From contig CALIOA010000068.1 in the NCBI GenBank assembly GCA_938045065.1, positions 77,495 to 141,494 of the forward strand: a stretch of 64,000 nucleotides of DNA, written 5' to 3'. Origin of the DNA: an uncultured Collinsella sp. (GTDB taxonomy: Bacteria; Actinomycetota; Coriobacteriia; Coriobacteriales; Coriobacteriaceae). This document shows positions 1 through 64,000 of this stretch, one piece after another. Under the pieces are notes generated by a model. The model was not told where the DNA came from and searched no databases. It worked only from the letters and a program-made list of their open reading frames with translations. Made by a program: the position numbers and the translations under genes. The stretch's first letter is position 1; the number at the start of each line of letters is the position of its first letter.

Positions 1-903
<903 letters not shown>

Positions 904-921
904 TCATCGTTGTGATTCTTG

Positions 922-1020
922 TGCAACCGGTTGTCCTTATCTTACGGGCGATGCAAAAAACTGTGCAACCGGTTGTCCGCTGAACGGTCGATTTGGTCGG
1001 GTTAACGGTGCAACCGGTTG
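922..1020. promoter_or_regulatory. three LacI-family operator-like palindromes TGCAACCGGTTG(T/C)A between divergent lacZ and lacI
   Basis: TGCAACCGGTTG occurs at 922-933, 964-975 and 1009-1020. It fits the LacI/GalR operator pattern TGnAAnCGnTTnCA. The nearest copy lies ~34 bp upstream of the lacZ ATG. Confidence 0.6.
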
Positions 1021-1264
1021 TACAACCGCGACACTTATGTCACCCTGAGTATCGAAACTCAGCGCAAGACATCGTTCTCAAGCTCGTAGGCAACCGCCAC
1101 GCCCGCTGATATCTCACCCATACGAGACGTATTCAATTGCGGCTTGGTTGCAAAACGACACCGGTCACCGGATATCATGAACGCTGTTCAGGCGCACTAT
1201 AGTAAGCTGTATCCGCACCAGCCCGTATCAGCGACAACATCGACCGCATTCTCCAGGAGACGCC

Positions 1265-2281
1265 ATGACCCAACCAGTTCGCACCGCACCTACGCTTGCC
1301 GAGGTTGCCGCAGCTGCCGGCGTGTCGCGCTCCACGGCATCGCGCGCTCTCAACGATTCGCCCCGCATTAGCGAGGAAACCAAAAGGCGCGTCCGCGCGG
1401 CGGCCAAGGAAGTCAATTTTGTCCCCAACGCTCGTGGCCGAGCGCTCGCTGTCGGGCGCACGGAAATCATCGCCGTGCTCGTGACCGAGCCCCTGAGTGA
1501 ACTCTTCAGCGACCCCACCTATAGCGAGTTTTTGAGCGGCATTACCGAGGAGCTGTCAGAGTCGTCCTACCTGCCCGTTATCTTGCAGGCGTCTTCTACG
1601 CATGAGCGCAACCGCGCACGCGAGCACTTTGAGCGCCGCTCGTTCGACGCCGTGATCGACGTCTCCCCCTACAAGGGCAGCGAGCTGCTCGAGGTACTGC
1701 GCGAGCTGGGCGTACCCACCGTGTTGTGCGGCCAGCTCGAGGGCCACCCCTATCGTGATGTGTTCTCGACAGTCTACTCTGACGACGAAGAGGGCGGACG
1801 CTTTGCGGCACTCGCCATAAAGGATCGCGGGCGCAAAGATATCGTCGCCGTGTTGGGACCGCAAGACAACCCCGCTGTTGCCGACCGCCTGCGCGGCTAC
1901 CGCGCCGTCTTGGGCGAAGACCTTCCAGACGCAAACGTTATCTATACCGGCTGGAACAGCGGAGACGGCTATCAGGCCATGCACCAGATTCTCGCGCGCG
2001 AGATCGCTTTCGATGGCGTGCTCTGCGGATCGGACCGTATCGCGGCTGGCGTCATCACCGCACTCAACGAGGCAGGCCTATCCGTTCCGGCGGACGTTTC
2101 TGTCGTCGGCTTCGACGATCACGAGATTGCGACGCGCTGCGTCCCCGCGCTCACGACCGTCCGCCAGCCCCTGCGCGAAGAAGGCCACATGGCCGCCAAC
2201 ATTGCGCTCGACATGATCAAGGGTGCCGAGCCGACCACCTCCGTGATGCACATGCAGCTGATCCAGAGAGACTCGCTATAA
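1265..2281 (+). CDS. LacI-family transcriptional regulator
   Basis: N-terminal HTH LAEVAAAAGVSRSTASRALN followed by a periplasmic-binding-protein-like sugar-binding domain; 338 aa. Confidence 0.9.
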   Translation: MTQPVRTAPTLAEVAAAAGVSRSTASRALNDSPRISEETKRRVRAAAKEVNFVPNARGRALAVGRTEIIAVLVTEPLSELFSDPTYSEFLSGITEELSESSYLPVILQASSTHERNRAREHFERRSFDAVIDVSPYKGSELLEVLRELGVPTVLCGQLEGHPYRDVFSTVYSDDEEGGRFAALAIKDRGRKDIVAVLGPQDNPAVADRLRGYRAVLGEDLPDANVIYTGWNSGDGYQAMHQILAREIAFDGVLCGSDRIAAGVITALNEAGLSVPADVSVVGFDDHEIATRCVPALTTVRQPLREEGHMAANIALDMIKGAEPTTSVMHMQLIQRDSL

Positions 2282-2287
2282 GAAACT

Positions 2288-2497
2288 GGGGCAGGCTTTC
2301 CGCCAGACAGTTGTTGCGGAAAGCCCGGCCCGTTTTGAGCGCTCATTCTGGGGCACAGTTTCCGTTAGACAGCTCTACCGGAAACTGTGCCCCATTATTT
2401 TGCCGAATTCTGGGTCGCGCTTTCCCAGAGGACCCCCTTTGGGAAAGCGCGACCCGTTCTGGACCCAGATTCCGGGACGCACTTTCCGCGACGCCCG
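2288..2497. repeat. tandem array of four GGG-N6-TTTCC / GGAAA-N6-CCC hairpin units (REP-like)
   Basis: Perfect 15-bp stems GGGGCACAGTTTCCG/CGGAAACTGTGCCCC and GGGTCGCGCTTTCCC/GGGAAAGCGCGACCC, plus two imperfect units. Spacers are conserved as ..TTCTG..ATTC.. and stem interiors vary with compensatory changes. The array sits between the convergent 3' ends of lacI and aspS. Confidence 0.7.
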
Positions 2498-2586
2498 GTC
2501 ACCCCATGCCCTCACAATCTCGGCGTATAAAAAACGAGGGAAGGCACGCGTCCTTCCCTCGTTACGGGCAATATGTAGCCGCTTGC

Positions 2587-4374
2587 CTACATCAGGCGCA
2601 GGCTGACGTCCTTGAGCTGGGCGCCGCTAACGGCACTCGGGGCGCCCGACATGAGGTCGGAGCCGCTGGCCGTCTTGGGGAACGCCATGACGTCGCGGAT
2701 GGAGTCGGAACCGGTGAGCAGCATGCACACGCGGTCCAGGCCCAAAGCGAAACCGCCCATCGGGGGCGCACCAAACTTGAGTGCCTCCATGAGGAAGCCG
2801 AACTGAGACTCGGCACGCTCCTCGGTAAAGCCCAGGAGCTTGAGCATGGACATCTGCATCTCGGCGTTGTGGATACGCATACCGCCGCCGCCGGCCTCAA
2901 AGCCGTCCATGACAAAGTCGTAGGTGCAAGAACCGGCTGCCAACGGATCGGCCTCGATCTTGGCGATGTCGGTCTCGGTCGGCAGGGTGAAGGGCTGGTG
3001 CTCGGCAGCGTAAGCCTTGCGATCCTCGTCCCAGTGGAACAGCGGGAAGTTGACGACCCACAGGAAGTCGTGGCCCTCGCGCTTGATCTCGAGTGCGTTG
3101 GCCATGTGAGAACGCATGCCGCCCAGGATCTCGTCGGAGAGCAGGCGCGGGCCGGCGGCGAACATCACAAGGTCGCCGGGCTCGACGTCCATGCGCTCGC
3201 GCAGAGCGGCCATCTCCTCGTCCGAGAAGAACTTGACGATGGGGCTGTTGATGGAGCCGTCCTCGCGGAAGGCGATCCAGGCCAGGCCCTTGGCGCCAAA
3301 CGTGGAGGCCACGCCGGCGAGCTTATCGATCTTGGCACGTGCCCAGGCACCGGCGCCCTTGGCGTTGATGGCCTTGACGACAGAGCCCTCCTCGTTTGCG
3401 GCAGTCGCAAAGACCTTGAACTTGGAGTTGGCAAAGATGTCGGTCAGGTCGACCAGGTGCATGCCATAGCGGGTATCGGGCTTGTCGGAGCCATAGGTGT
3501 CCATGGCATCCCAGTAGTTCATGCGACGCAGCGGCGTGGGCATCTCGACGCCCATGCGGCCGAAAGCATCGGCCAGGACTTCTTCGAGTGCGCTCATGAC
3601 ATCGTTCTGGTCCACGAAGGACATCTCGATGTCGACCTGGGTGAACTCGGGCTGACGGTCGGCACGCAGGTCCTCGTCGCGGAAGCACTTGGCAACCTGG
3701 TAGTAGCGCTCGACGCCACCGACCATGAGCAGCTGCTTCAGGAGCTGCGGGGACTGCGGCAGGGCATAGAAGTTACCCGGCTGAATACGGCTGGGAACGA
3801 TGAAGTCGCGGGCGCCCTCGGGCGTGGACTTAAACAGGGAGGGCGTCTCGACCTCCATGAACTCACGGTTGTGCAGCGCCTCGCGAATGGCAAAGGTGAA
3901 GTCGGAGCGCAGCTTGAGGTTGGCCATCATCTCGGGACGGCGGAGGTCCAGATAGCGATAGCGCAGACGGGTGTCCTCGCTGGTCTCGATGCCGTCCTCG
4001 ATCTGGAACGGCGGGGTGACGGACGTGTTGAGCACCTCGGCGTGGTCGGTCAGGACCTCGATCTCGCCGGTCGCGAGCTTGGTGTTGGTGGTCTCCTCGC
4101 CACGGGAGCGCACGACGCCGTGGATCTTGATGGGCCACTCGGGACGCATGGTCTCGGCGATCTTAAAGGCATCGCCATCGGAGTGCTCGGGGTCGAAGGT
4201 GAGCTGCGTGATGCCCTCGCGGTCGCGAAGGTCGCAGAAGATAAGGCCGCCGTGGTCGCGGCGACGGCTCACCCAACCGGTGAGGGTGACCTCTTCGCCC
4301 ACGTTCTCGAAGCGAAGCTCGCCGCAGGTACGGGTGTGCATGGAATGCTCATCGATGGGACGGGTCTGGCTCAT
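2587..4374 (-). CDS. aspS: aspartate--tRNA ligase
   Basis: 595 aa; full-length class II aaRS with OB-fold N-terminus, FRDEDLRADRQPEFTQVD and a GGG..R.HN motif region typical of AspRS. Confidence 0.95.
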   Translation of the reverse strand: MSQTRPIDEHSMHTRTCGELRFENVGEEVTLTGWVSRRRDHGGLIFCDLRDREGITQLTFDPEHSDGDAFKIAETMRPEWPIKIHGVVRSRGEETTNTKLATGEIEVLTDHAEVLNTSVTPPFQIEDGIETSEDTRLRYRYLDLRRPEMMANLKLRSDFTFAIREALHNREFMEVETPSLFKSTPEGARDFIVPSRIQPGNFYALPQSPQLLKQLLMVGGVERYYQVAKCFRDEDLRADRQPEFTQVDIEMSFVDQNDVMSALEEVLADAFGRMGVEMPTPLRRMNYWDAMDTYGSDKPDTRYGMHLVDLTDIFANSKFKVFATAANEEGSVVKAINAKGAGAWARAKIDKLAGVASTFGAKGLAWIAFREDGSINSPIVKFFSDEEMAALRERMDVEPGDLVMFAAGPRLLSDEILGGMRSHMANALEIKREGHDFLWVVNFPLFHWDEDRKAYAAEHQPFTLPTETDIAKIEADPLAAGSCTYDFVMDGFEAGGGGMRIHNAEMQMSMLKLLGFTEERAESQFGFLMEALKFGAPPMGGFALGLDRVCMLLTGSDSIRDVMAFPKTASGSDLMSGAPSAVSGAQLKDVSLRLM

Positions 4375-4630
4375 ACCAGTGATCCTCCTTTATGGATCTG
4401 TGCCGCCCCGTGTCGTTCCGGGCGGCGTCGTACAGATTTGCCCAGCCTGCGTAAACCGCGCAGCCAGACATGGCGTTCTATGTTATCGCACCCGCGTCGA
4501 TGTGCCGCGAAAAAGTAGCTCTTACCCAAAGACTTGACGGAGACGAAACAATTGACGCACCGCGGCACCCGCCCGCGCTATTCACGTGCGACAATATGCC
4601 CCAATAAAACAGCACTTGGAAAGGCCCATC

Positions 4631-5266
4631 ATGACTGCACGCCTCATTGTTATGGATATCGACTCCACGCTCATCAACCAGGAGGTCATCGACCTGTTGG
4701 GCGAGGAGGCCGGCGTGGGCGAGCAAGTTGCGCAAATCACCGAGCGCGCTATGTGCGGCGAGCTGGACTTTAAGCAGGCGCTCGAGGAGCGCGTGGGGCT
4801 GCTTGCCGGCTTGGACGAAAGTGTGTTCGAGCGCACCTTTGAGCGCGTGACGTTTACCCCCGGCGCGCTGGAGCTTGTGCGCTCGGCGCACAGCAAGGGC
4901 TGGAAAGTCGGCGTGGTAAGCGGCGGCTTTCACGAGGTCGCCGATAAGATCGTGGCCGCCGCGGGCATCGACTTTTGCCTCGCTAACCGCCTGGAGGTCG
5001 TGGGCGGCCAGCTCACCGGTAAGCTGGCGGCAGACATCGTGACCAAAGAGTCCAAGCTCATCCAGCTGCTGGACTGGGCGGTTGAGTGCGGTGTCGATAT
5101 GGCTCATACCGTCGCGATCGGCGACGGCGCCAACGACATCCCCATGATTCAGGCCGCGGGCACGGGCATCGCATTTTGCGCCAAGCCCAAGACGCGCGAG
5201 GCCGCCCCGTTTGCCATCGATGAGCGCAACCTGATGCTCGCCATGGACATCATCCTGCGTGACTAG
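4631..5266 (+). CDS. serB: phosphoserine phosphatase (HAD family)
   Basis: DIDSTL (DxDxT) motif I, GDGAND motif and HAD fold; start trimmed to the ATG at 4631, which has an upstream GGAAAGG RBS. Confidence 0.8.
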   Translation: MTARLIVMDIDSTLINQEVIDLLGEEAGVGEQVAQITERAMCGELDFKQALEERVGLLAGLDESVFERTFERVTFTPGALELVRSAHSKGWKVGVVSGGFHEVADKIVAAAGIDFCLANRLEVVGGQLTGKLAADIVTKESKLIQLLDWAVECGVDMAHTVAIGDGANDIPMIQAAGTGIAFCAKPKTREAAPFAIDERNLMLAMDIILRD

Positions 5267-5306
5267 TCAGTTTGCTTCACAACTTCATCTAATCTGACAT
5301 ATCAGA

Positions 5307-5338
5307 TTTCCGAACAATTATGCTCTAATGTTCGGAAA
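5307..5338. promoter_or_regulatory. perfect inverted repeat TTTCCGAACA-N12-TGTTCGGAAA, ~45 bp upstream of larB
   Basis: 10-bp perfect arms at 5307-5316 and 5329-5338; a candidate operator, possibly for the TetR encoded in the cluster. Confidence 0.35.
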
Positions 5339-5382
5339 CAACCCTTCGCGTGCTAAACTTTTCTGCGTCGAAGGGAACTTAT

Positions 5383-6165
5383 ATGGACAAACGAGATCTT
5401 GAGCAATTGCTAAGTGACGTGGCAGACGGAAGCATTACGCCGGCCGATGCCCTCACGCGCATCCAGACGGCGCCGACCGCCGACCTGGGCTTTGCACAGC
5501 TCGATCTTTCGCGCGGAGTGCGCCAGGGAGCCGGCGAGGTTGTCTACGGTGCCGGTAAAACCGCCGAGCAAATTGCCGCCATTATCGAAGCGCTGCGCGA
5601 TGCCGGCCAGGAGCGCATCCTGGTCACGCGCCTGGATGCCGAAAAGGCAGCCCGCACCTCGGAGTTCCTCGGCAACGGCATCGACCTGGGATATGTCCCG
5701 GACGCGCAGCTCGCCCTCGTGGGCGGCAAGCCCTCCCCTACCGGCAACGGACGCATCGTCGTCGCCTGCGCCGGCACGAGCGACCTGCCCGTCGCCGAGG
5801 AAGCCGCGTTGACGGCCGAGTTCTATGGCAACGAGGTCGACCTCCTCTACGACGTAGGCGTCGCCGGCCTGCACCGCCTACTCGCGCATGCCGAGGAACT
5901 TGCCCAGGCACAGGTGGTCATCGCCATCGCCGGCATGGAGGGCGCGTTGGCGAGCGTTATCGGCGGTCTGGTGAGCTGTCCGGTCATCGCCGTTCCCACC
6001 AGCGTGGGCTACGGCGCAAGTTTTGGTGGCGTAGCCGCACTGCTCGCCATGCTCAATTCCTGTGCCAGCGGCGTATCGGTCGTCAATATCGACAACGGCT
6101 TTGGCGCCGCTTACCAGGCAAGTCTTATCAATCATCTGAGCGCCGGCACACCCCGCGCCCGCTAA
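5383..6165 (+). CDS. larB: nickel-pincer cofactor biosynthesis protein LarB (PurE-like carboxylase/hydrolase)
   Basis: C-terminal PurE-like AIR-carboxylase fold (GMEGALASVIGGLVSCPVIAVPTSVGYG). It is clustered with larC, larD and larA. Confidence 0.8.
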   Translation: MDKRDLEQLLSDVADGSITPADALTRIQTAPTADLGFAQLDLSRGVRQGAGEVVYGAGKTAEQIAAIIEALRDAGQERILVTRLDAEKAARTSEFLGNGIDLGYVPDAQLALVGGKPSPTGNGRIVVACAGTSDLPVAEEAALTAEFYGNEVDLLYDVGVAGLHRLLAHAEELAQAQVVIAIAGMEGALASVIGGLVSCPVIAVPTSVGYGASFGGVAALLAMLNSCASGVSVVNIDNGFGAAYQASLINHLSAGTPRAR

Positions 6166-6175
6166 GGAGCATTCC

Positions 6176-7087
6176 ATGTCCAATCATCAGCACACGCTTA
6201 TCATCGACGGCACCTCGGGCATCAGCGGCGATATGACCGTCGCGGCCCTGCTCGACCTGGGCGCCAGCGAGGAGCACCTGCGCGAACAGCTCGCCACACT
6301 GCCGGTCGACGGCTTTACGATCGCCGTCACGCGCGTAAACAAGCATGGCATCGACGCCTGCGATTTCGACGTTCAGCTGGCAGAAGAGCTCGAGAACCAC
6401 GACCACGACATGGCATGGCTCTACGGCAACGAAGCAGCTGCCGAGCACACGCACGAGCACGAGCACCACCATCATGACCATGACGAGCATGAGCACTGCC
6501 ATGAGCATGATCATGAGACCCACGGCCATGGCCACGAGGGTCACCATCACGTCCACCACCATCACCACCGTTCTTTGGCGGACGTCACCGCTATCATCGA
6601 CGGCTCGCAGCTAAGCGATGGCGCCAAGCGTCGTGCGCTCGCCATCTTTACCGCGCTCGCCGCCGCCGAGGCAAAGGCCCACGGCAAAACGCCCGAGACC
6701 GTCATGTTCCACGAGGTAGGCGCCGTCGATTCCATCGTCGACGTCTGCTCTGTCGCCATCTGCCTCGATGACCTAGGTATTGAGGACATCGTGGTCGAGT
6801 CGCTCTCCGAAGGCCACGGAACCATTCGCTGCGCCCACGGCCTTATGCCCATTCCCGTCCCCGCTGTCGTCAACCTGTGCCAGGCGGGCAATATCGCCCT
6901 CACGCCCGCACCGGTCGCTGGCGAGCTCGTGACGCCCACGGGCGCCGCCATCGTCACCGCGCTGCGCACGTCCGAGCACCTGCCGGCACGCTACCACATC
7001 GAGGCCGTCGGCTACGGCGCCGGCAAGCGCCCCTACGAGGGTTGCTCCGGCACGCTCCGTTGTCTACTCGTTGACGTGGATGCATAG
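6176..7087 (+). CDS. larC: nickel insertion protein LarC, N-terminal (LarC1-type) domain with His-rich insert; the C-terminal CTP-binding domain is absent
   Basis: IDGTSGISGDM motif of LarC/DUF111 and a His-rich stretch HEHEHHHHDHDEHEHCHEHDHETHGHGHEGHHHVHHHHH. The ORF stops 2 nt before the TetR gene. Confidence 0.75.
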   Translation: MSNHQHTLIIDGTSGISGDMTVAALLDLGASEEHLREQLATLPVDGFTIAVTRVNKHGIDACDFDVQLAEELENHDHDMAWLYGNEAAAEHTHEHEHHHHDHDEHEHCHEHDHETHGHGHEGHHHVHHHHHRSLADVTAIIDGSQLSDGAKRRALAIFTALAAAEAKAHGKTPETVMFHEVGAVDSIVDVCSVAICLDDLGIEDIVVESLSEGHGTIRCAHGLMPIPVPAVVNLCQAGNIALTPAPVAGELVTPTGAAIVTALRTSEHLPARYHIEAVGYGAGKRPYEGCSGTLRCLLVDVDA

Positions 7088-7089
7088 CC

Positions 7090-7629
7090 ATGGATGCCCG
7101 CAAAGAAAAAAGCCGCGCTGCCATCGTTGCAGCGTTCTCCGAGCTGCTACGCGAAGTGGACTACGGCAAGATCACTGTCGGCGACATCATCGCTCGCGCC
7201 CACGTAGGCCGCGCGACATTCTACGGCCTCTTTAAGAGCAAAGACGACCTACTGTCCGAGCTCGTGAGCGACATCTGCACCCACGCCCTCGACGACGATG
7301 GTACGCCGCTCGACGACCCACTCGTGCAAGTCGAGCATATCCTCAACAACCTCTGGGAGCGCCGCCAGGGCGTCCGAGCCCTCGTAGCCGGCGCCGGCTC
7401 CCGCGTCTTCGCCGACTGCCTACGCAAGACCATCATGTCACGAGCAGCCGAAACCGTGCCCGCCGACCCCACAGGCCCCGCCGGCACCATGGACCGCAGC
7501 TTCTTACTACACCACATAGCCTCAAGCTTCGTAGCAACCGTCCAATGGTGGGCCTGGCACAACTTCCAAGCCCCAAAAGAGAACGTAGCCAAAGACTACC
7601 TATCAGCCATAAAACCCCTCTTCAGCTAA
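7090..7629 (+). CDS. TetR/AcrR-family transcriptional regulator
   Basis: N-terminal TetR HTH (ITVGDIIARAHVGRATFYGLFKSKDDL); 179 aa. Confidence 0.85.
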   Translation: MDARKEKSRAAIVAAFSELLREVDYGKITVGDIIARAHVGRATFYGLFKSKDDLLSELVSDICTHALDDDGTPLDDPLVQVEHILNNLWERRQGVRALVAGAGSRVFADCLRKTIMSRAAETVPADPTGPAGTMDRSFLLHHIASSFVATVQWWAWHNFQAPKENVAKDYLSAIKPLFS

Positions 7630-7787
7630 GTAAGAAACTCATCTCAAAGCACCGCCCCACCCCAAGGCGCCACGCATCCCAAAGTGTCACTCGCACTTCG
7701 ATGCCCCCAACAGCAACAAGCCCCTCCCATCCAAATTCAGATATATATATGTTGGGTTGCTTGTTCGAACACAGCCAAAAATGCCCA

Positions 7788-7912
7788 GGGCTCGGTAAGG
7801 GTTAACTTTCCAACGCACTCCGCAGGACGCAAAAAGGCTCGCCGCACGAAGTGCGCAGCGAGCCTTTTTGCATGTCCGAGGACGCGTTGGAAAGTTAACC
7901 CTTACCGAGCCC
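7788..7912. repeat. ~125-bp palindromic element, copy A (conserved centre, variable complementary outer arms)
   Basis: Outer arms GGGCTCGGTAAGGGTTAACTTTCCAACGC/GCGTTGGAAAGTTAACCCTTACCGAGCCC flank a core ACTCCGCAGGACGCAAAAAGGCTCGC-CGCACGAAGTGCG-CAGCGAGCCTTTTTGCATGTCCGAGGAC. A second copy sits at 10600-10726. Confidence 0.7.
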
Positions 7913-7936
7913 GGACCTTATAGAGCCGTCCTTAGC

Positions 7937-8668
7937 CTAGAACATGCCCAAGAAACCGTGCACAAACAGTGCGGCCAGAGCGGCACCGATAAACGGTGCG
8001 ATGCCAGGAACAAGCAGGCCATACTTCCAGTTGTTGTCGGCCTTGTTCTTGATCGGCAGTACCTGGTAAGCCATGCGAGGACCAAGGTCACGAGCCTGGT
8101 TCATGGCGAAGCCGGTGATGCCGCCCATGCCCATGCCAACGGCCCAAACGATCAGGCCGACGCAGACGGCGAGCATCAAAACGTTCTCACCAGCGCGGCT
8201 AGCGGCAGCAAGGATGGCGCTGATGAACACAAAGGTGCAGATAGCCTCGCAGAAGAAGTTACGGGCATAGTTCGTGCCCTCGGTAGTAGGGTTGGTCGAG
8301 AAGATGTTGCGCTGGGCAATAGGATCGACGACGCCCTCGGAAGCCTTGAACTCATCGGCATACATAAGCCAAGCGATTACGGCGCCCACAAAGCCGACGA
8401 GCATATCGGCAATCATGAAGGGGATGCAGCTGCTCCACGGCACCAGGCCTACGATGCACTGGGCAAGCACCATGGCGGGGTTCATGCACACGGCGCCGCC
8501 AAAGACAAACAGGCAGACCGAGATGCCAAAAGACCAGGTGGTGATGGCAAACATGTGACCGGAGCCCTGATACTTGGTGCCCTTGAGTACGGTATCGCAG
8601 TGCACGCCCACGCCAAAGATGATCATGAGGGCCGTTGCGCCGAATTCGCAGAGGAGTTTGGTAAGCAT
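7937..8668 (-). CDS. larD: MIP-family aquaglyceroporin (lactic acid channel LarD/GlpF-like)
   Basis: 6-TM MIP-channel architecture; adjacent to larA, as in lar operons. Confidence 0.8.
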   Translation of the reverse strand: MLTKLLCEFGATALMIIFGVGVHCDTVLKGTKYQGSGHMFAITTWSFGISVCLFVFGGAVCMNPAMVLAQCIVGLVPWSSCIPFMIADMLVGFVGAVIAWLMYADEFKASEGVVDPIAQRNIFSTNPTTEGTNYARNFFCEAICTFVFISAILAAASRAGENVLMLAVCVGLIVWAVGMGMGGITGFAMNQARDLGPRMAYQVLPIKNKADNNWKYGLLVPGIAPFIGAALAALFVHGFLGMF

Positions 8669-8717
8669 AAAACCTTATCTTTCTTGTCGGTTATAAACGA
8701 TTCGTTTAGGCCGCGTA

Positions 8718-9995
8718 CTAGTGCTGTGCGACGACAACGCCCAGGCCATCGGGAATGACGGCCACCTTGGCATCGGCACCCTTCATCTCAAAGGCGAGCT
8801 TGAGCGCCTCATCGAGGGTGTTAACCGGCGTCATGTGCATATCCTTGATCATCTGGTGATCGCACAGGTCGGTAACCATGATCACAGGGTGATGCGCGAG
8901 GATGCGGGCAAAGATCTGGCTCGTCCACTGGTCGGGCAGGGTCTCGTCCTTAGGACGGTCGATGCAGGCGCGCTCAAACTCTGCCGGATCATTGTCGGCG
9001 ATGTTGTGATAGAAGCCCTCGCCACCGTGACCGTCGGCACAACCGGCGACATCGATGATCACGCCGCCCTCGGGAAGTGTGGCCTCTGCAGAGCACATGC
9101 CCTTCACGGCCTGATAGATGTTCTGGTCGAGCGGGTAGCCGCCATTGGTGGTAATGGCAATCTCGCACTCGACGGGCTCAACGCCGGCAAGGCTCTTCAC
9201 GAACTCGCAGCCAGCCTCGTGCGCCTTGTGGATGTCGCCGGCAAAGGAGCCGATGACCTCGTGCTTGCCGTTGAGCACCACGTTAAGCACAAAGGCAAGG
9301 TGAGCCATCTCGGCAGCGGCAAACATGTCCTCGCTCACGTGGTTGTGGCACAGGTTGCCGGCACGCGAGTGGGAATCATTCACAAACTGACCGTTATGGT
9401 TGTACATGATGGTCTTGTAGCTGGCGATACCAGGCAGGACGGACTTGCGGCTACCAGAGAAACCAGCAAAGAAGTGCGGCTCAATAAAGCCCTCGGCAAG
9501 CAGCAGATCGCAATCGGCGGCAATCTTGTTGATGATGCACTCGCCACCAGAAGGCAGGGTGCCGATCTTTTTCATCATGCTGTCATCAGTCGCGACGTGC
9601 ATAACGATTTCCTCGTTGGCAACAATCTCCTCGCCGTACTTGTTGACGAGCTCCTCATGCGTCGACGGACGATGCATACCCGTAGCAACCAAAATACGCA
9701 CACGAGCCTCGGGTGCAGCAGTATGGATGTGATGCAGCAGAATAGGCATCGTCACACGCGATGGAACGGGGCGCGTATGGTCGGAGCTAATGATGACGAT
9801 ATCCTTCTTGCCAGCACAAAGCTCCTCGAGCGACGGCGAGCCATAAGGGTTGGCAAGCGACTCCTCTACCAGCTCTTCCTGCGATTTCGTGGTCTTAAAC
9901 TCGTTTTGATGACCTTCCATCACACCCGCGAAGTTCTTATCCTCGAGCTCCAGATGCAACGTCTTGTGGTCAAACGGCAGTTCACATTCAAACAA
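8718..9995 (-). CDS. larA: lactate racemase LarA (nickel-pincer dependent, DUF2088)
   Basis: 425 aa, the LarA family size and domain content; co-located with larB, larC and larD. Confidence 0.85.
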   Translation of the reverse strand: MFECELPFDHKTLHLELEDKNFAGVMEGHQNEFKTTKSQEELVEESLANPYGSPSLEELCAGKKDIVIISSDHTRPVPSRVTMPILLHHIHTAAPEARVRILVATGMHRPSTHEELVNKYGEEIVANEEIVMHVATDDSMMKKIGTLPSGGECIINKIAADCDLLLAEGFIEPHFFAGFSGSRKSVLPGIASYKTIMYNHNGQFVNDSHSRAGNLCHNHVSEDMFAAAEMAHLAFVLNVVLNGKHEVIGSFAGDIHKAHEAGCEFVKSLAGVEPVECEIAITTNGGYPLDQNIYQAVKGMCSAEATLPEGGVIIDVAGCADGHGGEGFYHNIADNDPAEFERACIDRPKDETLPDQWTSQIFARILAHHPVIMVTDLCDHQMIKDMHMTPVNTLDEALKLAFEMKGADAKVAVIPDGLGVVVAQH

Positions 9996-10599
9996 TGACG
10001 AGCGCCCTCTTCCTTTTCAACTGACACACTAGATAAACCGTTGGAAGGATACGCCGCTCACCGAAAAACACCACCGTCCACCGACTCATTAACACAACGT
10101 TCATATTTGACCCACAGCAAAACGGCCACGACCCCAAACGGGACCGCGGCCGCCTGTAAAAGACACAATAGACAGGATGACTTACGCAGCTCCGAGGCAA
10201 ACATCTACCCCGAGATGTACGCACGTAAGTCATTTTGCATAAATTCGTTAATTAATTGCATAAAATGGTGCAAGGATTTCTAGCCGTAACAGGGTAGTAC
10301 CCTCCGGAGCGTGCATTTTCGCGAGTATTCAGCATCGCCGGATAAGATTTTGGTGTCAAAAGTCTTTCAAAAGGTAGATAGTCCTCATGGCTCGTCCCAT
10401 CTGGATAGCAAGCGGCGAGAAACCAGCTATATATGGACATCGCCAAGGCCCAATTGGCGCGCAAAAGCATCAACAGGGACCGCAAACGCCACCTATGGTC
10501 CTATACATCAATCATTGGCTGCTGAAAACTCCGTTTTTTGCACGTCGCCCCAGGCACCACCCTCACCCAGCAGTAATCCACCGAAGACCGGACATCGCA

Positions 10600-10726
10600 G
10601 GGCCCGCCATTAGTTTACTTTTAGGCACACTCCGCAGGACGCAAGAAGCCCTCGCCGCACGAAGTGCGCAGCGAGGGCTTCTTGCATGTCCGAGGACGTG
10701 CCTAAAAGTAAACTAATGGCGGGCCC
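10600..10726. repeat. ~127-bp palindromic element, copy B
   Basis: Same core as copy A, with compensatory changes in the inner stem (GCAAGAAGCCCTCGC/GCGAGGGCTTCTTGC) and different but perfectly complementary outer arms (GGGCCCGCCATTAGTTTACTTTTAGGCAC/GTGCCTAAAAGTAAACTAATGGCGGGCCC). Confidence 0.7.
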
Positions 10727-10747
10727 GGACGACTACAGGGCTATCGA

Positions 10748-13573
10748 TTACCCCGTGTTCTGCAGTCCTGCCGAGACGCCGGTCACAGTCGAAAGAATCA
10801 GGCTCATGTATTCGGCCTTCTTCTCCTCGGCCATCTCGTCCTGGTTCATACGCACCTCGCGAAGGGCGCGGACCTGGGCGATGGACAGGGCGTCGACGTA
10901 GGGGTTACGCACGCGAACGGCGCAGCCAAGCACGCGGCGACGCTGCAGCGGCCACTCGTCACCGACGATGGCAAGGACCCACTTACGCGTGAGCTGCATC
11001 TCGGTGAAGACCTTCTCGGACAAATCATCGCGGTCGCCCAGGTGCAGATACATCTTGGCGATGCGCTGATCGGTCTTAGCGATCGACATCTCGATGTTGT
11101 CGATGAACGTGCGGAAGAACGGCCACTCCTGGTAGGCAGCCTTGAGCTGGTCAAGATCGCCAAGCTGCTCGCAGGCGGTGCCCAGGCCGTACCAAGCGGC
11201 CAGGTTAATGCGCGCCTGGCTCCAGCTGAAGATCCACGGAATGGTACGCAGGTCGTCGAGCGACTTGGCACCCAAGCCGCGCTTGGCGGGACGCGAGCCG
11301 ATCGGCAGCAGACCGACCTCGGTCAGCGGCGTCACGGTCGAGAACCACGGTGTAAAGTCCTCGGTGTTCAGCAGGTCCAGATAGCGCTCGTGGCTTGCGG
11401 TGTTGAGCTTCTCGGCCATACCCCAGAACTTCTGCGTGGTCTCGGTGTTGGTCTTCTCGACACTCGGGGCCGACTGCAAAAGCGTTGCGGCGGCAACGGA
11501 CTCAACATGGCGCTGAGCCAGCGTGCGGTTGCCGTAACGGGCAAAGATGACCTCGCCCTGCTCGGTGAGCTTAAAGAAGCAGTTGACCGAACCCTTGGGC
11601 TGCGCCAGCACGGCCTTGTTGGCCGGGCCGCCGCCACGGCCCACGGCACCGCCGCGACCGTGCATGAGCACCAGGTCGATATTGTTCTTCTCGGCCCACT
11701 TGGCGATGCGCTCCTGCGCGGAGTGCAGCGCGAGCATGGCCGTGGTAGGACCGGCGTCCTTGGAGGAATCGGAGTAGCCCAGCATAACCTCCATGCGGCG
11801 GTTGGTCTGGGCAAGGCGCTTCTGCACCACGGGCAGCGTAAGCATCTGGTCGAGCACGTCAACGCAGCCCTCGAGGTCCTCGAGCTGCTCGAACAGCGGG
11901 ATCACGTCGAGCTCGGGGACATCCTCCTCGTGCGCAAAGGACAGGTGGGCCAGCTCAAAGACGTCAGCCACATGCTGGGCGCTCTTGGTGAACGAGATGA
12001 TGTAGCGGTGCGCCATCTTCTTGCCGTAGCGCTTTTGGATGGAACCGATAGCGCGGAAGGTATCGATGACCTCGCGCGTCATGGGCTGCAGGTCGCCATG
12101 GATACCGTTCTCGTGGATATCCTTGAGGGCGCGGGCGTGCACCACGGAGTGCTGACGGAACTCCATCTCGACCATATGGAAGCCGAAGGACTCGACCTGC
12201 CAGATGATGGTCTGGACCGGGCCGTAGGCAGCACGGACGGCACCGCAGGCGGCCAGCGAACGCTGGACGACGCGCAGGTCATCCAGGAACTCGTCGGCGC
12301 TGTGGTACATGGTGTCGGTGATGCGACGGACGGTGGCGTTCAGACGGTCGGCCATGACGAGCATGACGGCGCGATGTGGCTCGTGCTCGGAGATCAACTC
12401 GGCACGTGCGGTGTACTGGGTGCTCATCTCGACCTGATGGTTCCACAGGTTGATGAGCTCGGCCGACGGCTTGCTGTAGGTGGCCTCGAGCGTGAGGTTA
12501 CGGCCGATGCGGCGGCATTTGTCCTCGAGCTTGAGCACCATGTGGGTGAAGTACTTGGCGGCGACCTCACGGCTCACCTTGGCGGTGACGTTGGGGTTAC
12601 CGTCGCGGTCGGAACCGATCCAGCTGCCGGGATGGAAGAACGCCGGGCACAGCGGCGGCACGGTACCGGCCTTGTCGCCCAGCACCCAGTCGTCAAAACG
12701 ACGGTAGATGACGGGGATAACGTCGAACAGCGTGTTATCGAAGATGTCGATGATGGTATCGGCTTCCTCGACCGGCGTGGGCTTCTTGAGCGCGATGGGG
12801 CTCGTACGCACCAGGGCGTCGATCTCCTGCAGCATATGGCGCTCGTTCTCCACCAGGTCGGAGCCGCCCAGACGCGGACGCTCCTCCAGCAGGTTGGAGA
12901 TACGGCGAATCTTGCCCTCGACGGCCTTACGACGGGCCTCAGTGGGGTGCGCGGTAAAGACGGGATGGAACTCAAGCTTGCCGAGCAGCTCGTTGGCGCC
13001 CTCGACGCCCAGCTCATTCACCAGCTGGTGATAGGCGACGGTGAGCTCGTTGGCGGGATCGACCTCGGTATCGGTCGACGCACCGGCCTCGCGCTCGCGC
13101 AGCTGCGCCACACGGTAGTTCTCCTCCGACAGGTTTGCCAGATGGAAGAAGCTCGTAAAGGCGCGGACAATGACCTGCTGCTTATCGAGCGGCAGGCTGT
13201 CGATCAAATCGACGACCTCACGAAATGCCACGGCAGTGGGTTCGTCGGCGGTGGGCACGCCCTGCTCGTCGACGGCCTCGTCGGCAGCACGGGTACCGGG
13301 GTTGCCGGCATTGGCCACAATCTCGGCCGACAGGATTTTGTCGAACAGGTCCGCGATCTCAGGATCATACTCGCTAAGCACACGACGCTCCAGGCGCAGG
13401 AACAACGCCAGATTGTCGCGCAGCTCCTCGGGGATCTCGATCTCGGCGAGACGCTCCCTGGACTCGGCATTCGAGCCGATTCGGTTAACGAGGCGGTTGA
13501 CCACGGCAGCGACGCGCGCCGCGGCTTCGGGTACAGACTGGTTGCTTAGGTTCTCAGCCACGTTTCCTCCCAT
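10748..13573 (-). CDS. ppc: phosphoenolpyruvate carboxylase
   Basis: 941 aa; VFTAHPTE catalytic motif and GYSDS..K motif region. Confidence 0.95.
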   Translation of the reverse strand: MGGNVAENLSNQSVPEAAARVAAVVNRLVNRIGSNAESRERLAEIEIPEELRDNLALFLRLERRVLSEYDPEIADLFDKILSAEIVANAGNPGTRAADEAVDEQGVPTADEPTAVAFREVVDLIDSLPLDKQQVIVRAFTSFFHLANLSEENYRVAQLREREAGASTDTEVDPANELTVAYHQLVNELGVEGANELLGKLEFHPVFTAHPTEARRKAVEGKIRRISNLLEERPRLGGSDLVENERHMLQEIDALVRTSPIALKKPTPVEEADTIIDIFDNTLFDVIPVIYRRFDDWVLGDKAGTVPPLCPAFFHPGSWIGSDRDGNPNVTAKVSREVAAKYFTHMVLKLEDKCRRIGRNLTLEATYSKPSAELINLWNHQVEMSTQYTARAELISEHEPHRAVMLVMADRLNATVRRITDTMYHSADEFLDDLRVVQRSLAACGAVRAAYGPVQTIIWQVESFGFHMVEMEFRQHSVVHARALKDIHENGIHGDLQPMTREVIDTFRAIGSIQKRYGKKMAHRYIISFTKSAQHVADVFELAHLSFAHEEDVPELDVIPLFEQLEDLEGCVDVLDQMLTLPVVQKRLAQTNRRMEVMLGYSDSSKDAGPTTAMLALHSAQERIAKWAEKNNIDLVLMHGRGGAVGRGGGPANKAVLAQPKGSVNCFFKLTEQGEVIFARYGNRTLAQRHVESVAAATLLQSAPSVEKTNTETTQKFWGMAEKLNTASHERYLDLLNTEDFTPWFSTVTPLTEVGLLPIGSRPAKRGLGAKSLDDLRTIPWIFSWSQARINLAAWYGLGTACEQLGDLDQLKAAYQEWPFFRTFIDNIEMSIAKTDQRIAKMYLHLGDRDDLSEKVFTEMQLTRKWVLAIVGDEWPLQRRRVLGCAVRVRNPYVDALSIAQVRALREVRMNQDEMAEEKKAEYMSLILSTVTGVSAGLQNTG

Positions 13574-13818
13574 TCCTCCTTCTATGCACGTAACATGCGG
13601 TATTCATTATAGGCGCTTGAGAAATACTTTCGACACTGATTGCGCTTTACCACACAAAAGTATTTTCTGCATTGCAAGGGTTTTTGCCCTAAATGGTCGT
13701 ATTTCTCGGTGGACGGCATACACAAACGGGGGCATTCAGCATAAATGCGAAACACCCCCGTAACAATCGCTCGCCGCGAGAGGGAAATGTTAGCGGGTCC
13801 GCAGCTCAAAAAGATGCG

Positions 13819-15138
13819 CTACAGGCGCTCGCGAACCGCCTCGACAACGTTGGCCAGATCGGCAAGGACCTCTTCATGGCTCTCCATGTCGCGCACCTTG
13901 ACCTTGCCGGCGGCAAGCTCGTCGCCGCCCAGGACCAGGATGAGCTTGGCGCCTACCTTATCGGCCTGCTTAAACTGGGCTTTGAGCGAACGGCCCTGAT
14001 AGTCGGCCTCGGTCACGATACCTGCGGCGCGAAGCTCCTGCGTAATGGCAAAGACGTTCTGGCGCAGCTCCTTGCCGGCGTTGGCGACATAAACGCACGG
14101 GGCCTCCTCGGCACCCAGATCGCTGCCAAAGGCCTGCAGGGCCAGCAGGGCGCGCTCAAAACCGACGGCAAAGCCGACGCCCGCCGTGGGCTTGCCGCCC
14201 TCGAGCTCGACGAGGCCGTCATAGCGGCCGCCGCCGCCGATGGAGCCGACGCCGGCGCCAGGGGCCTCGACCTCAAAGACAGTACGGGTGTAGTAGTCCA
14301 GGCCGCGCACCAAGGTGGGATCCTCGACATACTCGATACCGGCGGCATCCAGATAGCGCTTGACCTGCTCGTAGTGCTCGCGGCACTCGTCGCACAGGTT
14401 GTCGCCCATCAGCGGGGCGTCGGCCATGATCTCGCGGCAGTGGTCGTTCTTGCAGTCAAAGGCACGCAGCGGGTTGAGCTCGGCGCGCTCGCGGCACTCA
14501 TCGCACATCTCGTCTGCGTGATCGAGGATGAACTGCTTGACCTGCTCGCGGTAAGCCGGACGGCACTGGGCGTCACCCATCGAGTTGATGAGCAGACGAA
14601 GCTTGGAAAGGTCGAAGCCCAGGCGCTTGTAGAACTCCATGAGCATGATGATGCACTCGGCGTCTGCCGCCGGATCGGGAGCGCCGAGCCACTCGATGCC
14701 CACCTGGTGGAACTGGCGCAGGCGGCCCTTCTGGGGACGCTCGCCGCGGAACATGGCCTCGGCGTAGTACGCCTTAAACGGCGTGGAGCCCTGGGGCACC
14801 AGATTGTTCTCGACGACGGCGCGCACCACGCCGGCCGTGCCCTCGGGGCGAAGTGCCAGGCGCTGCTTGGGCTTGAGTTTGGTGTCGGTGCCCTCGGTAA
14901 AGACGCGCTCCAGGTTGGCACCGCTGAACACGCGGAACATTTCCTTGCGCACGACGTCGGTCGACTGGCCGATACCGTGGACAAACACGTCCACCTGCTC
15001 GATCGCGGGCGTCTCGATGGGTTTAAAACCAAACGGCTCGAACACGCCGGCCGCAATCTGCTGTATCTTTTGCCAGGCGCGCATCTCGGCGCCGATAAGG
15101 TCGCGGGTTCCCTCCGCCTTCTGTGCCTGCATGGGCAA
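13819..15138 (-). CDS. hisS: histidine--tRNA ligase
   Basis: 439 aa; class II aaRS motifs and C-terminal anticodon-binding domain typical of HisRS. Confidence 0.95.
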   Translation of the reverse strand: MPMQAQKAEGTRDLIGAEMRAWQKIQQIAAGVFEPFGFKPIETPAIEQVDVFVHGIGQSTDVVRKEMFRVFSGANLERVFTEGTDTKLKPKQRLALRPEGTAGVVRAVVENNLVPQGSTPFKAYYAEAMFRGERPQKGRLRQFHQVGIEWLGAPDPAADAECIIMLMEFYKRLGFDLSKLRLLINSMGDAQCRPAYREQVKQFILDHADEMCDECRERAELNPLRAFDCKNDHCREIMADAPLMGDNLCDECREHYEQVKRYLDAAGIEYVEDPTLVRGLDYYTRTVFEVEAPGAGVGSIGGGGRYDGLVELEGGKPTAGVGFAVGFERALLALQAFGSDLGAEEAPCVYVANAGKELRQNVFAITQELRAAGIVTEADYQGRSLKAQFKQADKVGAKLILVLGGDELAAGKVKVRDMESHEEVLADLANVVEAVRERL

Positions 15139-15191
15139 ACACCTTTCTTTTGTATCGCGTCATAGGTAACGGTCATTATACGGCACAAACA

Positions 15192-15401
15192 CAAACAGCG
15201 GCGGCGCGTCTGACCGAACGAGGGTATGGGGACTCGTTCGGCCAGATGCGCCGCCGCTGTTTGCGATCCGTTTTCCTCCGTCCCCTTCGAATCACGCGAC
15301 CCCTTGGGGACGGAGGAAAACGGATCATTTCGTAGGCCCGTGGCCGCCTTGGAAACCGAATGATGGTACGAGCATCCATTCGGCTTCCAAGGCGGCCACG
15401 G
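15192..15401. repeat. three consecutive long GC-rich hairpins (arms ~30, 21 and 25 bp) between a truncated MFS gene and the hisS promoter
   Basis: Inverted repeats at 15192-15263, 15265-15326 and 15338-15401; no T-box consensus is present. Confidence 0.5.
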
Positions 15402-15436
15402 ATAGAACGGGGCGAACAGAAAAGAGCGACGGACGT

Positions 15437-15886
15437 CTACTCCCCCGCCACGCTCGCGCGCAGCTTGGCGGCGATGGGCTCCGAGGCCAGCAGGAATACG
15501 AGCATGACCACAGAACACACCAGGCACACGATCCAGGCGCTCGCAAAGGAGCCAGAGACGGCAAAGAGCACGTAGACCTGCCACAGCTCACCGACAAAGC
15601 TCATGCTGGCAAGAACGGCAGAGGTAGCGATAACGGTTAGGGAGCCCAAAACGCGACCGCTTACTTTATCGGCAACATGGCCAATGACAAGCGATCCGAT
15701 AACGCTCACCACGGTAGAGATCGCATTGGAGATGTTGTACTGCGCAAGAGATATTCCCAAGTCGCTGACGATGAGCGGCTGGAACAGGCTCATGCAGTTG
15801 ACGAAAATCGTGTAGCACGTGGCCATGATCACGAAGCCGGAGGCCACCACGAGCCAGCCGGGGAAGAACTTACGCTGCTGGGGCAT
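15437..15886 (-). CDS. MFS transporter N-terminal fragment (first ~4 TM helices only; probable remnant or truncated gene)
   Basis: 149 aa of hydrophobic, MFS-like N-terminus that ends abruptly; it is followed by the hairpin cluster. Confidence 0.45.
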   Translation of the reverse strand: MPQQRKFFPGWLVVASGFVIMATCYTIFVNCMSLFQPLIVSDLGISLAQYNISNAISTVVSVIGSLVIGHVADKVSGRVLGSLTVIATSAVLASMSFVGELWQVYVLFAVSGSFASAWIVCLVCSVVMLVFLLASEPIAAKLRASVAGE

Positions 15887-16009
15887 ACTGCTCCTTATTT
15901 AACAAACGAATAGCCGGCGCCGGGCGCCGGTAGTGCCCAAGATTGCCTTGAAAGACAAGGGCATAGGCCTTATGGCCATGCCCGCAGGCTTGAAAGGCAA
16001 GGTTGGATG

Positions 16010-17305
16010 CTACCGGTGGTCGGCGATATAGCCCAAAGCGACGGCGGTATAGGCCGCAGCACCGAGCGGCAGCTCGGCATCGTTAAAACGTGCCTTGGGA
16101 TGGTGCTGGGCAAAATGCTCGTCCGTGTCGGTTACGGCCGCGCCCACGGTAAAGTACGCACTCGGAATCTCGCTCGAGATAAGCGCGAAGTCCTCACTCG
16201 CCATGGCATGGAAAAGCGGCAAGAAAGCCGCCTTGGGCAGCACTGCGCCCACGTAGCCAAGCGACGCCTGAGTCATATCGCTGTCGAGTACAAGCGGCGG
16301 AACATCCGAAAGCGTCTCGATGGTCGCCGGCGTACGATATGTTGTGGCAACGCCGTTAACGACCTCCGCGATGCGGGTCTTGAGGTGCTCCATGAGCTCG
16401 ACGTCGAAGCCGCGCAGCGTGCCTTCGAGCACGCAGGTATCCGGGATGACGTTGGCCGCTTGGCCACCGGCAAACTTACCCACGGTCAGTGCGACCTCCT
16501 TGGCGGCCGGCACCTCGCGAGCGATGAGCTCCTGAAGCGCCAGGTGCACATGGACGCCGGTCGTGATGGGGTCGATGCAGATCTCGGGGCTCGAGCCATG
16601 GCCGCCCTTGCCCTGCAGCGTGATGCGGAAACCATACACGCCCGAAAGCGCCGGGCTCCCATAGAGCACCAGGCCGAGCGGCGATTGGCTGTTAACGTGC
16701 ATGGCAAAGGCCGCCTGAGGGCGCGGGTTCTGCAGCAGACCGTCGGCGATGGCGGCGCGGGCACCCTCAAAGGTTTCCTCGCCCGGCTGGAACAGCAACT
16801 TAACCGTAGCGTTGGCATCAACAAGCTCTGCCTCGCGCGCTTTGAGCATACGAGCCGCACCAAGCAGCGCCGTCGCGTGCATATCGTGACCGCAAGCGTG
16901 CATGCAGCCGTTGGTGGATGCAAAGGGCTCGCCGGATTCCTCGGCAACGGGCAGGGCGTCCATGTCGCCACGAAGCATGATGACCGTACCGGCCTGCTCA
17001 TTCGTGCAGATGCCATTGCCTTGGGCCGCGGCGGCACCGGCGCCGACAAGGCCCACAACGCAGGAACCATCGACGAGCGTAGCAAATGGGATGTCCATCT
17101 CGGTCAGGCGCGCTTGGATATACGTAGAGGTCTGCGGGAGGCTATTACCCAGCTCGGGCATCTGATGTAAATCGTGTCGCCACGCAGCGAGCTCATCTGC
17201 AAAAGCCTGAGCTTCTGCAACAAGACCGTCACCGATAGCGGTCTGCGCCGCCGCGGTGGCCTTGGGCGCTGATTGCGGTTGAAGATCGGACAGTGCTGGT
17301 GCCAT
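16010..17305 (-). CDS. M20-family amidohydrolase (peptidase M20D / aminoacylase-like)
   Basis: Metal-binding motifs HACGHD and GGHGS are typical of M20D; start trimmed to MAPALS. Confidence 0.85.
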   Translation of the reverse strand: MAPALSDLQPQSAPKATAAAQTAIGDGLVAEAQAFADELAAWRHDLHQMPELGNSLPQTSTYIQARLTEMDIPFATLVDGSCVVGLVGAGAAAAQGNGICTNEQAGTVIMLRGDMDALPVAEESGEPFASTNGCMHACGHDMHATALLGAARMLKAREAELVDANATVKLLFQPGEETFEGARAAIADGLLQNPRPQAAFAMHVNSQSPLGLVLYGSPALSGVYGFRITLQGKGGHGSSPEICIDPITTGVHVHLALQELIAREVPAAKEVALTVGKFAGGQAANVIPDTCVLEGTLRGFDVELMEHLKTRIAEVVNGVATTYRTPATIETLSDVPPLVLDSDMTQASLGYVGAVLPKAAFLPLFHAMASEDFALISSEIPSAYFTVGAAVTDTDEHFAQHHPKARFNDAELPLGAAAYTAVALGYIADHR

Positions 17306-17420
17306 AGATGCCCTCCAGTAACGTTTTTGCAGCAAGCACTTTGATAGCGTAAAGTGCAAGGTACTACTTTAAGGGCGACGCATAAAAAATGCCGCCCCGG
17401 GAGGCGGCGCAACAAATTGT

Positions 17421-18404
17421 TTACAATTGCGGGCGCGGCTTTCGACGCAAAAAATCGAAATGCGTCTCGCTCAAGATAATCGAAAGAAAGATGAGCGCGA
17501 AGCCGGCGAGCAGGCGCGAGGTGAGCGCCTCCCCCATCAGCAGCACCGAGAACAGCACACCCGAAGGCGACTCCATCGAAAGGAGCAGCGAGCCCGTCGA
17601 GGCCGGGACATGCGCCAGGCCGACGTTTTGGATGAGCAGAGCCACACATGTGCAGCCCACCGAGAGAAACGCCATCACACTGATAAAGCTCGGCGTCCAA
17701 ACGGACAGCGGCGCTTGGGTCTCGAATAGCAGCGAGGAGATCAGGCTCAGCACGCCGTTGCCCACAAACATCCAAAACGTGATGACGTTGATGTCCATCT
17801 TGCGGCCATACTTGGCGGTCACCGCCATCTGGATGGCAAAGAAGACCGCACCGCCCAGTGTGATGACATCGCCGACATTGAACTCGACGCTATCGAGCGC
17901 CACCAGACCAATGCCCGCCAGGCACAGCAACGCGGCGCCCAAGTTGTAACGGGTAAGCTTTTCGCCGCTTAGAACGTAGCTCGCAAACGGAACCAAGATG
18001 CAGTACGTGCCCGTCAAAAATGCACTCTTGCCTGCCGTGGTCTGTGCCAGGCCGATCGTCTGCAAGCCGTAGGCACCCCACATGAGCGCGCCCATGCCAA
18101 GTCCAACAATCAGGTTTCGAGCGTTGAAATGGGCAACAATGCGCTCGTGGAAGATGGCAAGCATGACCAACGACGCCGGAAGAAAACGAATGTAGAGCAG
18201 CTCGAACACCGGAATGGTATCGAGCGCATCCTTCATGGTGGTGAAGGAATAGCCCCAGATGACCGCCACCGAAAGCAGCAAGACCTTCCAGAACAGCGGC
18301 GAGCGCGCACCGGCACCGCGAGAGGCACCGCCGGCACCTAGGTCTTCGCGGGCTACAGGGCTATCGGGCATATTCTCGATTTCGTTGGCAGCGTATTGGG
18401 CCAT
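17421..18404 (-). CDS. EamA/DMT-family transporter
   Basis: 10-TM protein with duplicated EamA domains. Confidence 0.8.
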   Translation of the reverse strand: MAQYAANEIENMPDSPVAREDLGAGGASRGAGARSPLFWKVLLLSVAVIWGYSFTTMKDALDTIPVFELLYIRFLPASLVMLAIFHERIVAHFNARNLIVGLGMGALMWGAYGLQTIGLAQTTAGKSAFLTGTYCILVPFASYVLSGEKLTRYNLGAALLCLAGIGLVALDSVEFNVGDVITLGGAVFFAIQMAVTAKYGRKMDINVITFWMFVGNGVLSLISSLLFETQAPLSVWTPSFISVMAFLSVGCTCVALLIQNVGLAHVPASTGSLLLSMESPSGVLFSVLLMGEALTSRLLAGFALIFLSIILSETHFDFLRRKPRPQL

Positions 18405-18471
18405 GGAACATCCTCACACTCAATCTGGGCGTGGTGTCCGCACGCGTATGGCTGCGTGCCGCCTCATGGTC

Positions 18472-18510
18472 AAATAAAAACGGGGCGCACCGGACCCCCG
18501 GCACGCCCCG
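18472..18510 (-). terminator. intrinsic terminator downstream of the YhgE/Pip operon
   Basis: GGGGCGTGCCGG-GGGT-CCGGTGCGCCCC hairpin followed by TTTTTATTT on the minus strand. Confidence 0.6.
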
Positions 18511-18604
18511 CTACTGTAGCAACAACCAAGCAGCCCACGCAATTCACCGCGCTAAAGCGTCGGCAGAGTAAACCTCGATGCTTCGTCAACACCACGCTGT
18601 TGCG

Positions 18605-20794
18605 CTAAATCAGTTTTGTACTCTCCAGTTTTTCGATGATCCAGTCGTTGGCTTTGATGACCGGGCGGCGGAAGACGACGCCCAGGGCCAGGGACGGGAT
18701 CAGATAGCTTGCCAAGATGCCCAGCTCAATCCAGTACTCCATATGGTACGCACCGGCCATGGCGGCGTGCATGGCGTTGATGCCGTGAGTAAACGGCAGG
18801 AACGGATAGATCGCCTGGAACACGGGGCCGGTCATCTCGATGGGGAACGTGCCGCCCGAACCGCCGACCTGCATGACCAGCAGCACGACGGCGAGCGCCT
18901 TGCCGATATCGCCAAACGAAACCGTAAGCGTGTAGACGATATTGGAGAACACGAGACTCGCGACCCAGCCCGCCAGCACAAACTGCAGCGGGTCGTCGCA
19001 CTGGATGCCAAAGAACAGGATGTCGCCCGCGCACACGAGCGTTGCCTGCAGCAGGGCCAGACCGCCAAAGAACAGGTAACGGCCCAGGTAGATCTCGTGC
19101 AAGCGCACGGGGATCAGCTCATTGATGAGTTCGTCGTCAACCGAGACCTTCATCATGGCCGCCAGCACGATCGAGCCGACCCAGAGCGACAGAATCGTGT
19201 AGAACGGTGCCATGGCCGAACCGTAGTTGCGGATCGGATAGACCGGCTTGCGATCGAGCGCGACGGGGCCGGAAAGCGACACGGCCAGACCCTCGGGATC
19301 ATTGCCGATCATCGTCTTGATCGTAGCGAGGTCATCCGACATCAAGGCGCCGTCGAGCTCGTCCTTAAACGCACTGATCTTGTCCGACGCCTCGCCCAGC
19401 TGATCGGAAGCCTTGTTGACCAGCTTGGCGGCCTTGGAGAGGCCCTTCGCCAACGAGCCGGATGCGTCGGTCAGGCCGCCTACGGCGCTATCCAGGTCGC
19501 CCGAGATGCCATCAAGCGAGTCCAGAATGCCCGAAACCGTCTTCTTGAGCTCCTTGGCCTTAACCGAGAACGTGGAATCGTAATCGGATTTGGCACCCGC
19601 GATGCCGGCCTTGGCATCAGCGATGGCCTGATCGACCTCGGCACGCAAGTTGTTGACCTCGGCCATGCTATCGGAGAGAGACTTCGCGGTAGCCGCCAGA
19701 TCCTTGGCATTGTTGCGGTACTCAACGGCGATTCTGCCCAGCGACGTCGCGGCGGACTTGAGGCCGTCCTTCAAATTCTCATCGCTCACCTGGTCGGCAA
19801 GGCTGCGGAGCTGATCGGCCATCGCATCGATATCCTTGGCGCGCGCATTGAGGGCCGCAGCGGCATCGTTGAGTTGGGACACCGTAAGGTCGACATGCTG
19901 GTTTGCGGTGTCGAACGCCTTCGCGAGCTCGGCAGACACATTGTCGAACGAACCCGCACTTCCATCGATTGCGGCATCGATGGCATCGTTTGCCGCCTTA
20001 AGCGCTTCTTTGGAATCATCGATGCCGCTTTTGGCATGTTCCATGAGCTGCTTTGTCGACTCATCGACGGCACCGGTCTGCTTGAGCATGCCGCTCGCCG
20101 ACGTCAGCGAATCGGACGTGGAGCTCAAAATGCCCGCCAGCGACGAAGCATTTGCCTGAACGTCTCGCAGGTCCTCAATCGAATCGCCAAGCGTCGAGGA
20201 CAGGTTGGCGATAAAGTTGCTGACCTGGTCGGTGCTCATGTAATCGAGCAGGCTGGACACCGTCTTAAGACCGATGCTCGTAATGGTCTCGGTAAAAGTT
20301 TCGTTAACCTGGCTCTGAACGGCACTCGAACCCTTCTCGGTCACGATCTGCGCAATGGCGTTGGCCTTCTGGTTCTCGTAAAACTCGATATCGGCGTGTT
20401 TCACGTCGGTCGAGAAAAGCGTCATCATGTCAGCGCTAAACGTTTTGGGGATAACGACGGCAGCATAGTACGCGCCCGACTTAACGCCCTCGATAGCCTT
20501 TTCGCGATTGTTGAGCACAACCCAATCGAAGCTCTCGTTGCCGCGTAGGGTGGCGGTCACGTTTTCGCCCACGTTAACCTCGACGGGGATCAAATCGCTC
20601 TCGTAACCCTCATCGGTGTTGACCACGGCGATCTTAAGATTGCCGGTGTTGCCGTACGGATCCCAGCTGCCGGCGATGTTAAACCACGCGTACAGACACG
20701 GTACGATAATGAGGCCCATCACGACAACCAAGCCGATCACGGAGCGAGACACGTTTTGGACATCGCGCTTAAACAGATGCAGGATGTTCTTCAT
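18605..20794 (-). CDS. YhgE/Pip domain-containing membrane protein
   Basis: N-terminal TM segment, a long Ala/Ser/Asp-rich coiled-coil extracytoplasmic region and a C-terminal multi-TM domain (ABC-2/Pip-like); 729 aa. Confidence 0.8.
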   Translation of the reverse strand: MKNILHLFKRDVQNVSRSVIGLVVVMGLIIVPCLYAWFNIAGSWDPYGNTGNLKIAVVNTDEGYESDLIPVEVNVGENVTATLRGNESFDWVVLNNREKAIEGVKSGAYYAAVVIPKTFSADMMTLFSTDVKHADIEFYENQKANAIAQIVTEKGSSAVQSQVNETFTETITSIGLKTVSSLLDYMSTDQVSNFIANLSSTLGDSIEDLRDVQANASSLAGILSSTSDSLTSASGMLKQTGAVDESTKQLMEHAKSGIDDSKEALKAANDAIDAAIDGSAGSFDNVSAELAKAFDTANQHVDLTVSQLNDAAAALNARAKDIDAMADQLRSLADQVSDENLKDGLKSAATSLGRIAVEYRNNAKDLAATAKSLSDSMAEVNNLRAEVDQAIADAKAGIAGAKSDYDSTFSVKAKELKKTVSGILDSLDGISGDLDSAVGGLTDASGSLAKGLSKAAKLVNKASDQLGEASDKISAFKDELDGALMSDDLATIKTMIGNDPEGLAVSLSGPVALDRKPVYPIRNYGSAMAPFYTILSLWVGSIVLAAMMKVSVDDELINELIPVRLHEIYLGRYLFFGGLALLQATLVCAGDILFFGIQCDDPLQFVLAGWVASLVFSNIVYTLTVSFGDIGKALAVVLLVMQVGGSGGTFPIEMTGPVFQAIYPFLPFTHGINAMHAAMAGAYHMEYWIELGILASYLIPSLALGVVFRRPVIKANDWIIEKLESTKLI

Positions 20795-23611
20795 TTATGC
20801 CTCACCTCCTTTGGAGTGCTTGCCAAGCGCGGTGGTATCTCCATCATTTGTGGCTGTGCTGTCGCTGCCCTGAGATTTATGGTGCGAGCCGATATGCGGC
20901 AAGCGGCCCGTGGACTGATCGCCGCCCTTGGCACCACGCTCGCTGGCGTTGAGGCCAAACATGTGGCGGGCGGCAGGAATGGCGGCCGTGTGTTCGCGCA
21001 TCTCGCGACGCAGGTCCTCATCCGAAAGCGCCGAGATGCGCATCTGGGTATTGAGGCTCGCTCGGATATATTCGATATTGATCAGCCAGCCGCAGATGGC
21101 AATAACCGAGATGATCCAAATGACAAGCAGGATGATCTTGCCGTTATTGTCGATATCGAGAACCGTCGACAGGACAAAGAGCAGGACCTGAACGCCCACC
21201 ACGGCGGCAAAACCGCCCTTGATGTAGTACGGGTAGCGATGTTCAAAGGCGACCGCATGATCGAGTAGTTCGCGACGGTACGAATCGGAATCGAGCATGA
21301 CGCGCATGGCCGTGCGCAGCGAGTAGCGCTGGCGCGGCAGGTCGTTGGACTCGCAAATCATCATACCGGTCGTGGAGAGCTGTTTATCAAAGAGCAGGTT
21401 AAGGTTGAGCAGCAGCGGACGCAGCTGCAGGCCGATAAAGAGCGCCACGATCAAGAACACGCCAAGAATGCACAGGTTAAACAGGTAGTTGAACGAATAC
21501 ATGCCGCCGACCGTCTCGCGCAGCAGATTGATGCCGTAGGTAAAGGGCAGCAGCGGGTGCAGCCACTGGAAGAAGCCGGGCATCATCTCGATGGGGTACA
21601 TGCCCGACGAACCCGGGATCTGCACGATGACGAGAATGACGCCGATAGCCTTGCCGATATGCTTAAACGTGGTGGACAGCGCATAGATGATATTGACGTA
21701 GGTGAACGAAATGGCGATGCCGCCCAGCACGAACAGCAGCGGGCTGACGCACTGCACGCCAATCACCAGATCGCCTACCGTAACGATGATGGCCTGCAAC
21801 GCGCCCAGGATCACCAGGAGCAACCAGCGGCCAAAGTAGCCCTGACGCGCGGTAAAGCCACCGATGCCTTCGCGATCGACCTCGAGCTTGTAGATGGCGA
21901 TAAGCACGTAGCCGCCCACCCAAAGCGCCAGGTTGGTATAGAACGGGGCAATGCCCGAGCCGAAGCTCTTAACCGGATAGATCGACTTGGACGTCAACTC
22001 AACCGGAGATGCCATAAAGTCGGCAACGTCATTGACATCGACGCCCATCAGATCAGACAGCTCGCCCATGGACTCGGAGGTCTGTAGCGCCGCGATGTCG
22101 TTGGCGGCGGTTGCGAGCTTGTCCTGGACCTTGGCAAGCGAGGAATCGGTCTGGGACAGCGTGGTCTTGGCCTGGCCGAGCGTAGCGTTAAGCTGCGAAA
22201 GCGTACCGCGCGCGCTTGCAATCGTGGGCGTGAGGCCAGATACGATACCCGTCAAATCACCCGAGACGGCGGCAAAGGAATCAAGCGCGCTCGAGGCCTT
22301 CGGCAGCGCGTTTTGACCCAGGTCCGTCTGGGCCTGGCCAAGGTTGGTCGCACCGGTCTGAATTGCGTTATTGATAGCGTCGCCGGCACCCGAGACAGCC
22401 GCGGCGTCATTCGCCATGGCGCTCGACTGCGCAGACAGACCGTCCTTGATGCTCTGAAGCTTTTCATTCTGCTCTCGAAGCAAATCGATGGTCGATACAA
22501 TGCGCGCGTCAATTTCCTCGGAACCTGTCGACGTGTCATTGGCGAGAATCTCTAAGTGCCCGATAACGGCCTTATTGTGGTCGATCGTCGCTTGGAGAGA
22601 CTCGAGCGAGTTGTCGATACGGGTGGTCGTAGATGTGACCGTGCCCGTCAGCTTGCCGATGGCAGCGTTCGCAGAGGCCGACGTCTTGGTAAGCGCAAGG
22701 CTGCCTTCCGAGAGCGCCTTGGAGAGCGAGGCGATAGAGTTGCCCGCCGTGGTGCGAGCTTCGCCCAGCAGGTCGTTGCCCTGGGAGATCGCCTGCGTCA
22801 GCGACGGCGCCTGACCCTGCAGGCCGGCAAGCGCTGCATCGGCCGAGGCGATGGCGCCACTCGTCTTATCGATGGCGGCATTCATGTCGCCAATCGAATC
22901 GCGCACCTCGCCCAAGGTATCGGATGCCTCGGAGACAGAACTTGCCAACGAATCCCGAGTCTGGGTTGCCTTGTCCTTTAAATCGACTCCGGCATCCTTG
23001 GCAATGCTGGCAACGGTCTCGCCCACCGTGGAGACAAATTCCGAGTTGATCTGCTCCTCGATGGTGCTTGCGCCGGTGTCGGTAACCTTGGGCGCAATAG
23101 CGCTCTTCTTCTCATTGACGTAGTACGTAAGCTTGGGCTGATGGTAGTTGCCGTCGAGCATCGAAACCAGGTTATCCGAGAAGTTCTTGGGGATTACGAT
23201 GGCCGCATAGTACTCACCACTCTCGACGCCCTCCTTGGCATCGGACGCCGAATCGACGAAGGTCCAGCCCAGCTGATCGTTCTCCTTGAGCTGATCGACA
23301 ACCTGATCGCCCGCGTTGAGCTCGCCCACCAAGTCGTTTTGGGTGCCCCGATCGTTGTTGGCGATGGCAATCTTGATACCCTGGGTATTTCCGTACGGAT
23401 CCCAGTTTGCCACGATGTTGTACCAGGCATACAGCGAGGGAATAACACACACGCCAAGGGTAACTACCAAGGCGACGGGGTTCACGAGCAATCGCTTGAT
23501 GTCACGCTTAAAGATCGCAAAGGACACCTTTGCATTGGATAGTTTGCTGCCGAGACTCACGCTTGGACCATCCATCCTGTCGTTGAATCGAATCGTACTA
23601 TCGACAACCAT
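20795..23611 (-). CDS. YhgE/Pip domain-containing membrane protein (paralog with C-terminal extension)
   Basis: Same architecture as the neighbouring gene; 938 aa; the two are tandem, with the stop and next start adjacent. Confidence 0.8.
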   Translation of the reverse strand: MVVDSTIRFNDRMDGPSVSLGSKLSNAKVSFAIFKRDIKRLLVNPVALVVTLGVCVIPSLYAWYNIVANWDPYGNTQGIKIAIANNDRGTQNDLVGELNAGDQVVDQLKENDQLGWTFVDSASDAKEGVESGEYYAAIVIPKNFSDNLVSMLDGNYHQPKLTYYVNEKKSAIAPKVTDTGASTIEEQINSEFVSTVGETVASIAKDAGVDLKDKATQTRDSLASSVSEASDTLGEVRDSIGDMNAAIDKTSGAIASADAALAGLQGQAPSLTQAISQGNDLLGEARTTAGNSIASLSKALSEGSLALTKTSASANAAIGKLTGTVTSTTTRIDNSLESLQATIDHNKAVIGHLEILANDTSTGSEEIDARIVSTIDLLREQNEKLQSIKDGLSAQSSAMANDAAAVSGAGDAINNAIQTGATNLGQAQTDLGQNALPKASSALDSFAAVSGDLTGIVSGLTPTIASARGTLSQLNATLGQAKTTLSQTDSSLAKVQDKLATAANDIAALQTSESMGELSDLMGVDVNDVADFMASPVELTSKSIYPVKSFGSGIAPFYTNLALWVGGYVLIAIYKLEVDREGIGGFTARQGYFGRWLLLVILGALQAIIVTVGDLVIGVQCVSPLLFVLGGIAISFTYVNIIYALSTTFKHIGKAIGVILVIVQIPGSSGMYPIEMMPGFFQWLHPLLPFTYGINLLRETVGGMYSFNYLFNLCILGVFLIVALFIGLQLRPLLLNLNLLFDKQLSTTGMMICESNDLPRQRYSLRTAMRVMLDSDSYRRELLDHAVAFEHRYPYYIKGGFAAVVGVQVLLFVLSTVLDIDNNGKIILLVIWIISVIAICGWLINIEYIRASLNTQMRISALSDEDLRREMREHTAAIPAARHMFGLNASERGAKGGDQSTGRLPHIGSHHKSQGSDSTATNDGDTTALGKHSKGGEA

Positions 23612-23761
23612 TGTAGTAGGCGCTTTAACGTCTCAAAGCACAATGGTGTTGAGTTTTGCGGGTAGCAATATACTACGAAGATGAGTTAGCGTACAGTTGT
23701 ACAGTATCTTAAATTTCAGCAGGTCACAAAACCACAACCCGCACAAATTATCAATCCGACC

Positions 23762-25227
23762 AGTCATTGGGTGTTCCTATAGTTTTGTCAACCGTCGGGG
23801 CTACTCCCGGTAGGGCACCCGGTCGCGCATCACGGCGTATATCGCCCTGAGCCGCTTCCTCGCGACGGCCTTGAGCGCCCGCCCGTGCCCCATGCCCCGC
23901 GCCCTGCAGGCCCGGTAGTACTCGCCGTAGCGCCCCGAGGACCTCACCAGGCTGTTGCACGAGAAGATCAGCAGGGACTTGAGCCTCGCGTCGCCGCGCC
24001 TGGACGCCCTGACCGACCTCACCGACGTGCCGGAGCTCCTCACCCTCGGGGCTATGCCGCAGTACGAGGCCAGGTGGTCGTGGTCCGGGAACCTCCCGAT
24101 GTCGACCGACACCGCGAGCTGCGCCGCGGTCCTCGGGCCGATGCCGGGCACGGTGAACAGGCACGCGTAGGTCTCGTCGCCCTCGAGCAGCGCCGCCGTC
24201 TCGGCCTCGAGGGCCCCGGCCTCGTCGAGGGCCTCCGATATCCGGGCGGCCAGGAACCTGACCTGCCTGTTCTCGGCCTCGACGAGCGCCGGCGGGGGCG
24301 CGGTGGAGGCGGCCGCGGCCTCCCCGGCGGCCTCGGCCCGCGGGCCCTCGGCCCCGGAGCGGGCGATCCCCCACGCCCCGCCGAACCCGGCGAGCAGCTC
24401 CAGCCACCGCCGGTCCGACAGGTCGACCGCGGCCTCGAGGGCCGGGCAGGACTCGAGCAGCACCGCGCGCAGGCGGTTCTTGTCCCTGGTCGCGCAGGCG
24501 ACGACGTGGTCGCGCTGCGACGAGAGGGCGCGAGCGGCCTCGAGGGCCTCGCCGCGGCCCGGGACCCCCGACAGGGAGTCCGGCACGCCCAGGGCGGTCC
24601 GCGCGATCACCGCGGCGTCGCGCTCGTCGGTCTTGGCCTCGCCGGCGAACAGGCCCGCGGCGCGGCTGGCGGCGAGGCCGGGCAGGTAGGCGACCCCGAG
24701 CCCCGCGGCGCGGGCCCGCCTCACGGCGAGGGACCCTATGTTGCGGAACTGGTCGACGACGACGAGCGTGCCGGCGGGCGCGGAGGCGAACAGCGCGTCG
24801 AGCTCGGCCTCCCTGTTGCGGACGGGGGCGCTGGCCAGCACCTCCCCGTCGCGGTCGATCAGGCAGGCCCAGTGCGACGACTTGCCGACGTCCAGGCCGA
24901 GCACGGCCGCGGGTCTGGTGGATGGCGCTTTCACGGTGGTATCCTTCCGGTAGTCGTTCGACCGGATGGCCTCCCCCTCGGCACTCACATTACCAGCCGC
25001 GGCGCCTGCCCGGCACTTTCCTATCAGCCGTCGGGGGCGGCGCGCCCCGCGCCGGCAGCACCCAACAGGCCCTCTCGGGGGCAGGGACGTTCGGCCGTGC
25101 GCGGGCGCCCGGTCGGCGGCCCGTTCTGGGCGCGCCTCAATCGTAGCCCGAGACGGTCCCGGGCTGACAATTTCGACTGTAATGGACGTTCTTAAACGAC
25201 TAGTCAAACAAAAACGTCCCCAATGAC
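23762..25227 (-). mobile_element. IS110-family insertion sequence (~1.47 kb), locally ~75% GC
   Basis: Carries a DEDD-type IS110 transposase. A 10-bp inverted repeat AGTCATTGGG (23762-23771) / CCCAATGACT (25218-25227) sits near both ends, and there is an abrupt GC jump relative to the flanks. Confidence 0.55.
23801..24934 (-). CDS. IS110-family transposase
   Basis: VLGLDVGKSSHWACLI N-terminal DEDD motif and GIGPRTAAQL C-terminal motif. A GTG start at 24934 is preceded by a GGAAGGA RBS; the longer ATG-initiated ORF is probably overextended. Confidence 0.85.
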   Translation of the reverse strand: MKAPSTRPAAVLGLDVGKSSHWACLIDRDGEVLASAPVRNREAELDALFASAPAGTLVVVDQFRNIGSLAVRRARAAGLGVAYLPGLAASRAAGLFAGEAKTDERDAAVIARTALGVPDSLSGVPGRGEALEAARALSSQRDHVVACATRDKNRLRAVLLESCPALEAAVDLSDRRWLELLAGFGGAWGIARSGAEGPRAEAAGEAAAASTAPPPALVEAENRQVRFLAARISEALDEAGALEAETAALLEGDETYACLFTVPGIGPRTAAQLAVSVDIGRFPDHDHLASYCGIAPRVRSSGTSVRSVRASRRGDARLKSLLIFSCNSLVRSSGRYGEYYRACRARGMGHGRALKAVARKRLRAIYAVMRDRVPYRE

Positions 25228-25273
25228 TACTTAGGACCACGGCAACGTCGATGTTTTGGCAATGCCAGCGAGC

Positions 25274-25369
25274 GGGCGCCAGAGCGAACAAATTGGCATG
25301 AAAAGAGGACGGCATAGACCTTCTGGTCATGCCGTCCTCTTTGAATGACAAGTTGTCGCTCTGGCGCCC
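25274..25369. repeat. ~96-bp imperfect palindrome between the IS110 right end and the htpG 3' end
   Basis: Outer arms GGGCGCCAGAGCGA and inner arms GAGGACGGCAT(A)GACC pair across a centre at ~25322. Confidence 0.5.
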
Positions 25370-25372
25370 GCG

Positions 25373-25456
25373 CAGCGTCGACCGGTCCGCCGTTCGTTAG
25401 AACGGCGGAACTGAGGGCAGCGTCGACCGGTCCGCCGTTCGTTAGAACGGCGGAAC
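25373..25456. repeat. tandem direct duplication (2 x 39 bp, 45-bp period) of a hairpin downstream of htpG
   Basis: CAGCGTCGACCGGTCCGCCGTTCGTTAGAACGGCGGAAC occurs at 25373-25411 and 25418-25456, each with a 10-bp stem TCCGCCGTTC/GAACGGCGGA. Confidence 0.6.
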
Positions 25457-25459
25457 CAA

Positions 25460-27484
25460 TTACATAAGTTCACAAATGGCGGCTGCGAAGGCTACGGGGT
25501 CCTCGGGGAGGATGCCCTCGACCAGCAGGGCCTGATCGTAGAGCAGACCGGAGTACTGCTTGATCTTGTCGGCGTCGCCTGCCTTCTGGGCAGCGACAAG
25601 CTTGTCAAAGACCGGGTGCTTGGCGTTGAGCTCGAGCACGCGCTGGCTCTTGGGCATGCCGTCGGGCGCGCCCTCGGGTCCCTTCTGGAGCACCTTCTCC
25701 ATCTCAAGCGAAAGCGGGCCCTCGGTGGTGATGCAAGCGGGGGCATCGGTCAGGCGCGCGGAGACGGCAACTTTCTCGACCTTGTCACCGAGCGCCTCCT
25801 TCATAGCGCTAAAGAGGTCCTCGTTTTCCTTGGTGGCGTCCTCGGCCTCCTTCTTCTCGTCCTCGGTCGCCAGATCAAGATCACCGGTTGCGACGTTCTT
25901 GAGCTCCAGGTGACGATCCTCAACCTCGGGCTCGGCACCATCGGCCACGGCCTTCTCGGCAGCCTCGCGGGCGGCATCGTCCTCGTAGATCTTGGGCATA
26001 TCGGCGGCAACGTACTCACGCATAGCCTGGAAGGTGAACTCATCCACGTCCTGCGTCAGCAGCAGCACGTCATAGCCGCGGTCGAGCACGCCCTTTACCA
26101 CGGGCATCTTGGCCAGACGCTCACGCGAGTCGCCGGCGGCGTAGTAGATGGCCTTCTGATCCTCGGGCATGCCCTTGGCATACTCGGCCAGGGTAATCAT
26201 CTTCTGTTCCTTGGCAGACCAGAACAGCAACAGGTCGGCGAGCTCATCGGCCTTCATGCCATAGCTCGAGTAGATGCCGTACTTAAGACCGCGACCAAAG
26301 TTCTCAAAGAACTTCTCGTAGGCCTCGCGGTCGTTGTCACGCATATCCTCAAGGTCGGCGGTAATCTTCTTTTCCACGCGCTTGGCGATGGCCTTAAGCT
26401 GACGGTTCTGCTGCAACGTCTCACGCGAGATGTTGAGCGACACGTCAGCAGAATCCACGACGCCGCGAACAAAGTTGTAGTAGTCGGGCAGTAGGTCGTC
26501 GCACTTCTCCATAATCAGCACGTTGGAGCTGTAGAGCGCCAGGCCCTTCTCGTAGTCCTTGCTGTACAGATCGAACGGCGCGCGGTCCGGCACAAACAGC
26601 AGGGCGTCATACTCGAGCGTGCCCTCGGCATGGAAGCTGATGGTGCGCGCAGGATCGTCAAAGTCGTGGAACGTGGACTTGTAGAACTCGTCGTAGTCCT
26701 TCTGCTCGACATCGGAGCTGCGCTTTTTCCAGATCGGTGTCATTGAGTTGACGGTCTCGAGCTCCTGGTAGTCCTCGTACTCGGGCTTGTAATCGTCGCC
26801 GGCGTCCTCGGGCTTGGGTTTCTGGCGGCTCTTGGACACCATCATCTGAATCGGGTAGCGCACATAGTTGCTGTACTGCTGAATCAGGCTCTTGAGGCCC
26901 CACTCGGTCAGGAAGCGATCGTAGGTCTCGGCCTCGCCGTCGGCATCGAGCTTCTCGTTCTCGCGCAGCGTCAGGATGACATCGGTACCGTGCTCGGCGC
27001 GCTCGCCGTCCTCGATGGTGTAGCCCTCAAGACCGTCGGATTCCCACACATGGGCGACATCCTCGCCGTAGGCGCGGCTGACGACCTTCACATGGCTGGC
27101 GACCATAAAAGCCGAGTAGAAGCCCACGCCAAACTGGCCGATGATGTCGACATCCGAACCCTGCTGCTCGGCGTTCTCGGTCTTAAACTCCTCGGAGCCG
27201 GAATGAGCGATAGTGCCTAGGTTGCGCTCGAGCTCCTCGGCGGTCATGCCAATGCCGTTATCCGAGATGGTAATGGTGCGGGCGTCTTTATCAAAGGAGA
27301 CGCGAATGGCCAGGTCGCCCTGGTCGATCTTGACGCTCGGGTCCTGCAGACTCTTAAAGTTGAGCTTGTCGACGGCGTCGCTCGCGTTAGAGATAAGCTC
27401 GCGCAGGAAGATTTCCTTATTGGTGTAGATGGAGTTGATCATGAGGTCGAGCAGTTTTTTGCTCTCGGTCTTAAATTGACGCAT
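25460..27484 (-). CDS. htpG: molecular chaperone HtpG (Hsp90)
   Basis: 674 aa; GHKL ATPase N-terminal motifs (ELISNASDA), middle domain and C-terminal dimerisation domain. Confidence 0.95.
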   Translation of the reverse strand: MRQFKTESKKLLDLMINSIYTNKEIFLRELISNASDAVDKLNFKSLQDPSVKIDQGDLAIRVSFDKDARTITISDNGIGMTAEELERNLGTIAHSGSEEFKTENAEQQGSDVDIIGQFGVGFYSAFMVASHVKVVSRAYGEDVAHVWESDGLEGYTIEDGERAEHGTDVILTLRENEKLDADGEAETYDRFLTEWGLKSLIQQYSNYVRYPIQMMVSKSRQKPKPEDAGDDYKPEYEDYQELETVNSMTPIWKKRSSDVEQKDYDEFYKSTFHDFDDPARTISFHAEGTLEYDALLFVPDRAPFDLYSKDYEKGLALYSSNVLIMEKCDDLLPDYYNFVRGVVDSADVSLNISRETLQQNRQLKAIAKRVEKKITADLEDMRDNDREAYEKFFENFGRGLKYGIYSSYGMKADELADLLLFWSAKEQKMITLAEYAKGMPEDQKAIYYAAGDSRERLAKMPVVKGVLDRGYDVLLLTQDVDEFTFQAMREYVAADMPKIYEDDAAREAAEKAVADGAEPEVEDRHLELKNVATGDLDLATEDEKKEAEDATKENEDLFSAMKEALGDKVEKVAVSARLTDAPACITTEGPLSLEMEKVLQKGPEGAPDGMPKSQRVLELNAKHPVFDKLVAAQKAGDADKIKQYSGLLYDQALLVEGILPEDPVAFAAAICELM

Positions 27485-27686
27485 GTGCAGTCCTTTCGCG
27501 CTACCCCCGTCCGCAAAAACGGCCCGGTCGCCCGAGCCGAATCGCAGACCTGCTATGTTCAGACTTAGATTTTATAACCCATTAGCGCGCATATATACAT
27601 ACGGAATCGAAAAACTGTATGTCTAAGCGCTCCGATGCGCCAATTGCCAAGGAGCGTCCCCAACTGCCGGCAGAAAAGGAACGTCC

Positions 27687-28205
27687 CTATCTGCCATCTA
27701 CGCGCTTGGCCATCCAGACATGGGGCTGGCCCTCGTCTTCGTAATCTACCGGGGCGATTTGCGTGTAGCCCGCCTTTGCATAGAGCGGCAACACGTATTC
27801 CTGCGCATGCAGCTTAATAAGCTTAGCGCCGGCATCGCGTGCACACGAAGCACTGGCCTCGACGATCGCACTCGCCAGTCCGCGACGACGCATAGCCGGC
27901 AGCACGGCGACGCGCCCCATAATGTAGGTCTCCCCCGCCGCAACGCCTTCGTCCATGTCGCATGCCGGCAACACCGGGGCCTCTGCGTCAGCCACGCGCT
28001 CAAGCTCTTCGGGAAACACGCGCGAGCAACCGGCAAGCTCGCCGTCTGCATAGAGCGTCACATGAATGCAGTTCGGATCCTCGTCGATAGCGTCGAACTC
28101 ATTCTCGTAGCCCTGCTCGTCCATAAAAACGACGCGGCGCACCAACGCCGCGTCATCAAAGCATCCCGTCTTAAGTTGGATATCCATGGCTGCCCTTTCA
28201 TTCAA
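27687..28205 (-). CDS. GNAT-family N-acetyltransferase
   Basis: Acetyl-CoA binding motif region (RRRGLASAIV) typical of GNAT; 172 aa. Confidence 0.7.
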   Translation of the reverse strand: MNERAAMDIQLKTGCFDDAALVRRVVFMDEQGYENEFDAIDEDPNCIHVTLYADGELAGCSRVFPEELERVADAEAPVLPACDMDEGVAAGETYIMGRVAVLPAMRRRGLASAIVEASASCARDAGAKLIKLHAQEYVLPLYAKAGYTQIAPVDYEDEGQPHVWMAKRVDGR

Positions 28206-28226
28206 TGCGAACGTTAGGGACAGATT

Positions 28227-28877
28227 TTAGCGAAAATGAGCTCCGCGTACGCTAAACTTCGCGCGAGCCTTCGCCAGGCAGTCGTAATGACCCACGTTAT
28301 GGGCATCGCTCGCGATGAAGCTGTACAGGTTCTGATCGAACAGGCGCTGTGCCGGCTTTTTCTCGCGACCAAAGCGACCGCCGGCAATAAAGTCCGCCGA
28401 AGCCTGCAGCTTGCAGCCCATATCGACCAGACGCTCCGCCACGCTTACATCCTTTTGAACCGCACGATAGCGCTCAGGATGAGCGATGATCACCTGGTAG
28501 CCACGGCACTGCAAATCGTAAATCGTGTTCTCGTACTCTCTAAACGCATACGCATCGGCATGCGTCGAAAGTTCGAGCAGAAACTCGTTGGTCCCATCGA
28601 AATGCAAGTGCTCCGCGGCATCGATACCAAGCTCAACGAGCTTTCGATGGTTGACCTCGAAGCCCATCTGGAGCGGAAAACCGTCAGCGTTATCACGCAG
28701 CAGCTCAAAGGCATCCCACATCTTGTCGTAATCAAAATAGGGATCACGGCAGTGAGGAGTGCAAACGATTCTGGTTACACCGGCCCGCTTGGCAGCCTCG
28801 AGCATCGCCAAGCTCTCATCGAGATCGGCGGCGCCGTCGTCTACACCCGGCAAGATATGGCAATGAATGTCACGCAT
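28227..28877 (-). CDS. cpsB: PHP-domain protein-tyrosine phosphatase (CpsB/Wzh/YwqE-like)
   Basis: HCHILPGVDDG N-terminal metal-binding motif of CpsB-type phosphatases. Confidence 0.8.
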   Translation of the reverse strand: MRDIHCHILPGVDDGAADLDESLAMLEAAKRAGVTRIVCTPHCRDPYFDYDKMWDAFELLRDNADGFPLQMGFEVNHRKLVELGIDAAEHLHFDGTNEFLLELSTHADAYAFREYENTIYDLQCRGYQVIIAHPERYRAVQKDVSVAERLVDMGCKLQASADFIAGGRFGREKKPAQRLFDQNLYSFIASDAHNVGHYDCLAKARAKFSVRGAHFR

Positions 28878-28894
28878 AGGTCAGCCTTAATCAA

Positions 28895-29632
28895 CTAAAC
28901 GTTTGCTCGGTTGGTGAAGATGCCCTTTTTGGAAGTCCCCTGATCGTCGGAGCCCTTCTTCACCTTCTTACCGTCCTTGGTGTAGTAGGAGAGGTAGTAC
29001 TCGCTGGTCTCGGTCTCGCAGTAGTTCATAACGGTACCGATGAGCTTGACCTTCTCGGACTTCTTAAGCTGACCGATGGCGTTGAGCGCCTCCTCGCGCT
29101 TGGTGAAATCCTCACGCACGACAAAAAGCGCACCGTCGGTCAGACTTGCGATCTCGGCAGCATCGATGAAAGTGCCGACCGGGGGAGCATCAAAGATGAC
29201 GTACTGGAACTTGGCGGACAGTGCCTTTACCAGCTTGGCAAAGCGGTGAGAGACGATGATGTCGGCAGGATTGGGAATATGCGGCTCGGCATCGAGGAAG
29301 TAGAAGTTCTTCTGACCCGTCTCGACAATTGCCTGGTCAATGGAGATCTGCTCGGAAAGAACCGCATAGAGTCCGCCGCGCGAACGAACGCCGAGCATAT
29401 CGGAAAGGGACCTGCGGCGCATATCGGCCTCGACCAGGAGCACGGACTTGCCGCTCGTGGCGATAGCCTGGGCAAGGTTAATGGAAACCGTAGACTTGCC
29501 CTCGTTGGGAATCGAGGAGGTAACGGTGATGGTGCGAATGGGGTCGTCCACACTCGCAAAGCGGATGTTGGCCAGAAGGGTCTTGGCGGCATTCTGTACA
29601 ACGAGCTTATCGGTGTTCTTTGCCTTAGCCAT
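28895..29632 (-). CDS. cpsD: BY-kinase cytoplasmic tyrosine kinase/ATPase (CpsD/Wze-like)
   Basis: Walker A region SSIPNEGKST, Walker A' and Walker B regions, and a C-terminal Tyr/Ser/Lys-rich tail. Confidence 0.8.
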   Translation of the reverse strand: MAKAKNTDKLVVQNAAKTLLANIRFASVDDPIRTITVTSSIPNEGKSTVSINLAQAIATSGKSVLLVEADMRRRSLSDMLGVRSRGGLYAVLSEQISIDQAIVETGQKNFYFLDAEPHIPNPADIIVSHRFAKLVKALSAKFQYVIFDAPPVGTFIDAAEIASLTDGALFVVREDFTKREEALNAIGQLKKSEKVKLIGTVMNYCETETSEYYLSYYTKDGKKVKKGSDDQGTSKKGIFTNRANV

Positions 29633-29634
29633 GC

Positions 29635-30291
29635 CTATTTACCACCTTTCATAGCCGGAATTCGGCCAACAACGGGAATACCCAGGAGCTCTTCTGCCTC
29701 TTCTGCACCGCGGATGCGGGTGTTGAGCATGTCTGCCAAAACGACATAGGCAACTGCGATAAAGATGCCCGCGAGGAACGCGACAGCAACGTACAGCGTG
29801 CGCTTGGGACCGCTGGGGGCTTCGGGGGTCTTAGCCTCGTCGATAACGTTGATGCTCTGGGCAGCGCCGACGTTCTGAGCGACCGTACTCACCGAGCTGG
29901 CCATGGCCTTTGCGACCTTAGCCGTCTCCTTGGCATCGGTGCCGGTAACCGAAAGCGTAATGACACGCGTGGTGGTCTCGGAGGAAACAGACACCTTGTA
30001 GTCATCCAGATCGGTGAGGCCCAGTTCCTTGGCGGCGCCGCTCTTAACGCTATCGCTATCCAGCAGCGTGGCGATATCGTTGGAAAGCATCTGACTCGCC
30101 GAGAGATCGTTGTAGCTCATCTGGCCGCTATCGTCGGTCTTGGCGAGAATGTACATGCTCGTCGTCGCGGTATAGGTGTTGTCCATCGCAACGAAGGACA
30201 CGATGCCCATGGCGATCGCGCAGACCACCGGAAGGGTGATGACCAGCTGAAGGTGCTTCTTCAGCAGCTGGAACAGTTCGAGAAGGGTCAT
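29635..30291 (-). CDS. cpsC: Wzz/chain-length-determinant-like transmembrane modulator (CpsC/Wzd-like)
   Basis: Two TM segments flank an extracytoplasmic domain; it lies immediately upstream of the BY-kinase. Confidence 0.7.
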   Translation of the reverse strand: MTLLELFQLLKKHLQLVITLPVVCAIAMGIVSFVAMDNTYTATTSMYILAKTDDSGQMSYNDLSASQMLSNDIATLLDSDSVKSGAAKELGLTDLDDYKVSVSSETTTRVITLSVTGTDAKETAKVAKAMASSVSTVAQNVGAAQSINVIDEAKTPEAPSGPKRTLYVAVAFLAGIFIAVAYVVLADMLNTRIRGAEEAEELLGIPVVGRIPAMKGGK

Positions 30292-30486
30292 GCAGCTTGC
30301 CTTTCATTTCCCCAGTTCGGATTGACAAAACTGTCCGTATGTTATCGCATCTTTTTACCGAGACCAAACTCTATACATAAGAAACAGGCTCTCCTGTAAA
30401 AATGTCGGAAGCAATCGTATAATTGCACAACAACGCCGCACCCGAAAGTCAAATGCGGCGTCTGCATCAATATCTATGTTGTATCG

Positions 30487-31911
30487 CTATGCGAATGGCT
30501 CGTCCTGCTGTATGGGAAACGTCACCGTAATGGTGGTTCCCACGCCCAACGCGCTCGACAAATCGAGCGTGGCGTGATGATACAGGGCCGCATGCTTGAC
30601 AATGGCAAGCCCCAGGCCGGTTCCGCCGCGTGCCTTGGACCTACTCTTGTCCACGCGATAGAACCGCTCAAATACCTTGCCCTGTTCTTCAGGCGCGATA
30701 CCGATTCCCGTGTCGGCGACCGCAAGGAACGGATGGCCTTCGTCGTTGGTGCCGCACTGCAGCGTAACCGCACCGCCGGGTCGATTGTAGCGGATGGCGT
30801 TGCTCGCCAGATTATAGATGAGCTCGTCAATCAAGCGCGACACGCCTTCGATGACCACAGGCTTGGTCTCATGACTTATCGTCACATTCGCCTGACGGGC
30901 GACCTGTTCAAGACGCTGCTCAACCGCGTAGATGGCACGCGAGAGCTCAATAGGCTCCGTGGAACCAATGGGCACCGCCTCGCCCTCAGTTGCACGCTCG
31001 GCCTCGTCCAAGTTAGACAGCGTAAGGATATCGTTGACAAGCGCTGCCAAGCGGCCCGCCTCACGATAGATGCGACCGCCAAAGTTGCGCAGGTCGCCCT
31101 CGCCCTCGACCATGCCGTTTGCGATGAGCTCGGCATAGCCCGAAATCGCCGTAAGCGGCGTCTTGAGCTCATGGGTGATATTCGCCGTGAACTCGCGGCG
31201 CATACGGTCGTTGTCCGCCAGCACCGCCATTTGGCGCTTGAGCTCCTGGCGCTGCGACTCAATACGCTCAAGCATGGGGACCATCTCGGCATAGGCGTGC
31301 TCATAGCTACGGCGCGGGTGGTCCAAATCCACCTCTTGCAAAGGCGCGATGATGGCACGGGACTCGCGGCGCGCCATAAAAAACGAGAGTACCGCACCCG
31401 CTGCTGCGATAAGCAGCATCGGCGCCACCATCGACAGCAAAATCGCCGCAACGCCAGGCTGGGCCTGCGCCAAGCGGACAACCTGGCCGTTATCAAGGGC
31501 GACGGCGCGATACAGCATAATCTCGTCGAGCGTAGAGCTTGCGCGCTCCGCGGAACCCGAACCACTCTCAAAGGCCTCGATGACCTCGGGGCGATCGCCA
31601 TGGTTGGGCAGTGTGGAAGGCGACGCCTCGTTGTCGTAGGCAACCGATCCATCCTTGTTAATCAGCGTGATGCGCAAGTCCTCTCGATCGAGGCTACGCA
31701 AGAACGGGATGGGCTCCTGCTGCTCGTCGAGGGCGGCAGCAATGAGCTCGGTTTCTTGCGCCAGGTTGGCACTCGTGGCATCCGCCAAGGTGTTTTGCAC
31801 AAAGAACGCACCCAGCACCGTAAACGCCACGATAACCGCCATGGCGCAGACAAAGATCGTCACAAAAACGCGGTGCGACAGCGTATGTTTTCCCTGGGGG
31901 GCGAAGACCAC
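30487..31911 (-). CDS. sensor histidine kinase (PhoR-like)
   Basis: HELKTPLTAISGYAEL H-box and a HATPase_c domain; adjacent to an OmpR-family response regulator and pstB. Confidence 0.85.
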   Translation of the reverse strand: MVFAPQGKHTLSHRVFVTIFVCAMAVIVAFTVLGAFFVQNTLADATSANLAQETELIAAALDEQQEPIPFLRSLDREDLRITLINKDGSVAYDNEASPSTLPNHGDRPEVIEAFESGSGSAERASSTLDEIMLYRAVALDNGQVVRLAQAQPGVAAILLSMVAPMLLIAAAGAVLSFFMARRESRAIIAPLQEVDLDHPRRSYEHAYAEMVPMLERIESQRQELKRQMAVLADNDRMRREFTANITHELKTPLTAISGYAELIANGMVEGEGDLRNFGGRIYREAGRLAALVNDILTLSNLDEAERATEGEAVPIGSTEPIELSRAIYAVEQRLEQVARQANVTISHETKPVVIEGVSRLIDELIYNLASNAIRYNRPGGAVTLQCGTNDEGHPFLAVADTGIGIAPEEQGKVFERFYRVDKSRSKARGGTGLGLAIVKHAALYHHATLDLSSALGVGTTITVTFPIQQDEPFA

Positions 31912-31914
31912 GGG

Positions 31915-32643
31915 TTACTCCTCCGATGCGGTGGCCGCGGTGTCGTCACCTTCGGCACCATCCCCGGCAGAAGGCTCGGCCAAGCGGTAGCCCACGCCGC
32001 GCACGGTCTCGATGGCGCTGGCATGCTCGCCCAGTTTTTGGCGAAGCGTCTGCACGTGCACGTCAACGGTGCGCGAACCGCCGTCGAAGTCCCAGCCCCA
32101 CACGCTCTGCAGCAACGACTCGCGGGTAAAGACCACGCCGGGCTTGCGCATGAGGTACTCGAGCAGGTCGAACTCGCGCAGGGTGAGCTTAAGCGACTCG
32201 CCGGCAACAGTCACCTCACGATGGCTGGGCGAGAGCACAATGTCGCCCACGCTGAGCACATCGCTTGCCTGCTTGACCATGCCGCCGCGACGCAGCAGTG
32301 CGCGGCAGCGGCTGGCGAGCTCCATGAGCGAAAACGGCTTAGTCAGGTAATCGTCGGCACCGCCATCGAGCGCCATCACCTTGTCGAGCTCGGTATCCTT
32401 GGCGGTAAGCATCATGATGGGCACCGTCGCCGTCAGGCGATCGGCACGCAGTCGACGCATAATCGCCAAGCCATCGGTATCGGGCAGCATGATGTCGAGC
32501 AGGACGGCATCGGGTACCCGTCGCGCCACAGCAGCCTTAAACTCACCGTCGCACGAAAAGCCCTCGGCCTCAATCCCCTGCTTGCGCAGCGCATAGACCG
32601 TCAAATCCCTGATGTTGTCATCGTCCTCGACGTAATAGATCAT
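31915..32643 (-). CDS. OmpR/PhoB-family response regulator
   Basis: Receiver domain with the conserved Asp, plus a winged-helix output domain; start trimmed to MIYYVEDD. Confidence 0.85.
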   Translation of the reverse strand: MIYYVEDDDNIRDLTVYALRKQGIEAEGFSCDGEFKAAVARRVPDAVLLDIMLPDTDGLAIMRRLRADRLTATVPIMMLTAKDTELDKVMALDGGADDYLTKPFSLMELASRCRALLRRGGMVKQASDVLSVGDIVLSPSHREVTVAGESLKLTLREFDLLEYLMRKPGVVFTRESLLQSVWGWDFDGGSRTVDVHVQTLRQKLGEHASAIETVRGVGYRLAEPSAGDGAEGDDTAATASEE

Positions 32644-32707
32644 GTTGAACCCCTTTGCGGCCGGCATGACCGCATCTTAACCCTAAAAGTACCTTTACTA
32701 GATGGTA

Positions 32708-33583
32708 TCAGCCAAAACGCCCCGTCAAATAATCCGCCGTGCGCGGATCGGTCGGATTCTTGAAGAGTTGCGCGGTGGGCGCGTGCTCCACCAGCTCACC
32801 CAGCAAAAAGAATGCGACCGAATCGGAGATACGCGCCGCCTGCTGCATATTGTGCGTAACGACCACGAGCGTGCAGGTCTCTTTGAGCTCGCAGGCCAGC
32901 TGCTCCACCACCAGCGTCGACACAGGGTCGAGTGCCGAGGTCGGCTCGTCCATCAGCAGAATGTCGGGCTGCACGGCAAGCGCGCGGGCGATGCACAGGC
33001 GCTGCTGCTGTCCACCCGAAAGACCCAGGCCCGACTCTTTGAGCTTGTCCTTGACCTCGTCCCACAGGGCAGCGCGACGCAGGGAGTCCTCGACCAGCTC
33101 ATCGAGCACGACGCGGTCACGCACTCCCATGCCGCGAGGACCGTACGCGACGTTGTCGTAGATGCTCATGGGAAACGGGTTGGGGCGCTGAAACACCATG
33201 CCCACGCGCTGGCGAAGGCGGCAGATGTCGTAATCGCCCAGGATATCTTGACCATCGAGCGCAATCTTGCCCTCGATGCGGCAATCCTTGATGCCGTCGT
33301 TCATGCGGTTAAAGCAGCGCAGCAACGTGGACTTTCCGCAGCCCGAAGGCCCGATGAACGAGGTGATCTGCTTGTCGCGGATCTTGATATTCACGTCCTT
33401 GAGCGCATGATGGTCGCCATAGAACAGGTCGAGGCCCTCGACGTCGATGCGCGTCGGCGAGGCGGCAAGATCCTCTGCCGTGGGGCGAGTCGCATCCCCA
33501 ACCTCGCGCTCGTGCGCGGCCTCGGCCTGCGCTTTCATGAGTTCTTCAAGCTCCGTGGGCTCCACAGCCGCAGCAGCCGTCAT
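32708..33583 (-). CDS. pstB: phosphate ABC transporter ATP-binding protein
   Basis: Walker [18 protein letters not shown] signature and Walker B DEPTSALD, with PstB-type flanking sequence. Confidence 0.85.
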
Positions 33584-33686
33584 ACCGCATACCTCCACAT
33601 CGATATCAATTCAGCAGTATCGATAGTAGAAATCGCGGCTCATATGTACGTGAGCGCATTGTCAAGTGTTTGTAAGGGCACGCTGG

Positions 33687-34925
33687 CTATGCGGCGGGCA
33701 GCTCGATGGTGAATATCGTGTGTTCGGGCGTCGATTCACATGCAACGGTACCGCCGTGTGCCGCGATGATCTCCTTGGCAATAGCAAGGCCCAGACCGGC
33801 ACCACCGCGATTGGTCGCACGCGCCGCATCCAGGCGATAGAACTTCTCAAAGATCACCTTGAGCTTAGCCGCAGGGATAGGATCGCCCTGATTGATAAAG
33901 CGCACGCGCACGCCGCCATCGTCTTGGCGCCCGGCCTCAATCGTGATAGTCGAGCCCTCATAGCTATAGGCGACGGCGTTTTTCATGATGTTGTTGAACA
34001 CGCGGGCCATCTTGTCGCCATCCACGAGCACCGTCAGGTCCTCGCGAATATCAACTTGGGCTTCCTTATGCTGCTCGTTGAGGATGGGATAGAACTCGTC
34101 AGCCACCTGAGCCAGCAGCAACCCCAGATCAACATAGCCGCGCGTGAGCACGATATCGTGGAAGTCAAAGCGCGTGATATCGAAGAACTCTTCGATGAGC
34201 GCATCGAGCCGGTGTGCCTTGTCGAGCGCCACGCCCGTAAAGTGCGCACGTTGCTCAACCGGCAGCTCAGGAGCCTCTTGCAGCAGCGAAAGATAGCCCA
34301 CCACACTGGCAAGCGGGGTGCGTAGGTCATGTGCCAAGTACGTGACCAGATCGTCCTTGCGATGCGACTCGTCACGCAGAGCTTGCTGCACCTTGCGCTC
34401 ACGGTCACGCACGCGGTTAAGGGCGCCCTCGACCTCCAAGAAGTCGCCGTCGATGTTGTCCCAGGTGTCGGGGTGATCGATCAGGCGATCTTGAATACGA
34501 ACAGCCAGCACACAATCGGCATGCTGCTCGCCCTGCTCGTAGCCCTGGTAGTACAGGGCGCAGCCGCACAAGAACAGCACGCACACGGCAAGCGCCAGCA
34601 CAAAGCCAAGCATGTTGAATACAAAGCCGACATCAAACAGCACCGGCCCTTCGATGCCGCCGAGCGCCATGGCGCCAATCGCCAACGTCATGGCCCACGC
34701 GGCGCCGCCAATCACCACGCAGCGGCACACAATCTCAAATCGATCGATCAGCAAAAAGCCAACAAGCAGCACCGCCAAGATTCCGACGATGTTGTCGATG
34801 CCAATCAGCAGCAGGCTCAGCAAAAAGAGCAGCACCGTTGCAAGCGCGCGGTTGTCGACGACCGACCTCACGTATTCAAAGAGCCGATCGGGCACCTCGA
34901 ACGCTTGCCTATCGTCTTTTGTCAT
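33687..34925 (-). CDS. sensor histidine kinase (VanS/intramembrane-sensing type)
   Basis: AHDLRTPLASVVGYLSLL H-box and HATPase_c; start trimmed to MTKDD. Confidence 0.8.
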   Translation of the reverse strand: MTKDDRQAFEVPDRLFEYVRSVVDNRALATVLLFLLSLLLIGIDNIVGILAVLLVGFLLIDRFEIVCRCVVIGGAAWAMTLAIGAMALGGIEGPVLFDVGFVFNMLGFVLALAVCVLFLCGCALYYQGYEQGEQHADCVLAVRIQDRLIDHPDTWDNIDGDFLEVEGALNRVRDRERKVQQALRDESHRKDDLVTYLAHDLRTPLASVVGYLSLLQEAPELPVEQRAHFTGVALDKAHRLDALIEEFFDITRFDFHDIVLTRGYVDLGLLLAQVADEFYPILNEQHKEAQVDIREDLTVLVDGDKMARVFNNIMKNAVAYSYEGSTITIEAGRQDDGGVRVRFINQGDPIPAAKLKVIFEKFYRLDAARATNRGGAGLGLAIAKEIIAAHGGTVACESTPEHTIFTIELPAA

Positions 34926-34951
34926 ATCAAGATCCTCACAAGCGAAAAGCG

Positions 34952-35647
34952 TTATTCGATGATGTAGCCGACGCCCCAGACGTTTTTGATAAAGCGTGGC
35001 TTTTGTGCGTCGTCGCCGATCTTTTCGCGCAAGTGGCGAATATGCACCATCACCGTATTGTTGGAGCCGGACATAAAGTCCTCGTTCCATACCGCGCGGA
35101 ACAGGTCCTCCACGGCCACCACGCTGCCGCGATGCTCGACCAGATACAGCAAGATTGAATACTCGGTGGGTGTGAGGCGTACCGGTGAACCGTCCACCGT
35201 TACGGAACGAGCATCGCGGTTGATCTCCAAGCCGTCGAGCTGAATGGTCGGCGACTCGGCCGCCTGCGCACGGCTACCGTAGCTGGTGTAGCGGCGAAGC
35301 TGAGCGTGCACACGCGCGATGAGCTCCAGCGGGCGGAACGGCTTAACCACGTAATCGTCCGCACCAAGCGAAAGGCCCTCGATCTTGTCTTGCTGGGCAT
35401 CGCGCGCCGTCAGCATGATCACAGGATAGGTATGGCTGGAACGGATCGTACGCAGCAGCACAAATCCATCGATATCGGGCAGCATGACATCCAGCAGCGC
35501 CAAATCGAACTCCTGCTCCAAGATTGCCTTGGCAGCATCGGCCCCGCTATAGGCAATCTGGACATCAAAGCCCTCTTTTGTAAGGTAGATACCAACCAAG
35601 TCGGCGATGGCCTTCTCGTCATCAACTACCAGTATGCGCTCGTTCAT
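34952..35647 (-). CDS. OmpR-family response regulator
   Basis: Receiver domain plus winged-helix output domain; 231 aa. Confidence 0.85.
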   Translation of the reverse strand: MNERILVVDDEKAIADLVGIYLTKEGFDVQIAYSGADAAKAILEQEFDLALLDVMLPDIDGFVLLRTIRSSHTYPVIMLTARDAQQDKIEGLSLGADDYVVKPFRPLELIARVHAQLRRYTSYGSRAQAAESPTIQLDGLEINRDARSVTVDGSPVRLTPTEYSILLYLVEHRGSVVAVEDLFRAVWNEDFMSGSNNTVMVHIRHLREKIGDDAQKPRFIKNVWGVGYIIE

Positions 35648-35775
35648 GCGTGCTCCTCTCGCGCTCCATTATGCCTGAGGCGACGCACGCCACACACAAC
35701 AAGCGTGGGTGATTAAGTCGGCCTTAAGCACCCTTGTGCCCGTTCGGGTGCGGATGTGGGCCAAGCGCGCACGCG

Positions 35776-37185
35776 ATGATCGCCGACGCCGGCAAACGAT
35801 ATACTCTAGTTTCAGAAGAGACCATCCCGTCGAAAGCGAAATCTGTGAAGTCCCTCACCTCTTTTGCAAAGCGCTCAGCCCAGCTTGCCGCCGGCTTTGT
35901 CTGCGCTATCGCCCTTGCCGCTGGCGCGCCCACCGTCGCCGGCGCCCAAGTGCTCACGACCGACAATGTTTGCGGCAAAACCGCCGATGCGCGCGGCATC
36001 ACGGCCGAAAACCTGCCCGATATCGATGCGACCAATGCCCTCGTCATGGGCAAAGACGGCACCGTCTACTATGGGCGCGGCGCCGATGAGCAGGTCAAGA
36101 TTGCCTCGATCACCAAGGTCATGACCGCAATCCTAACCGTCGAGAATTGCAAGATGGACGAGAAGGTCACGGTGAGCAACGCCGCAGCCACTGTGGGTAA
36201 TTCGACCGCCGGCTTGCTCGAAGGCGACGAGCTTACCGTGGAGCAGGCACTGCGCGGCCTGATGATTCCCTCGGGCAACGACGCCGCCATCGTGCTCGCC
36301 GAATATGTGGGCAAGAAAATCGACCCTAAGACCAAAGACGCCGAGGCCACATTTGTGAAGGCCATGAACGAGCGCGCTAAGAAGCTCGGCTGCACCGGTA
36401 CGGTCTTCGAGAATCCGCACGGTCTGGATTTTGACGAGTGGGCCGGCGATATGCACTCGACAGCACATGACGTGGCACTGATGATGCAGGAGGCCATGAA
36501 AAACGACACGATCCGCGAGGTCGTAGCGAGCGAGGATTCCTGGATCGAGGTCACGGGCGCCGACGGCACCGACCATTCGCATTCCATGGACACGCATAAC
36601 TATTTGCTGGGCCAAGATGGCAACATCGGCGGCAAGACCGGCACCACCGACGACGCGGGCTATTGCTTTACGAGCGCCTACAACCGCGACGGCGACGAGA
36701 TCTACACCGTCGTTTTGAACTCCACCACCACCGACCAGCGCTTTACCGATACCGCAACCCTTGCCAATTGGTACTACGGCCACAAGGTCACGGTCGCGAT
36801 CGCCAACACGCAGGAAAAGACCGCCAACGGCAACCCGCTTATGGCACGCATTAGCCAGACAGATTGGACGGACAAGGCGATCGACGCCACGCTCGCCGAC
36901 CCCACGGCGCAAGCGACCGTGTTTTCCCTTGCCGGCGAGGTGACCGAAAAGGTTAGCTACGACGATCTTTCGGGCACGGTGCATGTGGGCGACAAGGTGG
37001 GCAGCGTTACGCTCAAGCAGGACGGCACCAAGATCGCCGTCATGGACCTGGTCGCCGACGAGGAAGGCGCAGGGCCCAATCCCATCGAGTGGCTGCTCGT
37101 GAAGCTCGACCGCCTGGGCCGCCGCATCGACAACCGCCCACTTGCGGCAGAGAGCGAGACCGTAGCCAAGGCACCCGAGGTGTAA
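35776..37185 (+). CDS. serine-type D-Ala-D-Ala carboxypeptidase (S11, PBP5/DacA-like)
   Basis: SxxK (ASITKVMT), SxN (IPSGNDAA) and KTG (GKTGTT) motifs; start trimmed to the ATG at 35776. Confidence 0.8.
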   Translation: MIADAGKRYTLVSEETIPSKAKSVKSLTSFAKRSAQLAAGFVCAIALAAGAPTVAGAQVLTTDNVCGKTADARGITAENLPDIDATNALVMGKDGTVYYGRGADEQVKIASITKVMTAILTVENCKMDEKVTVSNAAATVGNSTAGLLEGDELTVEQALRGLMIPSGNDAAIVLAEYVGKKIDPKTKDAEATFVKAMNERAKKLGCTGTVFENPHGLDFDEWAGDMHSTAHDVALMMQEAMKNDTIREVVASEDSWIEVTGADGTDHSHSMDTHNYLLGQDGNIGGKTGTTDDAGYCFTSAYNRDGDEIYTVVLNSTTTDQRFTDTATLANWYYGHKVTVAIANTQEKTANGNPLMARISQTDWTDKAIDATLADPTAQATVFSLAGEVTEKVSYDDLSGTVHVGDKVGSVTLKQDGTKIAVMDLVADEEGAGPNPIEWLLVKLDRLGRRIDNRPLAAESETVAKAPEV

Positions 37186-37211
37186 GATCGAAGAACAATA
37201 CACTCGCTGAA

Positions 37212-37242
37212 AGGAGGCGTCCAACGGGGCGCCTCCTTTTTT
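37212..37242 (+). terminator. intrinsic terminator of the carboxypeptidase gene
   Basis: AGGAGGCG..CGCCTCCT hairpin followed by TTTTTT. Confidence 0.6.
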
Positions 37243-37274
37243 GAGGATTCGAATCCCCAGCCGCCATTCTTGAT
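37243..37274 (-). repeat. terminal fragment (T-arm-like end) of the tRNA-associated repeat element
   Basis: GAGGATTCGAATCCCCAGCCGCCATTCTTGAT parallels the end of the full Ser-locus element (CTCGGGTTCGAATCCCCAGCGCCCTTTCTCGAT). Confidence 0.4.
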
Positions 37275-37317
37275 AACAAAAAAGGGCCCCAAATGGGACC
37301 CTTCTTTCAATTCATAC

Positions 37318-37465
37318 TGGCGGAGAGCTGGGGATTTCCGGGCATGCTACGCATGCCCTCCGGCTTCAAAGCCTGGCGGCTTTTCGCCCACGGGCTACAA
37401 ACGCTTTCGCGTTTGCTTAACGCCCGTGCCCTCTCGGGTTCGAATCCCCAGCGCCCTTTCTCGAT
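37318..37465 (-). repeat. tRNA-associated structured repeat element (Ser-locus copy)
   Basis: Starts with a 19-nt duplicate of the tRNA-Ser 3' end (TGGCGGAGAGCTGGGGATT on the plus strand). The core carries hairpin AAACGCTTTCGCGTTT and ends with a T-arm-like GGGTTCGAATCCCC. It is bounded by terminators at 37277-37307 and 37467-37494. Confidence 0.7.
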
Positions 37466-37466
37466 A

Positions 37467-37494
37467 ATAAAAAAGGGCCCCCGATGGGACCCTT
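37467..37494 (-). terminator. intrinsic terminator between tRNA-Ser and the repeat element
   Basis: AAGGGTCCC-ATCGG-GGGCCCTT hairpin with a T-run on the minus strand. Confidence 0.55.
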
Positions 37495-37508
37495 CTTTAA
37501 AGTTAAAC

Positions 37509-37599
37509 TGGCGGAGAGCTGGGGATTCGAACCCCAGATGCCCTTTTGGGGCATACTCGCTTAGCAGGCGAGCACCTTCGGCCTCTCGGTCAGCTCTCC
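37509..37599 (-). tRNA. tRNA-Ser (anticodon GCT), CCA encoded
   Basis: GGAGAGC acceptor, anticodon loop CTGCTAA, long variable arm and T-arm TGGGGTTCGAATCCCCA; 91 nt. Confidence 0.9.
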
Positions 37600-37691
37600 G
37601 TAACAGCCGTTCTATAGTAACCAAACAGCCAAGGATGGGCAAGAGGAAATTTTCTAATTGCCTAGCATCCTTTCCTCCTTGGAGGCTTCGC

Positions 37692-40133
37692 CTACCCCAG
37701 CGAGCGGTTGAGGGAGCCGAGCTCGTCGTTGCCCATGGTGCGCCACATTTGGAAGATGCAACCGCGTGCCAGGAAAAAGAAGCCGTTGTCGACCAGTTGC
37801 ACAGCGGCATCTGCCAGCTGATTCGTCACGGCGGACACTGGCGGCAGCTCGAGTCCAGCCTTGCGGATGGTCTCGACCGCTTCCTCGAACGTCGGAGGCT
37901 CGCTAACGCCCATCTCGTTCATAAGGCCCTGCATTTCTTCCAGCGCGCTACTGCCCGACTCCTCGCCGCGCGGCACGAGACGGTAACAAGCCAGCGCCAG
38001 GTCGAGCTGATCGCAATTCCAATAGGCAAACGCCAAGCGATAGAACAGGTAGCCGATTGCAGAACGATCGCTGGCAATACGTAGGCCGTGGCGCGCCACC
38101 TCGATAATCTCGTCAAAGCGCTCCAGACGCGCAAGCACGTTGATGAGCGCAAAGTGCGATTGCATGGACGAGCGCGCCAGATCGTAAAGATGGCGCACCT
38201 CGGGCAGCGCTCGTTCAAAGTCCTCTTGCTCGGCGTAAAAGCTGCAGATCTCGTGCTGGGCAAAGTACAGCGCATCGGGCGCACGGAGGATTCGCACAGA
38301 GCGATCTTCTTCCAACACCGGTAGCACCATGCGCACCAGCTGGTTGTCACAAAACTGCGTTTGAACCGGACCTGTCGCCAAAAGCTCGGCGACGGCGCAC
38401 TTAGCCTCCAACTCCTCGACAAGACGGGAAAAGCCTTCAAAGGCACCTGTACGGTCGACTTTTGCCTGCTCGCGCAATTCAACAACGCGGGCCACGTATG
38501 GGTCGTCGTCCTCTTCCATGACCTCCAACTCGTCAGCCGTATCGGCAAGCAGCAGATCGCGCAGCGCCGGCGGCAGTGTGCGATGGTCATCACGCGGACG
38601 AGCATGAACCTCCGCAGGCTCAATCGTCTCCGGAGCGGTTGACTCATACGCCTCAAGCACACGCTTGCACGGCATATCGTCCATGTCCATGCTCTCAAGA
38701 TCCTTGGCGACAGGCACGCAATCGGCCAGATAGGCCGCGCGCCCAAAGAAATACGTTGCGACAACGCGCTCGCCCTGCTCACTGTCGGGAGCAGCAATCT
38801 GCACATAGCAGCGCGTGATGCAGGTGCCCGCGGCAAAACACGCTGCCGCAAGCGTAAGTGCCACGCGCGCATCGTGCTCCGCGGCCCAGACCGCGCGCAT
38901 GTCCTCGTCCAGCTCGCGCCAGGCGTCATCCTGAGCGTCGTATTCACGTTGCGGCATGGCATCAACGACAGACTGCCCAAACCGAACGAGCATAATCCCC
39001 TCGGCAACGTTTGCCCGATAGGTATAGTCGAGCCGCGTGACCACGTTGAGCGCCTCAACGATTCGCGCAAAACGGGTGCGCACGTCCCACTCGCCGCCCG
39101 GCTGGCAAGCCACCGTACCCGGCTTGCCCCACGGGTTATCGCTCGAAGCCGTATCGAGCAGTCGGGGAACATCGTTGGTCGTCTTGGCGATATGCCACGC
39201 ATCAAAGAGCGCGCAGCCCTCAAGGCTCGGCGAGGATGCCGCAGGGACCAATCCGGCCCCGATGCGCTCAAGGATGCCGGAGAGGCGGTTGAGACGGCAC
39301 TCGATGGCAAGCAGCATGTCAATCTCGTCCTGGTCCAACAGGCTACGATCAAAATTGAGATAGAAAATCTTTGAGCGATCAATGCGAGCCAGGCTCATCT
39401 CGGACTTGGCAGCGATGGTGCGCAGGCGGGGCAAGTCAATTTCGCTCATAAGGGCGGCGGCATAGCGCTCGATACCGCTCGGATTCTCGGCATGGTCAAC
39501 GCGGTAGAGCAGCGTCTCGATAGCATCGGGGAGCGGTGCCGTGTTAAAGCCCAAAAACACCTCGACCGGCTCGGGCAACTTTACGAGCTTGATCTTGTCG
39601 ACAACGTTTTGCATACCCTCGTCGAGTCCGCCGGCGTCCGCCGTGTTCACAATAGCGCTTTCGGAGTTGGCAAATATCACGTAGCGCAAGAACATCGAGG
39701 CCATGAACTCACCGTAAGGAAGGGCGCGGGTCGAATTCCATGTCTCGTGGTCGGACTGCTCGCGCATGGGGCCTTCGGGAGAGCCGGCAGTTTGCGCACA
39801 CGCGCGCATTGCACCGTTGGCTTTCCTTACCATAATCTCACCAATACTGGAATCCGACTCGTCAAGGACCAGTTCCATGTCGGGATCGTTGGGCAGCGGA
39901 GCCTCGCTGACGGGGCGGTCCACCTTGTACACCTCACCCGAAACGCTTACGTAGCCCAAAAGCGACACATGACTTTTGCCAACGAACTCGACGACATAAC
40001 AAGATTCATGCTGATCCTCGCCAAAGAGTTTCCAGACCACGCCATATGAGCGTCCCGCAGGCTGCTCGGGCATCGCCGGAAAGCGCTTCTTGGGATCGAG
40101 AAACCTGAGCTTGTATGTCGGACGCTCTGCCAC
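37692..40133 (-). CDS. hypothetical protein, 813 aa, no recognisable catalytic motif; C-terminal region TPR/helical-repeat-like
   Basis: Long ORF with GC3-biased codon usage and no P-loop or other motif that I recognise; flanked by tRNA-Ser and the tRNA-Arg cluster. Confidence 0.7.
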   Translation of the reverse strand: MAERPTYKLRFLDPKKRFPAMPEQPAGRSYGVVWKLFGEDQHESCYVVEFVGKSHVSLLGYVSVSGEVYKVDRPVSEAPLPNDPDMELVLDESDSSIGEIMVRKANGAMRACAQTAGSPEGPMREQSDHETWNSTRALPYGEFMASMFLRYVIFANSESAIVNTADAGGLDEGMQNVVDKIKLVKLPEPVEVFLGFNTAPLPDAIETLLYRVDHAENPSGIERYAAALMSEIDLPRLRTIAAKSEMSLARIDRSKIFYLNFDRSLLDQDEIDMLLAIECRLNRLSGILERIGAGLVPAASSPSLEGCALFDAWHIAKTTNDVPRLLDTASSDNPWGKPGTVACQPGGEWDVRTRFARIVEALNVVTRLDYTYRANVAEGIMLVRFGQSVVDAMPQREYDAQDDAWRELDEDMRAVWAAEHDARVALTLAAACFAAGTCITRCYVQIAAPDSEQGERVVATYFFGRAAYLADCVPVAKDLESMDMDDMPCKRVLEAYESTAPETIEPAEVHARPRDDHRTLPPALRDLLLADTADELEVMEEDDDPYVARVVELREQAKVDRTGAFEGFSRLVEELEAKCAVAELLATGPVQTQFCDNQLVRMVLPVLEEDRSVRILRAPDALYFAQHEICSFYAEQEDFERALPEVRHLYDLARSSMQSHFALINVLARLERFDEIIEVARHGLRIASDRSAIGYLFYRLAFAYWNCDQLDLALACYRLVPRGEESGSSALEEMQGLMNEMGVSEPPTFEEAVETIRKAGLELPPVSAVTNQLADAAVQLVDNGFFFLARGCIFQMWRTMGNDELGSLNRSLG

Positions 40134-40236
40134 GAAATATCACCCTGATCGGTCGTCTAGAGAAGGAGCGGTCGCGGATAGGCCGCGATACCTACTCGGA
40201 ATCTTACACGAGTCGATAAGAAATCGTCCGCTTCAC

Positions 40237-40270
40237 GCCCGCGCCTCGACCGAGGTTCGAATCCATGCAG
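40237..40270 (-). repeat. terminal fragment of the tRNA-associated repeat element (Arg locus)
   Basis: GCCCGCGCCTCGACCGAGGTTCGAATCCATGCAG is identical to the end of the full Arg copies. Confidence 0.4.
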
Positions 40271-40318
40271 TGCTTACGTAAAAGAAAAGCCCCCGTTGCC
40301 GGGAGCTTTAATCTCAAA

Positions 40319-40460
40319 TGGTGCGGCGTATAGGATTCCGCGCATCCGCTGCGCGGATCCGCACCGGCTTCGCCCGCCTGCCGGCGTGCTCGCCCGCTCG
40401 CTAAAAACGCTCCGCGTTTTCTTGGCGCTCGCGCCTCGACCGAGGTTCGAATCCATGCAG
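40319..40460 (-). repeat. tRNA-associated structured repeat element (Arg-locus copy 1)
   Basis: Begins with TGGTGCGGCGTATAGGATT, a 19-nt duplicate of the tRNA-Arg 3' end. The core carries hairpins GGATTCCGCGC..GCGCGGATCC, CCGGC..GCCGG and AAAACGCTCCGCGTTTT, and it ends with GGTTCGAATCCATGCAG. Confidence 0.7.
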
Positions 40461-40469
40461 CGGCGACAT

Positions 40470-40497
40470 AAAAGAAAAGCCCCCGTTGCCGGAGGCT
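40470..40497 (-). terminator. intrinsic terminator after tRNA-Arg; the same hairpin recurs after every element copy
   Basis: AGCCTCCGGCAACGGGGGCT hairpin followed by TTTCTTTT on the minus strand. Confidence 0.6.
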
Positions 40498-40508
40498 TCA
40501 AGTTCAAT

Positions 40509-40585
40509 TGGTGCGGCGTATAGGATTCGAACCTATGACGTTCTGATTCGTAGTCAGACCCTCTATCCAGCTGAGGTAACGCCGC
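40509..40585 (-). tRNA. tRNA-Arg (anticodon ACG), CCA encoded
   Basis: GCGGCGT acceptor, anticodon loop CTACGAA and T-arm ATAGGTTCGAATCCTAT; own promoter TTGACC-17-CATAAT upstream. Confidence 0.9.
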
Positions 40586-40743
40586 AACTTGTTGATTATT
40601 ATGCACATGGACTGAATAATGGTCAAGCGTTTTTTCAAAAAAAGTTATCGAATTTGATTTTTACTCATTTGGAGGGCTTGGCACGATCTTCGGTGCATCG
40701 CGATATAAGAAAAGCCCCCGTTTCCGGAGGCTTTAAATTCAAT

Positions 40744-40888
40744 TGGTGCGGCGTATAGGATTCCGCGCATCCGCTGCGCGGATCCGCACCGGCTTCGCCC
40801 GCCTGCCGGCGGACTCGCCCGCTCGCTAAAAACGCTCCGCGTTTTCTTGACGCTCGCGCCTCGAACGAGGTTCGAATCTCCGCAATGC
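40744..40888 (-). repeat. tRNA-associated structured repeat element (Arg-locus copy 2)
   Basis: Same architecture as copy 1, with a slightly diverged right end (CGAACGAGGTTCGAATCTCCGCAATGCC). Confidence 0.7.
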
Positions 40889-40933
40889 CCCCGTAAAGGA
40901 AAAGCCCCCGTTTCCGGAGGCTAAAAACCCAAT

Positions 40934-41010
40934 TGGTGCGGCGTATAGGATTCGAACCTATGACGTTCTGATTCGTAGTCAGACCCTCTATCCAGCTGAG
41001 GTAACGCCGC
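40934..41010 (-). tRNA. tRNA-Arg (anticodon ACG), second copy
   Basis: Identical sequence to the copy at 40509-40585; own TTGACC-17-CATAAT promoter. Confidence 0.9.
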
Positions 41011-41100
41011 AACGCACGGATTATTATGCACGCGAGCCCCCGATGGGTCAAGCGACAATTTGGAAAATTTTTACGAAGCGCTGATTAAGTTGTCATGCTG

Positions 41101-41212
41101 ATCCGCACCGGCTTCGCCCGCCTGCCGGCGCGCTCGCCCGCGGGCTAAAATCGCTCCGCGCTTTCTTGACGCCCGCGCCTCGACCGAGGTTCGAATCCAT
41201 GCGGCGTCCGCC
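41101..41212 (-). repeat. tRNA-associated repeat element, 5'-truncated copy (lacks the tRNA 3'-end duplicate)
   Basis: Starts within the core at ATCCGCACCGGCTTCGCCCGCC; the rest is identical to the following full copy. Confidence 0.6.
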
Positions 41213-41252
41213 TAAAAGAAAAGCCCCCGTTGCCGGAGGCTTTAAGTTCGAT

Positions 41253-41402
41253 TGGTGCGGCGTATAGGATTCCGCGCATCCGCTTCGCGGATCCGCACCG
41301 GCTTCGCCCGCCTGCCGGCGCGCTCGCCCGCGGGCTAAAATCGCTCCGCGCTTTCTTGACGCCCGCGCCTCGACCGAGGTTCGAATCCATGCGGCGTCCG
41401 CC
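41253..41402 (-). repeat. tRNA-associated structured repeat element (Arg-locus copy 4)
   Basis: Full copy, bounded by terminators at 41213-41250 and 41403-41440. Confidence 0.7.
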
Positions 41403-41442
41403 TAAAAGAAAAGCCCCCGTTGCCGGAGGCTTTAAGTTCGAT

Positions 41443-41519
41443 TGGTGCGGCGTATAGGATTCGAACCTATGACGTTCTGATTCGTAGTCAGACCCTCTAT
41501 CCAGCTGAGGTAACGCCGC
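41443..41519 (-). tRNA. tRNA-Arg (anticodon ACG), third copy
   Basis: Identical sequence to the other two Arg copies. Confidence 0.9.
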
Positions 41520-41599
41520 AGCGCAAGACATATAAAACCACTTTAGTTCGTTAGAGTCAAGCAAAATCTCAAACTTTTTTTCGCGCGAGCCACAATTTG

Positions 41600-41980
41600 T
41601 TACGCTGTGCCACGAGCATCAGCGCTTTTCGTGCGATCGATTGGCTTTTCGATCACATCGAACCCGGCGCCAAGCTCCCCCAGAAGCGACCGCACCCGTT
41701 GGGCGCAGTCGTAGTCGGCAAACGAGATGCTCAGCATTCGGGCCACCTGATTAGAAGTTCCAACGCCATAGAAGTGCTCAAGGACAACAAGCCCCTCATG
41801 CGCAACAAACGTCTCGACCACATGCGGCGACTCCTCATAGCACCATTGCGTCAATGGTCCCTCACTCGTCTGCCGAACCACCAAGCCACCCATACCCGAC
41901 GGCTCGCACGTTACCAGCAGGTGCTCCCCGCCCTCATCGCTCTGGAACAAAACAACCCGCTCGTCGAACAGCTCCATCAC
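41600..41980 (-). CDS. hypothetical protein (126 aa)
   Basis: ORF with a GC3-biased codon pattern; no family recognised. Confidence 0.5.
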   Translation of the reverse strand: MMELFDERVVLFQSDEGGEHLLVTCEPSGMGGLVVRQTSEGPLTQWCYEESPHVVETFVAHEGLVVLEHFYGVGTSNQVARMLSISFADYDCAQRVRSLLGELGAGFDVIEKPIDRTKSADARGTA

Positions 41981-42148
41981 ATCCCCTTTCTCTTGCTCTT
42001 AGTCAACAAAAGCATAGCAGGTAAATGCATGTATACAGAACGTTTGTTCGTGTGTTTTCTATCGAGCTGTCCGCACGGCATGGTATAGCCGCACACAAAA
42101 AGGGCGCCCCTAAAAGGAGCGCCCTCGCAAATCGCCTATGCAGCTAGT

Positions 42149-43432
42149 TTACGCGACCGGCTCGATCTTCTCGAGGCCGCCCATGTAGGGACGCAGAACC
42201 TCGGGGATCGTGATGGTGCCGTCGGCGTTCTGGTAGTTCTCTAGAATGGCAGCCATGGTACGACCAGCCGGCAGGCCGGAACCGTTAAGGGTGTGCAGGT
42301 AGCGCGAGCCCTTGAAGTTCTCGGGGTCGCGATACTTGATGTTGGCGCGACGGGCCTGGAAGTCGCCGCAATTGGAGCAGGAGCTGATCTCCTTGTAGGC
42401 GTTGTAGCTCGGCAGCCAAACCTCGATGTCGTAGGTCTGACGGGCAGAGAAGCCCAGGTCGCCGGTGCACAGGCTAATCACGCGATACGGCAGGCCCAGC
42501 TGCTGCAGCAGGTACTCGGCCTCGGCGGTCATGCTCTCGAGCTCCTCGTCGGACTCCTCCGGCTTGGCAAACTTGACCATCTCGACTTTGTCGAACTCGT
42601 GCTGGCGAATGATGCCGCGGGTGTCGCGACCGGCGGAACCGGCCTCCTCGCGGAAGCAGGGGGTGAAGGCAGTGTAGCGGCGAGGCAGAGTGTCGGCGTC
42701 CAGAACCTCACCGGCATGCAGGTTAGTCAGTACGACCTCGGCAGTAGGGATCAGGAAGTTGTCGCCCGAGACGTGATAGGCGTCGTCCTCGAACTTGGGC
42801 AGCTGGCCCGTGCCGAACATGGTCTGACGCTTGACGACGATGGGCGGCCACCACTCCTTGAAGCCACGGCTCGTGTGCGTGTCCAGGAAGAAGTTGATAA
42901 GGGCGCGCTCAAGGCGGGCGCCGGCGCCACCGAGAACGGTGAAGCGGCTGCCGGAGAGCTTGTTGCCACGCTCGAAGTCGAGGATGTCCAGATCGGTGCC
43001 CAGATCCCAGTGGGGCTTAAAGTCGAAGTCGAACTCGCGCGGGGTGCCCCAGCGGCGACGCTCGATGTTCTCGTCCTCGTCCTTACCGTACGGGGTAGCC
43101 TCGCACGGAATGTTGGGCAGGTGAGACATGAAGTCGTACTGCTCCTGCTCAAGAGCGGTACGGCGCTCGGACAGACCGTCGATCTTCTCGTTGACGGCGC
43201 GCACGGCCTCCTTGGCGGCCTCGGCCTCGTCCTTCTTGCCCTCCTTCATCAGGGCGCCAATCTTCTTGGACTCGGCGTTACGCGTGGCCTGGAGCTCCTC
43301 GACCTCGGTGATGACGGCACGGCGCTCGTCGTCGAGTTCAAAGAACTTCTCGCGATCCCAAGACGTCTGGCGATTTGCCATGGCGGTATCGATGGCATCG
43401 GGGTTCTCGCGAACAAACTTGATATCAAGCAT
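42149..43432 (-). CDS. serS: serine--tRNA ligase
   Basis: N-terminal coiled-coil tRNA-binding arm and class II catalytic core; start trimmed to [10 protein letters not shown]. Confidence 0.95.
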
Positions 43433-43543
43433 AAGATCCTCCGGCGATATACATTCCATTTAGGTTGCAACCTTGTACATGTATGGGCAAGTATATACTT
43501 ATGAGCGTTTACGACCCAACCCAACTACGCAAGAAGGCACCCA

Positions 43544-43717
43544 ATGGACGCAGTTTTTTCCTTTTTGTTTGGCACCCGCACCGGTTTTGCCATCCTTTTC
43601 GCCGGTGGCATCCTGCTATTTGCGATTCTTGCCTTTGTGATGGAGAAGCGCACCCATAAGATGTATGTCGACCGCGGCCCCAAGTCCGAGGACGAAGAAG
43701 ACAGCTTCTGGGACTAA
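43544..43717 (+). CDS. possible small membrane protein (57 aa)
   Basis: MDAVFSFLFGTRTGFAILFAGGILLFAILAFVMEKRTHK..; one TM helix; followed by a strong terminator. Below the ORF-track size cutoff; speculative. Confidence 0.3.
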   Translation: MDAVFSFLFGTRTGFAILFAGGILLFAILAFVMEKRTHKMYVDRGPKSEDEEDSFWD

Positions 43718-43728
43718 CCTGCCAAAAA

Positions 43729-43861
43729 GGGACAGGTTTATTTTGGTCGGTTTTATCTGGGCAAACGCAAGCGCCCCGCAACTGGAATTGAGCCAGTTGC
43801 GGGGCGCTTTTTGCTCAAGGTACAAAACCGCAGGAAAACCCTGCCAAAATAAACCTGTCCC
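43729..43861. terminator. bidirectional terminator: inner 16-bp stem plus TTTTT (plus strand), outer 18-bp stem plus TTTTT (minus strand, proC)
   Basis: AGCGCCCCGCAACTGG-AATTGAG-CCAGTTGCGGGGCGCT TTTTT; the outer GGGACAGGTTTATTTTGG/CCAAAATAAACCTGTCCC pair is followed by TTTTT on the minus strand. Confidence 0.6.
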
Positions 43862-43873
43862 TTATTGGCCAGT

Positions 43874-44644
43874 TTACTGGAGAGTAGCGTCGATGGCCTT
43901 GACGAGGGCGCTGCGCATGCCGGCGTCCTCGAGCGCGACGACGCCCTTGATGGTAGCACCGCCGGGCGAGCACACGGCATCCTTCATCGCTGCGGGATGC
44001 TGACCGGTTGCAAGCTGCAGCTTTGCCGTACCCAGCACCATCTGGCTCACAATGCGATAGGCATCGGCGCGCGGAATACCGTGTTTGACGGCCGCATCGC
44101 CCAGAGCCTCGATCGCCATGGCGACAAACGCCGGAGCGCAACCACCCACCGTGCCGCCCACGAACAGCAGGCTCGTATCGAGCTCGACCACCGTACCGAG
44201 CTTGCCAAGCAGATCAAGCACCACGGCGCTCTGCTCATCACTAAGCGTGGAAGCCTTCTCGCAAGCGATGACGCCCTCGCCCACCGAAACCGGTGTGTTG
44301 GGCACCGTCGAGATATGCGCGACGCCCGGCAGGACCTGCTCCCACTTGGCACTGTCCCAGGTCCAGGCAACCGACAGAACGACCTTTTTGGCAAGAGCAT
44401 CCTTGAGCGGGGCGAATACCTTCTCGACCATGTACGGTTTGACCGCAGCGACCACGATATCGGATGCGGCGACAACCTCGGCGGCATCGTGGCAAGCGGC
44501 CATCCCACGCGCCTCACAGCGCTCAACCAGTGCGTCGTAGCGACCCGCACAGGCGCACATGTCGCTCGCAGCTACACCGGCAGCGATCCAGCCATCGGCC
44601 ATGGCGCTCGCCATATTGCCAAAACCGACAAATCCAATCTTCAT
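43874..44644 (-). CDS. proC: pyrroline-5-carboxylate reductase
   Basis: N-terminal Rossmann motif GFVGFGNMA and a P5CR dimerisation domain. Confidence 0.9.
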   Translation of the reverse strand: MKIGFVGFGNMASAMADGWIAAGVAASDMCACAGRYDALVERCEARGMAACHDAAEVVAASDIVVAAVKPYMVEKVFAPLKDALAKKVVLSVAWTWDSAKWEQVLPGVAHISTVPNTPVSVGEGVIACEKASTLSDEQSAVVLDLLGKLGTVVELDTSLLFVGGTVGGCAPAFVAMAIEALGDAAVKHGIPRADAYRIVSQMVLGTAKLQLATGQHPAAMKDAVCSPGGATIKGVVALEDAGMRSALVKAIDATLQ

Positions 44645-44717
44645 ATCACATAGTCCTTTCAGACACATTCCTCAAAACGAAAGGTATTGTCCCACGCCAT
44701 TGTTTCGTATTGCCGAC

Positions 44718-45188
44718 CTATTTGTGATACGGCTCGCCACGGCTGATCTTGCAGGCACGGTAAATCTGCTCTAGCAGCACCACACGCGCCAGGTTATGCG
44801 GCAAGGTAATGCGTCCAAAGCTGAGCATCTCGTCGGCGCGGGCGCGCACCTCATCACTCACGCCGTCCGAACCGCCGATTACAAAGGCAATGTCGCTGCT
44901 GCCTCGCAGCATAAGATCGTCGAGCCGCACCGAGAGCTCCTCACTCGAACGCTCCTTGCCCTCGATAGCCAGCAGGATCACATGCGCCCGAGACGGCAAT
45001 GCAGCAAGAATTGCCGCCCCCTCCTTGTCGCGCGCGGCATCCACGCCGCCCGCCTTAGCCGGGTCGATATCGGCCACCTCGCGGATATCAACCTTGGCAT
45101 AGGCACCTAGGCGCTTGGTGTACTCAGCGCAGGCCTCCTTCCAAAAGCGCTCTTTGAGCTTGCCAACACAAACGACGGTGTATTTCAC
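44718..45188 (-). CDS. rlmH: 23S rRNA (pseudouridine1915-N3)-methyltransferase
   Basis: SPOUT family, 156 aa, YbeA/RlmH-like. Confidence 0.9.
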   Translation of the reverse strand: MKYTVVCVGKLKERFWKEACAEYTKRLGAYAKVDIREVADIDPAKAGGVDAARDKEGAAILAALPSRAHVILLAIEGKERSSEELSVRLDDLMLRGSSDIAFVIGGSDGVSDEVRARADEMLSFGRITLPHNLARVVLLEQIYRACKISRGEPYHK

Positions 45189-45194
45189 GCGTGT

Positions 45195-46133
45195 CTACTC
45201 CTTTGACTCGTTCTGAACCTTACCGGCAGCCAGCATCTGCTCGAACATAGAGGCCGACTGCGAAAAGTCGCTCGGCAGCACGACCGTCGAGGTTTTACCC
45301 GTGCGAGCGAACTCCGTCATCATCTCGGACCACTGCGTAAACATGAACAGTTGGTTGGCCTCGTCATTGCCGACACCCGTCTCCTGGATGATCTCGAGCG
45401 AATCTTTGATACCCAGCGCAATGGCCTTGCGCTGGTTGGCGATGCCCTCGCCCGCCTTTTCCATAGCCTCGGCCTCGGCGGTCGCCTCGGTGACGCGCTT
45501 GATACGGTCGGCCTCGGCGAGCTCCTGTGCCGCAGCGCGCTTGCGCTGGGCGGCGTTGATGTCGTTCATGGAGTTCTCAACCTCGGTCGGCAGTGCGATT
45601 TTGGTGATGAGCGTCGACACGAGGGTGAAGCCGTAGGCGGCCATCTGCTCGGAAACGGTAGCGTTGACATCCTTGGCGATGTCATCCTTCTTGGCAAAGA
45701 CCTCATCGAGTGTGTAGACGGGAATCGAAGAGCGCAGGGCGTCGGTGATGAAGTCACGCATCTGGTCGACGGGCTCCTGCAGCATGTAGTAGCTCTTGTA
45801 GATACCCGAATCTGCCGGGCCGGCGCCCATGTCATAGCTCACGTGGTACTGAGCAGAGACCTCAAGGCCGATGGTCACGTTGTCCTGGGTCTTAACGTCG
45901 ATGCCAAAACCGTTTTTCATGGTGCGCAGGCTCACCGTGGCGGCCTTGCGGTCAATCACGGGCACCTTCATGTGGAAGCCCGCGTTGACGATGCGGTTAA
46001 ACTTGCCCAGGCGCTCGATGATCACGGCATGCTGTTGTTCAACGACATAGCAGGCGTTGGGAAGCAGTAGCAACAGAATGATGATGGGAATCAAAAGGCT
46101 GGTAAGGGCGGCGATGATACCGGACAACAGCAT
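45195..46133 (-). CDS. SPFH/band-7 (stomatin/prohibitin-like) membrane protein
   Basis: N-terminal TM segment, SPFH domain and C-terminal coiled-coil. Confidence 0.85.
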   Translation of the reverse strand: MLLSGIIAALTSLLIPIIILLLLLPNACYVVEQQHAVIIERLGKFNRIVNAGFHMKVPVIDRKAATVSLRTMKNGFGIDVKTQDNVTIGLEVSAQYHVSYDMGAGPADSGIYKSYYMLQEPVDQMRDFITDALRSSIPVYTLDEVFAKKDDIAKDVNATVSEQMAAYGFTLVSTLITKIALPTEVENSMNDINAAQRKRAAAQELAEADRIKRVTEATAEAEAMEKAGEGIANQRKAIALGIKDSLEIIQETGVGNDEANQLFMFTQWSEMMTEFARTGKTSTVVLPSDFSQSASMFEQMLAAGKVQNESKE

Positions 46134-46249
46134 GGTCTCTCCTCTGATAGGCACACGTTGGCACTAGGATACCCGCACGAAGCAGCAACGTGACATCAAC
46201 AAGAGACCCATAACAAAAAAGCTCCCATCGCTGGGAGCCCTTTCATTCA

Positions 46250-46399
46250 ATGGTGCGGGCGAAAGGACGTCCGCGTATCCGCTTCGCGGATCCGCACCGG
46301 CTTCGGCCGCCTGCCGGCGTCCTCGCCAGCTCGCTAAAAACGCTCCGCGTTTTCTTTACGCTCGCTCCTTCACAGGTTCAAGTCCCTGCGATGGGCCCA
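46250..46399 (-). repeat. tRNA-associated structured repeat element (Leu-locus copy)
   Basis: Begins with TGGTGCGGGCGAAAGGAC, an 18-nt duplicate of the tRNA-Leu 3' end. The core is ~90% identical to the Arg copies (ATCCGCTTCGCGGATCCGCACCGGCTTCG..GCTCGCTAAAAACGCTCCGCGTTTTCTT). It ends with CAGGTTCAAGTCCCTG, a T-arm matching the tRNA-Leu T-loop. Confidence 0.7.
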
Positions 46400-46438
46400 T
46401 AACAAAAAAGCTCCCATTACTGGAAGCTCTTTCATTTA

Positions 46439-46525
46439 ATGGTGCGGGCGAAAGGACTTGAACCTTCATGGGGTTGCCCCCATACGGACCTGAACCGTAC
46501 GCGTCTGCCAATTCCGCCACGCCCG
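46439..46525 (-). tRNA. tRNA-Leu (anticodon CAG), CCA encoded
   Basis: GCGGGCG acceptor, anticodon loop TTCAGGT, long variable arm and T-arm AAGGTTCAAGTCCTT; 87 nt. Confidence 0.9.
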
Positions 46526-46569
46526 CGTGCAGGAATTAGAATAACGGAGCGCCACCACGAACGCAAGAA

Positions 46570-47487
46570 CTATTTTTGAAAAAGTTTGCAGGCATTCTCC
46601 CAAGCGGCTTGCGCGATTGTTTCGGCGTCCTCACCAGTGCGATCGACACGGTCGTTAACCAGCGCGTTTGCCGTAATGGAGATCATTGCGGGTTCGCATT
46701 CAAGACCGCGGATGGGCTCCGGAGCCATATACGGGCAATCCGTCTCGAACAAAATTCGATCGAGTGGGGTTGCCGCAAATGCCTCGCGCACGTCGTCGTT
46801 GCGCTTAAAGGTGGCCGCACCACCATAGGCGATATAGCAGCCCAGCTCCACAAAGCGCTCCATCGTGGCGCGGTCCTCGCCAAAACAGTGCAGCACACAA
46901 CCGGCCTGGGGCACACCCACCTCGCGCAGTACGTTGTACGCATCAACGTGCGAGGTGCGCTCCCCATCCGAGTCCTCGTGACGCAGGTGCAGCTCCACCG
47001 GCACATTGCGGCGCACGGCAAGCTCGAGCTGGCGCGCCATGCAATCAATCTGCACGTTATGGGGTGCCGGCGCGATATCGTCGTCATAGTCCATGTGATA
47101 GTCCAGGCCGATTTCGCCAATACCGGCGCATAAGGGGTCATCAAGTGCCGCAACGACCTGTGCATGAACGTCGTCGGTATAGTCCGGCGCGCCATACGGA
47201 TGCACGCCGGCAAGATACTTGATCTGCGGAATATCCTGCATCGGAAGAATCTCGCGCACCAGCCAGTCGCTATAGTCCGCCACGCTGCGCTTGTCGGCAA
47301 TGGGGTCGAACATCGTCACCAACAGGTCGACGCCCGCGGCTTTGGCGCGCACGAGCGTCTCGGGCACATCCTTGCCCCAAAACGAAAGCAGATGTGCATG
47401 CGTGTCGGCAAGCGGCGCCAAGGGCACGGGACAAGCAACCGTCTTCTTTTTCTTGGTAAACGTCACGCGTTCGGCATTAGGCGTCAT
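46570..47487 (-). CDS. tatD: TatD-family hydrolase/DNase
   Basis: TIM-barrel metal-dependent hydrolase motifs (DTHAHL, GEIGLD); in a metG-tatD-rsmA arrangement. Confidence 0.85.
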   Translation of the reverse strand: MTPNAERVTFTKKKKTVACPVPLAPLADTHAHLLSFWGKDVPETLVRAKAAGVDLLVTMFDPIADKRSVADYSDWLVREILPMQDIPQIKYLAGVHPYGAPDYTDDVHAQVVAALDDPLCAGIGEIGLDYHMDYDDDIAPAPHNVQIDCMARQLELAVRRNVPVELHLRHEDSDGERTSHVDAYNVLREVGVPQAGCVLHCFGEDRATMERFVELGCYIAYGGAATFKRNDDVREAFAATPLDRILFETDCPYMAPEPIRGLECEPAMISITANALVNDRVDRTGEDAETIAQAAWENACKLFQK

Positions 47488-48337
47488 GGATTAGCTCCCG
47501 GGCCAGACGGACAAAGTCGGCAACATCGAGCGTCTCGGCGCGCGTGGTGGGTGCGATACCGCAAACCTCAAAAGCGGCATCGAGCACGTCCTTGGCAAAA
47601 CCGTTGGCGCAGATGGAATTTCGGATGGTCTTGCGCCGCTGAGCAAATGCAGCGTCGATCACACGAGCCACGAATTCGCGATCGAGCCCCTCGGGCACCA
47701 CGCCGTCAACACGGTCGATACGCACGACGGCCGAGTCCACGTGCGGCGCTGGCATAAAGCAACGCGGCGGCACCTCAAAGCGACCCGTCACCTGCGCATA
47801 CAGGCCGAGCTTTGCCGTATAGCCGCCATAGGTCTTGTTGCCCGGCACTGCGGCAATGCGATCGGCAACCTCCTTTTGCACCATGACGACGGCACGCTTG
47901 AGCGCCGGCATCGTCTGGAAAAATTGCAAAATGATCGTCGCCGCCACGTTATAGGGCAAGTTCGCGACAAATACCGTGGGCTCGCCGCCGGCGGCCTGCT
48001 CAATCTGCTCCGGGCCCACCTTAAGCGCGTCGCTCATGATAAAGCGGAAGTTGGCATAGTCGGCGGCATGGGCGTCGAGCACCGGTTCGAGCTCGGGATC
48101 TGCTTCGATCGACGTGACGCACGCCGCCTCCTGCAACAGCGCAAGCGTGAGCGTGCCAACGCCCGGACCAACCTCGAGCACGCGCTCATCGCCCGCAAGC
48201 TCGGCAAGCTCGCAAATGCGCTCGATCACATGGTTGTCGATCAGGAAGTTCTGGCCCAGGCGATGCTTGGTCGCAAGGCCAAACTCCTCCAGCAGCTCCC
48301 TTGTTGCCGTGGGGTTTGCCAAAGGCGAAGTTGTCAT
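47477..48337 (-). CDS. rsmA: 16S rRNA (adenine1518/1519-N6)-dimethyltransferase
   Basis: GQNFL motif, SAM-binding VLEVGPGVG and the KsgA family fold. Confidence 0.9.
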   Translation of the reverse strand: MTTSPLANPTATRELLEEFGLATKHRLGQNFLIDNHVIERICELAELAGDERVLEVGPGVGTLTLALLQEAACVTSIEADPELEPVLDAHAADYANFRFIMSDALKVGPEQIEQAAGGEPTVFVANLPYNVAATIILQFFQTMPALKRAVVMVQKEVADRIAAVPGNKTYGGYTAKLGLYAQVTGRFEVPPRCFMPAPHVDSAVVRIDRVDGVVPEGLDREFVARVIDAAFAQRRKTIRNSICANGFAKDVLDAAFEVCGIAPTTRAETLDVADFVRLARELIHDA

Positions 48338-48444
48338 AGTTGCCTCCTTAGCATGATGGCGGCGTCTTGAAACGAAAGGGCATGGACCGTGGCGGCCATG
48401 CCCTTACATCTAAACAGCAAATTGCCGATATGGCGCGCCGCGTC

Positions 48445-50046
48445 TTAGCCCAGACGCGGGAACAGCGGCTCGCCCTTCTCGACAGGCTGACCGCCGGCAA
48501 GCAGGCCCCAAGCGCAAATGCCCTTGAGGTCGTCGGTCGCGGCCTCGTCCTCGCAGGACAGGCGGCGCAGGGCCTCGGCAGAGGTCTGAGGCATGAGCGG
48601 CATCAGCAGGTGGGCGGCAATGCGGATGGCCTCGAGCAGGTTGTAGATCACAAACGCCAGCTCGTCAGCCTTGGCCTCGTCCTTGGCAAGTGCCCAAGGC
48701 TCAGAGTCCTCGATGTAGTGGTTGGCGGCATGGATGAGCTCCATGACCTCGTCCTTGGCTCCACCGTAATCGAGCACGTCCATCTTGGCCATGTAGCGCT
48801 CGACCAGACCATCGGCGATCTTTGCCAGCGGGTTGTCGAACGCATCGAACGATGCGGGCTTGGCGGGCGCGCAACCGTCAAAGTACTTGCCGCTCATGTT
48901 GAGCAAACGCGAGATGAGGTTGCCCCAGCTGTTGGCCAGGTCGGCGTTGTAGACCTGCTCCATGCGGTCGAAGCTGATGGCACCGTCGGTGCCGGGGACG
49001 ACGTCGGTCATAAAGTAGTAGCGATAGCCCTCGACACCCAGCATGTCGATAACGTCCTGCGGAGCGATGGCGTTGCCGCGGCTCTTGGACATCTTCTCGG
49101 CCTTGCCGGTCTCGGCATTGCGCACGGTCAGGAAGCCGTGGGCAAAGACGTGCTCGGGCAGGGCCTCGCCGATGGCCATGAGCATGGCGGGCCAAATGAC
49201 GCAGTGGAAGCGGATGATGTCCTTGCCCACGATGTGGAACTGCGCGGGCCAGCGATAGGCCAGCTCGGCACGCGCCTCGTCGGTGTCGACACCGTAGCCG
49301 ACGGCCGTCATATAGTTGAGCAGCGCGTCGAACCACACATAGGTCACGTGGCCCTCGTCAAACGGAACCTGAATACCCCAGTCAAAGCTCGTACGGCTCA
49401 CGGAAAGGTCGTTGAGGCCGCCCTCGACAAAGCTGCGCACCTCGTTCATACGGAACGCGGGCTCGACAAAGTCGGGGTGCTCGTCATAGAGCTTGAGCAG
49501 CTTGTCCTGGAAAGCGGAAAGCTTAAAGAAGTAGGACTCCTCCTGCACGCGCTCGAGCGGACGGTGGCAGTCGGGGCACAGGTGCTGGCCGACGCTGCCG
49601 TACTCCTCGTCACCCTTCTGGACCTGCGTGTCGGTGAAGTAGGTCTCGTCAGGCACGCAATACCAACCGTCGTAGCTGCCCTTATACAGGTAGCCGGACT
49701 CCTTCATGCGCTCCCACAGGTACTGCACGGCATGATGCTGGCGCGGCTCGGTGGTGCGGATGAAGTCGTCGTTGGAAATCTCGAGCTTGCTCCAAAGCTC
49801 CTTGAAGTGCGGGGCCTGGCTGTCGGTCCACTCCTGCGGCGTCATGTTGTGCTTGGCTGCGGCCTCGGCGACCTTCTCGCCGTGCTCGTCCATGCCGGTC
49901 AGGAACTTGACGTTATAGCCGGCGGAACGGCGATAGCGAGCCTGAACGTCGGCGATGATGGTGGAATAAGCCGTGCCCAGGTGCGGATCGGCGTTGACGT
50001 AGTAGATGGGCGTCGTGATAAAGAACGAAGGCTTGCTTTGATCCAT
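48445..50046 (-). CDS. metG: methionine--tRNA ligase
   Basis: Class I HIGH-type motif (PHLGTAYS) and KMSKS; 533 aa. Confidence 0.95.
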   Translation of the reverse strand: MDQSKPSFFITTPIYYVNADPHLGTAYSTIIADVQARYRRSAGYNVKFLTGMDEHGEKVAEAAAKHNMTPQEWTDSQAPHFKELWSKLEISNDDFIRTTEPRQHHAVQYLWERMKESGYLYKGSYDGWYCVPDETYFTDTQVQKGDEEYGSVGQHLCPDCHRPLERVQEESYFFKLSAFQDKLLKLYDEHPDFVEPAFRMNEVRSFVEGGLNDLSVSRTSFDWGIQVPFDEGHVTYVWFDALLNYMTAVGYGVDTDEARAELAYRWPAQFHIVGKDIIRFHCVIWPAMLMAIGEALPEHVFAHGFLTVRNAETGKAEKMSKSRGNAIAPQDVIDMLGVEGYRYYFMTDVVPGTDGAISFDRMEQVYNADLANSWGNLISRLLNMSGKYFDGCAPAKPASFDAFDNPLAKIADGLVERYMAKMDVLDYGGAKDEVMELIHAANHYIEDSEPWALAKDEAKADELAFVIYNLLEAIRIAAHLLMPLMPQTSAEALRRLSCEDEAATDDLKGICAWGLLAGGQPVEKGEPLFPRLG

Positions 50047-50115
50047 GGGGTTTGTCCTCCAGAAAAACGTTGCATACAGAGGATGATTCTAGCGCAAGGG
50101 TTGGATATCCTCCAT

Positions 50116-50994
50116 CTATTGCATATCGAGCACCATGGCATAGACATCGCGCTTGCGGCGCGAATACTTCTGAGACAGGCGCTTGGCCACCGCAGAGGCG
50201 GGCTCCCCCTCCTCGAGCGCGGCGCGGATATCCTCGCGCAGGGCCTCGTCGGGATCCGCTGCCGCGGCGCCAACCGGCACGATACCGGCCTCCTCATCCT
50301 CGCTCGGCGGCGCGATGACCAGCGCAATCTCGCCCTTTACCTCGCCGCGAGCACGCAGCTCCTCGACAAGCTGGACAGCGGGCCCGCGCAAAACCTCCTC
50401 GTGCAGCTTGGTGAGTTCGCGGCAGACGGCAACCTCACGCTGGGGAAAGACCTCCGCCACGGCCTCGAGCGTCGCCACGATACGATGTGGAGACTCGTAG
50501 AAGATGAGCGCGCCGGGCACCACGGCAAGGCGCTGCAAACGGCGCACGCGGTCGCCGTTCTTTCGGCCCAAAAAGCCCTCGAAGAAAAAATGCTCGCAGG
50601 GAATGCCGGACGAAACGAGCGCCGTGACGCAAGCAGAGGGCCCGGGAATAACTTCGACGGGCACATCGGCCTCACGCGCCGCCTCGACCAGCGCCTGGCC
50701 GGGATCGGACACGCTCGGCATGCCGGCATCCGAGGCAAAGGCGAGGGTCTCCCCCGCCAGCAGACGGTCGACCAGGCCGGCGGCGCGGCTGGCGATCACA
50801 TTCTCGTCGCAACGGACAAGCGGCTTGGAAATGCCCAGGTACATCAGCAGCTTTGACGTCACACGCGTGTCTTCGCAGCAAATGGCATCGGCAGCGGCAA
50901 AGGCCTCGCCAACGCGCGGGGACAGGTCACCCAAGTTGCCGATGGGCGTGCCGACCACATAGAGTTTGCCCGTATGGGCGCTGTTTTGCGTCAT
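50116..50994 (-). CDS. rsmI: 16S rRNA (cytidine1402-2'-O)-methyltransferase
   Basis: Tetrapyrrole-methylase-like fold; LYVVGTPIGNLGD N-terminus typical of RsmI. Confidence 0.9.
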   Translation of the reverse strand: MTQNSAHTGKLYVVGTPIGNLGDLSPRVGEAFAAADAICCEDTRVTSKLLMYLGISKPLVRCDENVIASRAAGLVDRLLAGETLAFASDAGMPSVSDPGQALVEAAREADVPVEVIPGPSACVTALVSSGIPCEHFFFEGFLGRKNGDRVRRLQRLAVVPGALIFYESPHRIVATLEAVAEVFPQREVAVCRELTKLHEEVLRGPAVQLVEELRARGEVKGEIALVIAPPSEDEEAGIVPVGAAAADPDEALREDIRAALEEGEPASAVAKRLSQKYSRRKRDVYAMVLDMQ

Positions 50995-51000
50995 ATCAAC

Positions 51001-52062
51001 CTATTCAATCATGCCGCGCTCGAGCGTACCGAGCGCCGCGCGGGCGTCCCATGCTGCAATGCGCTTCTCGGTCTTCCACGTTTGGAAGAACCAACCGGCA
51101 GCCGGTGCAAACGAAGCCAGTTGGTTGGCGATAAACACGCGCTCGTAGGCATTGCGGCCCTCGGGCGTAACCGACGAGTTGGCAAAGATCGCCGCGCCCG
51201 ACCATTCGCCCACCAGCACGGGGAACCCAGTCGAAATCGCTTCTTTGAGCTCGCGCTTGTTGCGCGAAATCGCCGTCGTCAGCCCGCGAGGGCTCGTGAT
51301 GTCGAGCGCATACTCGTCGCGATAATGGTACAGGTGAAGGTCCATGTAGACGTTCTTGTACTTGGCGCCGCGCATAAAATGCTTCCACTCGTTGGGATGC
51401 CCCGACGACGAGAAGACGACGATCTTATCCTCGGGCATATACGAACGGACGAGCTCGTAGGCGTCGCGATAGAAGTTGCGCAGGTAGTGCGCCGGAATGC
51501 CATCCGTCATGGTGAAGAGGCTCTTGCGGACGCTCATCTGCGGCGTGTCCAGCAGCTCAATGCCCAGCAGGCTCTCGGCCTCGCCGTAGCGATCGGCCAG
51601 GCGCTCGAGCACGTCGAGCGCGACATGACGGCCGTTGGTGGACGAATGCCACTCGGCGACAGCCTCCGGCGTGGCGGGCGAATCGTTGGAATCGCCCTGG
51701 CCACCGGGCACAGTTGCCAGATCAAGCAGCACGCGGATGTCGTACTTGGCAGCCCACTCAATTGCACGGTCGATGTAATCGACAACCGAGATGTAGGACG
51801 CATCGGACTCCTGCGAGCCAAAGGCATACCAGGGCACCGGCAGACGCACGGCATTGAGACCGATCTGCGCCATGCGACGGAAATCGTCCTCGCTCACAAA
51901 CGTCTCGTAATGACGGCGCATGCGCTCGTTATAGGCGGCGGTGCCCATGGCCTCCTGCAGCTCGGCTGCGTTGGATGCACCGGTCGCCGCATACAGCGAC
52001 GGGGTCACCCAAGGCTCGGGAATAAACCAGCCAGAGAGATTAACGCCGAGTATCCTCTCCAT
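51001..52062 (-). CDS. glycoside hydrolase family 5 (cellulase/glucanase-like)
   Basis: GH5 (beta/alpha)8 motifs including NE.. (acid/base) and GEWSG-like (nucleophile region) segments. Start trimmed to MERILG at 52062; the longer ORF runs into the repeat array. Confidence 0.75.
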   Translation of the reverse strand: MERILGVNLSGWFIPEPWVTPSLYAATGASNAAELQEAMGTAAYNERMRRHYETFVSEDDFRRMAQIGLNAVRLPVPWYAFGSQESDASYISVVDYIDRAIEWAAKYDIRVLLDLATVPGGQGDSNDSPATPEAVAEWHSSTNGRHVALDVLERLADRYGEAESLLGIELLDTPQMSVRKSLFTMTDGIPAHYLRNFYRDAYELVRSYMPEDKIVVFSSSGHPNEWKHFMRGAKYKNVYMDLHLYHYRDEYALDITSPRGLTTAISRNKRELKEAISTGFPVLVGEWSGAAIFANSSVTPEGRNAYERVFIANQLASFAPAAGWFFQTWKTEKRIAAWDARAALGTLERGMIE

Positions 52063-52237
52063 CACTGCCCCCTTCGGATCGTGCAGGCCGAGCCTGCATC
52101 GTATTGCATAGGAAAAGTATCGTTTTGAGTATACCCGCGCGTGCGGATAGACGACCGAACGGTCTGTAAAGTGGCGCAAAAGCGGGAGGAATATCTGGGC
52201 GGGCCCGAGATGTGCACGCACGTCGGAAGTAAGCGCC

Positions 52238-52469
52238 GGAAAGCGCATCCCGTTTTTCGCAAAAGACTGGGATGTATTTTCCGTTCGAGGCCTCAATCGG
52301 AAAATGCATCCCGTTCTGAGCGCGAGATCTGGGACGCAGTTTCCGCCAAAGGCCGCAAAAGGAAAGCACGTCCCATTCTGACGCCGGATTCCGGGTCGCG
52401 CTTTCCCAAGCGACATCAAAGCGGAAAACGCATCCCACTCTGAAGCCAAATTCCGGGACGCAATTTCCG
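52238..52469. repeat. second tandem array of GGG-N6-TTTCC hairpin units (same family as 2288-2497)
   Basis: Units GGGATGTATTTTCCG/CGGAAAATGCATCCC, GGGACGCAGTTTCCG/GGAAAGCACGTCCC, GGGTCGCGCTTTCCC (identical to a stem in array 1) and GGGACGCAATTTCCG; conserved spacers ..TTCTGA..ATTCC. Confidence 0.7.
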
Positions 52470-52523
52470 CAGAGCCCTCGATAAAAGAAAAGGACCCCTT
52501 TGCAGAGGTCCTAGTCAATTCAA

Positions 52524-52668
52524 GGTGGCGGGGAAGGAAATCGCGCCCGCGCTCCGCGCGTGCGGACCGCTGCGGCGCTTGCGCGCCTTGCGAGCTCCGC
52601 TGGCAAACGCTCACGCGTTTACTCAGCTCCGCGCCCTCACGGGGTTCGATTCCATGTGGGGGCTGCAT
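52524..52668 (-). repeat. tRNA-associated structured repeat element (Phe-locus copy; more diverged core)
   Basis: Begins with GGTGGCGGGGAAGG, a duplicate of the tRNA-Phe 3' end. The core keeps hairpin AAACGCTCACGCGTTT, and the end carries GGGGTTCGATTCC, matching the tRNA-Phe T-loop. Bounded by identical terminators at 52483-52511 and 52669-52697. Confidence 0.65.
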
Positions 52669-52697
52669 AAAAGAAAAGGACCCCTTTGCAGAGGTCC
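52669..52697 (-). terminator. intrinsic terminator after tRNA-Phe (repeated after the element)
   Basis: GGACCTCTGCAAAGGGGTCC hairpin followed by TTTTCTTTT on the minus strand. Confidence 0.6.
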
Positions 52698-52709
52698 TAA
52701 ACAATTCAA

Positions 52710-52784
<75 letters not shown>

Positions 52785-52816
52785 ATTTGAGGTGTGCCTT
52801 GTTTCAAGGCTTGATT

Positions 52817-52844
52817 AGTATAACCAAGGACGCGTTCCGGTCAA
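52817..52844 (-). promoter_or_regulatory. candidate sigma70-type promoter of tRNA-Phe (TTGACC-16-TATACT)
   Basis: Read on the minus strand, ~35 nt upstream of the tRNA 5' end. Confidence 0.35.
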
Positions 52845-52907
52845 CCGAGAATTTTAAAAAAGATTTTTAGCACAGCCTCGGTTCTATAAATCGGCACGTC
52901 AGAGGCA

Positions 52908-53195
52908 TCAGCCGGCAGCAAGAAGTTTTTCACTCAGAGCCGCACGGGCAAACTCACTTGGCGTCATCCCCTCGGCAGCCGCCCGTCGACGAATGGCCTC
53001 CTTCATTCCCAGAGGAATCTTGACCGACAGCGTTGCCGTCCCCTCACCTGAGAGCGGGGGCCGTCCATGCACGATCCCACCAACGGTGTGTTCGCCATCC
53101 GGAAACTCTCCGCGCTCGTACGACTCGCACCACGCGTCAATCATTTCATCCGTTACAACCTGACCATTAGCGGCCGTATACGTCTTGCCCATCAT
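52908..53195 (-). CDS. RHH/CopG-type antitoxin (BrnA-like)
   Basis: C-terminal ribbon-helix-helix SVKIPLGMKEAIRRRAAAEGMTPSEFARAAL. Start trimmed to MMGKTY, overlapping the upstream toxin stop (ATGA). Confidence 0.6.
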   Translation of the reverse strand: MMGKTYTAANGQVVTDEMIDAWCESYERGEFPDGEHTVGGIVHGRPPLSGEGTATLSVKIPLGMKEAIRRRAAAEGMTPSEFARAALSEKLLAAG

Positions 53196-53458
53196 CGACC
53201 CCTCTGCCGAGCTCGCTCGATCTCTTGCCAGAATTTCTTCTGAACCGGAGACAGGGCATGAATAATGAGCCATCCACGAATTAGTTCGACCGCAACAAGT
53301 TCCACACTTCGACCATCTGGAAGCCATCCAATGGCAAGCCATCTCGGCGGCTCGTCCTCCGACTCGCGGCGAATGCACTCAGTAACCGCGAACCAGGCAC
53401 CTAGTACCTGCTTTTCCGTCAAGTGTTTTTTGGCGTTCGGATGGATCTCAACATCCAT
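53192..53458 (-). CDS. BrnT-like (DUF497) toxin
   Basis: 88-aa MDVEIHPNAKKHLTEKQV..RWLAIGWLPDGRSVELVAVELIRGWLIIHALSPVQKKFWQ resembles BrnT-family ribonuclease toxins. Toxin-first order with overlapping stop/start, as in brnTA. Confidence 0.6.
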   Translation of the reverse strand: MDVEIHPNAKKHLTEKQVLGAWFAVTECIRRESEDEPPRWLAIGWLPDGRSVELVAVELIRGWLIIHALSPVQKKFWQEIERARQRGR

Positions 53459-53517
53459 GCATCTTCTCCTCCATCTTACCCAATTTCGTATGACGAAAGT
53501 CCGCTGTCGCCAATCTC

Positions 53518-53898
53518 TTACGCCGGCACTTGCTGGAGGGCGGGAGGTGTAGCGAGGATTGAAGGGCGTTCCAATACCGCCCACGCGCCGGGACAGGAGC
53601 ACATACACCAGGGACATACGTTTTCGTAGCGCGCGAGGATATTGCCGTCGCGATCGATGAAGGCGATGTCGATGGGATAGGCCATAAAACACGTATGGAC
53701 CGAAGAGCAGCGTGGAAACGCCATGACGAGCGGCAGGCCGTTGGCGGCAACCGGACGCCGCCCCAGCATGCCGCGCAGACGCACGACAAACGACTCCGCC
53801 ACCGCAAACTCGGCCGGCGTCCAACCCAGCCTGTTGAGTGCCCGCGCGTAGGCGATGTAGGACGAGACCGCGGTCACATGACCACCCCCGGGCGCCAT
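53518..53898 (-). CDS. DUF192 domain protein
   Basis: MAYPIDIAFIDRDGNI motif typical of DUF192/COG1430; start uncertain. Confidence 0.55.
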   Translation of the reverse strand: MAPGGGHVTAVSSYIAYARALNRLGWTPAEFAVAESFVVRLRGMLGRRPVAANGLPLVMAFPRCSSVHTCFMAYPIDIAFIDRDGNILARYENVCPWCMCSCPGAWAVLERPSILATPPALQQVPA

Positions 53899-54350
53899 GG
53901 ATCGACCGTCACCGCGCGCTCGTGCGACAACGTTGTCGGCGCCCCCAGCGAAACGCCAGCGATGCTGAGAAAAGTCGGCCACGGCTCATAGTGCATGGTG
54001 CAGGTGTAGGTCCTAAACGTACCGGATAGGGAGAGCAGGCCACCATCCGATGCCTCCGCGCCTTGCTCGCTCGACACTTCGATCCGCAAGTCATAGCCTT
54101 CCATGGCATTCAGAATTTGAGTCTGAACCGTCGCCGAGGCATCGGCAGAGCTTTCGTCGCCCTCCCCCTCCGACGCCACGGCGTGCGCCAACACGATGTC
54201 GGGTACCACGCGGTCGAAGCGCGCGACAGCGCTGGCAAAGATCATGACGTTGTACACGATGAGTGCCAGCACCAGCAAAACGGGCGTAACCACCGCCATC
54301 TCCACCGTCGCCTGGGCGCGCTCCTCGCGCAGACGCATGCGGATACTCAT
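53874..54350 (-). CDS. TadE-like pseudopilin
   Basis: N-terminal RAQATVEMAVVTPVLLVLALIV (TadE/G motif with the conserved TVE and a hydrophobic helix). Confidence 0.7.
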   Translation of the reverse strand: MSIRMRLREERAQATVEMAVVTPVLLVLALIVYNVMIFASAVARFDRVVPDIVLAHAVASEGEGDESSADASATVQTQILNAMEGYDLRIEVSSEQGAEASDGGLLSLSGTFRTYTCTMHYEPWPTFLSIAGVSLGAPTTLSHERAVTVDPWRPGVVM

Positions 54351-56410
54351 TACGACCCACCGCCCAGAGCGCCAACCAGCGTGGCGACATCGACGGTGAG
54401 TGGGATGGAGCCGCCGCCGGGCAGAGGAATCTCCGCAAGCGTGAACACCGTACCGCTAATGGTGCGTTCGACTTGATATTCCAACGCCTCGCAAAGCGCC
54501 TTGGGATCGGTCACGCCCAACGGAATACTTCGCAGTTTGTCTTGCGCTTGAGAGAGACCAGCAATGTCAGACCCCGGACTCTTAATGACGTTGGCGGAAT
54601 CGGTCAGCACCGGCTTTCGCAGGCGCAAGTCGCACGGTTCCAGACCCAACGCCGCCATGGACGCCGAAACGGTATCGCCGAGCCACGATGCGATGGAACC
54701 CAACGCGCCGCTGCCCCCTCCTAGGCCTTTAATCATCTCGTCCATAAGTTCGTCGGCCGAACCTTGGATATCACCGTATCCTACGAGCAGCCATCCCCAA
54801 ACATCCATGACGCCGTCGAGCACGCCGGCAACGCCGCCCGAGCGTTCCTTCAATGTCGAGAAAAATCGCGAAAGCACGTTGTTTTGCGCCGTCGCCTCAT
54901 CGGGCGCCAGCACCGCGGCAGAGATAGCACCGCGATCGCCAAGCCTGACTGCCGTGTTAAACGAGGAGTTAAGTTGATCGGGGCTGGTAATGTCACCCGA
55001 AACTGCAAATGCGACCACGCCGTTGCGTCCAGGTGGGGCGATACGCGGGCGCTCGCCGGAAAGCGCTTTAATGGCCTGGTCAAACGCATTGCCCGCACGG
55101 TCGGCCTCATCCTCGGTCTGACGCATGAGCTCAAGCTCTTTGTTCCGACATTTGACGTATTCCTCCAAGGCCTTTTTGAACTCGTCGAAGTGATATTCGA
55201 AGCCGTTTTCGATGAACGACGGCGGCATGAGGGCGCGACCCAGGGTGACCACGTCGAATTCGCACTTATCGCATACATCGTGTCCGTCGTAATCGACAAA
55301 GGATGCCAACCCACCCGGCGATCCACTCTTATAGTTAGGACATTCGGTCCCATAGTGCAGGTACGTCTTGTCGCCGTTGGTACTTGTAGGCCACATGACA
55401 TCGGTGTAGAGCTGGGTTCCCTTCACCTCGCCCGGCGTGCGCGGCAGGAATGGGATCTGAGACGAAATTTTTTCACCATCGTCTTCAATGTATGAGTGTT
55501 CGAGTTCTTCAATTGCATAGATGTAGAACGTTTTCCGCGCGACGGACTCGGCCTCCATCTTCGTGCTCGAGCCTTGAGACTTTTCATTCGCTAGGCGCCG
55601 ATGGTAATAGGCCTTCGCTCGGTTGAGGGCAACCTGCGGCTCCCATGTGATACTCGAGGCATAGTGTGGATTCTCAATATCCGAAAGCTTTGCCAGACTC
55701 CCCGCGCGCTCCCACATACATGAGTACCTACCAACCGCGCTCTCATCCGACCCGCCACAGTCCGCAAGCCAGGCGCGCTCCTTTGCCTTCGCCGTCTCCT
55801 CCGAGGCCTTCCGCAGCTCCTCGGCCGCACGCTCTAAATCATCTGATGTGTCTTTAATGGTATCGGTCGAGATCTCTGACCCTTTGAGCGCAGCGAAGTC
55901 CGATTCGGATGTCCTGGGCACGGCAAGCGCCGTACCGGTATAGGCCACACTATCGGTATCCTGCGCCGACACCGCCTGCGTGGCACGCGCGGCGATCAGA
56001 TATGGCAGAGCCGTCTCGATTTTCTGTAAGCCTTCCGATGCGCTTTTGGCAAACTTGTTGCGCGTTTTAATGATCTCAATCCCGGTGTCGACCATATTGC
56101 CGGCAACTGGTTCGGCACCTGGGATGAGGATGGCGACCAGGCCCGTCCCGATTGTGGCAAACCCCGCCAGCCCCAGACTCAAGATGCTCGCATCAACCAC
56201 CGTGGCAGCCGTGTGATAGGACGACACTACGTTGGCACCCGCCAGCGCGCCGCTATCGGCCGCCACCTGGGTATCCCCGGCACGCGACATGCTCCATATC
56301 GCCGCGGTCGACGAAAACAACAACGTGAGCACCACTAGGATGACCACGGCAGAAGAAAGCGTGGTGTAGGCACCGTCTTCGATAAACAGATCGACACCGG
56401 CGCGGCCCAT
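54350..56410 (-). CDS. large membrane-anchored Tad-associated protein (TadG-like)
   Basis: N-terminal TM/pseudopilin-like segment and a large extracytoplasmic domain; located in the Tad locus. Start trimmed to MGRAGVD. Confidence 0.5.
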   Translation of the reverse strand: MGRAGVDLFIEDGAYTTLSSAVVILVVLTLLFSSTAAIWSMSRAGDTQVAADSGALAGANVVSSYHTAATVVDASILSLGLAGFATIGTGLVAILIPGAEPVAGNMVDTGIEIIKTRNKFAKSASEGLQKIETALPYLIAARATQAVSAQDTDSVAYTGTALAVPRTSESDFAALKGSEISTDTIKDTSDDLERAAEELRKASEETAKAKERAWLADCGGSDESAVGRYSCMWERAGSLAKLSDIENPHYASSITWEPQVALNRAKAYYHRRLANEKSQGSSTKMEAESVARKTFYIYAIEELEHSYIEDDGEKISSQIPFLPRTPGEVKGTQLYTDVMWPTSTNGDKTYLHYGTECPNYKSGSPGGLASFVDYDGHDVCDKCEFDVVTLGRALMPPSFIENGFEYHFDEFKKALEEYVKCRNKELELMRQTEDEADRAGNAFDQAIKALSGERPRIAPPGRNGVVAFAVSGDITSPDQLNSSFNTAVRLGDRGAISAAVLAPDEATAQNNVLSRFFSTLKERSGGVAGVLDGVMDVWGWLLVGYGDIQGSADELMDEMIKGLGGGSGALGSIASWLGDTVSASMAALGLEPCDLRLRKPVLTDSANVIKSPGSDIAGLSQAQDKLRSIPLGVTDPKALCEALEYQVERTISGTVFTLAEIPLPGGGSIPLTVDVATLVGALGGGS

Positions 56411-56474
56411 AAAGCCGCCTCGTTTGCGATGACAGCTCGGACGGCGCGTCAAAACGCATCTAGACCAGAAACGC

Positions 56475-57011
56475 TTAATCCCATGCAGCAATCCACGAAT
56501 CATAATCTCCCTCCAGCCATTCGGGACGCGATTGATACGAAACATCGACCTTGAGCTCAACGTAGCCGCCCTCGGCGGTACCACCCATAGCCTGCGCAAA
56601 CGCACCGATCACAGGCAACGGCTTGACCTCGCCGGAAACGGACACGGACGAGACGCCACCCGCACCGGCCCGGCCAAGCTCGATATCCCACGACAACGGC
56701 CCGCCGGCATGAAAGATCGAAACGTTGGGCACTGCGGCAAGCCGGCGGCGGGTGAACTCCTTAAGATCGTCGTCCTCCGCCGTCGTCGTGGTCATGAGCC
56801 GCGCGGTCTCGGCGGCGGCAGACTCCATGACCGCGCGCGTATAAAGCAGCCACACCGGTTGCAGTGCGAGAAGGATGAGCGTCAGAAACGTCGGCAGCAA
56901 AAAAGCGGCCTCGACCGTAGACTGCGCCCGGTCCTCGCGCGCGATATCAATACAACGCGATGTCCTTAGCGCCCGCAGCGGCGTCGATAACCGACGTCGA
57001 GGCAACGCCAT
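56475..57011 (-). CDS. TadE-like pseudopilin (start uncertain)
   Basis: REDRAQSTVEAAFLLPTFLTLILLAL motif. The annotated start overlaps the upstream small gene; a downstream alternative start is possible. Confidence 0.5.
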   Translation of the reverse strand: MALPRRRLSTPLRALRTSRCIDIAREDRAQSTVEAAFLLPTFLTLILLALQPVWLLYTRAVMESAAAETARLMTTTTAEDDDLKEFTRRRLAAVPNVSIFHAGGPLSWDIELGRAGAGGVSSVSVSGEVKPLPVIGAFAQAMGGTAEGGYVELKVDVSYQSRPEWLEGDYDSWIAAWD

Positions 57012-57165
57012 GGGATGCCGCCCGCTCAACCAGCGCCGCCAAGCGTCCATCGGTGCCAGCACGCCAAAGTCCCGCAATCGCCAGCACAATCGATAACAGC
57101 GCCACGGTGACGATGGCGTATTCGACGGTCGACTGAGCAGATTCCTCACGCAGGACATCATGCAT
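56947..57165 (-). CDS. small TadE/Flp-like pseudopilin (72 aa)
   Basis: REESAQSTVEYAIVTVALLSIVLAIAGL, trimmed from a longer ORF to MHDVL. Confidence 0.45.
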   Translation of the reverse strand: MHDVLREESAQSTVEYAIVTVALLSIVLAIAGLWRAGTDGRLAALVERAASHGVASTSVIDAAAGAKDIALY

Positions 57166-57166
57166 T

Positions 57167-57730
57167 TCACGACCCCTCCTTTGACTCCGTTGTTTGCGGA
57201 ACCAGACGCACGGCACGCAGGCGGCACGAGGCATCGCCGGTATCCGCGGCAACCGTCACCATATCGACCCAGCCGCGCCCATCGCGCACGATGGCGCCCC
57301 ATACGTTGCCCTTAATATCGAGATAGCCGCTCAGGGCGAGCTGGGCCGTTGGCACCTCGCGGTAGGCGCGTAACATATCCGCCGCTGCCTCGGTCATCGG
57401 TCGGTCCTCGGACCATGCAAGCCGGACCGCAATCGCGTTGTCCTCAGGCAAATCCGTCGCAGTGCCAGACCGCTTGTCGAGCGTCCGCAGAAAGGTTTGC
57501 GCCGTGACAGCGACATCCGAATCGTCCGCATCTCGCATCTCATCTTTTTGAGACGCCACCGCCGAATCTGAGCCCGAATCGAAGGCGGCCCCAGGACGCT
57601 GCTGCCGCGCGGCGTTAAGCCCCCAAAGCACCGCCGCTATCGCCACGGTCAGGCAAGCAAACACCAGCAGCACCCCGATGGGGCGCTCGCCCTCTACAGG
57701 CTGTTGATGCCCTCGCTGATCGCATCCCAT
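57167..57730 (-). CDS. hypothetical membrane-anchored protein in the Tad locus
   Basis: One N-terminal TM helix then a soluble domain; start uncertain (the ATG overlaps the flp 3' end by 37 nt). Confidence 0.45.
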   Translation of the reverse strand: MGCDQRGHQQPVEGERPIGVLLVFACLTVAIAAVLWGLNAARQQRPGAAFDSGSDSAVASQKDEMRDADDSDVAVTAQTFLRTLDKRSGTATDLPEDNAIAVRLAWSEDRPMTEAAADMLRAYREVPTAQLALSGYLDIKGNVWGAIVRDGRGWVDMVTVAADTGDASCRLRAVRLVPQTTESKEGS

Positions 57731-57927
57731 AGCTCTTTAACCTTGCCCTTAAATGCGACGATGGCGATAATCGCGATCACCACGAGCACGCCGACCAAGA
57801 TGGCATACTCGGTGGTACCCTGTGCACTCTCCTCCTGCAGTAGCTCCTTGGCGCGTTGATGAACATGTGCCGCCCGGCAAAACGCCCAGCCCTGGACCTT
57901 GCCAGCAGCGTCAGTCATCGTGTTCAT
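57694..57927 (-). CDS. flp: Flp-family type IVb pilin precursor
   Basis: G/TTEYAILVGVLVVIAIIAIVAF Flp motif (processing Gly then xxEY and a hydrophobic helix). GGGAGGA RBS 5 nt upstream; unusually long (~36 aa) leader. Confidence 0.75.
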   Translation of the reverse strand: MNTMTDAAGKVQGWAFCRAAHVHQRAKELLQEESAQGTTEYAILVGVLVVIAIIAIVAFKGKVKELWDAISEGINSL

Positions 57928-57937
57928 GTATTCCTCC

Positions 57938-58582
57938 CTACATCATCCCGCCTGCTCCCAGCAGCGGGCCCAATATGGACAGAAGCAACGCCGGCAAGAT
58001 GAGCGTGCCGGTGGGAATCAGCAGCTTGACGGGCGCACGCTCAATCTCGCGCTCGACCGCAGCGCGATGGGCCGCACGGATCTCGCGACTTTGAGCGGCC
58101 AGCGTCTCGGCAAGTGGGGCACCCAGGGCGAGCGCCTGCCCCACCGTGATGGCAAAGGTCTCGAGCGCTCGCACGTCCAGGTCGCGCGCGGCGGCCAACA
58201 ACTCGTCCTCACGCGTGCCCACGCCCACCTTCCACGCCATGCAGGCCCGCTCAAAGCGAAGAGCCAGCACTGACCGGCGGTTGGCGCAGAAAATCTCAAG
58301 CGCCGCATCAAACGAAAGACCGGCCGAAAGACCCAAGCGCACAACATCGATCATCTCGGACACTTCGCCGAGCGACACTCGCGCCGGGCCGCCCACTCCA
58401 ACCGCGCCCTTCACTCGCGCGGTCAGGGCATCGACCACTGAGCGACCCGCGGCAGCGACCAGCACCGCCTCGCGCTTGCAGGCCCCTGCGATCTTGCGTG
58501 CATCCGCCCGATCCAAACCCGTCGCGACAAATACACTCAGGGCGCACAGGCAAGCCGCAACTGCAACCGGGGCGCTCATAGC
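57938..58582 (-). CDS. tadC: TadC-like (T2SS-F/GspF domain) pilus assembly membrane protein
   Basis: GspF-like domain with TM helices; start trimmed to MSAPVAV. Confidence 0.7.
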   Translation of the reverse strand, partial: AMSAPVAVAACLCALSVFVATGLDRADARKIAGACKREAVLVAAAGRSVVDALTARVKGAVGVGGPARVSLGEVSEMIDVVRLGLSAGLSFDAALEIFCANRRSVLALRFERACMAWKVGVGTREDELLAAARDLDVRALETFAITVGQALALGAPLAETLAAQSREIRAAHRAAVEREIERAPVKLLIPTGTLILPALLLSILGPLLGAGGMM

Positions 58583-59502
58583 TCCACCCGCATAATGCGT
58601 CGGATAACCACCAGAGCAACGGCATTGAGGGCAAGACCCAGCACCACAGCGCCCACGCCGGCAGGCGTCGCAAGACCGCGACGAAAATCTGCCGAAAGCA
58701 GCGCCAACACCGCGCACATGCCCGCCGGCATCGCCGCGACCATATGCGCAGACATGCGAGCCTGCGACGTCTTGACATCCAGGCGGCGCTTGAGCTCAAT
58801 GCGCTCCCCCACCATGCTCGACGCCTCGGACAGTAAGTCGGCAAGCGGAGCACCGGTGCGCTGAGACACCTTAAGCGCCAAGGTCACAAGCGAAAGGCCG
58901 GGAGCGTCGATGCGCACGAGCAAGTCATCGAGCGCGTCGGTCGCCGAGATGCCGCAATCGATTGCCGCCGCCACCCGCAAAAACTCGGTATGCACCGGTT
59001 CTTGCGCATGAGCGCCCACAAAGCGCATGCCCTGGGCCAGCGAATGTCCCGAGGCAAGCGACATGGAAAGTGCGGTAAACGCCTCGGGCATGGCCTCTTC
59101 TGCATCGTGTTGCTCGCGCCGGCTCTCAAAGCCATCCCGAGCGGCGCCAACGGCAAACGGAGCAACAAGTCCCAAGGCAAATCCGAGGGGCGATAACGAC
59201 ACCATCGTTAGCAAAACGCAGCAGACACCGCTCGATAGCAGCAGAAACGCCAAACGCCCCGAAGCATCCTCGATTGCGAGGCCAAGGCGACGCGCCGGAG
59301 CCAGCGATGCCCACGAACGGGCGATCTTTTTCAGCAGATCGTTTTCCACCAGCTCACGCGGCAGCTTCTCTGCCACCGTCTCGAGCGCCTGACGCGCCAG
59401 CTCCGCCGGCGGTACCTGCGGCACACGAGGTTCCGCCCCGCACGCCGTCGCAACAGAAAACCCTGCCAAACCCCCTACGACGAGGGGCACAGCGACCTCC
59501 AT
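58576..59502 (-). CDS. tadB: TadB-like (T2SS-F/GspF domain) pilus assembly membrane protein
   Basis: GspF-like domain; paired with tadC downstream of tadA. Confidence 0.7.
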   Translation of the reverse strand: MEVAVPLVVGGLAGFSVATACGAEPRVPQVPPAELARQALETVAEKLPRELVENDLLKKIARSWASLAPARRLGLAIEDASGRLAFLLLSSGVCCVLLTMVSLSPLGFALGLVAPFAVGAARDGFESRREQHDAEEAMPEAFTALSMSLASGHSLAQGMRFVGAHAQEPVHTEFLRVAAAIDCGISATDALDDLLVRIDAPGLSLVTLALKVSQRTGAPLADLLSEASSMVGERIELKRRLDVKTSQARMSAHMVAAMPAGMCAVLALLSADFRRGLATPAGVGAVVLGLALNAVALVVIRRIMRVEL

Positions 59503-60803
59503 TCGTCCACCTCCTCTTGTGTGAGCGTCCCCGACCGCAGGCCTTCTGCGATAAACGGCGGCTCGCGGTCAAGCTTCCAGGTGCGCTCGGCGGCATCGAA
59601 AGTCACATAGCGCTCGAGCTCTACGCCGCCCGACGCGGCGCGACGCACCCCCGAATACGAGGAGACGAAACGCCTGCCATCGGCGTGGCGCTCGGACATC
59701 ACGATGCCGTCGAGCGCCATGGCAATCTGCTCCTCGATGAGCTCGCTCGGCAGATCGATGCCATAACGTGCAAGCAACGTCAGACGCACCACGGTCTCCT
59801 GCTCGGAACCCGCATGAAGCGTGGTGAGCGACCCGTCGTGGCCCGTGTTCATGGCCTGCAACATGTCGCAGCACTCGGCACCGCGCACCTCGCCCACCAC
59901 GATGCGGTCGGGACGCATGCGCAGGGCATTGGTCACCAGGTCGCGGATCGTCACCGCGCCCTCGCCCTCAATTGAAGCCTCGCGCGCCTCTAGGCGCACC
60001 ACGTGCGGATGATGCGCAAACTTGAGCTCGGCAGAGTCCTCGATCGTCACGATGCGCTCGCCGGTGGAGATCTCGCATGACAACGCGTTGAGCAGAGTGG
60101 TCTTACCAGATCCCGTGCCTCCCGCAACCGCCAGGTCCTGTCGCAGCGACACCGCGCACGACAGCAGCTGCGCATACCAAAGCGGCAGCGACCCCAGCCC
60201 CACAAGCTCGTCCAGCGAGCAGATACGGTCCGAGAACTTTCGGATGGTGAGAATCGGTCCGTCAATCGCCACAGGCGGAATCACCGCGTTGACGCGATAG
60301 CCCGTTTTGAGGCGGGCGTTGACGATGGGGCTGCGCTCGTCGATACGGCGGCCAAGTGGCGAGATGATGCGGTCGATAAGCACCCGGATCTGCTCATCAT
60401 CCTCAAACGCATGCTCGATGGGGTACAAGACGCCGCCGCGTTCAAAGAAAGCCGAGCGGCAGCCGTTGATCATGATTTCGGTAACGGTGTCGTCCTCGAT
60501 GAGCGGCTGCAACGGCCCCAAGCCCACCACGTCATCCAAAATCTCGTCGATGATAGTCTCGCGCTCGGGCGTCGCGAGATCGGTCGGCTCCTCAACATTG
60601 AGCGCCGCCTCCACCGCGGGACGCAATTCCGAGCGGGCAAGTGCCGGGTCGATATAGGCGCTGATACGCGCCACTTCGTCGTAACCCATGCGGTCCATCA
60701 CGGCGCGCTTGGTGCGTCGTTTCACCGCGCGGCGACGCCCCGCATCTACAGGCGCTGCCGCCGCTGCAGCGCCGGCAGCCTTAATCCTCGTTTGCAGGCT
60801 CAT
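59475..60803 (-). CDS. tadA: TadA/CpaF secretion ATPase
   Basis: Walker [10 protein letters not shown], Asp box, Walker B and His box of the T2SS/T4SS ATPase family. Confidence 0.9.
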
Positions 60804-62452
60804 CGCTGATCACCCTCGCGCGACCAAGGAAGGCGGATACGCGGGCGTTCGGTGCGCATTGCACGGTCGGCGACCATATCGCTCCAAGGGCCGACGGCGC
60901 ACCCCAGTTCCACGAGCATCTCGCGCGTGGCCTCGCGCACGCTGGTCGCAAAAGCGCTGGTCTGCCCCACTGCCTCGTCAGCGCGCCCAAACGCCATGAG
61001 CGCGGCGAGATCCTGCCCGCCATCGGCGATACGAATCTTGGAGCTCAACGCACAGGCAATCTCAAAGCGCATGGCGACGTCCTCGTCTGCCCCGCGCGCA
61101 CCGAACCGGTTGAACACGGCGCTCATGCGCGTGCGCGGCACACCTACTCGACTTGCCAGTTCAATGACGCGCGACGCCGATGTCGCGGACGACACCGCAG
61201 CATCGCCAACGACCAAGCAACGGTCGCTCGCCGCCACCGCAGCCGCCACGGCGTCGCCCCAAAAGACCGAGGTATCGATAAAGACCACGTCGGATTCGCG
61301 ACGCAGAACATCAAGCAGTAGCTCCACCGGACGTGCCATGAGCTCGGCTTGCTCGGGCGCCGCGACGGGACCCCAGAGCGTAACGCCCGGCGCCACGCGC
61401 ATCGATGCGGCCACGATATCCGGCTCGGCAAGCGCGCCCGCCACCGACGGCTCGATAAGTGCCGCCATATCGCGCGGAGCATCGACGCCTAACAAGTCGT
61501 AAAGGTTTCCAAACATCAGGTCCAGGTCGAGCACGGCGGCACGCAAGCCCAACAGCGACGATGTGTGTGCCATGGTGGCAATGATCGTCGACTTGCCGCA
61601 ACCGCCCGAACCCGAAATGGCGCAGATGACCGGAGCTCGATGCTGCGGAGCGGCAGCGTCTGCCGGCGGCATCGGAGGCGGCGGGGCGGGCGTCGGTGAC
61701 AGCGTCCCCGTCTCCCCCGCCGCAACCACACGCTGCGTCCAAGCCGGCATGGCAGCTTGTTCGGTCTGCGAGGCAGGCTCGTTCTGTGCAATCTGCTCAT
61801 GCTGCATCAGCGACAACTCGCCGCACCCGGCAAAGCCCTCAACTTCGTCGAGTTCATCCGCCAGATTCACGCCGTGCACGTATCCCATATCTACAGCCGG
61901 GGAGTCGCCAGCATGCTGCGCCGGCTCTCCAGCGTCATCGTATACAAGGGGGTTCCGGGGGCGCCGACCATGCTCGGCTTCCGCTTTTCCATAATCATCA
62001 ACACGCGGGCCTCTTGTAGCGCGAGGCGCCCCGGGTTCCCTATCAACAAAAGCATCGGGCTCAATCGTCATGCACCGATCGGAATCAACCGCTCCCTCGC
62101 CCGCGCGCCCGTTGCCGCATATACTGTGCGCAGCGATGACCTCGGTCGCCCCTGCGCGAAACAGCCCCTCGATATCCGATGGATCGAGTGCTTCTATCAA
62201 CACGACCACGCGACTCACGCGGCCTTCGGCCGTCAGGCGCGCAACAGTCTTGCGCACATCTTCGGTATCAAACAGAGACGCCGCGATGATGGCAGCCCCG
62301 CGGCGCGACGGAAACGCCCGCGCCATGGAAACCAGCCCGTCCAGGTCACCCACGCGAAGCACCTGTGCACCCGTATCACGGCCCTCGACTTCCCGCTGCA
62401 ACAGCCCGTAATCGCCGCACGCGCAGCACGCAAGCCAGATCGCCTTCATCAC
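60800..62452 (-). CDS. tadZ: TadZ/CpaE-like pilus assembly protein (receiver-like N-terminal domain plus ParA/MinD-like ATPase domain with a long Pro/Ala-rich linker)
   Basis: Deviant Walker A ICAISGSGGCGKST of the ParA/MinD type; position upstream of tadA. Confidence 0.75.
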   Translation of the reverse strand: MMKAIWLACCACGDYGLLQREVEGRDTGAQVLRVGDLDGLVSMARAFPSRRGAAIIAASLFDTEDVRKTVARLTAEGRVSRVVVLIEALDPSDIEGLFRAGATEVIAAHSICGNGRAGEGAVDSDRCMTIEPDAFVDREPGAPRATRGPRVDDYGKAEAEHGRRPRNPLVYDDAGEPAQHAGDSPAVDMGYVHGVNLADELDEVEGFAGCGELSLMQHEQIAQNEPASQTEQAAMPAWTQRVVAAGETGTLSPTPAPPPPMPPADAAAPQHRAPVICAISGSGGCGKSTIIATMAHTSSLLGLRAAVLDLDLMFGNLYDLLGVDAPRDMAALIEPSVAGALAEPDIVAASMRVAPGVTLWGPVAAPEQAELMARPVELLLDVLRRESDVVFIDTSVFWGDAVAAAVAASDRCLVVGDAAVSSATSASRVIELASRVGVPRTRMSAVFNRFGARGADEDVAMRFEIACALSSKIRIADGGQDLAALMAFGRADEAVGQTSAFATSVREATREMLVELGCAVGPWSDMVADRAMRTERPRIRLPWSREGDQR

Positions 62453-63123
62453 TCGTCGCCTCCGCTCTTTTTGCCGCGCGCCGTGGCGGGAATCGTCAAG
62501 CTGACCGTTCCCTTGCCCGATGCCCCCAGCAGTTCCTTGACGTCTTCGGGGTCAGCCGCCAGCGTCACCCATTCGATCTTGCCCTCGCGCGTGGCACCGG
62601 AATCTTCACTGGTATCGATCACGTACGCGCCGCACAACCGATCGGTTACGCCGTCTTTTTGCACATACACATCCACGTAGCTGCCCACGCCCGTAGCACC
62701 GCCGACCGAGTGCTCGGCATCGACCGCCACCGAAACGGCGACCTTGCCCTTAGGCACCTCGAGCTTGTGACTCTCGGCCTTGGTGTAGACATTGCAGATC
62801 ACGGCGTTTTTGGGAATACGCGAAGTCGTCACGTCGCCGCGCACCTGGCGCAGCTCGGTCGCCGCGTCACGCGGCAACAGGCTCGTCAGCCATTCCTGGG
62901 TTATGACATTGGTCTCATCGAGGGTCTCGCCCACATCGATATCGCGCGCCGCGACGCATACCTCGACGCGATCGTCACCGTACTTGGCCAAGGTCTCAGC
63001 CTGGACCTGTTCGGCTTGCGAGCGGATCGACGAGCCGTAAACCATGCAGAGCAGAGCAGCGAGCACGCCCGCGACCAGACTGATGGCGATGCGTTTGCTC
63101 TTGTTCACGGCCGCTCCTCTCAT
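62449..63123 (-). CDS. cpaB: CpaB/RcpC-like Flp pilus assembly protein (SAF domain)
   Basis: N-terminal TM helix and SAF-like domain; first gene of the Tad operon. Confidence 0.75.
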   Translation of the reverse strand: MRGAAVNKSKRIAISLVAGVLAALLCMVYGSSIRSQAEQVQAETLAKYGDDRVEVCVAARDIDVGETLDETNVITQEWLTSLLPRDAATELRQVRGDVTTSRIPKNAVICNVYTKAESHKLEVPKGKVAVSVAVDAEHSVGGATGVGSYVDVYVQKDGVTDRLCGAYVIDTSEDSGATREGKIEWVTLAADPEDVKELLGASGKGTVSLTIPATARGKKSGGDE

Positions 63124-63360
63124 GGCAGTGCCGGGCGAATGCCCGTACCACCATTGTCTGGGCGGTCAGAGTGCAAAGCGGCGCAATCGCGATCTTGGTT
63201 TTCGATGTCAAACCAATCGCTGACCAAAAGCTGACCAGCCCGTCAAGCTCGTGGCAAGGTTTTGGTCAGCACGTCAACAAACTGCATGTTTCGAGGCTTT
63301 TCCGCAGGAAAAAAGCCGTCTCCCGAACAGTTGGGAGACGACTGTCATAGGAAAAATCAA

Positions 63361-64000
63361 TTACAGATGAACATCGGGATCGAGCATTTGAGCGCTCACG
63401 CGCATGGATGACGCCAAGTTTTGGAACGTTTCCAGACGCAGACTGTCGATCTGCCCGGCGTCCTCGGCCTCGCGAACGGCGCAACCCGGCTCATGGGTAT
63501 GTGTGCAATCGCCAAACCGGCACGCGCGCGATGCCTCGACAATCTCGGGGAAGGCGCGCGCCAGACCCCGCTCGTGACCCACGAGCGGTAGGCTGCGCAG
63601 GCCCGGGGCATCGGCGATCACACCGGCGTCGCCCGGCAGCGCCACCATCACGCGCGCGACGGTAGTGTGACGGCCCTGGTCGTCGCGTTCGCGCACACCG
63701 CCGGTCGCCAACGTATCGTGGCCCAGCAGTGCATTGAGCAGCGTCGACTTGCCGGCACCCGACTCGCCCAGAATCATGGCGCAGCTCCCGGCAGGCACGC
63801 AGGCACGGACCTCGTCTAGGCCGCGGCCCTCGGCAGAGGACGTAACGATCACGCGCACGTCCGGACCCACCAGGCGGCGCACGCGGTCCAGATCGCGCTC
63901 GAGCTCCTCGGCATCGCAGCGGTCAGCTTTGGTGAGCACCACCACCGGCTCGGCATCGCAGTCGAGCGCCAACACCAGCGAGCGCGCCACGCGGTCGAGC
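63361..64000 (-). CDS. rsgA: ribosome small-subunit-dependent GTPase A, C-terminal part (gene continues beyond the window end)
   Basis: G1 motif GESGAGKSTLLNAL and the C-terminal zinc-finger cysteines C..C.H..C of the RsgA/YjeQ family. Confidence 0.8.
   Translation of the reverse strand, partial: LDRVARSLVLALDCDAEPVVVLTKADRCDAEELERDLDRVRRLVGPDVRVIVTSSAEGRGLDEVRACVPAGSCAMILGESGAGKSTLLNALLGHDTLATGGVRERDDQGRHTTVARVMVALPGDAGVIADAPGLRSLPLVGHERGLARAFPEIVEASRACRFGDCTHTHEPGCAVREAEDAGQIDSLRLETFQNLASSMRVSAQMLDPDVHL

Follow-up and report, generated by a model that had tools for sequence, protein, structure and literature searches.

A REP-like structured hairpin repeat behind central-metabolism genes of Collinsella: a candidate 3′-UTR element

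Bacterial MITEs such as Correia/NEMIS, ERIC, RUP and BOX are 100-150 nt long and give a long hairpin in mRNA, for which processing by RNase III and an influence on mRNA stability have been proposed; they keep their terminal inverted repeats, generate target-site duplications and are found in many copies and in either orientation. REPs are extragenic palindromes with an unpaired GTAG or CGTC tag at one end that lie mostly downstream of ORFs, are probably transcribed and are thought to stabilise mRNA or to aid termination (PMC3733652, PMC3116915). They are also targets of insertion sequences (IS), the IS3 family included (PMC1525189).

The window analysed here (the whole stretch of DNA, 64 kb, from an uncultured Collinsella sp.) contains two copies of a palindromic element, A and B (Table 1). 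Both copies were recovered where a preliminary description of this DNA had placed them, and the conserved centre that it reported was confirmed, with 67 nt between the arms of copy A (7788-7816/7884-7912) and 69 nt between those of copy B (10600-10628/10698-10726). Each arm is 29 nt long and 100% complementary to its partner. The copies share an identical central stretch of 25 nt, CTCGCCGCACGAAGTGCGCAGCGAG, which occurs 2 times in the window against 0 expected, and their inner stems (GCAAAAAGGCTCGC versus GCAAGAAGCCCTCGC) differ by compensated changes, as had already been seen. The perfect self-complementarity of the outer arms likewise held, but the arms are not completely different between the copies, as had been thought: by our own count ~17 of the 29 positions agree in register, all differences are compensated, and the two pairs of arms are diverged homologues with the consensus GGGnnnnnnnGGGnTTACTTTCCnGCnC. 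The repeats CTCCGCAGGAC and GTCCGAGGAC are present; instead of being plain direct repeats around a hairpin, they pair across the helix (UCC/GGA and GGAC/GUCC), so that the element forms a nearly continuous rod of ~60 bp with small conserved bulges.

Table 1. Features of the two hairpin copies and their neighbours (coordinates are those of the window)
Feature	Position	Strand	Basis or remarks
Copy A, complete hairpin, larD 3′-end element	7788..7912	minus = RNA sense	perfect 29-bp arms, model score, fold
Copy A core	7817..7883	minus	sense order: GUCCUCGGACAU, inner stem, CGCUGCGCAC-UUCG-GUGCGGCG, inner stem′, GUCCUGCGGAGU
Copy A apical UUCG tetraloop	7847..7850	minus	plus strand = CGAA
U5 run, 7 nt beyond hairpin A in RNA sense	7777..7781	minus	GCCC-UGGGCAUUUUUGG
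larD-like MIP channel gene	7937..8668	minus	stop codon 24 nt upstream of hairpin A
Copy B, complete hairpin, ppc 3′-end element	10600..10726	minus	perfect 29-bp arms, model score, fold
Copy B core	10629..10697	minus	conserved
Copy B apical UUCG tetraloop	10660..10663	minus	
Phosphoenolpyruvate carboxylase gene (ppc)	10748..13573	minus	stop codon 21 nt upstream of hairpin B
9-nt leader UAGUCGUCC beside hairpin B	10727..10735	minus	present/absent with hairpin B; window versus empty site L036

The predicted folds of the two copies reached -102 to -115 kcal/mol (z = -15 to -18), with -111.9 kcal/mol on the minus strand against -102.3 on the plus strand for copy A and -114.8 against -107.4 for copy B. 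Scores against a model of the family were 148 bits (minus) and 86 bits (plus) for A, and 145 and 82 bits for B. These are the 2 family copies in the 64-kb window; the other long hairpins (2283-2455, 15186-15409, 25262-25381 and 43716-43874) gave generic-hairpin model scores only and were set aside as different families.

A family member is ~127 nt long, or ~138 nt with the conserved GUCC and UGCG flanks. Read in RNA sense, it consists of a perfectly paired outer stem of 29 bp that is fixed in length and free in sequence; a stretch of small, asymmetric, conserved bulges (GUCC-U-CGGAC-AU opposite GUCC-UGC-GGA-G); a covarying inner stem of 14-15 bp; and an apical stem that does not vary, contains G·U pairs and ends in a C(UUCG)G tetraloop. 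Covariation was tested on 99 distinct sequences, using shuffles (500) and slid partners as controls. Paired cells amounted to 98.1%, compared with 73.6% in shuffles (0 of the 500 reached the observed value) and no more than 48% when partners were slid; double changes were found in 41 of the 56 pairs (39 of 56 by RNAalifold), and the covariation score was 0.628 versus 0.164. The excess of compensatory changes over both controls is overwhelming, as a structured cis-acting RNA demands, and it bears out the earlier proposal of a long hairpin under selection.

Several properties of the core distinguish its two strands. The apical loop is UUCG, UACG or UUUG in every family member, in gene sense only, and it is retained in three diverged subfamilies with a closing stem that covaries. 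U·G and G·U pairs in the apical stem are invariant, and on the opposite strand they become A·C mismatches; folding in gene sense gains 7-10 kcal/mol in stability over the antisense fold. The sense of the loop, the invariant G·U pairs and the asymmetry in fold stability all point to a putative RNA in gene sense. Core diversity was 0.00-0.03, comparable to codon positions 1 and 2. In the arms it was 0.03-0.09, compared with 0.06-0.17 at codon position 3; we therefore rejected the idea of hypervariable arms, whose diversity ranges from about one third of that at third codon positions up to roughly the same value and is not faster than neutral. G·U pairs took up ~0.3-1% of arm cells with no consistent wobble bias to either strand, and arm wobble was accordingly dropped as an indicator of strand. 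Near-zero G·U in the arms and the lack of bias suggest a constraint or correction at the DNA level, or a need for a perfect duplex, unlike what selection purely at the RNA level usually leaves.

Scans of metagenomes and of genomes yielded at least 119 loci (human gut throughout) and at least 120 loci (essentially all Collinsella), respectively. Among the matches listed, more than 230 Collinsella instances fell at about 12-13 unrelated sites, where the upstream genes encode the PFOR C-terminus, a class IV (IlvE-like) aminotransferase, Ppc, MIP/LarD, class II FBP aldolase, Pta, Fe-ADH, a glycyl-radical GrcA-like protein, an OppF-like Opp ATPase and a GHMP kinase. At the 11 sites with a clear upstream gene the element lies in sense orientation, and its arm begins 8-33 nt past the stop codon; at 2 of the ~13 sites no clear ORF immediately precedes it. 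Over 238 instances, the upstream neighbour in gene sense is co-oriented and ends ~6-33 nt away at essentially every type of site, and the neighbour on the opposite side is 150-700 nt away on either strand. The OppF-like site has two elements between convergent genes, one per sense. Copies A and B are thus, among the matches listed, independent members of a Collinsella-specific repeat family.

Searches of Rfam 15 (E ≤ 5 over both copies; gathering score over the window) returned only sub-threshold miRNA-precursor noise, which is typical of any long hairpin, and the Collinsella-1 model (RF01700) was unmatched at the same settings. Viral contigs searched with two patterns gave 0 matches, so a phage origin is unsupported. 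We found no earlier description of this hairpin family in the literature, and the core sequence was absent from the 200 files searched among the 408 of the Fremin & Bhatt 2021 supplement, a collection that lists unnamed Collinsella candidates.

The preliminary description had raised the possibility that the copies are recombination sites bracketing a mobile larD-larA cassette. Two copies in direct orientation do flank larD-larA with its leader, and GC is slightly lower over larD-larA (0.53-0.59 versus 0.60-0.65 nearby). However, copy A belongs to the 3′ end of larD and copy B to that of ppc, and the same family lies behind at least 10 unrelated genes. That description had named a core scattered over places with no relation to lar as the observation contradicting its proposal, and about a dozen unrelated places, none of them linked to lar, were found to carry the core. 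Synteny (larB-larC-TetR> A <larD-larA ... B <ppc) is kept in ~60 Collinsella loci of many species, no locus among the matches listed has lost larD-larA and retained one hybrid element, as the cassette idea would predict, and contigs with mismatched arms traced to assembly chimeras. The description had also pointed to a truncated larC and a TetR gene in the lar cluster; the short 303-aa LarC and TetR are equally conserved across the ~60 loci, and are therefore not signs of recent insertion. We regard a mobile lar cassette as extremely improbable. The other identities offered at the outset fared better: the element is very probably a structured RNA, and it behaves like a REP or MITE at the DNA level.

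On the basis of sequence and predicted structure, our preferred explanation, which we hold to be somewhat probable, is a REP-like structured repeat that would be transcribed as a 3′-UTR hairpin with a role in mRNA stability or processing. Its placement so shortly after stop codons, always in gene sense, makes it most likely that the element is transcribed within the mRNA 3′ UTR. It would then act in cis as the 3′-end element of a central-metabolism gene set, the members of which are probably highly expressed, judging from their identity. The extremely stable rod could block 3′-to-5′ exonucleases and, alternatively or additionally, the long perfect duplex could be cut by a double-strand RNase, for instance RNase III. 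The hairpin would set the 3′ end and half-life of the mRNA and may insulate the next gene, as in the case of B between ppc and larA.

The role of a canonical intrinsic terminator was rejected as unsupported at most sites, given the lack of a U tract. U-rich runs within 16 nt after the hairpin were confined to alleles of the larD site, copy A included, and none followed the hairpin at ppc (copy B), PFOR, FBA, Pta and the other sites. The U5 run after hairpin A could help to end larD transcription. At the ilvE site a deletion variant has a U-rich run directly after the element, and a canonical terminator lies ~50 nt downstream of the element; separate canonical terminators were found 50-70 nt further downstream at several sites.

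The same architecture might instead belong to the precursor of a trans-acting sRNA, in which RNase III-type cleavage would free an inner hairpin of ~70 nt whose CCUC-containing bulges might base-pair with ribosome-binding sites. The conserved inner hairpin enclosed by a perfect duplex of constant length (29 bp), and the invariant bulge sequences with CCUC and CCUG, are consistent with such a precursor. A dozen near-identical sources linked to stop codons would be unusual for one sRNA, however, and the conserved motifs are largely base-paired within the rod; we consider this explanation very doubtful.

At the DNA level, the behaviour of the family is REP-like. One apparent empty site was found at ppc (L036), with a 6-nt GCCCTG (GCCCUG) microhomology at the junction that overlaps the arm and fits a target-site duplication and a microhomology deletion equally well; the same ppc site is occupied elsewhere by a second subfamily. 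Half elements broken at the hairpin apex were observed, different cores were found at one site, cores have been exchanged between sites, and in one locus (L184) the core is flipped between the inverted arms. An IS3-family IS was inserted at the apex of two different elements in two assemblies. On the antisense strand, G(C/T)AG precedes the arm at ~9 of 13 sites, and (C/U)GUCC stands before it in sense; the tag is not invariant. A tblastn search of 2.0 Mb with IS200 and IS608 TnpA queries identified only ordinary IS200 copies with unrelated ends.

Metagenome assemblies are affected by the family in their own right: the identical 67-nt cores break or mis-join contigs, and both fold-back and chimeric contigs were observed, which matters for the quality of Collinsella MAGs. 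L141 and L158 are fold-back artefacts, and L056 is a chimera of ppc, the ilvE-site flank, an IS200 and foreign low-GC DNA. Contigs with mismatched arms (such as T3/T5, T5/T3 and L095/L098), at first read as possible signs that sites had recombined or inverted with one another, were rejected as assembly artefacts.

One rival explanation is a purely selfish, mobile REP/MITE-like palindrome that collects where it does no harm, between stop codon and terminator, without a host function, and with a core needed for mobilisation in trans (e.g. by a Y1/HUH or other transposase). The family is dispersed, is present or absent at one site with the GCCCTG microhomology, is represented by different subfamilies at the same site and includes partial copies; the G(C/T)AG tag lies beside the arm at most sites, as in GTAG-tagged REPs (PMC3733652), the element is an IS target like REPs (PMC1525189), and IS200-family Y1 transposases occur in Collinsella. 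In the 2.0 Mb searched, however, the IS200 copies have unrelated end hairpins and do not adjoin the elements in genuine contigs, and a RAYT/Y1 transposase link gained no support. The family is, moreover, restricted to about a dozen sites among the matches listed, conserved over many species and invariable in position, its orientation is strictly that of the gene, and the UNCG loop and invariant G·U pairs exist in gene sense only. Conservation is lowest at the ends, contrary to a terminal inverted repeat that a transposase recognises, and no clear target-site duplication was found. A solely selfish origin and maintenance is, in our assessment, rather unlikely.

Alternatively, the DNA itself might be the functional form, as an extruded hairpin or cruciform bound or processed (e.g. 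by gyrase or a recombinase) behind heavily transcribed genes, and the RNA would be a by-product. Arms that are Watson-Crick on both strands and do not tolerate wobble, breakpoints and IS insertions at the hairpin tip, a core able to flip between inverted arms and a location behind genes that are likely strongly transcribed would all suit such a site. The core, in contrast, is strand-asymmetric as an RNA would be (UNCG loop; G·U pairs that are A·C on the other strand), and orientation tracks the gene even in convergent pairs only 160-300 nt apart, which makes a site acting only as DNA quite unlikely.

A more elaborate version of the favoured 3′-UTR hairpin combines constraints on both molecules. 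The element could be a regulon-type 3′-UTR module, read by a dedicated putative RNA-binding protein or double-strand RNase that recognises the invariant bulges and measures the fixed 29-bp duplex, co-ordinating, in a very common gut genus, the fate of mRNAs from the main fermentation and central-carbon genes (PFOR, Pta, ADH, GrcA/PFL, FBA, ppc and IlvE), with the arms kept perfect by hairpin-templated correction at the DNA level and not by selection on RNA. This is speculative and, we think, unlikely; if true, it would be an element under dual DNA and RNA constraint, which has not been described for bacterial repeats.

Few Actinobacteria of the human gut are as prevalent as Collinsella, whose post-transcriptional control is very little understood. 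To our knowledge, Coriobacteriia are without Hfq, ProQ and CsrA. One very stable, strongly covarying structure, shared by the 3′ ends of a coherent group of central-metabolism genes, is a candidate for a new Rfam-type family. It offers a testable handle on the formation and stability of mRNA 3′ ends in Coriobacteriia as well as a natural system, a palindrome whose core appears to be under constraint as RNA and whose arms appear to be under constraint as DNA.

Among known systems, the Collinsella-1 RNA motif (RF01700; PMC2864571) comes from the same genus and source (human gut) and is also a conserved hairpin motif, but its Rfam 15 covariance model does not match copies A and B. Integron attC sites resemble the element as imperfect palindromes of similar size that lie just past an ORF in fixed orientation, with structure conserved above sequence and conserved unpaired bases. 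However, attC has its conserved boxes (R and L core sites) on the outside of the palindrome, where the Collinsella element varies freely, and integron cassettes are arrayed beside an integrase and vary between strains, whereas the Collinsella elements follow scattered housekeeping genes. With intrinsic terminators and 3′ stabiliser hairpins the element shares its place after the stop codon, a GC-rich stem and the UUCG-type loop of many stable terminator hairpins; it differs from intrinsic terminators in its stem (~60 bp versus 5-14 bp) and in that most copies are without a U tract. Its size and long hairpin are those of the MITEs Correia/NEMIS, ERIC, RUP and BOX, but its termini are the part most diverged between sites, its core is conserved, and its position and orientation are fixed. 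REP hairpins (20-40 bp) number in the hundreds, usually above 100 copies per genome, and have RAYTs, whereas the Collinsella hairpin (125-127 nt, 29-bp arms and a nested inner hairpin) has about a dozen conserved sites among the matches listed, a conserved centre with drifting ends, strict sense placement just past stop codons and a UNCG tetraloop, and no RAYT was identified for it in the 2.0 Mb searched with TnpA queries. Like REP, BIME and REPIN sequences, the family is extragenic and mainly downstream of ORFs, is genus- or species-specific and is a target of the IS3 family; a short sequence beside the stem, G(C/T)AG in antisense at ~9 of 13 sites and (C)GUCC in sense, recalls the REP tag.

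Copies A and B, the two palindromic elements of the window, each consist of 29-nt arms around a conserved core, and their placement in the preliminary description proved exact, with arm coordinates and perfect complementarity both reproduced. A central 25-mer shared by the copies occurs twice in the window versus 0 expected. Each copy folds as a single long rod (z = -15 to -18), and the minus-strand RNA, which is gene-sense (the strand of the gene upstream of the element), is 7-10 kcal/mol more stable than the plus-strand fold. Two structural details required revision: the outer arms, described as completely different, match at ~17 of 29 positions with all differences compensated and are thus diverged homologues, and the supposed direct repeats of the centre are opposite sides of one helix with small bulges. 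The gene order is larB, larC, TetR, copy A, larD, larA, spacer, copy B and ppc, with 24 nt between the larD stop and the start of copy A and 21 nt between the ppc stop and the start of copy B.

Coordinates of the two elements and their neighbouring genes in the window
Feature	Position	Strand	Remarks
Copy A arms	7788-7816/7884-7912		29 nt each, 100% complementary; 67 nt between
Copy B arms	10600-10628/10698-10726		29 nt each, 100% complementary; 69 nt between
larB	5350-6165	+	
Short larC	6176-7087	+	
TetR regulator	7090-7629	+	
MIP/larD gene	7937-8668	-	
larA	8718-9995	-	600-nt spacer separates larA from copy B
ppc	10748-13573	-	

Covariation was assessed in a non-redundant, gene-sense alignment of 43 elements, where 39 of 56 consensus pairs showed double changes, and in a second set of 99 distinct model-aligned sequences. 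In the latter, 98.1% of cells were paired versus 73.6% in column shuffles (0 of 500 reached 98.1%) and at most 48% in a slid-partner control; double changes occurred in 41 of the 56 pairs, and the covariation score was 0.628 versus 0.164. These paired cells and double changes bear out the long hairpin with compensatory substitutions proposed earlier. The gene-sense sequence contains the invariant blocks CGUCCUCGGACAUG, GCUGCGCACUUCGUGCGGCG and GUCCUGCGGA, a C(UUCG)G loop (with UACG or UUUG variants) and an apical stem with invariant U·G and G·U pairs. Because the UUCG-type loop and the U·G/G·U pairs are found on the gene-sense strand only, the core appears to evolve as RNA. Two more diverged subfamilies, one found in many strains directly behind the ppc stop and the other as the partner copy at the OppF site (sites are named for their upstream genes), retain the layout and the UUCG loop with a covarying closing stem.

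Arm pairs carry 3-4 Watson-Crick types each, with G·U in ~0.3-1% of cells and no consistent strand bias, and arm length is constant at 28-30 bp. Diversity was 0.03-0.09 in arms, 0.06-0.17 at third codon positions and 0.00-0.03 in the core, such that arm diversity ranges from about one-third of third-codon diversity to roughly equal to it. This pure Watson-Crick evolution suggests either that a perfect duplex is required or that correction acts at the DNA level inside the palindrome. The fixed 29-bp perfect duplex and invariant bulges suggest that some factor measures and reads the structure.

A metagenome scan using the two bulge motifs, with the inner stem left free, gave at least 119 loci, all from human gut among the matches listed; a genome scan using the apical hairpin gave at least 120, essentially all Collinsella (C. 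aerofaciens and many Collinsella sp.) among the matches listed. Viral contigs yielded 0 matches. The search of genomes and relatives suggested in the preliminary description placed the core at ~12-13 sites behind diverse genes, into which >230 instances were sorted by their flanks. Arm types T1, T4 and T7 are alleles of one site behind larD, T2 and T9 of one behind ppc, and T5, T6 and T15 of one behind an IlvE-like aminotransferase. Upstream genes encode the PFOR C-terminus, class IV aminotransferase, ppc, larD, FBP aldolase II, phosphate acetyltransferase, Fe-alcohol dehydrogenase, a GrcA-like glycyl-radical protein, Opp ATPase and GHMP kinase; at 2 of the ~12-13 sites no clear ORF lies directly upstream. 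A simple caller based on GC3 served to identify the genes next to all instances. One neighbour, at essentially every site type, is a co-oriented gene ending ~6-33 nt away (exact stop-to-arm spacing, 8-33 nt), and the opposite-side neighbour lies on either strand, 150-700 nt distant. At the OppF site of 5 genomes, a covariance model identified the diverged partner 160-300 nt away from the first copy, on the other strand and without a clear ORF directly upstream.

The possibility that larD-larA is a cassette delimited by copies A and B was not upheld: the layout larB-larC-TetR> A <larD-larA ... B <ppc is kept in ~60 loci across many Collinsella species, and no hybrid A/B element lacking larD-larA was found among the Collinsella loci examined. 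The bracketing is coincidental, with two adjacent genes each owning one copy. The short LarC and TetR are also kept across those ~60 loci. The LarC homologue (303 aa) spans positions 1-234 of the 375-position Pfam Ni_insertion model and is ~90% identical in all Collinsella loci examined; it is therefore not a recent truncation. Among strains, the spacer between ppc and larA ranges from 330 to 1139 nt in length. In the larA leader, a terminator-like canonical hairpin with U tract (GGCGGCCGCGGUCCCGUUUGGGGUCGUGGCCGUUUUG; 10116-10154, minus strand) lies ~100 nt 5' of the larA start, and direct repeats of TTGCATAAA (two copies, spacing 21 nt; 10235-10269) lie farther upstream; they may serve as attenuator and operator in lar regulation.

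The element itself is mostly not a terminator. Canonical terminators carry a U tract right after the stem, whereas a U-rich run in this position was found only at larD-site alleles, including copy A (GCCC-UGGGCAUUUUUGG), and was absent at copy B and most other sites examined. The ilvE site has a canonical hairpin with U tract ~50 nt downstream of the element, and a common deletion variant there joins the element's shortened 3' arm to that tract. Given the missing U tract at most sites and the more distant ilvE terminator, the element would normally lie within the 3' UTR.

Gene ends in this genome seem quite generally to feature long hairpins. Between convergent ORFs, 25262-25381 (120 nt) folds into a nested, rod-like hairpin (-82 kcal/mol, z = -12) that is unrelated to the element and is followed by two copies of the palindrome TCCGCCGTTCGTTAGAACGGCGGA (25386-25454). 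Another unrelated nested hairpin of ~150 nt (43716-43874; 44-nt arms, 82% complementarity, whole fold -96 kcal/mol) contains a perfect, terminator-like 17-bp hairpin followed by a T-run, and the intergenic clusters at 15186-15409 and 2283-2455 each hold three successive long hairpins (arms 20-31 nt, 81-100% complementary). The window also contains an Rfam aspS RNA (RF02930, 76 bits; 4386-4469, minus strand) upstream of ORF 2587-4374, the counterpart of an aspartyl-tRNA synthetase gene in a matching contig (L001); three tRNA genes with equal scores and ~430-510 nt spacing (40512-41519); and a 131-nt inverted repeat (37420-37550) with arms resembling tRNA T-arms (GGTTCGAATCCCC).

At the DNA level, the element is precisely missing from the ppc site of a single metagenome contig (L036): ATAGCCCTG is joined directly to CGATGTCCGG, and at this point the window has an additional 138 nt with GCCCTG at its boundaries. 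In other strains the second subfamily occupies the ppc site, and just the 3' half of the ppc element comes after it. Such half elements break at the hairpin tip and are sometimes tandemly duplicated. Inner stems differ between strains at one and the same site, indicating core exchange. In one of ~50 instances at the ilvE-like site (L184:7509-7649, a MAG), the 67-nt core is inverted with arms, flanks and upstream gene unchanged; either the core truly flipped between the inverted 29-bp arms, or the MAG was misassembled here. The repeat disturbs Collinsella metagenome assemblies: many contigs terminate within it, and at fold-back contig ends (L141:1-240 and L158:1-290) the left flank repeats the right one in reverse complement. 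Left/right arm mismatches in contigs, which could have signalled recombination or inversion between sites, are best explained as assembly artefacts. In two assemblies, L082 (1086-2523) and L192 (7730-7782), the larD-site element is interrupted exactly at its tip by an IS3-family IS (HTH and rve ORFs; ends TGAACTGC...GCAGTTCA), which also sits at the PFOR-site tip in L082 only. Related IS ends elsewhere likewise adjoin small hairpins. Separately, IS200-family (Y1/HUH) insertions with end hairpins CTGGCCGCGCAGCGGCCAG and CCACCCGCTACGCGGGTGG lie right after terminator T-runs (L056:800-1340, in a chimeric contig, and L178:40-560).

On this sequence evidence, the element is most economically read as a structured, REP-like repeat that either became a 3'-UTR element or had been one from the start. 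It would be transcribed from the gene upstream, and the UUCG-capped rod of ~60 bp would block exonucleases, be cut by a double-strand-specific RNase, or both; in each case it would fix the mRNA 3' end and stability for central metabolic enzymes.

The element had no match in Rfam 15, is distinct from Collinsella-1, and no prior description was found in the searchable literature. Like REPs, which are known targets of IS3-family elements such as IS1397 and ISKpn1 (PMC1525189), it is hit at its tip by an IS3-family IS, and the G(C/T)AG preceding the arm on the antisense strand at most sites resembles the tag of GTAG-tagged REPs (PMC3733652). In broad terms its kind is a known one, that of extragenic palindromic repeats or 3' hairpins. 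The combination is unusual: a conserved centre with arms free in sequence yet perfect and fixed in length, in a strictly sense orientation directly after stop codons, at a small number of conserved sites that follow a coherent set of genes.

Follow-up and report, generated by a model that had tools for sequence, protein, structure and literature searches.

The window analyzed here, a stretch of 64,000 nucleotides from an uncultured Collinsella sp., holds a tRNA-Ser(GCT) gene with an encoded CCA on the minus strand at positions 37509 to 37599 (ARAGORN; Rfam tRNA model, 50.7 bits). All features of the locus lie on this strand and are described in the tRNA orientation. The gene is followed by a first repeat arm, R1 (37454 to 37508), which folding resolves into an AU-rich trailer, an intrinsic terminator (GGGUCCC-AUCG-GGGGCCC and then U6), and a spacer; the terminator folds at -21.3 kcal/mol (z = -3.1) and contains a G·U pair that functions on the minus strand only. 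Next comes one full copy, of about 135 nt, of a hairpin-rich element (37318 to 37452; nhmmer E = 1.2e-26). Behind it lie a second repeat arm, R2 (37267 to 37317), which is a diverged copy of the trailer and terminator (-21.9 kcal/mol, z = -4.1), and a 22-nt stub of the next unit (37245 to 37266), made up of TGGCGG plus CTGGGGATTCGAATCC, i.e., of the antisense T arm only, and reading TGGCGGCTGGGGATTCGAATCC in full. Both terminators, each a hairpin with a U-run, fold at about -21 kcal/mol. In the Ser region, a tRNA-linked repeat found widely in Collinsella forms a tandem array of 1.1 units behind the tRNA-Ser gene.

The element opens with GCTGGGGATTCGAACCC (37436 to 37452), the reverse complement of the tRNA-Ser T arm, an assignment based on the sequence itself, on the tracking of the tRNA in 11 tRNA types, and on pairing counts. 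Helix P1 forms between the 5' part of this antisense T arm and the tail of the element, and the CCC of the arm starts hairpin P2 (37429 to 37438; CCC-GAGA-GGG), whose tetraloop is of the GNRA type. The conserved core motif follows as hairpin P3 (AAACGC-GAAA-GCGUUU; 37399 to 37414), supported by the motif pattern, its variants, and changes in its outer pair, and folding places a further hairpin, GGGCAUGC-GUA-GCAUGCCC, in the 3' part of the core (37340 to 37358). The tail (37318 to 37336), identified by a repeat search and by the per-position identity profile, is an exact 19-nt copy of tRNA-Ser positions 58 to 76, including CCA; the 64-kb window has just two occurrences of this 19-mer, AATCCCCAGCTCTCCGCCA: here and at the tRNA 3' end at 37509. 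In the minimum free energy (MFE) fold of the full element (-76.4 kcal/mol, z = -7.1), four hairpins meet at a junction closed by P1, and the 3' CUCUCCGCCA is left unpaired.

The coordinates and sequences given for the locus in a preliminary description (terminator, element, and terminator 3' of tRNA-Ser) were verified on the minus strand, as were the 19 nt identical to the tRNA-Ser 3' end, the 10-bp terminal helix, which is present in the MFE fold, and the conserved hairpin, written there as AAACGC-TTTC-GCGTTT and reading AAACGC-GAAA-GCGTTT at 37399 to 37414 on the minus strand. Two lengths had to be corrected: the element measures about 134 to 136 nt rather than 148 nt, the additional bases being poorly conserved spacer, and the distal fragment 22 nt rather than about 32 nt. 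The other end is the reverse complement of the T arm, as had been stated, but it is an antisense T-arm copy and not the T-arm mimic for which it had been taken.

All tRNA genes of the window carry the element

All six tRNA genes in the window are followed by the element, with a period of 186 to 191 nt at all six loci. The five remaining loci are likewise on the minus strand: tRNA-Arg(ACG) at 40509 to 40585, with a copy at 40319 to 40459 (found by repeat and nhmmer profile searches) and a 38-nt stub of a further unit at 40231 to 40268; tRNA-Arg(ACG) at 40934 to 41010, with a copy at 40744 to 40883; tRNA-Arg(ACG) at 41443 to 41519, with 1.75 tandem units at 41097 to 41392 that comprise a full copy (41253 to 41392) and a truncated one (41097 to 41202); tRNA-Leu(CAG) at 46440 to 46526, with a copy at 46251 to 46390; and tRNA-Phe(GAA) at 52710 to 52784, with a copy at 52525 to 52657 whose tail is the genomic ...CCACC-T. 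The genes adjoining these copies are housekeeping genes. Given that the core-motif pattern has five matches in the window versus 0.00 expected from 100 shuffles, and that all six tRNAs carry the element, the core motif is not a product of chance.

Unit design and linkage to tRNA genes across Collinsella

A survey set of 120 Collinsella loci plus the window yielded 145 core matches, 139 of which have a tRNA gene upstream on the same strand; 135 of these 139 lie 58 to 68 nt behind the tRNA and the other 4 lie one unit further. The tRNAs served belong to 11 isoacceptor types, and in each case both ends of the element match the cognate tRNA, with exact copies of 16 to 20 nt in the tail and 9 to 18 nt in the antisense T arm. 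In most types, the tail corresponds to exactly tRNA positions 59 to 76, i.e., 18 nt. The idea that locus-specific ends change with the tRNA around a conserved core, first proposed from the window, is thus strongly supported by 120 Collinsella loci and 11 tRNA types. In this survey, the core did not turn out to have ends unrelated to the nearest tRNA, and all orphan copies are located either at the edge of a locus or on the far side of an integrated prophage or integrative element.

Each unit starts inside the tRNA T loop, at about position 58/59, spans 186 to 191 nt, and runs through the tRNA 3' end, an AU-rich trailer, an intrinsic terminator, a short spacer, the antisense T arm, and a hairpin core of about 100 nt, after which the next unit or the final tail begins again with tRNA positions 59 to 76. 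The direct repeats that flank the element comprise 75 to 95 nt of the host tRNA end plus terminator. At “empty” tRNA-Ser loci of other species (L043, L057, and L070), the same flank holds the tRNA, R, and a 16-nt antisense stub, and the filled site in the window differs from them by exactly one unit. Distal units are truncated at variable points, right-hand boundaries vary, and some copies are decaying (second units at Gln; the stubs at L143). Leu and Val units carry identical terminator modules, and Val and Glu units have a common 3' hairpin with different tails. The tandem arrangement with a unit starting in the T loop, the terminator as part of the repeated unit, and the counterpart in Escherichia coli discussed below were absent from the preliminary description.

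Outside this range, the element is absent from the tRNA-Lys site in Enorma and C. tanakaei and likewise from the tRNA-Phe site in a more distant relative. Aminopeptidase and cellulase neighbors were informative anchors for synteny between genera; TatD homologues were mostly uninformative, since the tRNA-Leu region is missing in other genera. In 100 kb of NZ_OY725717.1, we found one tRNA-Pro(GGG), without the element.

Conservation, predicted RNA structure, and transcription signals

Mean pairwise column identity reaches 0.94 to 0.98 in the 5' half of the core versus 0.5 to 0.8 in the flanks, with a less conserved 3' half; across species, conservation of the core is on a par with that of the tRNA promoters while the flanks drift. 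Gene conversion among copies could be a partial source of this conservation. Mismatches between tail and tRNA stay at or below 3% at positions 59 to 72 and amount to 20 to 55% in the co-duplicated trailer, so that identity falls sharply right past the tRNA end.

The predicted helices are kept by compensatory changes: 91.9% of cells are paired versus 83.2% in shuffles, and 61 cells show double changes versus 23 expected. Neither value was reached by any of 500 shuffles, and slid controls gave 30 to 54%. P2 occurs as CCC/GGG, CCU/AGG, and CCUC/GAGG with variable tetraloops and is paired in 100% of cells, the outer pair of P3 is seen as C:G, G·U, A:U, and U·G, and the core 3' hairpin retains its pairing with a different sequence in other types (GCGGAUCCGC/GCGGAUGCGC; GCGGAUUUGC/GCAAAUACGC). 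The hairpins are capped by GNRA-type tetraloops or by triloops, and P1, P3, and the terminators contain G·U pairs that only the tRNA-sense strand tolerates. The covariation of P1 would partly be built in if both ends were merely tRNA copies. In the antisense arm of Leu-CAG, a T opposite A57 tracks the tRNA and has no partner inside the element, so intramolecular pairing does not explain this base. Two further pairings were considered and rejected: nothing within the element covaries as a partner of the tail's acceptor strand (Val and Glu have the same 3' hairpin and different tails), and a spacer complementary to the whole tail, which would create long terminal inverted repeats, occurs in Ser and Gln units only, the spacer being poorly conserved within a type.

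Promoters were found only ahead of tRNA genes, and terminators after every tRNA and every tail. Because the element lies between two strong terminators and has no promoter of its own, its transcription would depend on read-through. Taking together the promoter-like conservation of the core, the covarying GNRA-looped hairpins, and the G·U pairs restricted to the tRNA sense, the element is most likely a structured RNA, read in the tRNA sense via terminator read-through. The functional coupling of element and tRNA, one of the possibilities raised in the preliminary description, gains support from the core conservation, from the drop in tail identity at the tRNA end, and from the covariation of the helices.

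Established identities did not fit. No Rfam family matched the element, either at the gathering score in the window or at E ≤ 10 within 37150 to 41650. A tRNA, antisense tRNA, or tRNA pseudogene (RF00005) was rejected: neither ARAGORN nor the Rfam tRNA model reports any gene besides the six genuine tRNAs, the plus-strand T arm forms poorly, and the core is common to different tRNAs; moreover, a 5' acceptor strand is missing from the element, which precludes an acceptor stem. A small basic protein like E. coli tpr was discarded with only 52 of 139 copies holding an ATG and with stops in the Leu, Phe, and Ser frames, and the variation of hairpin loop length between 3 and 4 nt within a type rules out coding.

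Preferred interpretation and alternatives

We favor, with a probability of roughly 0.55, the view that the Collinsella element is a tRNA-linked tandem repeat encoding a structured non-coding RNA made by read-through. This RNA would be produced in the tRNA orientation when the tRNA terminator is read through, would end at the second terminator, and would have its tRNA-like 3' end trimmed by the tRNA 3'-maturation enzymes, as happens to E. coli rtT RNA. Within it, the antisense T arm would have two pairing partners, the tail (P1) and a short direct copy of the T-stem 5' strand (P2), an arrangement that would close the molecule and leave the acceptor 3' strand and NCCA single-stranded. The ends would track the tRNA because the tRNA 3' end is the ancestor of the tail, with selection preserving their identity, and because the 5' end of the element stays complementary to that tail. 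Arrays may grow and shrink via recombination between the 75- to 95-nt direct repeats. The route by which a core with matched ends spread to 11 different tRNA loci is left unexplained by this account. As for a cellular role, our best guess, made with low confidence, is that the RNA presents or titrates the cognate tRNA 3' end by mimicking an uncharged or unprocessed one, in agreement with an old proposal in which rtT RNA tunes how cells respond to amino-acid starvation.

It is tempting to speculate further, although we consider this quite unlikely, that the element is a “programmable” RNA whose two variable, guide-like segments in a constant scaffold act specifically on the cognate tRNA, pre-tRNA, or tRNA gene, and that E. 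coli RtT is a fellow member of such a cross-phylum class. One segment would be antisense to the T arm, and the other, being identical to tRNA positions 59 to 76, would be complementary to the 5' acceptor strand of the tRNA and to the template DNA strand of its gene. Such an RNA might serve as a natural external guide or decoy for tRNA-end enzymes or toxins, as a 3' end supplied in trans to replace that of damaged tRNA, or as a recombinase guide, and it might spread to further tRNA loci by using the neighboring gene as the template for new ends.

Alternatively, the repeats might be non-autonomous mobile DNA, a miniature integrative or MITE-like element inserted at the tRNA T loop or 3' end by a recombinase encoded elsewhere, with the antisense arm and the tail as recombination sites or terminal inverted repeats. 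This reading, which we consider unlikely, draws support from one core behind 11 tRNAs with ends tailored to each, the presence/absence polymorphism of whole units, ends that form 5- to 11-bp inverted repeats, a unit boundary in the T loop, where many integrases cross over, the terminator modules common to Leu and Val units, and a distribution whose restriction to one lineage (see the Enorma, C. tanakaei, and tRNA-Phe sites above) implies spread to many loci within it. Yet no recombinase or transposase gene lies near any copy in the window, where the neighbors are housekeeping genes, and copies occupy orthologous positions across species, with recent jumps not seen. The variable right-hand boundaries fit unequal crossover and decay rather than precise insertion, and the GNRA-type loops and strand-specific G·U pairs argue for selection on RNA. 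Searches of phage and plasmid records gave no support either: INPHARED had no match to the element, the 10 IMG/VR matches are host flank just outside the right ends of prophages, and the sole PLSDB match is a 0.9-Mb piece of C. aerofaciens chromosome labeled as a plasmid. A MITE proper was rejected, as inverted ends are present but the copies sit behind tRNAs and their flanking repeat is 75 to 95 nt of host tRNA end plus terminator. The tRNA-templated mobility once suggested for the Ser locus finds no support here, with neither a recombinase nor a reverse transcriptase linked to the element, copies at orthologous sites across species, and a tRNA-Phe copy that carries the genomic CC-T instead of the mature CCA.

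The conservation of the core, which matches that of tRNA promoters across species while the flanks drift, together with the hairpins kept intact by compensatory changes and an identity drop exactly at the tRNA end that conversion tracts alone can hardly produce, makes it improbable that the array is a neutral by-product, in which slippage or unequal crossover duplicated the tRNA 3' end and terminator and the core is a hitch-hiking spacer homogenized by gene conversion, at most a back-up terminator. Fractional unit numbers, variable truncation, decaying copies, the second terminator added by each unit, and a copy number that in E. coli is free to vary from 1 to 10 would suit such an origin. Duplication of a tRNA 3' end is also the classic mark of phage or ICE integration, and Collinsella prophages and another integrated element do use tRNA-Glu, -Gln, and -Lys; nevertheless, we think it very improbable that the repeats are integration scars, i.e., an attL/attR pair with the core as the remnant of an attachment-site arm. 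Real prophage junctions at these tRNAs cross over in the last 6 to 16 nt of the tRNA, their phage side is unlike the core, and the element belongs to the host DNA beyond the prophage; moreover, a ~135-nt core with covarying hairpins recurs unchanged in kind at 11 tRNAs in hundreds of species, among housekeeping neighbors in the window and without a phage match. Hardly any credence is due to a retroelement footprint, in which the opposite strand of the tail would serve as a primer-binding site, 18 nt long and able to pair with the tRNA 3' end, between direct repeats resembling those of a miniature LTR element, or in which arrays would stem from reverse-transcribed multimeric RNA. The tail of most types does span exactly positions 59 to 76, the 18 nt typical of retroviral primer-binding sites and 3' tRNA fragments, and unit borders coincide with RNA processing sites, but the tRNA-Phe tail copies genomic CC-T, trailer and terminator are duplicated together with the tail, G·U pairs favor the tRNA-sense strand, and reverse transcriptases were seen only in prophage DGR-like cassettes, at a distance of several kilobases.

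Comparison with known systems

By combining a single scaffold with at least 11 tRNA partners across hundreds of species, Collinsella provides a natural comparative experiment, which separates the tRNA-matched parts (tail positions 59 to 72 and the antisense T arm) from the constant ones. Like attL/attR repeats, the array duplicates a tRNA 3' end shortly downstream of an intact gene, and these tRNAs are real integration targets in Collinsella. However, the segment between the repeats is only about 170 nt long and has no integrase, a folded core common to 11 tRNAs, and an antisense T arm. MITEs and REP/BIME sequences are similarly short, non-coding, multi-copy, intergenic, and rich in hairpins, with inverted-repeat ends; in contrast to them, the Collinsella element is tied strictly to tRNA 3' flanks in one orientation, takes its ends from the neighboring gene and not from a transposon, has no fixed target-site duplication, and includes a piece of a host gene plus a terminator in its unit. 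The acceptor 3' strand with NCCA beside a helix in the place of the T stem recalls tmRNA, Y RNA (YrlA), viral tRNA-like 3' ends, and synthetic RNase P external guide sequences, although in the Collinsella element a core of about 100 nt replaces the T loop, the antisense strand holds the T-arm halves apart, and the tRNA-like part is not generic but particular to the adjacent tRNA. Since the elements resemble partial tRNAs, duplicated att sites, or sRNAs, annotation of prophage boundaries, tRNAs, and sRNAs will mislabel them in this abundant human gut genus.

The closest comparator is RtT RNA/RttR (Rfam RF00391), the 178-bp repeats behind tRNA-Tyr in the E. coli tyrT-tyrV operon. At its start, the 178-nt tyrT/tyrV unit has GGGGAAGGAU, the pairing partner of the tail AUCCUUCCCC in Rfam P1; the unit ends with the 19-nt tRNA-Tyr 3' end and is annotated as the processed sRNA RttR. 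Both systems lie directly downstream of a tRNA on the same strand, with tandem units that start in the T loop (178 nt in E. coli versus 186 to 191 nt in Collinsella) and end with a 19-nt copy of the tRNA 3' end including CCA (about 19 nt in Collinsella), a 5' segment antisense to the T-stem/acceptor part that pairs with the tail, a GC-rich core of several hairpins, and a fractional, variable number of units. They belong to separate phyla and differ in range: four RtT copies follow tRNA-Tyr genes at the K-12 tyrT locus, whereas the Collinsella family serves at least 11 isoacceptors with matched ends. E. coli genomes hold 1 to 10 RtT copies, counted genome-wide and placed only at K-12 tyrT. The Collinsella units also contain an intrinsic terminator, and the E. 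coli unit, judged by eye, has no obvious hairpin plus U-run.

At the sequence level, the Rfam RtT model (gathering score, 45 bits) had no cmscan match in the window, nor at E ≤ 10 within 37150 to 41650, and the same scan scored the four E. coli copies at 133 to 138 bits; nhmmer found no match between the Collinsella element and RtT. A Collinsella covariance model ranked the four E. coli copies first at 18 bits, a score that is not significant given 17.2 bits for an unrelated coding match. To our knowledge, no function has been established for RtT since the tyrT locus was sequenced. The Collinsella family makes its purpose testable, by setting the free acceptor strand and CCA against the 5' strand of the cognate tRNA, a processing enzyme, RelA, or a toxin, and by probing the regulation of read-through. 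Our literature search found no description of tRNA-linked repeats or of the core sequence in Collinsella, and the element is real, apparently undescribed, and of the same design as E. coli RtT.

The tRNA-Ser locus

Behind tRNA-Ser(GCT) (37599-37509) follow an AU-rich trailer with a hairpin-plus-U6 terminator (37508-37454), a folded element (37452-37318), a second trailer and terminator about 80% similar to the first (37317-37267), and a stub (37266-37245), all on the minus strand; beyond the stub, the convergent D-Ala-D-Ala carboxypeptidase gene has its terminator. The element's final 19 nt, AATCCCCAGCTCTCCGCCA, are identical to the tRNA-Ser 3' end, and a window-wide search found no further occurrence of this 19-mer. 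It opens with 17 nt, GCTGGGGATTCGAACCC, that are reverse-complementary to the T arm of tRNA-Ser. In the predicted RNA fold (-76.4 kcal/mol, z = -7.1), the two ends form a 10-bp helix that encloses four hairpins and leaves CUCUCCGCCA unpaired. The layout with tRNA-matching ends, as proposed in a preliminary description of this locus, is thereby confirmed; the element and the distal fragment beyond the second terminator are both present, with their lengths revised from 148 to about 135 nt and from about 32 to 22 nt, respectively.

Tandem units behind the tRNA genes of the window

The identical layout occurs behind all six tRNA genes of the window (Ser, three Arg-ACG, Leu-CAG, and Phe-GAA; all minus strand), where the tRNA-end copy reappears 186-191 nt past the tRNA end. 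Each locus is most clearly read as a tandem array whose unit starts in the T loop and comprises tRNA positions ~59-76, trailer, terminator, spacer, antisense T arm, and core. The Arg loci hold 1.2 to 1.75 units each and form three tandem cassettes (40150-41650) of promoter, tRNA-Arg(ACG), terminator, element, and terminator, which have identical tRNA genes and different trailer/terminator variants. Promoter-like sites (TTGACC-17-CATAAT) precede two of the three tRNA-Arg genes, while the same scan detected none ahead of elements; a terminator stands behind every tRNA and behind every tail, the element's 3' copy of the tRNA end. The tRNA-Phe gene (52710-52784) ends in GCCACC followed by T, so that CCA is incompletely encoded, and the Phe element tail (52524-52541) reproduces this genomic CC-T version. 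Elsewhere in the window, positions 4386-4469 (minus strand) match the aspS RNA motif (RF02930) with 76 bits (gathering score, 42.5).

Spread across Collinsella and tRNA types

The window is Collinsella DNA. A core-motif pattern has five matches in it against none expected, and the matches listed for a species-representative genome collection fall almost entirely on Collinsella contigs. Among 120 loci from the matches listed plus the window, a same-strand tRNA lies upstream of 139 of the 145 motif matches, at a distance of 58-68 nt in 135 of these 139 and one unit further in the remaining four. The tRNAs are of at least 11 types: Val-TAC, Leu-CAG, Arg-ACG, Lys-TTT, Gln-TTG, Phe-GAA, Ser-GCT, Glu-TTC, Gly-CCC, Gly-GCC, and Leu-TAA. 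In each of the 11, the tail is a 16- to 20-nt copy of the 3' end of its own tRNA, most commonly exactly positions 59-76, and the element's 5' end is the reverse complement of 9-18 nt of that tRNA's T arm. The suggestion that element ends co-vary with the neighboring tRNA is thus real and general. Most cores do not have ends unrelated to the nearest tRNA, because, of the 160 copies recovered by a profile search, the seven that lack a tRNA are placed either at the edge of a locus or behind a tRNA-splitting integrated element. At one compared locus (L094 4990-5210), only the 3' part of tRNA-Glu, starting at the variable region, precedes the element, and it abuts unrelated DNA, as if an integrative element had crossed over inside tRNA-Glu and this were its far junction.

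Conservation and RNA structure

Mean pairwise column identity across species is 0.94-0.98 in the 5' half of the core, on par with tRNA promoters, versus 0.5-0.8 in the flanks. Two core subfamilies have three helices in common: P1, the antisense arm paired with the tail; P2, formed by CCC/GGG, CCU/AGG, or CCUC/GAGG around GNRA-type tetraloops that vary; and P3, AAACGC/GCGUUU plus two outer pairs (A:U, C:G, G·U, or U·G), capped by GNRA tetraloops or by triloops. When a 32-sequence alignment was compared with 500 shuffles and slid controls, 91.9% of cells were paired versus 83.2% in shuffles, and both sides had changed in 61 cells versus 23 expected; no shuffle attained either the paired fraction or the double-change count, and slid controls reached 30-54%. 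The 3' hairpin changes in sequence while keeping its pairing, and G·U pairs are tolerated on the tRNA-sense strand only. From the conservation, the covarying hairpins, and the sense-strand G·U pairs, we conclude that selection probably acts on the sense-strand RNA. Covariation in P1 would be expected anyway were both ends plain tRNA copies. Even so, the antisense arms of Leu-CAG, Leu-TAA, and some Gly-CCC elements show A-to-G departures from the exact complement that keep a G·U pair, and in one genome tRNA-Gly has A59 while the element's two ends retain a G59:C pair.

The loops are 3 or 4 nt long and just 52 of 139 copies have an ATG, which rules out a peptide-coding element. The Arg-type element (window 40300-40462, minus strand; L121 1288-1377) has one open frame, from the ATG in CATGGATTC, for a would-be arginine-rich peptide. 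This frame resembles the annotated tpr gene inside the E. coli repeat RtT and is not kept in other copies, which casts doubt on tpr as well.

Match between the element and its tRNA

Tails differ from their cognate tRNA at no more than 3% for positions 59-72 and at 4-19% for positions 73-76, compared with 20-55% in the co-duplicated trailer. For positions 66-72 of the tail (acceptor 3' strand), the element contains no covarying partner, suggesting that a single-stranded, tRNA-specific acceptor strand is preserved; Val and Glu units have the same neighboring hairpin and different tails. More than any other result, this hints that the element works with its own tRNA or with enzymes reading that tRNA's end. 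The RNA would be expressed through terminator read-through, its 3' end might be trimmed as tRNA ends are, and its role would be linked to the 3' end of the cognate tRNA.

Past the P2 loop, the T-stem 5' strand and the beginning of the T loop recur as a degenerate copy in direct orientation (in Gly-CCC, GGGUGCGA versus GGGUUCGA). At the sequence level, the element can therefore be described as a tRNA 3' part (about positions 51-76) whose T loop is interrupted by an insertion of ~100 nt; the antisense T arm ahead of it is predicted to pair with both halves. E. coli RtT has the same plan more plainly: GGGGAAGGAU, then AAGGUUCGA, a ~75-nt insert, and AAUCCUUCC running to CCA.

Gain, loss, and lineage limits

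Loci change by whole units. "Empty" tRNA-Ser loci in three other species consist of the tRNA, one trailer-terminator, and a 16-nt antisense stub, and join the same downstream flank as in the window, the difference being exactly one unit. Distal units end at differing points from locus to locus; such raggedness and one-unit differences are the outcome expected from recombination between 75- to 95-nt direct repeats. A terminator hairpin, GCTCCCAGCAATGGGAGC, and a spacer, TGGGCCCATCGCAG, are common to tRNA-Val units (L018, L025, L031) and tRNA-Leu units (L003 and others) whose cores come from different subfamilies, which suggests that modules may have been exchanged between Val and Leu loci.

The family is lineage restricted. 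A plain terminator and no element follows tRNA-Lys in Enorma and C. tanakaei, and also tRNA-Phe in a relative whose TatD is 63% identical; in a relative with 80% TatD identity (L143 2589-2700 and 8419-8727), decayed stubs alone remain, namely CATGGAACCGAACCCACAAGGTGCG behind tRNA-Phe and the Leu-type GACTTGAACCAAAGAGGGACGAGCG in the tatD-dacB spacer, with no tRNA-Leu beside it. On the C. aerofaciens replicon NZ_OY725717.1, tRNA-Pro(GGG) is without an element, and tRNA-Leu(TAA) (838202-838580; L144 2322-2700) has a shorter variant with GCGGACGC-GCA-GCGUCCG in place of the AAACGCG hairpin, so the core-motif pattern undercounts the family. This 0.9-Mb replicon is a PLSDB entry ("plasmid 6"); its recA, ftsK, ribosomal protein, RNase J, and RNase Y genes indicate chromosomal DNA.

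Alternative origins and prophages

A DNA element mobilized in trans would best account for one core reaching 11 tRNAs in a single lineage; it seems unlikely, given that no recombinase is linked to the copies, that these are orthologous across species with ragged right-hand borders, and that the selection signature is on RNA. Purely neutral duplication is more doubtful still, being contradicted by the conservation and covariation. That the tail, an 18-nt look-alike of a primer-binding site, betrays a retro-origin is highly improbable, as the tRNA-Phe copy ends in CC-T, like the gene, and not in CCA, and as trailer and terminator were duplicated together with the tail. Nor does an interpretation as attachment-site scars hold: tRNA-Glu, Gln, and Lys are integration sites of real Collinsella prophages, but these cross over within the final 6-16 nt of the tRNA, and the element stays outside as host DNA.

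In IMG/VR contigs of these prophages (L122-L131; e.g., L130 3300-4597 and L122 11013-12255), the endolysin-side end lies exactly at the tRNA-Glu/Gln/Lys 3' end, and of tRNA-like sequence the junctions retain only the final 6-16 bases, after which come the host trailer, terminator, and element. These loci contain no tRNA, so a whole prophage separates tRNA from element after integration. Reverse transcriptase genes (PF00078) lie a few kilobases inside (L130 6609-8050; L129 783-1007; L122 8379-9953), and L129 and L130 also carry RT-2 RNA (RF03077; 123-126 bits). The region is probably a diversity-generating cassette; in these three contigs, no link between it and the tRNA element was seen.

Likeness to E. 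coli RtT

No Rfam family matches the element, and we found no prior description of it in the literature. A candidate counterpart is the set of 178-bp repeats that follow tRNA-Tyr in E. coli, compared here at the K-12 tyrT locus, where Rfam calls four RtT copies (RF00391; 133-138 bits; annotated RttR). In both systems the unit starts in the T loop and closes with a tRNA 3' end (19 nt in RtT, 16-20 nt in Collinsella), a 5' segment pairs with this copy (P1 in the Rfam consensus of RtT), the core consists of GC-rich hairpins, and copy number varies (1-10 RtT per E. coli genome). Sequence similarity between the two was not detected by nhmmer, and a Collinsella covariance model ranked RtT copies first, only 1 bit above an unrelated match. 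A role of RtT in the amino acid starvation response was proposed by Bösl and Kersten (1991) and is repeated in passages of later work (PMC7542023; bioRxiv 10.1101/2024.07.17.603846). The Collinsella element is architecturally RtT-like, yet outside RF00391; it belongs with the tRNA-operon-distal repeat RNAs, a known kind of which the Collinsella form is new.

Follow-up and report, generated by a model that had tools for sequence, protein, structure and literature searches.

Introduction

The genes for tRNA and tmRNA are the commonest bacterial landing sites for mobile DNA, the T-loop is the classical sublocation of attB, and CIME-like remnants and ssrA islands are kinds of integrative-element attachment-site repeats. 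Several further systems (integron attC, CTX-phage attP(+), REP/REPIN, MITE, IS200/IS605, TnpB guide RNA, and LTR, SINE and retroplasmid elements) serve as points of comparison below. Attachment-site repeats of integrative elements at tRNA/tmRNA genes, including their T-loop sublocation, are covered in PMC3146451.

This study analysed a 64,000-nt stretch of DNA (the window) from an uncultured Collinsella sp. (assembly GCA_938045065.1, contig CALIOA010000068.1, positions 77,495 to 141,494), in which all four tRNA loci (Ser, Arg x3, Leu and Phe) carry a ~145-nt element. Small gene-less elements specialised for tRNA/tmRNA genes are not known to have been described, and a literature search returned no description of this one. 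Like the repeats of integrative elements, it shows a direct 3'-end repeat starting in the T-loop, an intact tRNA, tRNA/tmRNA targets and tandem accretion; exact 18-20-nt direct repeats of the tRNA 3' part flank the inserted DNA. Unlike them, it is a ~190-nt gene-less unit with an extra inverted T-arm copy and no linked integrase among the neighbouring genes of the loci, and one folded, structurally selected core recurs behind at least nine genes.

The tRNA-Arg Locus and the Other tRNA Loci of the Window

As the initial annotation reported, the Arg locus holds three identical tRNA-Arg(ACG) genes, all on the - strand (gene 1, 40509-40585; gene 2, 40934-41010; gene 3, 41443-41519, the first in tRNA orientation), together with four element copies and a terminal fragment. 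The promoter TTGACC-17-CATAAT that had been ascribed to every gene is present as a promoter-like sequence at genes 1 and 2 (40598-40626 and 41023-41051, both on the - strand), whereas the promoter-like TTGACT-17-TTTTAT lies upstream of gene 3 (41560-41532). An intrinsic terminator had been assigned to each tRNA and each copy; six - strand hairpins were located, one after each tRNA (41410-41433 for gene 3, 40903-40922 for gene 2 and 40476-40499 for gene 1) and one, a terminator copy, after each full element copy (41220-41243 after e4, 40711-40734 after e2 and 40286-40309 after e1).

The three full copies, all on the - strand, are e4 (41253-41401, 145 bits), e2 (40744-40891, 150 bits) and e1 (40319-40468, 148 bits), and they begin with the T-arm-like segment GGATTCGAACC and end with GAATCCTATACGCCGCACCA, the exact tRNA 3' end, as had been noticed at the outset. 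In e4, the inverted T-arm lies at ~41385-41401 and the copy of the tRNA 3' end at 41253-41272, with the five-helix core in between. The fourth copy, e3 (41096-41211, - strand), had been called 5'-truncated; in tRNA orientation it is the 3' part that is missing, i.e., the 5' end on the + strand, and with it both P4 and the copy of the tRNA 3' end. This copy adjoins the promoter region of tRNA-Arg 2, and the identical junction occurs in other species (L019, L021 and L046). The terminal stub (40230-40277, - strand) comprises ~45 nt from the element start rather than the ~34 nt first estimated, retains the inverted T-arm, P1 and the 5' strand of P2, and joins the conserved flank at a GGACG microhomology.

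The core pattern gives 5 matches in the window vs. 0 expected. The equivalent core that had been seen at other tRNA loci was likewise recovered. The Ser locus (37245-37599, - strand) consists of tRNA-Ser(GCT) (37509-37599), a terminator, a Ser-type element (37318-37454), a terminator copy and, at 37245-37268, a stub of 24 nt in which the 3' end of tRNA-Ser is repeated in inverted form (TGGCGG..CTGGGGATTCGAATCC). The Leu locus (46207-46526, - strand) has tRNA-Leu(CAG) (46440-46526), a terminator, a Leu-type element (46251-46399) and a terminator copy, and the Phe locus (52481-52784, - strand) has tRNA-Phe(GAA) (52710-52784), a terminator, a subfamily-B element (52521-52668) and a terminator copy.

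tRNA-Derived Ends of a Unit

At the window loci the element sits directly after the terminator of its tRNA, on the tRNA strand and 40-60 nt downstream of the tRNA, and a unit is built in the order of an inverted T-arm copy of the neighbouring gene, a ~100-nt core and a direct copy of the gene 3' end. The inverted T-arm spans about positions 51-62 (up to 76), and in every type the left end agrees with nt 59-60 of the local T-loop. The direct copy starts at T-loop nt 59, just after the conserved C56-G57-A58, and usually continues through CCA, the trailer and the intrinsic terminator; the right junction is always 3' of the T-loop TTCRA, and the Leu-type left flank is TTGA, the reverse complement of a TTCRA-type motif. 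Identity with the tRNA extends over exactly 18 nt at Leu-CAG (39 of 40), Ser (16 of 17), Gly-GCC (11 of 11) and Gly-CCC (15 of 16); the 20 nt seen at Arg and Phe are due solely to a core that ends in CG(G)A. With the tRNA 3' end and terminator present on either side of the element, the tRNA is left whole.

Duplicated target segments are shortest at tmRNA (12 nt), measure 18 nt behind the Gly tRNAs and span 56-90 nt at the remaining loci; a spread this wide agrees neither with a target-site duplication of fixed length nor with one attachment site. The tmRNA-type copies stop after their 12 nt, without a CCA end or terminator. Terminators following the element are kept even when they are not copies of the tRNA's own, as at Gly-GCC, where the two terminators are unrelated, and at Leu-TAA, where the post-element terminator shows compensatory stem changes. 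In more distant relatives the tRNA cluster of Gly-GCC is rearranged and the trailers of Leu-TAA are strongly diverged.

Fold, Covariation, and Constraint

The initial annotation described a core of three hairpins; the alignment of copies instead contains five covarying helices (P1, P2, P2b, P3 and P4), around which the two tRNA-derived ends pair. Paired cells amount to 90.7%, vs. 28-44% with the partners slid, and 16 pairs show compensatory change on both sides, the observed score being reached in 0 of 500 shuffles. P2 carries tandem G.A or G-C pairs, its centre being GG/CC (13) or GA/GA (18), and P1 and P4 are dissimilar. Two helices proposed by RNAalifold (11-13/30-32 and 65-66/98-99) were replaced by P2 (28-34/61-67), in which pair 28/67 takes four Watson-Crick types, and coding potential was ruled out by 1-2-nt indels between types and by the helix covariation. 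The tRNA-sense strand has 58 G.U vs. 15 A.C pairs, and the folding z is -2.05 for the sense and -0.79 for the antisense strand. Judged from the aligned sequences, the generic marks of a structured RNA, compensatory substitutions and strand-specific G.U pairs, are thus present. Combined with its recurrence at other tRNA loci, this strong covariation agrees with the earlier view of a discrete structured element tied to tRNA genes.

The same view had included an acceptor/T minihelix ending in CCA, reminiscent of the terminal domain of tmRNA. The closing stem itself is real. It is 10-13 bp long in the types found at Ser, tmRNA and Leu-TAA and 6 bp long in those at Arg and Phe; pairing in the Arg copies is confined to GGATTC/GAATCC, the acceptor 3' strand and CCA are single-stranded and no T-loop is formed. 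The tmRNA-associated copies lack the CCA end altogether, and Rfam gave no tRNA or tmRNA match. The element resembles the tmRNA TLD, mascRNA and YrlA in having a 3' strand that equals the tRNA T-stem/acceptor strand ending in CCA and a closing helix that encloses several arms. It departs from them in that a T-loop is missing, most types leave the acceptor stem unpaired, covariance models do not match and the tmRNA types have no CCA; the idea of a tRNA-like minihelix is not supported for the Arg copies and weakly supported overall.

Constraint on the element is visible across species. At tmRNA-type loci, per-column conservation is 0.93-0.99 in the element, vs. 0.76-0.86 in the next 85 nt and 0.80-0.85 in the stub; full copies match the tmRNA 3' end in cross-species conservation, whereas adjoining spacers and truncated stubs are less conserved. 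Compensatory changes also occur within one locus type (tm_L115 in P4; tm_L081 and tm_L006a in P3). The core contains GNRA-type loops and conserved internal loops alongside its tandem G.A pairs. Because single-stranded DNA, too, forms the loops GCGAAGC and GCGAAAGC with great stability, they do not separate an RNA form from a DNA form.

Distribution, Subfamilies, and Presence/Absence

Across more than 200 further Collinsella or human-gut loci, the element was also found behind Gly-CCC, Gly-GCC, Leu-TAA, Glu-TTC and tmRNA, and in these loci and the window it was never seen away from tRNA/tmRNA genes. A pattern made from the core alone identified 120 genome loci, in which the full copies follow a same-strand tRNA at a distance of 39-60 nt, tmRNA (26 of 29) or a further copy. 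The host genes are tRNAs ending a transcription unit or ssrA (tmRNA), the element always has the orientation of the tRNA, and the same ~100-nt core and fold recur with identical boundaries behind at least nine different genes.

Two core subfamilies, ~55% identical and sharing a common fold, each occur behind several different tRNAs, and in both the ends always match the local tRNA. The B-type core, which the metagenome pattern scan covered, is found at Phe, Leu-TAA and Glu-TTC, and Leu-TAA hosts an A-type core in other lineages. Identity within a type is 91-98% and mostly above that between types, suggesting that most copies are vertically inherited; nevertheless, cross-type core identity reaches 97%. 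Copy-number variation, which the initial annotation proposed to check in related strains, is seen, with copies present or absent between genomes and arrays of up to 4 copies per locus with a ~190-nt period. Empty sites are known at Arg, Leu and Phe; a filled (L131) and an empty (L099) Phe site differ by one unit within the same flank, and two more distant Collinsella species have no element at Leu-CAG, Leu-TAA and Ser. As an observation in its own right, assembly breaks and rearrangements at tRNA loci are caused by the element, e.g., the chimeric copy in L182.

Searches for Relatives and Comparison with Described Systems

At the gathering threshold, Rfam 15 identified only tRNAs and aspS in the whole window, and a search to E<=10 with the Arg, Phe and Ser copies gave nothing above 25 bits vs. 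thresholds of 37-73; neither ARAGORN nor the Rfam tRNA model called the element. BLAST of the element against 50,697 phage and 72,556 plasmid records gave no match. An IMG/VR scan gave four matches, each a tmRNA-type copy lying in host DNA that flanks the end of a prophage, which indicates that the element is not phage-borne. Genes neighbouring the loci are housekeeping genes, with no integrase, transposase, tnpA, tnpB or adjacent reverse transcriptase gene among them; an RT-2 RNA occurs in one of four tmRNA loci tested (L118), 5 kb away, and a large serine recombinase lies at a prophage junction in ssrA at L123.

Structural parallels are integron attC sites with CALIN arrays and the CTX-phage attP(+), which likewise conserve one-strand structure over sequence, have inverted arms that pair and rebuild a target-like duplex, form arrays without a neighbouring recombinase and place a complete inverted site ~100 nt from a hybrid site. 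The element differs in having no GTTRRRY core site and no cassette ORFs, in targeting the tRNA T-loop instead of attI or dif, and in its branched 100-nt core with conserved loops and arms that vary per locus. An integron attC itself was rejected on a reading of the alignment, in which no R''/L''-L'/R' boxes were seen, and because the T-loop GTTCGAA departs from GTTRRRY.

With REP/REPIN, MITE and IS200/IS605 palindromes the element shares a short, non-coding, multi-copy, intergenic character and hairpins, often after terminators, and with the TnpB right-end guide RNA a scaffold followed by ~18-20 nt of flanking sequence and a junction 3' of the same short motif (TTCRA). Unlike the palindromic families, its copies stand only behind tRNA/tmRNA genes and have target-derived terminal repeats with no fixed short target-site duplication; unlike IS200/IS605, its left flank has the motif in reverse-complemented form (TTGA in the Leu type) and not as such, there is no Rfam match to HEARO or IS605 motifs, and no tnpA/tnpB is nearby. 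A MITE was rejected because the inverted ends are local-tRNA copies that differ between loci and the duplication varies from 12 to ~90 nt, and a retron non-coding RNA because, despite a terminal helix, there is no adjacent reverse transcriptase gene. IS200/IS605-style insertion is less likely, the Leu-type left flank being TTGA and not TCAA.

A Putative Mobile, Non-Autonomous Element

Overall, the findings are best explained, with moderate confidence, by an undescribed family of small non-coding, T-loop-targeted, non-autonomous elements whose folded sense strand is under selection. Such an element would be, or recently have been, mobile, and would be inserted by recombination aimed at the T-loop of tRNA/tmRNA genes by an enzyme encoded elsewhere. 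Mobility is supported by the B-type core at several tRNAs, the empty sites, the one-unit difference between filled and empty sites and the high cross-type identity; on the other side, no recombinase, transposase or reverse transcriptase is linked to the element at the loci examined, and presence/absence could be explained by loss alone, via recombination between the flanking repeats. To our knowledge, no mechanism yields both an inverted and a direct copy of a target.

The selected form of the mobile element would be its folded sense strand, most likely as RNA. Judging from the order of signals in the DNA, such an RNA would arise by read-through from the tRNA promoter and be ended by the terminator after the element; the stretch from the tRNA terminator to the element has no promoter of its own, so any RNA needs to read through a strong terminator. 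Alternatively, by analogy with integron attC and CTX-phage attP, a folded single DNA strand may be selected, with the end helix rebuilding a T-arm-like duplex. A more specific version is possible, if rather doubtful: the element may home to the T-loop of any tRNA/tmRNA gene and build its own ends from the target, with the antisense T-arm and the sense 3'-end copy in the folded RNA or single-stranded DNA pairing with both target strands, as a guide-like or bridge-like module for a recombinase or reverse transcriptase.

Alternative Explanations

A rather unlikely competitor is a host structured non-coding RNA that is not mobile, is co-transcribed by terminator read-through and cut out by tRNA-processing enzymes, keeps its end match through selection on the closing helix, and has spread by duplication and gene conversion. 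Excision by these enzymes is suggested because the 3' end copies the tRNA 3' end, trailer and terminator and the 5' end pairs with that copy. Such an RNA would fit the strong purifying selection that acts at orthologous loci on the fold as well as on the sequence, the compensatory changes inside a locus type, the sense-strand bias, the GNRA-type loops, tandem G.A pairs and conserved internal loops, the terminators maintained after the element and the 10-13-bp closing helix of the Ser, tmRNA and Leu-TAA types. That helix, however, is just 6 bp in the Arg and Phe types, the tmRNA-type copies have neither CCA end nor terminator, and a promoter is lacking. Additionally, the element is confined to part of one genus: Collinsella sp. 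zg1085 and AGMB00827 have none at the corresponding tRNAs, some genomes do without it at Arg, Leu and Phe, and one tRNA hosts different core subfamilies between lineages.

The initial annotation had held that the locus is not a simple attL/attR duplication. The lack of integrase, phage or plasmid homology agrees with this, but the direct repeat starts in the T-loop, a classical signature of site-specific insertion, and an att-type origin is thus less firmly dismissible than had been held. If integrative elements (prophages, ICEs or CIME-like remnants) had serially integrated at a T-loop-to-3'-end attB and decayed, leaving inert scars whose core is a leftover attP arm, this would account for these repeats, which are present in three copies at L012, for the five tandem degenerate tRNA 3'-end copies behind tRNA-Leu(TAA) at L126, and for the unrelated Gly-GCC terminators, expected if the element brought its own; prophages do use ssrA here, as the L123 recombinase illustrates. 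Nevertheless, this origin is judged improbable, given that the core is absent from the phage and plasmid records and its IMG/VR matches are host flanks, that the same core, fold and boundaries behind at least nine genes are not a product of independent decay, that scars would not be expected to show compensatory substitutions or to be as conserved as the tmRNA 3' end, and that the inverted T-arm of the left end is no part of an attL/attR pair.

There is also a slim chance of a retro-mobile element, in which a reverse transcriptase copies the element RNA, switches to the tRNA/tmRNA transcript and halts at modified A58, and the hybrid cDNA recombines with the tRNA gene; the 18-nt rule behind this idea comes from retroviral primer-binding sites, and the hybrid cDNA and tRNA-gene recombination from Neurospora mitochondrial retroplasmids. 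As in LTR primer-binding sites, SINEs and retroplasmid-tRNA hybrids, the last 18 nt (59-76) are copied exactly, with the junction at nt 59 across many tRNAs, a complementary stretch at the other end and integration at tRNA genes; the constant tRNA orientation, the confinement to tRNAs ending a transcription unit and the Leu-TAA duplication that stops exactly at the end of the terminator T-run (L127) also fit. In contrast to those retroelements, the copy extends into trailer and terminator, the left end complements the T-arm rather than the CCA end, the host is bacterial, and no reverse transcriptase is linked, the RT-2 RNA being confined to one locus. A primer-binding role of the left end was rejected since in most types the 10 nt that end the tRNA find no complement there. 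At Phe and Leu-CAG the duplicated segment continues 8-16 nt beyond the T-run and takes in genomic flank that the empty site also has, meaning that the template there was DNA or read-through RNA and not a terminated transcript.

Conclusions

The five-helix fold, together with ends copied from the tRNA in both orientations, points to a target-copying or target-matching step beyond those of known integrases, transposases and retroelements. Should the fold be an RNA, a genus common in the human gut would have a new and abundant non-coding RNA, at no fewer than nine loci per genus and with as many as 4 copies at a locus. If the element instead serves as a substrate for recombination, a new enzyme directed at the T-loop may stand behind it.

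Element copies in the window

The window contains six tRNA genes, all on the minus strand: tRNA-Ser-GCT (37509-37599), three identical tRNA-Arg-ACG genes (40509-40585, 40934-41010 and 41443-41519), tRNA-Leu-CAG (46440-46526) and tRNA-Phe-GAA (52710-52784). At the Arg locus, the arrangement was as initially annotated: in tRNA orientation, the tRNA is followed by a terminator hairpin and a ~145-nt GC-rich element starting with GGATTCGAACC and ending with GAATCCTATACGCCGCACCA, the exact tRNA 3' end. The locus carries six minus-strand terminator hairpins, three full copies, one copy without its 3' part and, at the far end, a partial element (stub) of ~45 nt rather than the ~34 nt first proposed. 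The TTGACC-17-CATAAT promoter assigned to every tRNA-Arg gene was present at two of them and not at the third. A repeat search of the whole window found the identical architecture (period 186-191 nt) at the Ser, Leu and Phe loci, confirming that an equivalent core recurs at other tRNAs; the order was invariably tRNA, terminator, element, own-tRNA 3'-end copy, terminator. A core 26-mer occurs five times in the window (zero expected), and the seven window copies align with a mean column identity of 79%. Neighboring genes encode housekeeping functions (serS, dacA, tatD and an SPFH protein) and include neither an integrase nor a transposase.

Between the Ser and Arg loci lies an 813-aa ORF (37692-40133, minus strand) that matches neither Pfam nor NCBIfam and whose start region other Collinsella (L017, L082) also keep beside the Arg array. 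Elsewhere in the window are a full-length aspS RNA motif (RF02930, 76 bits; 4386-4469, minus strand) and an exact 40-nt tandem duplicate (25372-25411 and 25417-25456) containing the hairpin CCGCCGTTCGTTAGAACGGCGG. Additionally, two pairs of ~50-nt repeats, 75% identical and 2.8 kb apart (7786-7916 and 10598-10730), with members mutually inverted within each site, may bound a duplicated or mobile segment.

Conserved fold of the sense strand

For an alignment of 36 representatives (<93% identical) from eight locus types, RNAalifold predicted four hairpins, and helix P2 (columns 28-34 with 61-67) was added by inspection, giving a core of five helices instead of the three hairpins initially annotated. 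Covariation was counted over a six-helix, 37-pair structure, with shuffles or partners slid by 1-3 columns as controls. Standard pairs occupied 90.7% of cells (28-44% when slid), 16 pairs had changed on both sides (shuffle mean 10.3; 2-5 when slid), and the covariation score of 0.261 (0.02-0.07 when slid) was reached by none of 500 shuffles. Pair 28/67 appears as C-G, U-A, A-U and G-C, the P2 center is GG/CC in 13 sequences and GA/GA (tandem G.A pairs) in 18, and compensatory double changes were also seen inside the single orthologous tmRNA-type locus. G.U pairs outnumber A.C pairs by 58 to 15; therefore, the tRNA-sense strand is the folding strand, and the single-sequence z-scores (sense -2.05, antisense -0.79) are consistent with this. 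Loops are GNRA-like or G-N-A, and the internal loops GTNAA/A and GA/GAA and the junctions GGTGC and GCGGA are conserved. A covariance model built from the alignment recovered all window copies, on the minus strand only, at 77-150 bits. The element is thus a discrete, conserved and strand-specific fold. Its tRNA-derived ends are predicted to pair and close the structure, through a helix that measures 10-13 bp for copies at Ser, tmRNA and Leu-TAA and just 6 bp for those at Arg and Phe; the tRNA-like minihelix envisaged at the Arg locus was, with this short helix, not upheld.

Ends and junctions with the local tRNA

At each window locus both element ends are specific to the adjacent tRNA, the left being an inverted copy of its T-arm (Ser GCTGGGGATTCGAACCC, Leu AGGGACTTGAACCT, Phe GGAATCGAACCCC) and the right a direct copy of its 3' end. 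Right-end identity starts at T-loop nucleotide 59 and is therefore exactly 18 nt in 39/40 Leu-CAG, 16/17 Ser, 11/11 Gly-GCC and 15/16 Gly-CCC cases; the 20 nt of the Arg and Phe types arise only because the core there ends in CG(G)A, resembling T-loop C56-G57-A58. The tmRNA-type right end comprises only 12 nt (GATTCTCCGCGC). In all types the left end agrees with the local T-loop at positions 59-60, continuing as a local T-stem match in Ser, tmRNA, Leu-TAA and Gly-CCC and as CATGG in Arg, Phe, Gly-GCC and the Leu-CAG copy of L127. The ends therefore derive from the local gene, with the junction fixed in the T-loop. At the Ser locus, the stub repeats the complete tRNA 3' end in inverted orientation, with TGG standing for CCA and four nucleotides deleted.

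Beyond the right end, the Arg, Leu-CAG, Ser and Phe types carry a near copy of their own trailer and terminator, extending 0-16 nt beyond the T-run. At Leu-TAA the terminator copy is older (~70% identical, with compensatory stem changes), at Gly-GCC the terminator is unrelated to the tRNA's own, and at Gly-CCC there is no terminator but a partial second element and a third 3'-end copy. Depending on the locus, between 12 and about 90 nt of target is duplicated.

In the tRNA-Phe gene, the acceptor stem contains a U4.C69 mismatch and the gene encodes only ACC followed by T, thereby omitting the final A of CCA; the right-end copy of the Phe element shares both features.

Distribution

A pattern drawn from the core only matched at least 120 loci in 185,579 species genomes, and a profile search over these loci gave 217 matches. 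Nearly all of the 80 genome loci listed are titled Collinsella or Coriobacteriaceae, along with three 'uncultured bacterium' entries and one Oscillospiraceae bin. Across the loci profiled, full copies lie 39-60 nt 3' of a same-strand tRNA (Arg-ACG, Gly-CCC, Leu-CAG, Ser-GCT, Gly-GCC, Phe-GAA or Leu-TAA) or behind another copy. Copies without an ARAGORN tRNA lie behind tmRNA, whose end is 50-59 nt upstream, or one unit further, in 26/29 such cases. tRNAs directly preceding another tRNA (Cys, Val, Leu-GAG) are without the element, which resides exclusively on the 3' side of terminal tRNA and tmRNA genes. Together with the covariation, this distribution bears out the initial annotation of a structured element bound to tRNA loci.

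The element is confined to part of one genus. In two more distant Collinsella species, zg1085 and AGMB00827 (SerS 83-84% identical), the genes for Leu-CAG, Leu-TAA and Ser-GCT lack the element; in L127, a third lineage (SerS 80%), Leu-CAG and Leu-TAA are followed by diverged copies. Several core subfamilies are spread across several tRNAs: the B core, ~55% identical to the others with the same fold, follows Phe in 61 metagenome contigs, Leu-TAA in two and Glu-TTC in one, and the Leu-TAA core is A-type in the C. aerofaciens group versus B-type in L127.

No match to the element was found in 50,697 phage and 72,556 plasmid records or among Rfam 15 families, and neither Rfam 15 nor the literature searched held a published account. 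IMG/VR gave four matches, all tmRNA-type copies on the host side of ssrA-integrated prophage ends, and one of the prophages concerned encodes a large serine recombinase. Prophage ends of this kind lie in L123 (3590-5134 and 5020-5135) and L124 (600-720); in L123, the gene for a large serine recombinase of 514 aa continues into a degenerate copy of the tmRNA 3' end, beyond which come the host terminator and a tmRNA-type element.

A second repeat family, tandem runs of ~60-nt hairpin units of the form GGGAC(G)CGCTTTCC...GGAAA(G)CG(T)CCCGGAAT, occurs just past the Phe- and tmRNA-locus elements (window 52380-52480; L001 1750-1850; L123 5400-5609; L124 100-300). An RT-2 RNA motif (105 bits; L118 146-367) lies 5 kb upstream of a tmRNA-type element and was absent at the other three tmRNA loci tested.

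Signs of movement and constraint

Presence and copy number vary among relatives; the initial annotation had proposed looking for the latter. Array size differs among species, and empty sites were found at Arg (L017, L082), Leu (L082) and Phe (L099). Phe sites with (L131) and without (L099) the element differ by one unit in a common flank, and only the stub remains at the Ser loci of L021, L034 and L089. A metagenome contig (L182, OGQD01010650.1, ~400-700) has an element with a B-type core behind tRNA-Glu(TTC). Its left end matches the Glu T-arm, but from its right end through trailer and terminator to the flank it corresponds to tRNA-Phe; this copy is either a recombinant between copies at two loci or a rearrangement or assembly chimera. 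Cores of one locus type are 91-98% identical and those of different types 50-92%, apart from isolated cross-type comparisons that reach 97%. For 26 distinct tmRNA-type loci scored in 20-column bins, the element reaches 0.93-0.99, equal to the tmRNA 3' end (0.95), whereas the surroundings score lower (next 85 nt 0.76-0.86, stub 0.80-0.85, flank 0.62).

In AGMB00827 (L126 2020-2135, minus strand), tRNA-Leu(TAA) is followed by five tandem degenerate 3'-end copies of 24-31 nt, which start at a T-loop-like TCGAAT and mostly end in CCACCA or CGCCA, suggesting repeated T-loop-directed events in the genus.

Interpretation

Selection appears to act on the folded sense strand. The favored form is an RNA that would be produced by read-through, because terminators downstream of the element are retained even when they do not duplicate that of the tRNA, and because such loops and G.A motifs are characteristic of RNA. 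Possibly the folded strand is instead single-stranded DNA, the two forms being indistinguishable by sequence: the P2b and P4 sequences GCGAAGC and GCGAAAGC also form very stable DNA mini-hairpins. The end helix of such a strand would rebuild a T-arm-like duplex beside a complete inverted site, the topology of integrated CTX-phage attP and integron attC. None of the models considered yields both ends matched to a new tRNA, nor the 12 to ~90-nt target range.

That the element is purely a host RNA is improbable, roughly one chance in four by our weighing, and that the copies are integration scars is considerably less probable. Equally doubtful is template switching by a reverse transcriptase stopping at A58, attractive for the 18-nt rule but contradicted by duplications extending beyond the terminator into flanking DNA that empty sites also contain.

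Overall, the element is best read, at about even odds, as a non-autonomous mobile element aimed at the T-loop and active now or until recently. We rate it as akin to known kinds, att-type tRNA insertion and a small structured repeat, with a modest chance that its mechanism is new in kind.
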